NCBI RefSeq assembly: GCF_006345805.1
Contig: NW_021825894.1
Location: 1-14,158, forward strand
Length of the DNA stretch: 14,158 bases
Reading direction: 5' to 3'
Source of the DNA: Octopus sinensis
Lineage: Eukaryota
Shown here: positions 1-14,158 of the stretch, piece by piece
How positions within the stretch are numbered: position 1 is the stretch's first letter
Layout of the letters: the number at the start of each line of letters is the position of its first letter
The notes under the pieces: generated by a model
What the model was told of the DNA's origin: nothing
The model's input: only the letters and a program-made list of their open reading frames with translations
Databases searched by the model: none
Made by a program: the position numbers and the translations under genes

Positions 1-60
1 ATATATACATACACAACACACACATATATATACATACACACACACACACACATATATATA
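1..60. repeat. Compound (CA)n/(TA)n/(TACA)n microsatellite, cut by the window edge
   Basis: atatatacatacac-acacac units; reverse complement of the array starting at ~207. Confidence 0.9.
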
Positions 61-206
61 CTAGGGTCATAATTATGGGTGACAATTTCATATGACACCG
101 CTAGAAAAAACTGCCGGTCAAACCGAAAACTGTGGATCTTTTCGGTTTGAACGGCAGTTTTTCTAGCGGTGTCATATGAAATTGTCACCCATAATTATGA
201 CCCTAG
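61..206. repeat. Near-perfect 146-bp palindrome, possibly a MITE-like foldback element
   Basis: Arm 61-129 (ctagggtcataattatgggtgacaatttcatatgacaccgctagaaaaaactgccggtcaaaccgaaaa) matches the reverse complement of 139-206 with one mismatch and one A-run length difference. Loop is 9 nt (ctgtggatc). The palindrome is seen directly; MITE identity is inference. Confidence 0.85.
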
Positions 207-809
207 ACTATATATAATGTGTGTGTGTGTGTGTGTGTGGTAGTATATATGTGTGTGTGTGTGTGTGTGTGTATGTATATATATATGTGTGTGTGTGTAT
301 GGATATATGTGTGGTGTGTGTCTGTGTATGTATATATATATGTGTGTGTGTATGTATGTATGTATATATGTATGTGTGTATGTATATGTATGTGTGTGTG
401 TGTGTATGTATATATGTATGTGTGTGTGTATGTATATATATGTGTGTGTATGTATATATATGTGTGTGTGTATGTATATATATGTGTGTGTGTATGTATA
501 TATATGGGTGGTATGTATATATATGTGTTGGGTATGTATATATATGTGTGTGTGTATGTATATATATATATATGTGTGTGTGTATGTATATATATATGTG
601 GTGTGTGTATGTATAATATAGTGTGTGTATGTATATATATGTGATTAATTATAAGATGTATATAGATGTATATATTATATATGTATATATAAGTATATAT
701 TATGTATATATATGTATATATATATGTATATATATATATGTATATATATATAGTACGTATATATAGAAGTATGTTTATATATATATATAATATATATATA
801 TAGATATAT

Positions 810-851
<42 letters not shown>

Positions 852-865
852 AGTATGTATGTAAT
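207..865. repeat. Compound (TG)n/(TA)n/(TATG)n microsatellite with a ~20-22-bp higher-order unit, grading into a (TA)n-rich tract
   Basis: Recurrent gtgtgtgtgtatgtatatatat units over 207-640, then a TA-rich tract. Confidence 0.9.
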
Positions 866-898
866 GATTGATTGATTGATTGATTCTAGTTATGATCA

Positions 899-1220
899 TA
901 ATGGCATGACCGCGCGTACACACCCTCTCTATTTATTCACTCGATCTTCGTCCCTGAGACTTCTTTTTGTTCATCCAAATAAAAAACGTCCTTAACGGTA
1001 AACGTTTTGCAGACGTGGACGAAGTAAAAAAAAAAAAAAGAGCAACGGAGGCGTTAAAAAGCCTTGCTCGCAAGAATTCCAGCACTGTTTCGAAAAGTGT
1101 AAAGTGCGCTGGACCAATGCATTTCTAAATGGAGAATACTTTGAAGACGATAAAAGTGTAAACATAAACTAAGCGAATAAAATAATATTGCAAAATTCCA
1201 GTTTTTTGAGTAATCCTTCG
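899..1220 (+). mobile_element. Mariner (Tc1/mariner) 3' remnant: decayed transposase C-terminus plus right TIR
   Basis: 934-960 translates YSLDLRP*D, matching the mariner YSPDLAPxD motif, then FFLFIQIKNVLNGKRFADVDEVKK. The C-terminus reads NGEYFEDDKSVNIN* (stop 1170-1172). The end aaaattccagttttttgagtaatccttcg|TA looks like a mariner TIR followed by a TA target (1221-1222). Stops and frameshifts present; left part absent. Confidence 0.85.
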
Positions 1221-1323
1221 TACATACACACACTGCAAATACATACATGCTCAAATACATTCATGCGTACATACATACATACACACACACGCACATCATA
1301 CATACATACATACATATATATAC

Positions 1324-1598
1324 TGTAGTATGACTGGTGAAAAGAGTACAACAGAACAAGGAAAGGAATGGAAATGTAATGGGTCTTACCTGCCAGAGAT
1401 GAACTCGGATCGCCTTTAGCCAACTCGCTCGCGTAGGTCTTATCGGTGTCTTCGTCGTGTCTGGCGCAACTGGTCAATGCCGCACGTGCGTTCTGTCTGT
1501 CACTTCCGCTTCCGCCCGCGCATACGCCCTGCAAGACCTGCAAGCCCCAATCCACCCCCCCCCTCCCATTCCGTCACACTCCTTCACCTCATAACACA
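1324..1598 (-). repeat. 3' LTR of copy 1 (~275 bp)
   Basis: tgtagtatg...ataacaca; aligns with 5853-6118 and 7261-7521; adjoins the PPT and integrase end. Confidence 0.9.
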
Positions 1599-1607
1599 CG
1601 CCCCTGA
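1599..1607 (-). other. Short polypurine tract of copy 1 (equivalent at 7522-7530 in copy 2)
   Basis: Minus strand reads tcaggggcg|TG (copy 2: aagggggcg|TG) immediately before the 3' LTR. Confidence 0.65.
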
Positions 1608-1615
1608 TCTATAGA

Positions 1616-4360
1616 TCACTGAACCGGCTTCCTCACTTCACTCCCGCACCTGAAACTGGTTTCATAATCAGCCAACAAGGGAGGAGGGTGCTGCTCCCTC
1701 TGTGGTCGCAGTGCGACCTAGGACTTGTTTCTGGTGGTTGCTGCCTGCTGCCGACCTCATCCTGTATGTGTTTTCGTCTTGCCCACTGTTGCTTGTCCCA
1801 TCCTCTGGGGCATGGACAATCCTCCGTATGTCAAAAACGTGGCGTGTGGCATACTATCGACCGAGATGTTATTCTTTGAATTTACGGAGGTTATTGTCCC
1901 CTTTCCCCATTGCGATGTACACCGTGCTTGGGGGTTTTTACCAAGACTTCCTCCCCGACCTGCACGAAGGCGTGCTCTTCCTCTGCCCCGGGTCGCATTG
2001 ATGTAGTACACGGATGCCTCCACTCGTACCTGAATATTGCCCTGTGTGGCACCGACTCCTCAGCCTGTCCTGATCTGGGCGACATATTGTACCAAAAACA
2101 CGGCCTCGACTGGTGAAATGTGACCCTCTCTGCCATGGCTTGATGGTACGATGATGCCTTTCCACCACCCCGTTTCCACTTGGCCGGTATGCCGCCCTGA
2201 AGAAGCGGTGACCTTCCACTCATCAAGCATTTCTCTCAGCACATCCGAGCGAAATGCAGTGCCGTTGTCCAGAAGCAGTTCATCCACGGGGCCTCGTTCC
2301 AGGAATATCTGATTCAACACTTTCACAATTTCTTCTGCGGTCCCCGACTTCATCTCCCTTCATCCGCCCCGGTCCGCAGTCAACCATTGAGAGGTATGTC
2401 CCTGCCAGTGGTGTTATGTCCACCGCCGTCGTCTCCAGTCCTGGTCCACTGGAATACTTCCCGCTTCATGCACGACCGGAGCAGGGTCGATGGACTGGCA
2501 CCTGTCACAACTGCTAACACTCTCTGACAACTCTGTCTTGTTACGTCGGAGTCAACTTTTCTGGCTAGGAACAATGTCCTGTCCACACCCATGTGATGCA
2601 TGGTGTGTAGTCTCCGTAACTCCGAGTCGCTCAGACGGCATACTGCAGCTACATCCTGCTTCGCATCCTCTGGCACCTGCAAACAGGCTCGCTTTACCCT
2701 GGTCAGGACGTCTGCCCTGTTCTTCTCGGAAGGCACAAAGATCACGCTCAGCTTCAGATTGAACTCAGTGGTTAGTTCACGCAGTATTCCTAATCGACGC
2801 TTTACCAGCATCTCTGCAGCCCCTTTGGTCCGCACCCTCCGCTCATCGGTGATGACTGCTGTCGCCCAACAAAGTACAGTGGATGAATCAGTCCTGATTT
2901 CTATGGTGTGCAACCCCAACTTCAAGGCTAGGTTCACCCCCTTCAGCACGGCATCCAACTCCGCCACGTTGATATGATTGCAGTCATCCATCTTCCTGAG
3001 CCAGGCCGCATCTTCCACCGTGACACCTCCCACTTCCAAGACAACCCCTATTGCGATGCTACTGGCGTCACACCATACGATCCGGCTCTTTGATTTGGGA
3101 ACATATCAGTTGCCCCTCACTGGGTCCTCTGCTCCTACTCTGACCAAGACTTCCTGCATCATGTCGATTGTCCTCTCCCCCACTTTATCATTCCACTTCA
3201 CTCCTTCGGCTCGTCTTGATGAAGCTACATGCTGTCCGGAGCCAGCCTGCAATCGGGTAGTGTCCCACCAGCTTCCCACACACAGAGAACAGTTCCCGTC
3301 TACTCATGCTGGCGCCCAGTTCAGGGACCTCATTCCCTCGCCGGAACACACAGGCGCCGGGCCTTGTCTCTCCATAGCTTGAGGCCCAGTGCAGCACCCT
3401 CCCTAAGCCTCTGGCGGCTTGGCGATCAGTCCAAAACTCTTCAGGTGGCCTATGACCTCCGTTGCTGGTATCACGGTTTCATCCACTAGAATGTCGTCGA
3501 TGTATGAATTGGTGGCCCTTTTTACTCTGTCCACCCTTCCCCAGGATGGCCTTGAGAATTGTTGCCATAACTTCGGCGCTGAATTCAGCCCGAATCCCAA
3601 CCTGGTCAGACAGTACGTCCGGCCCCTATACCTGACGAGCTGGTACTTCCATAATTCTCAGCCACATGCACCTGTAGGTATGCCGACTTCAAATCGACAA
3701 TCGTGGAGGCCCCCGTCGTCTGCCTCCACTCTGCAAGGTGTCTCCGCAGACATCCGTGGCCTCGCCGCCTGTATGACACGACACGTGGTCATTCAGCTCT
3801 CGGAATTCGAGCACTGGCCTGACCTTATGCTTTGTGGGCTGTATCACCGCCATCAGTGGCATGACTCCGCTCTCTTCTTTTTCCCAGGGGATCAGTATGC
3901 CCTCCTTAATCCACCGCTCCACCTCCCCCTCGAACTCACTTCTGGCATCTACCTTTAGAGTATGCTGATAGCAGCCCACTTTATTCTTTAACATCGGGGG
4001 CTCTCCCTTCCAGTGCCACTCCACTGTCCACCTCTTGCCATCAAAGACAGCCCGAAAATCCTGGTCTTCAATGGTGTGCGCCGCATCCTTTTCCTCACGG
4101 TTGTCGTCGGTGCGTGGTCTCGCCCTACATGGTTTCCCCGCCCTAACCCAAACGTTACGCCAGCCTCGTTGACGCTGACACCTCCCAAGCGAGTGAGTGA
4201 TTGCATCCATCCCATCACCACTTCAATCTCGTCCACCAAGTGACCAACCACAATTGCTCGCAACGTCAGCTGTAGTCCCTGCACCACAATCTGCGCATCC
4301 GTAACTCCTTCGCAGTGCACTTCTCTTCCGTCGACTGCCCTAACACTGCTTCCTCCACTC
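1616..4360 (-). pseudogene. pol of copy 1 (protease C-half, RT, RNase H, integrase), frameshifted
   Basis: PR C-half SSVRAVDGREVHCEG...IEVVMG; RT VRPVL(E/D)FRELN, DLKSAYLQ, GFGLNSAP, YIDD (3493-3504); RNase H D 3067-3069, E 2959-2961, D 2887-2889; IN zinc finger HTMHH...C-x2-C, D 2418-2420, D 2267-2269, E 2160-2162 (about D35E spacing); likely stop at 1616-1618. Many 1-nt frameshifts. Confidence 0.9.
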
Positions 4361-4370
4361 AGGGCAGTCT

Positions 4371-4928
4371 AGAGGTGGACAGTGGAGTGGCACTGGAAGG
4401 GAGAGCCCCCGATGTTAAAGAATAAAGTGGGCTGCTATCAGCATACTCTAAAAGGAGATGCCAGAAGTGAGTTCGAGGGGGAAGTGGAGCGGTGGATTAA
4501 GGAGGGCATATTGATTCCCTGGGAAAAAGAAGAGAGCGGAGTCCTGCCACTGATGGCGGTGATACAGCCCACAAAGCATAAGGTCAGGCCAGTGCTCGAC
4601 TTCCGAGAGCTGAATGACCACGTGTCGTGTCATACAGGCGGCGAGGCTACGGATGTCTGCGGAGACACCTGGCGACAGTGGAGGCAGACGACGGGGGCCT
4701 CCACGATTGGCGATTTGAAAGTCGGCATACCTCCAGGTTGCATGTGGCTGAGAAATTATGGAAGTACCAGCTCGTCAGGTATAGGGGCCGGGACGTACGT
4801 CTGATCAGGTTGGGATTCGGCTGAATTCAGCGCCGAACATTATGGCAACAATTCTCAAGGCCATCCTGGGGAAGGTGGACAGAGTAAAAAGTCCACCAAT
4901 TCATACATCGACGACATTCTGGTGGATG
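4371..4928 (+). repeat. Inverted duplicate of the RT segment (partner of 3480-4035) inserted into the protease
   Basis: Plus-strand translation WTVEWHWKGEPP...VRPVLDFRELN...YIDD (4904-4915)ILVD; reverse complement of 3480-4035 with scattered differences. Confidence 0.95.
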
Positions 4929-5789
4929 CCACTTCCGTAGTCATCAGGGTCGTTGTACAGCCCGTGTGCCCACCAGGGCTCGCGACATCTTCCCCTTCAC
5001 CAGAATGTCGACCACAGGTAGCGATGATAAACGCGCCGCTTACTAATCCAAAGGGACGACTACCGGCGCAGTAGTCTCCCGCGGTCCGTTTCCCCCGCAG
5101 ACACTCGCTGGCTACATGCCCTGGCTCTCGACACCGGTAGCAAATCACCTCAGGCTTGGGCGACGCGCAGTCGGGGGGACCATGTGTGGGCCTTGGCACC
5201 GGAAACACTGTCCTTTGAACGATCGCACGCGTTCTTTCCTCAGCCCCTCTCCGTTGCTCCTAGCTGGGCCACTTTTCGACGTTACAGTCGCTGCTACCGA
5301 CGTCAACCTGCTGCACGAAACCAGTACACGTGCCCGCGATATGATATCGGCCATCGGCATCGAACGCACGTTCGGGAGCTTCTGTAGCTCGACCGACATG
5401 ATGTCGGGAAAGCCGGTCACGAACGCTAACCTAACCGTCCGTTCTAGCGACTCTCCCTCATATCCCGCCAGTTTAGCCAACCTTCTAAGCTCACCGGCGA
5501 ACACGTCCACCTGTTGTCCGATCCATCTCATTCTACCCAGCCGAGCGTACGCTTCAAACATTCCTTCCGCGAAAGCCTCCATAAGTCGGATCTCCACTTT
5601 ATCTGCGCTGAGTTGGTCCGTCTCCTCCATCTCTAAATATAACGCCAAGGCCGGGCCATCCAAATACAACGGCATAAAAACTAGCCAGGTCAGCTATACC
5701 GTGGAGCTTCGCCACCAAATTTAACCTCTTCAACCAACGACCACATCGGTGTCGCCGCAAAACGGTGTTATAGGCTCGTGTGAAACCAT
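4929..5789 (-). pseudogene. gag with zinc knuckle plus protease N-half of copy 1
   Basis: Probable ATG at 5789 (MVSHEPITPFCGDTDVV..WLKRLNLVAKLHGIADLASFMPLYLDG, read across frameshifts). ORF 5145-5675 is the gag body. CCHC knuckle CYRCREPGHVASEC at 5101-5142, with a degenerate CFRCQGPH just upstream. Protease ALV(D)TGCTTTLMTTEVA is truncated at 4929. Confidence 0.85.
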
Positions 5790-5852
5790 AGCACTCTGCA
5801 TAATTTTCTATTTTATTTTTTACGAAACCGAGTGATTATTGCCGAAATAGCT

Positions 5853-6118
5853 TGTAGTATGAAAAGAGACAACAGAAAGGAAAGGAATGGAAATGTAATT
5901 TGCGTCTTACCTGGCCGGAGATGAACTCGGATCGCCTTTAGCCAATCGCTCGCGTCGTGTCTTCTCGGTGTCTTCGTCGTGTCTGGCGCAACTGGTCAAT
6001 GCCGCACGTGCGTTCTGTCTGTCACTTCCGCTTCCGCCCGCGCATGCGCCGTGCAAGACCTGCAAGCCCCACTTTCCGCTCCCCCTCATTCCGTCACACT
6101 CCTTCACCATCACACCCA
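5853..6118 (-). repeat. 5' LTR of copy 1 (~266 bp)
   Basis: tgtagtatg...atcacaccca followed by TSD tatac; aligns with 1324-1598. Confidence 0.9.
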
Positions 6119-6159
6119 TATACAAGCATATACTACGTGCTTACATAATACATATATGC

Positions 6160-6383
6160 ATTTCTTTACTACCCATAAGGGGCTAAAACACAGAGGGACA
6201 AACAAGGGACAGACAAACGGATTATTAAGTCGATTATATCGACCCCAGTGCGTAACTGGTACTTAATTATCGACCCCGAAAGGATGAAAGGCAAAGTCGA
6301 CCTCGGTGGAATTTAAACTAGAACGTACGGCAGACGAAATACGGATATGCATTTCGCCCGGCGTGCTAACGTTTCTGCCACGC
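6160..6383 (-). mobile_element. tRNA-derived SINE, family A, copy 1
   Basis: Aligns along its length with 13733-13963. Minus strand has an A-box-like tggcagaaacg, a decayed B-box and the core gaggtcgactttgcctttcatcctttcggggtcgata. Resembles an abundant octopus SINE (recall only). Confidence 0.8.
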
Positions 6384-6589
6384 ACAATCATCTTGGTAGT
6401 CTACGCACATGCACAGAAGCAGACGCAAAAAACCCGCGCCTGCGAGCGCGCATGCATACGCACACACACACCCCCCAACAACACAGCAATCCAAACACAC
6501 GTTCGTAGATTGACTCAAAATGCGTGTCTGGCGGGGATGATGAACGACGAGAGATAGAGAAAGACTGAAGGAGACCAATAGATACACAA

Positions 6590-7110
6590 TCTACACACAC
6601 ACAAGCACAAACACACACGCACACATATACACTCACAACAAACACACACACTCACGCACACTACACACACACACACACATCAAACACAAACACCACGCAC
6701 ACATATACACTCACAACAAACACACACACTCACGCACACATACACACACACACATCAAACACAAACACACACGCACACATATACACTCACAACAAACACA
6801 CACACACATACACACACTAACAACAAACATACACACTCACGCACACACATCAAACAAACACACACGCACACATACACACTCACAACAAACATACACACAC
6901 TCACGCACACATACACACACCACAACAGACATACACACACTCACGCACACACATCAAGCACAAACACAAAAACACTCACAAAAACATACACACACTCACG
7001 CACACATACACCACCACTCACAAACAAACATACACACTCACGCACACACATCAACACAAAAAACACACGCACGCATACACACTCACACACACACACGCAC
7101 ACACACATTT
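6590..7110. repeat. CA-rich minisatellite with a ~75-79-bp higher-order unit
   Basis: cacaaacacacacgcacacatatacactcacaac recurs at ~6606, ~6685 and ~6760, then decays into sub-units. Confidence 0.8.
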
Positions 7111-7170
7111 GCAACCAATGTTTATGTGTTCTTATGATTGCAGACAATAGTGGTAAGTAAAGCAGAATAG

Positions 7171-7260
7171 TGGAGGACATAACCTAGTGGTTAGAAACAG
7201 CGGACTCGCGGTCGAGAATTCGCGGGTTCGAATCTCAGACCGGGGGAGGGGATGTGTGTG
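7171..7260 (+). mobile_element. tRNA-derived SINE, family B: 5' head, split by Gypsy copy 2
   Basis: A-box-like taacctagtgg (7180-7190) and B-box ggttcgaatc (7225-7234); sequence is interrupted by the LTR at 7261. Confidence 0.8.
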
Positions 7261-7521
7261 TGTAGTGAAACGGTGAAAAGAGTACAACAGAAAAAGGGAG
7301 AATGGAAAATGTAATTGGGTCTTACCTCGTCGGAGATGAACTTGGATCGCTTTTAGCCAACTCGCTCGTCTGGTCCCTTCGCCCTGTCTGCCGCAACTCC
7401 TCAATGCCGCACGTGCGTTCTGCCTGTCACTTCCGCTTCCTCCGGCGCATGCGCCCTGCAAGCCCTGCAAGCCCCACTTCCGCTCTCCCCCATCCGTCAC
7501 ACTCCTTCACCACACACCACA
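7261..7521 (-). repeat. 3' LTR of copy 2 (~261 bp, variant type)
   Basis: tgtagtgaaa...acacaccaca; homologous to the copy 1 LTRs but with a shorter, diverged central block. Confidence 0.88.
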
Positions 7522-7540
7522 CGCCCCCTTGATCTACAGA

Positions 7541-10331
7541 TCACTGAACCGGCTTCCTCACTCACTCCCGCACCTGAAACTGGTTTCATAATCAGCCAAC
7601 CAGGGAGGAGGGTGCCGCTCCCTCTGTGGTCGCAGTGCGACCCTAGGACTTGTACCTGGCGTGTTGCTGCCGACCTCGTCATCCTGTCTGTTGTTTTCGT
7701 CTTGCCACTGCTGCTGGCCCCATCCTCTGGGGCATGGACAATCCTCCGTATGTCCAAACGTGGCGTGGCATACTATCGACCGAGATGTTATTCTTTGAAT
7801 TTACGGAGGTTATTGTCCCCTTTCCCATTGCGATGTACACCGTGCGTTGGGGGGTTTACCCAGACTTCCTCCCCGACCTGCACGAAGGCGTGCTCTTCCT
7901 CTGCCCCGGGTCGCATTGATGTAGTACACGGATGCCTCCACTCGTACCTGAATATTGCCCTGTGTGGCACCGACTCCTCAGCCTGTCCTGATCTGGGCGA
8001 CATATTGTACCAAAACAACGGCCTCGACTGGTGAAATGTGACCCCTCTGCCATGGCCTTGATGGTACGATGATGCTGCCTTCCACCACCCCGTTCCACTT
8101 GGCCGGTATGCCGCCCTGAAGAAGGTGGTTGACCTTCCACTCATCAAGCATTTCTCTCAGCACATCCGAGCGAAATGCAGTGCCGTTGTCCAGAAGCAGT
8201 TCATCCACGGGGCCTCGTTCCGAATATCTGATTCAACACTTTCACAATTTCTTCTGCGGTCCCCGACTTCATCTCCCTTCATCCGCCCCGGTCCGCAGTC
8301 AACCATTGAGAGGTATGTCCCCTGCTGGTAGTGTGTTATGTCCCCTGCCGCTAGTGTGTTATGTCCACCGCCAGTCGTCTCCAGTCCTGGTCCACTGGAA
8401 TACTTCCCGCTTCATGCACGACCGGAGCAGGGTCGATGGACTGGCACCTGTCACAACTGCTAACCACTCTCTGCACACTCTGTCTTGTTACGTCGGAGTC
8501 AACTTTTCTGGCTAGGAACAATGTCCTGTCCACACCCATGTGATGCATGGTGTGTAGTCTCCGTAACTCCGAGTCGCTCAGACGGCATACTGCAGCTACA
8601 TCCTGCTTCGCATCCTCTGGCACCTGCAAACAGGCTCGCTTTACCCTGGTCAGGACGTCTGCCCTGTTCTTCTCGGAAGGCACAAAGATCACGCTCAGCT
8701 TCAGATTGAACTCAGTGGTTAGTTCACGCAGTATTCCTAATCGACGCTTTACCAGCATCTCCAGCCCCTTTGGTCCGCACCCTCCGCTCATCGGTGATGA
8801 CTGCTGTCGCCCAACAAAGTACAGTGGATGAATCAGTCTGATTTCTATGGTGTGCAACACCCAACTTCAAGGCTAGGTTCACCCCTTCAGCACGGCATCC
8901 AACTCGCCACGTTGATATGATTGCAGTCATCCATCTCCTGAGCCAGGCCGCATCTTCCACCGTGACACCTCCCACTTCCAAGACAACCCCTATTGCGATG
9001 CTACTGGCGTCACACCATACGATCCGGCTCTTTGATTTGGGAACATACCAGTTGCCCCTCACTGGGTCCTCTGCTCCTACTCTGACCAGACTTCCTGCAT
9101 CATGTCGATTGTCTCTCCCCCACTTTATCATTCCACTTCACTCCTTCGGCTCGTCTCTTGATGAAGCTACATGCTGTCCGGAGCCAGCCTGCAATCGGGT
9201 AGTGTCCCACCAGCTTCCACAACAGAGAGAACAGTTCCCGTCTACTCATGCTGGCGCCCAGTTCGGGACCTCATTCCCTCGCCGGAACGCCAAGGCGCGC
9301 CGGCCGTCTCTCCATAGCTTGAGGCCCAGTGCAGCACCTCCCTCCATAGCCTCTGGCGGCTTCGCGATCAGTCCAAAACTCTTCAGGTGGCCTATGACCT
9401 CCGTTGCTGGTATCACAGGTTTCATCCACTAGAATGTCGTCGATGTATGAATTGGTGGCCCTTTTTACTCTGTCCACCTTCCCCAGGATGGCCTTGAGAA
9501 TTGTTGCCATAATCTTCGGCGCTGAATTCAGCCCGAATCCCAACCTGGTCAGACAGTACGTCCGGCCCCTATACCTTACGAGCTGGTACTTCCATAATTT
9601 CTCAGCCACATGCACCTGTAGTATGCCGACTTCAAATCGACAATCGTGGAGGCCCCCGTCGTCTGCCTCCACTGTCGCAAGGTGTCTCCGCAGACATCCG
9701 TGGCCTCGCCGCCTGTATGGATACGACACGTGGTCATTCAGCTCTCGGAGTCAAGCACTAGCCTGACCTTATGCTTTGTGGGCTGTATCATCACCGCCAT
9801 CAGTGGCAGGACTCCGCTCTCTTCTTTTTCCCAGGGGATCAGTATGCCCTCCTTAATCCACCGCTCTCACCTCCCCCTCGAACTCACTTCTGGCATCTCC
9901 TTTTAGAGTATGCTGATAGCAGCCCACTTTATTCTTTAACATCGGGGGCTCTCCCTTCCAGTGCCACTCCACTGTCCACCTCTTGCCATCAAAGACAGCC
10001 CGAAAATCCTGGTCTTCAATGGTGTGCGCCGCATCCTTTTCCTCACGGTTGTCGTCGGTGCGTGGTCTCGCCCTACATGGTTTCCCCGCTAACCCAAACG
10101 TTACGCCAGCCTCGTTGACGGTGACACCTCCCAAGCGAGTGATTGCATCCATCCCCATCACCACTTCAATCTCGTCCACCAAGTGACCAACCACAATTGC
10201 TCGCAACGTCAGCTGTAGTCCCTGCACCACAATCTGCGCATCCGTAACCCCTTCGCAGTGCACTTCTCTTCCGTCGACTGCCCTAACACTGCTTCCTCCA
10301 CTCCCTAACACTGCTTCCTCCACTCCACGTG
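7541..10331 (-). pseudogene. pol of copy 2 (protease C-half, RT, RNase H, integrase), frameshifted
   Basis: Same motifs as copy 1: YIDD at 9436-9447, WCDASS, and HTMHHMG...SCDRC...WRRLAVDITH in ORF 8351-8860. Confidence 0.9.
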
Positions 10332-10421
10332 GAGTGGAGGAAGCAGTGTTAGGGCAGTCGACGGAAGAGAAGTGCACTGCGAAGTGCATGTGGAGTGGAG
10401 GAAGCAGTGTTAGGGCAGTCT
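10251..10421. repeat. Fold-back / template-switch junction with a tandem duplication and a perfect hairpin
   Basis: 10332-10384 is the exact reverse complement of 10251-10303; 22-nt tandem duplication (10282-10303 / 10304-10325); CACGTG at the apex (10326-10331); 10387-10420 repeats 10326-10359 with one mismatch. Confidence 0.92.
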
Positions 10422-10974
10422 AGAGGTGGACAGTGGAGTGGCACTGGAAGGGAGAGCCCGATGTTAAGAATAAAGTGGGCTGCTATCAGCATACTCTAAA
10501 AGGAGATGCCAGAAGTGAGTTCGAGGGGGAGGTGGAGCGGTGGATTAAGGAGGGCATACTGATCCCCTGGGAAAAAGAAGAGAGCGGAGTCATGCCACTG
10601 ATGGCGGTGATACAGCCCACAAAGCATAAGGTCAGGCCAGTGCTCACTTCCGAGAGAGCTGAATGACCACGTGTCGTGTCATACAGGCGGCGAGGCCACG
10701 GATGTCTGCGGGACACCTTGCGACAGTGGAGGAGACGACGGGGGCCTCCACGATTGTCGATTTGAAGTCGGCATACCTACAGGTGCATGTGGCTGAGAAA
10801 TTATGGAAGTACCAGCTCGTCAGTATAGGGGCCGGACGTACTGTCTGATCAGGTTGGGATTCGGGCTGAATTCAGCGCCGAAGATTATGGCAACAATTCT
10901 CAAGGCCATCCTGGGGAAGGTGGACAGAGTAAAAAGTGCCACCAATTCATACATCGACGACATTCTGGTGGATG
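10422..10974 (+). repeat. Inverted duplicate of the RT segment in copy 2 (partner of 9423-9983)
   Basis: Plus-strand WTVEWHWKGEP...YIDD (10950-10961)ILVD; same end points as 4371-4928. Confidence 0.95.
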
Positions 10975-11569
10975 CCACTTCCGTAGTCATCAGGTCGTTG
11001 TACAGCCCGTGTCCACCAGGGCTCGCGACAGTCCCCTTCACCAGATGTCGACCACAGGTAGCGATGAAAACGCGCCGCTACTAATCCAAAGGGACGACTA
11101 CCGGCGCAGTAGTCTCCCGCGGTCGTTTCTCCGCAGACACTCGCTGGCTACATGCCCTGGCTCTCGACACCGGTAGCAAATCACCTCAGGCTTGGGCGAC
11201 GCGCAGTCGGGGACCATGTGTGGGCCTTGGCACCGGAAACACTGTCCTTTAACGATCGCACGCGTTCTTCCTCAGCCCCTCTCCGTTGCTCCTAGCTGGG
11301 CCACTTTTCGACGTTACAGTCGCTGCTACCGACGTCAACCTGCTGCACGAAACCAGTACACGTGCCCGCGATATGATATCGGCCATCGGCATCGAACGCA
11401 CGCTGGGGAGCTTCTGTAGCTCGACCGACATGATGTCGGGAAAGCCGGTCACGAACGCTAACCAACCGTCCGTTCTAGCGACTCTCCCTCATAACCCGCC
11501 AATTTAGCCAGTCTTCTAAGCTCATTGGCAAACACGTTCCACCTGTTGCCCAGTCCATCTCATTCTCCC
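10975..11569 (-). pseudogene. 5'-truncated gag plus protease N-half of copy 2
   Basis: Intact DTG codons at 11005-11013 (ALVDTGCTT); CCHC knuckle at 11137-11178; gag breaks off at ~11569. Confidence 0.85.
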
Positions 11570-11624
11570 CAAGCCCCACTTCCGCTCTCCCCCATCCGTC
11601 ACACTCCTTCACCCACACACCACA
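11570..11624 (-). repeat. Remnant (outer ~55 bp) of the 5' LTR of copy 2
   Basis: caagccccacttccgctctcccccatccgtcacactccttcacccacacaccaca matches the end of 7261-7521 except for two C-run lengths. Confidence 0.88.
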
Positions 11625-11853
11625 GTGTTGTTATGGTTATGAGCAAAATACATAGCACCACGTGGCTCCGGCAGAAAGTAATGAAATAGTTACTTTCGCT
11701 GATTCTTTCACCACAACTTCCTCTCACACTTTCCTCCTGCATCTAGCAGCTCACATGCAAGGGACCGGTATCCTGTCCAGGTAGGGAACCTATACGCCAA
11801 TGAAAGAGGGAAACCGACCCTCATGAGCCAGGCATGACTCGAGAAGGACAAAA
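11625..11853 (+). mobile_element. SINE family B: body and 3' end, continuation of 7171-7260
   Basis: Begins at the Gypsy TSD and ends gagaaggacaaaa. Degenerate direct repeats at 7146-7169 and 11854-11874 (aatagtg...aagcagaata) bracket head plus body. Continuity with a recalled octopus SINE consensus is from memory. Confidence 0.7.
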
Positions 11854-12566
11854 AATAGTGATATAAGCAGAATATCGAACACCTAATGAAGAATTTATTT
11901 TGCTTTACTATAAAAAAAAATCTCTAAAAAGATCTTCAAACAGTTTAATAGACAGACAATATTTTTTATATTCATTTAAATACTTACCATGTTTATAAGT
12001 ATATTTTCTTGACCACACGAATGATTATAACTTGAGGAAGCAGAATTTCGTTTCCATCATCTTTATTTTTAACGTCACATTCTTTACTTCTCACTATTTA
12101 TAATAAAATATATTATGGAATGTATTGCGAGTGAGGTATATGTTTCTGGTTGGAACCCCAGGTTTCTCTCCTGAAATGGCCTGGTTAACAGTTCATCGGG
12201 TACAGGAATGCTACCGGACACCTTGTCACTATGTTATGCTACCAACCAGCATGTTAGATTGGGTGCTTAAGAACTCAAAGGTGCATAAAACAACCTCACA
12301 CAAACATAAAAACAAGCTGAAGATGTCTGTTACTTCACCCTAGTCTTCAGATGTCTGGGTACGCCCCTGGCGCACACATTCCCTAGCCTCTAATCACCGA
12401 GAAAGGTTGTGAAGAGACTGAAGAGTTTTCAAACCAAATCTCACGAAAAAAAAAAAAAAACGTCAACGATATTGTGACGTCATAAACACAATATGGAAAC
12501 AATTATATTACTTGGATTAGAAAGTAGATAGATGCTTCAATCTCATTCTCTGGTCTGTCTTTCTGT

Positions 12567-12961
12567 CGCGCGCGCGCGCACACACTCACAAACACACACG
12601 CAAATGCACACACACACATACACACAATTATTCAAATTTATTCAATACACACATATGACATGTGTATGCGTTTGTGAGTATGTATGTATGTATGTATGTA
12701 TGTATGTATGTATGTATGTATGTATGTATGTATGTATGTATGTACGTATGCATGCATGTATGGGTATGTATGCATGTATGTATGTAGGTATGGGTGTCTT
12801 TTCATGTATGTATGTATGTATGTGTGTGTATATACATGTATGTATGTATCTATGTGTGTATACATATATAAATATATAATACATATGCATATGTATGCAT
12901 ATATTATTGTTATAGACATACTCATATACGCACATACATGCATACATACATACATACATAC
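12567..12961. repeat. Compound (CG)n(CA)n, (TATG)n and (TACA)n microsatellite
   Basis: Direct reading; long pure TATG run at ~12679-12743. Confidence 0.9.
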
Positions 12962-13278
12962 AGGAATAGGACTTCGTAGTCATAAAACGAGACAGATGAG
13001 TGACAACTGGCCACTGGTGGTGGTGGAACACACATTACTAATTATATCGTCGGAGATCTGGAAGAGAGGTAATTCGGCAGGAGGACTTAAACGACATGCA
13101 AAGGACATGAAGCCCAGTTACAACTACAGACGGTTATTACCGGTAAAGGTTTTAGCTGCCAATTCTGTACAAGACATTGTAGATCTTTAGCTGGGCTAAA
13201 AAGTCACATCGATCACAGCACCAATAACAGTTAAGCTTCGTGCAATGGCCATACGCGATAACGAGGGGGAAGCCATAA
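12962..13278 (+). mobile_element. Probable 3' end of a non-LTR retrotransposon (RTE-like) with a C2H2 zinc finger
   Basis: 13157-13234 translates CQFCTRHCRSLAGLKSHIDHSTNNS* (C-x2-C-x12-H), similar to the C-terminal finger of RTE-type ORF2. Upstream frame is broken; a short 3' tail follows. Confidence 0.5.
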
Positions 13279-13289
13279 TGTATGTTATG

Positions 13290-13321
<32 letters not shown>

Positions 13322-13505
13322 TGTATGTATGTATGTATGTATGTATGTATGCATGCATGCATACACGTATGCATGTATGTTTGTGTGCATACATACATAC
13401 ATACATACACACATACATACATACATACATTACATACATACATACGTACGTACGTACGTACGTACGTACGTACATAGAACATACATAAACACACACACAC
13501 ACACA
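13279..13505. repeat. (TATG)n, (TACA)n, (TACG)n and (CA)n compound microsatellite
   Basis: Direct reading; self-complementary (TACG)n at ~13443-13471. Confidence 0.9.
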
Positions 13506-13732
13506 TTTGTATACGTGCAATTATGTCACGCGAGAATCCTGTTGTTAACCCAGAATCAGTGCAATCCGCTGCATGTTTTTGTCGCCGACAATGAACTTGT
13601 GATTCTACCAGTTTAGTTGTCGGTGAGGAGGGTGAGGTGATTTTCGACACACCGGGCAAGACCATCCCCCACAGAGTCCCCTCCTCCAAGAACTATGAAA
13701 CGGACCAATAGAATCATGGTAATCCAATAATT

Positions 13733-13963
13733 ATTTCTTTACTACCCACAAGGGGCTAAACACAGAGGGGGACAAACAAGGATGACAAAACGGATTAAGT
13801 CGATTATATCGACCCCAGTGCGTAACTGGTACTTAATTTATCGACCCCGAAAGAATGAAAGGCAAAGTCGACTCGGCGGAATTTGAACTCAGAACGCAGC
13901 GGCGGACGAAATACCGCAAGGCATTTTGGCCGGCGTGCTAACGTTCCTGCCAGCTCGCCGCCT
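13733..13963 (-). mobile_element. tRNA-derived SINE, family A, copy 2 (better preserved)
   Basis: Minus strand begins aggcggcgagctggcaggaacg; B-box gagttcaaattcc at 13878-13890; aligns with 6160-6383. Confidence 0.82.
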
Positions 13964-14158
13964 TATGGTAATCAATAATACTGGGGTACTACGCATATGG
14001 GGGTCGGCAAAATATTGCCAGTTGTGTGGTTTCAGATGCATGGCTGAGTGGTAGGCAGAGGAAGAGTTGCTGTTCTCAATATTGAACGAGAATGGTTAAT
14101 TTGGAGAGCTTTTGCTGTTGTGTTCCTTCATTTCATCCACTCATCTTTATCTTCTCAT

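What the first reader, a model, noticed from the sequence alone, without database searches (positions are those of the whole stretch)
1324..11624. The same rearranged, protease-broken Gypsy at two independent insertion sites
Both elements share the left junction (agggcagtc|tagaggtggac at 4361-4380 and 10412-10431) and the right junction (gtggatg|ccacttccgtag at 4922-4940 and 10968-10986). Yet their TSDs differ (TATAC vs GTGTG/GTGTT), their targets differ (TA-rich microsatellite vs inside a SINE) and their LTR variants differ, so this is not a simple tandem duplication. Inference: either a hairpin-carrying non-autonomous subfamily was mobilised in trans after the rearrangement, or the internal region was copied between two neighbouring insertions by ectopic gene conversion. 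An element that spreads while carrying a long hairpin against its own RT would be unusual.
Basis: partly seen in the sequence, partly recalled or inferred. Interest (0 to 1): 0.8.

Follow-up and report, generated by a model that had tools for sequence, protein, structure and literature searches.

The report
Broken retrotransposon copied into its neighbour
Two neighbouring octopus LTR retrotransposons carry the same inverted duplication inside their protease gene, most likely because one copy's middle was pasted into the other by gene conversion, a known process, and not because a hairpin-carrying element is spreading.

Summary
Two LTR elements, both coding on the minus strand, lie 1.1 kb apart: A at 1324-6116 and B at 7261-11624. 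They have different 5-bp target-site duplications, flanks and LTR variants, yet share both junctions of a ~560-nt inverted copy of an RT segment.

Four canonical relatives in Octopus sinensis lack this insert. It is therefore an insertion, placed 12-14 codons after the protease DTG.

B keeps the fold-back centre (…CCACGT|GGAGTGG…). A has lost 108 nt there. This points to one ancestral template-switch event.

The new result is that B is a mosaic. In the centre (A 1855-5284), 29 informative sites group A with B and 1 groups A with the canonical copy L001. In both internal ends the counts are 0 and 10 (p=1e-8). Substitution divergence between A and B is 1.07% in the centre, 4.6-7% in the ends and about 8% in the LTRs. 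A's own LTR pair differs by 3.5%.

The best explanation (about 0.6) is ectopic gene conversion from A into an independently inserted neighbour. A mobile hairpin subfamily made by RT recombination remains possible (about 0.17). An assembly artefact is possible too (about 0.08), since the window is indel-noisy. The labels "Gypsy" and "inside a SINE" are not verified. This is an ordinary process in a clear example.

The parts
1324..6116 (-). Element A: complete LTR retrotransposon carrying the inverted insert; inferred donor
   Evidence: Self-BLAST. LTR pair 1324-1598 and 5853-6116 differs by 3.5% substitutions. Pfam domains on the minus strand.
1319..1323 (.). TSD of A (TATAC), left copy; the right copy is at 6117-6121
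   Evidence: The target is a TA/CA microsatellite.
1324..1598 (-). A, 3' LTR in element sense (TGTAG...ACACA on the + strand)
5853..6116 (-). A, 5' LTR in element sense
2063..2359 (-). Integrase core (rve) fragment of A
   Evidence: Pfam PF00665, E=4e-5.
2383..3105 (-). RNase H (RVT_3 / RNase_H type) open frame of A
   Evidence: Pfam. 92% amino-acid identity to Octopus sinensis LOC115217646.
3191..3478 (-). DUF7047 domain between RT and RNase H
   Evidence: Pfam PF23088, E=5.5e-16.
3480..4035 (-). Forward arm in A: the resident RT segment, in its normal context
   Evidence: It is collinear with canonical copies L001-L003.
4036..4360 (-). Spacer (hairpin loop) in A: second half of the protease and the start of RT
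4361..4370 (.). Left junction in A. It is a 9-nt inverted copy of 4332-4340 plus 1 filler nt. This is what remains of the fold-back centre after a 108-nt loss.
4371..4928 (+). Reverse arm in A: inserted inverted copy of 3480-4035
   Evidence: 95-96% to the forward arm. Absent from 4 canonical copies. It carries the lineage-specific states seen at 3755 and 3779, so it was templated from the element itself.
4858..5259 (-). Open frame covering the gag zinc knuckle and the first half of the protease. It runs across the right junction (4928|4929) and stops 23 codons into the reverse arm.
   Evidence: Pfam zf-CCHC.
1855..5284 (.). Minimal tract shared with B, in A coordinates (maximal 1795-5462)
   Evidence: Quartet-informative sites; coordinates mapped.
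7261..11624 (-). Element B: mosaic copy with its own LTR type and internal ends and an A-derived centre; inferred recipient
7256..7260 (.). TSD of B (GTGTG), left copy; the right copy, GTGTT, is at 11625-11629 and has one mismatch
7261..7517 (-). B, 3' LTR in element sense; 8-9% substitutions (16.5% in MAFFT) from A's LTRs
7774..11316 (.). Minimal converted tract in B (maximal 7717-11493), about 3.5-3.8 kb including the inverted insert
9423..9983 (-). Forward arm in B
10251..10421 (.). Fold-back centre retained in B. The canonical sequence runs to ...CCACTCCACGT and then turns into its own reverse complement. The stretch also holds a 22-nt direct repeat, a 6-nt filler and a second 30-nt inverted piece. 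The 108 nt at 10304-10411 are missing from A.
   Evidence: One search compared with the canonical site; self-complementarity; tandem repeat.
10422..10974 (+). Reverse arm in B
11570..11624 (-). Remnant of B's 5' LTR (last ~55 nt). It is joined to gag at about 11569-11575 by a short-microhomology deletion of about 520 nt (gag 5' end, PBS, most of the LTR).
   Evidence: (D19).

Best explanation
A and B are two independent insertions of related but distinct lineages of one octopus LTR-retroelement family. They lie 1.1 kb apart in the same orientation.

In the A lineage, a polymerase copying the antisense strand left its template at a 4-nt palindrome (ACGT) in the protease gene. This happened either during the reverse transcription that made A or later in the chromosome. 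The polymerase folded back and copied the strand it had just made, in three pieces: about 54 nt, 30 nt, then the 556-nt RT segment. It returned to the template 3 nt from where it left. The result is a ~680-nt inverted insert that splits the protease and makes a ~556-bp hairpin with the resident RT segment.

Later, a break or gap in neighbour B was repaired from A by ectopic gene conversion or gap repair. This replaced 3.5-3.8 kb of B's interior with A's sequence, insert included. B kept its own LTRs, internal ends and TSD.

Afterwards A lost 108 nt at the unstable palindrome centre. B lost about 520 nt at its 5' end.

Shown directly: separate insertions, a single origin of the insert, the insert's anatomy, and B's mosaic structure. 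Inferred: the polymerase involved, the A-to-B direction, and DNA-level conversion as the means of transfer.
For: 1. Separate insertions. TSDs, flanks and LTRs all differ.

2. The insert is an insertion. Canonical copies in O. sinensis (two in L001, plus L002 and L003) join gag directly to the spacer and lack the reverse arm.

3. The insert is self-templated and arose once. All four arms share lineage-specific states. Three sites split forward from reverse arms in both copies, and none splits A from B.

4. B's form of the junction is ancestral. B retains the canonical 'cacgt' followed by an exact fold-back, which A lacks.

5. B is a mosaic. Quartet sites in the centre are AB|=29, A-L001|=1, B-L001|=0. 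In the two internal ends they are 0, 10 and 1 (Fisher p=1.3e-8). At the ends B carries L002/L003-like states where A and L001 share derived states.

6. Divergence differs by region. The A-B centre shows 1.07% substitutions (37/3466). The ends show 4.6% and 7.0%, and the A-B LTRs 7.7-8.8% (p=6e-12).

7. The centre evolved without selection after the split. A-B differences are even over codon positions (22/24/29). Differences shared by A and B against L001 are biased to third positions (22/15/66). LTR and centre should then have diverged equally if they shared a history, and they did not.

8. A was in place first. A's LTR pair (9/256 = 3.5%) is older than the A-B centre split (p=0.0035, or 0.024 if LTRs mutate 1.5 times faster). 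The donor was therefore A at this locus, and the recipient lies 1.1 kb away.

9. Direction A to B. Branch-length ratios in the centre fit 'centre = A lineage' (p=0.86) and not 'centre = B lineage' (p=0.023).
Against: - The source genome and its reads could not be searched, so other loci carrying the junctions cannot be ruled out. Only 4 other copies were sampled, all found through gene models, which favours intact copies.
- A tract of 3.5-3.8 kb that carries a 0.68-kb heterology is long for gene conversion.
- A reverse-transcription recombinant with two crossovers would give the same mosaic.
- B's LTR remnant shows 0 substitutions in 54 nt against its partner, which weakly favours a young B.
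- The 'A is older' argument rests on only 9 LTR substitutions.
- The window is indel-noisy, so some A-B differences are assembly errors and the dates are soft.
- The LTR distances (A-B 8%, A-L001 11%, B-L001 10.5%) do not reproduce the ((A,L001),B) topology seen in the internal ends.
Confidence: 0.6

Rival explanations
1. Mobile, non-autonomous hairpin form. RNA from the rearranged A lineage was co-packaged with RNA of another lineage. Reverse transcriptase switched templates at least twice. The recombinant cDNA had the foreign LTRs and ends and a rearranged centre. It was integrated in trans and so created B with its own TSD.
For: - B has a 5-bp TSD and the correct LTR termini.
- B's mosaic structure is also what template-switch recombination produces. 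Such recombination is frequent in LTR elements (PMC5668417, PMC6894440, PMC1950507).
- B's LTR remnant is identical in substitutions to its partner over 54 nt.
- The family clusters. L001 also holds two copies 3.3 kb apart, and insertions sit in TA/TG microsatellites. Adjacency by chance is therefore less unlikely.
Against: - The A-B centre coalesces after A's insertion. The RNA donor would then be A itself, an old element with a split protease, and its daughter would have had to land 1.1 kb from it.
- Two crossovers are needed, one near each end.
- 0 of 4 other sampled copies carry the insert.
- B's TSD has a mismatch.
- A 556-bp perfect stem in the template RNA should hinder packaging and reverse transcription and invite dicing (inference).
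Confidence: 0.17
2. cDNA-mediated conversion. A cDNA made from A's transcript did not integrate. It recombined homologously with the resident canonical copy B and replaced its interior.
For: - It gives the same mosaic.
- The tract covers nearly the whole internal region and ends inside the element on both sides, as expected if a cDNA is the donor.
- This route is known for yeast Ty1 (my own knowledge, not checked here).
Against: - It gives no reason why the recipient should be the nearest neighbour rather than any of the family's copies.
- It requires A to be transcribed and reverse-transcribed through its own hairpin.
- It is untested in animals for this family.
Confidence: 0.07
3. Assembly artefact. 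Only one copy really has the insert. Reads from the two ~95%-similar neighbours were mixed during layout or consensus, so one copy's centre was written into the other.
For: - The window is indel-noisy. A has 24 and B has 36 private 1-3-nt indels, over half of them in homopolymers. The L001, L002 and L003 copies have 0, 5 and 6.
- The indel-to-substitution ratio in the centre is about 2:1, which is typical of raw long-read consensus.
- Palindromes are hard to polish, so the 108-nt difference could be a consensus failure.
Against: - The two centres still differ by 37 substitutions, polarised as 20 private to A and 14 private to B.
- They also differ by a structured 108-nt segment and a 23-nt tandem duplication.
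- The tract boundaries coincide with real phylogenetic breakpoints.
- Reads of ordinary long-read length would span a 4.8-kb element together with its unique flanks (inference).
Confidence: 0.08
4. Simple tandem or segmental duplication of one rearranged element together with its flank.
For: The two copies have the same orientation, lie about 5.9 kb apart, and share the rearrangement.
Against: - The flanks next to the two copies share no homology, and the TSDs differ.
- The LTRs differ by 8-16% while the centre differs by 1%.
- The internal ends show a different phylogeny from the centre.
Confidence: 0.01

Closest known systems
Ectopic (interlocus) gene conversion between dispersed or neighbouring LTR-retrotransposon and provirus copies, such as yeast Ty elements (PMC3511429 discusses Ty recombination) and the human Y-chromosome HERV15 pair (my own knowledge)
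   Same: A tract of near-identity lies inside two homologous elements that keep their own flanks, TSDs and divergent ends. The tract and the flanks give conflicting phylogenies. Donor and recipient are close together and in direct orientation.
   Different: Here the tract also carries a 0.57-0.68-kb structural novelty, an inverted duplication, so conversion duplicates a hairpin-forming locus. The tract is long at 3.5-3.8 kb. The host is a cephalopod. The conversion is inferred from a single assembly, not from population or orthologue data.
Recombination during reverse transcription between co-packaged LTR-retrotransposon RNAs (PMC5668417, PMC6894440), and complex elements made by template switching (PMC1950507)
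   Same: These are mosaic elements in which the LTRs or ends and the interior come from different family members. The fold-back insert itself looks like a template-switch product with 0-2 nt of microhomology.
   Different: The nearest relative of B's interior is the adjacent chromosomal copy, and the split appears to post-date that copy's insertion. This fits DNA-level transfer better than transfer through a virus-like particle.
[quoted passage not shown]
   Same: A natural inverted duplication of a transposon's own coding sequence (here RT) that can fold into a long perfect hairpin. The predicted stem is ~556 bp with a minimum free energy of -1230 kcal/mol.
   Different: There is no evidence here for transcription, small RNAs or silencing. 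The element is a retrotransposon, not a DNA transposon. The hairpin lies inside an otherwise complete element and not at a truncated rearranged locus read from a flanking gene.
Fold-back inverted duplications made by replicative template switching (FoSTeS/MMBIR-type events) or by snap-back self-priming of reverse transcriptase (my own knowledge)
   Same: The turn occurs at a short palindrome (ACGT). Several inverted pieces are copied in proximal-to-distal order. There are small fillers and 0-2 nt microhomologies. The polymerase returns to the original template within 3 nt of where it left. The palindrome centre was later deleted in one copy.
   Different: The sequence cannot show which polymerase did it. 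The arm divergence (about 1.8-2.4%) and A's LTR divergence (3.5%) are statistically indistinguishable.

Membership tests
LTR retrotransposon or endogenous retrovirus-like element (general) | Direct LTRs ending TG...CA, flanked by a short target-site duplication | tested here: met
   A has LTRs at 1324-1598 and 5853-6116 with TSD TATAC on both sides. B has GTGTG/GTGTT. The canonical L001 copy has TSD ATATG.
LTR retrotransposon or endogenous retrovirus-like element (general) | gag with a zinc knuckle, and pol in the order PR-RT-RNase H-IN | tested here: met
   Pfam on the L001 canonical ORFs finds zf-CCHC in gag. In pol it finds gag-asp_proteas, RVT_1, DUF7047, RNase_H/RVT_3, Integrase_H2C2 and rve, in that order. 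The same pieces lie on the minus strand of the window.
Ty3/Gypsy (Metaviridae) | Gypsy-type RT-RNase H (Pfam RT_RNaseH / RT_RNaseH_2) and RT grouping with Ty3/Gypsy references | tested here: inconclusive
   No RT_RNaseH hit in the window or in L001 pol. The RNase H matches RNase_H/RVT_3 and is preceded by DUF7047. The nearest solved RT and IN are retroviral (MLV, foamy virus, MMTV) and Ty3 RT does not appear. No RT phylogeny with reference sets could be run.
BEL/Pao | Pfam Peptidase_A17 (Pao), DUF1758/DUF1759, DUF5641 | tested here: not met
   None of these models matched L001 pol or gag. None is in the precomputed Pfam lists of about 240 relatives.
Ectopic gene-conversion tract | A two-sided block of high identity flanked by more divergent homologous sequence within the same pair of repeats | tested here: met
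   The centre shows 1.07% substitutions against 4.6% and 7.0% in the internal ends and about 8% in the LTRs (Fisher p=3e-8 and 6e-12).
Ectopic gene-conversion tract | Phylogenetic incongruence between the tract and its flanks | tested here: met
   The centre gives ((A,B),L001) with 29:1:0 sites. The ends give ((A,L001),B) with 0:10:1 sites (p=1.3e-8).
Ectopic gene-conversion tract | The pre-conversion state of the recipient is seen at the orthologous locus or as a polymorphism | not testable with these tools
   The source genome, other individuals and sister-species loci cannot be searched here.
Mobile non-autonomous subfamily | The same internal rearrangement at several unlinked loci, each with its own TSD | tested here: inconclusive
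   Only the two linked copies are known. 0 of 4 other sampled family copies in O. sinensis carry it. The junction scans of JGI metagenomes found nothing, but those data are not expected to hold octopus DNA.
Mobile non-autonomous subfamily | LTRs and internal region of the copies share one genealogy | tested here: not met
   The LTRs are 8-16% apart while the centre is 1% apart. The post-split changes show no codon-position bias, so selection cannot explain the gap.
Hairpin-RNA silencer locus (Mu killer-like) | An inverted duplication of the transposon's own coding sequence able to form long dsRNA | tested here: met
   The arms are 556 nt long and 95-98% complementary, with a 335-nt loop in A and a 438-nt loop in B. 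The predicted fold pairs the arms end to end.
Hairpin-RNA silencer locus (Mu killer-like) | Read-through transcription and small RNAs from the arms, with silencing of the family | not testable with these tools

The most novel reading that the evidence does not exclude
The fold-back copy is more than debris. When transcribed from A's intact 5' LTR, it gives a ~556-bp double-stranded RNA against the family's own RT. In that reading it acts as a Mu killer-like trigger of small-RNA silencing in a cephalopod, and gene conversion has doubled the locus. Alternatively, the hairpin form really is mobilised in trans and has more copies elsewhere in the genome.
Probability: 0.12. Interest if true: 0.7.

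Novelty: new member of a known kind. Interest (0 to 1): 0.3.

Why it matters
The finding shows how a shared structural oddity in two separately inserted transposon copies can arise without the oddity ever transposing. The practical lesson for genome annotation is this: a shared internal rearrangement together with different TSDs does not prove a mobile subfamily. LTRs, internal ends and centre must be tested for a common genealogy first.

It also documents a long conversion tract (3.5-3.8 kb) carrying a 0.7-kb insertion between neighbouring retroelements in an octopus. It preserves, in copy B, the unprocessed centre of a fold-back template switch. If the locus is transcribed, it is a candidate natural hairpin source of small RNAs against an apparently still-active family, since the O. 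sinensis copy in L001 has intact gag and pol ORFs and LTRs 1.4% apart.

Tried and rejected
- Pfam on raw six-frame pieces failed because the translations contain stops. I used stop-free segments instead.
- A protein search with the ORF that crosses the right junction (4858-5259, minus strand) found nothing, not even for its gag part. The protein database evidently lacks ORFs of this octopus family apart from a few NCBI gene models, so it could not be used to count junction-bearing copies.
- A third protein search, with the canonical RT region, gave no new close octopus loci.
- Exact scans for both junctions in JGI metagenome contigs found 0 matches. No match occurs in the five fetched loci either.
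- The empty-site test for B joined its two flanks and searched 110 kb of O. sinensis DNA and the window. It found no second copy, so the 'SINE' target could not be confirmed. ARAGORN and Rfam found no tRNA or SINE there. The Rfam hits were all sub-threshold miRNA-like matches to microsatellites and to B's palindrome.
- PDB sequence searches did not settle the superfamily.
- Simple tandem duplication was rejected on flanks, TSDs and LTRs.
- Independent origin of the two inverted duplications was rejected. The junctions are identical, three forward|reverse-arm sites are shared, and no A|B sites exist.
- 'A is the mosaic, B the donor' was considered and disfavoured at p=0.023.
- MAFFT mismatch counts were inflated by paired 1-nt indels, so I recounted substitutions with a gap-friendly aligner.

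Full report
**What is there**

The window holds two LTR retroelements 1.1 kb apart in the same orientation. They sit among TG/TA/CA microsatellites. Both code on the minus strand.
- Pfam finds a gag zinc knuckle (4858-5259), a weak RVT_1 match (3406-3657), DUF7047 (3191-3478), RNase_H/RVT_3 (2383-3105) and rve (2063-2359).
- Element A is 1324-6116, with LTRs at 1324-1598 and 5853-6116 and a perfect TSD TATAC.
- Element B is 7261-11624, with an LTR at 7261-7517. Only the last ~55 nt of its other LTR survive (11570-11624). That remnant is joined to gag by a deletion of about 520 nt with short microhomology. B's TSD is GTGTG/GTGTT.
- The host is an octopus. The RNase H frame is 92% identical in protein to Octopus sinensis gene models.

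**Check of the observation**

Each element contains an inverted copy of a 556-nt RT segment. In A the forward arm is 3480-4035 and the reverse arm 4371-4928. In B they are 9423-9983 and 10422-10974. A four-way alignment of the arms gives three sites that split forward from reverse arms in both copies and none that splits A from B. The rearrangement therefore arose once.

**What the rearrangement is**

I fetched five O. sinensis loci through the homologues.
- L001 holds an apparently intact copy at 7842-12102. It has a gag ORF of 251 aa and a pol ORF of 986 aa. Its LTRs are 1.4% apart and its TSD is ATATG, in a TA/TG microsatellite.
- In this copy, in a second partial copy in L001, and in L002 and L003, gag joins the 'spacer' directly. 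The reverse arm is absent.
- The rearrangement is therefore an insertion: 568 nt in A and 676 nt in B, replacing only 3-10 nt. It lies at pol codon ~72, which is 12-14 codons after the protease DTG and inside the Pfam aspartyl-protease match.
- Translation from gag stops 23 codons into the reverse arm.

**How the insert arose**

All four arms carry states specific to the A/B lineage, at 3755 and 3779. The insert was therefore copied from the element itself.

B still contains the turn-around. The canonical sequence runs to ...CCACTCCACGT and then continues as its own reverse complement for 54 nt. Next come a 6-nt filler, a second 30-nt inverted piece, one filler base, the 556-nt inverted arm, and a return to the canonical sequence 3 nt beyond the point of departure, with a 2-nt microhomology.

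A lacks 108 nt here, including the canonical 'cacgt'. A's form is therefore derived by deletion of the palindrome centre.

This anatomy is a multi-step fold-back template switch. The window's + strand is the minus-strand cDNA, read in its direction of synthesis. A snap-back of reverse transcriptase fits, and so does a replicative fold-back in the chromosome. The data cannot separate the two. Arm divergence is about 2% and A's LTR pair differs by 3.5%, and these two values are not statistically distinguishable.

**How two separate insertions came to share it**

I aligned A, B and the canonical copies segment by segment.

- *Selection pattern.* A-B differences are spread evenly over codon positions (22/24/29). 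Differences shared by A and B against L001 are biased to third positions (22/15/66). A and B have therefore drifted without selection since their centres split. LTRs and centre should then be equally diverged if they shared a history.
- *Divergence by region.* They are not equally diverged. Substitution divergence is 1.07% in the centre (37/3466), 4.6% and 7.0% in the two internal ends, and 7.7-8.8% in the LTRs, or 16.5% in a MAFFT alignment.
- *Quartet sites, with L002=L003 as outgroup.* These make the pattern categorical. Between A 1855 and 5284, 29 sites group A with B, 1 groups A with L001 and 0 group B with L001. In 1599-1850 and 5381-5542 the counts are 0, 10 and 1 (p=1.3e-8). At those end sites B carries the L002/L003 state where A and L001 share a derived state. 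Mutation in B cannot produce that pattern.
- *Conclusion for B.* B is a two-sided mosaic. Its own LTRs and ends enclose a 3.5-3.8 kb A-like centre (B 7774-11316 at least), and that centre contains the insert.
- *Direction.* Branch-length ratios fit 'centre = A lineage' (p=0.86) and not 'centre = B lineage' (p=0.023). A is the inferred donor.
- *Timing.* A's LTR pair (9/256) is more diverged than the A-B centre (p=0.0035, or 0.024 if LTRs mutate 1.5 times faster). The centres therefore split after A was already inserted here.

**Interpretation**

A simple copy-and-paste of one rearranged master is rejected, and so is a tandem duplication. Some form of recombination is required.

Direct ectopic gene conversion or gap repair from A into its neighbour explains three things at once: the two-sided tract, the donor being the adjacent copy, and the timing. 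I put it at about 0.6.

A recombinant made during reverse transcription and integrated in trans gives the same mosaic, and such recombination is well documented in LTR elements (PMC5668417, PMC6894440, PMC1950507). It needs two crossovers. It also needs a daughter of an old, protease-split element to land 1.1 kb from its parent. I put it at about 0.17.

I put cDNA-mediated conversion at about 0.07 and an assembly artefact at about 0.08.

**Caveats**

- The window is indel-noisy. A has 24 and B has 36 private 1-3-nt indels, mostly in homopolymers. The three O. sinensis copies have 0, 5 and 6. Frameshifts in A and B should not be read as decay, and the dates are soft.
- The source genome could not be searched. 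The protein database lacks this family's ORFs. The metagenome scans were empty, as expected.
- Only four other copies could be inspected.

**Classification**

The gene order PR-RT-RNase H-IN and the 5-bp TSD fit the Gypsy, BEL and retrovirus-like groups. Pfam's Gypsy-type RNase H models and the BEL/Pao models do not match, however. The RNase H is of the RNase_H/RVT_3 type and is preceded by DUF7047. The nearest solved RT and integrase are retroviral. Relatives occur in molluscs, crustaceans, bryozoans, a sea spider and nematodes. 'Gypsy' is therefore unverified.

**Comparison with known systems and verdict**

Gene conversion among LTR-element copies, template-switch fold-backs and palindrome-centre deletions are all known. 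This is a clean new instance, not a new kind.

The inverted repeat would fold into a ~556-bp stem. In that respect it resembles maize Mu killer (PMC3440606), but nothing here shows transcription or small RNAs.

Interest is modest at 0.3. The value lies in the caution it gives for calling 'mobile subfamilies' and in the preserved fold-back centre.

Noticed in passing
window 6143-6380 and 13733-13965; L001 7491-7740; L002 7658-7874; L005 4318-4517 and 21262-21507: An abundant ~240-bp interspersed repeat, with at least 9 copies in 110 kb of O. sinensis DNA. A copy lies just upstream, in element sense, of the 5' LTR of A (26 nt away). The same holds for the canonical copy in L001 (~100 nt, across a TA microsatellite) and, less closely, for L002's copy. 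The family may prefer the TA/TG microsatellite tail of this repeat as its target.
   Followed up: partly
window 1599-5542 and 7518-11575: A has 24 and B has 36 private 1-3-nt indels, over half of them in homopolymer runs. The L001, L002 and L003 copies have 0, 5 and 6. The indel-to-substitution ratio is about 2:1. The window's assembly looks like poorly polished long-read consensus, so its frameshifts are unreliable.
   Followed up: yes
L001 7842-12102: An apparently intact, young member of the family in O. sinensis. It has a gag ORF of 251 aa and a pol ORF of 986 aa. Its LTRs are 1.4% apart and its TSD is ATATG. The family may still be active.
   Followed up: partly
L001 3218-4500 and 7842-12102: A second pair of family copies lies 3.3 kb apart in the same orientation. 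This suggests regional clustering of insertions.
   Followed up: no
window 3191-3478; L001 pol aa 426-483: Pfam DUF7047 sits between RT and an RNase H of the RNase_H/RVT_3 type. This architecture recurs in about 240 relatives from molluscs, crustaceans, bryozoans, a sea spider and nematodes. The superfamily placement of this lineage is unclear from the tools at hand.
   Followed up: partly
window 7160-7255: B's left flank looks tRNA-derived (…GGTTCGAATCTC…). ARAGORN and Rfam call no tRNA, however, and no second copy of the joined flanks exists in the window or in 110 kb of octopus loci.
   Followed up: yes
window 8314-8366 and 10268-10326: Two short tandem duplications private to B, of 23 nt and 22 nt. 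The second lies at the fold-back centre.
   Followed up: partly
window 5852 downward (minus strand); L001 8119-8145: The sequence next to the 5' LTR, where the primer-binding site should be, reads AGCTATTTCGGCAA(A)TAATCAC. It does not start with the usual TGG complementary to a tRNA 3' end. The primer is unknown.
   Followed up: no
window 217-863, 6593-7107, 12678-12861, 13278-13506: Long compound microsatellites flank the elements: (TG)n/(TA)n/(ATGT)n, a CA-rich array of ~31-nt period, and (GTAT)n/(CATA)n. They give many sub-threshold miRNA-like Rfam matches, which are artefacts of low complexity.
   Followed up: yes
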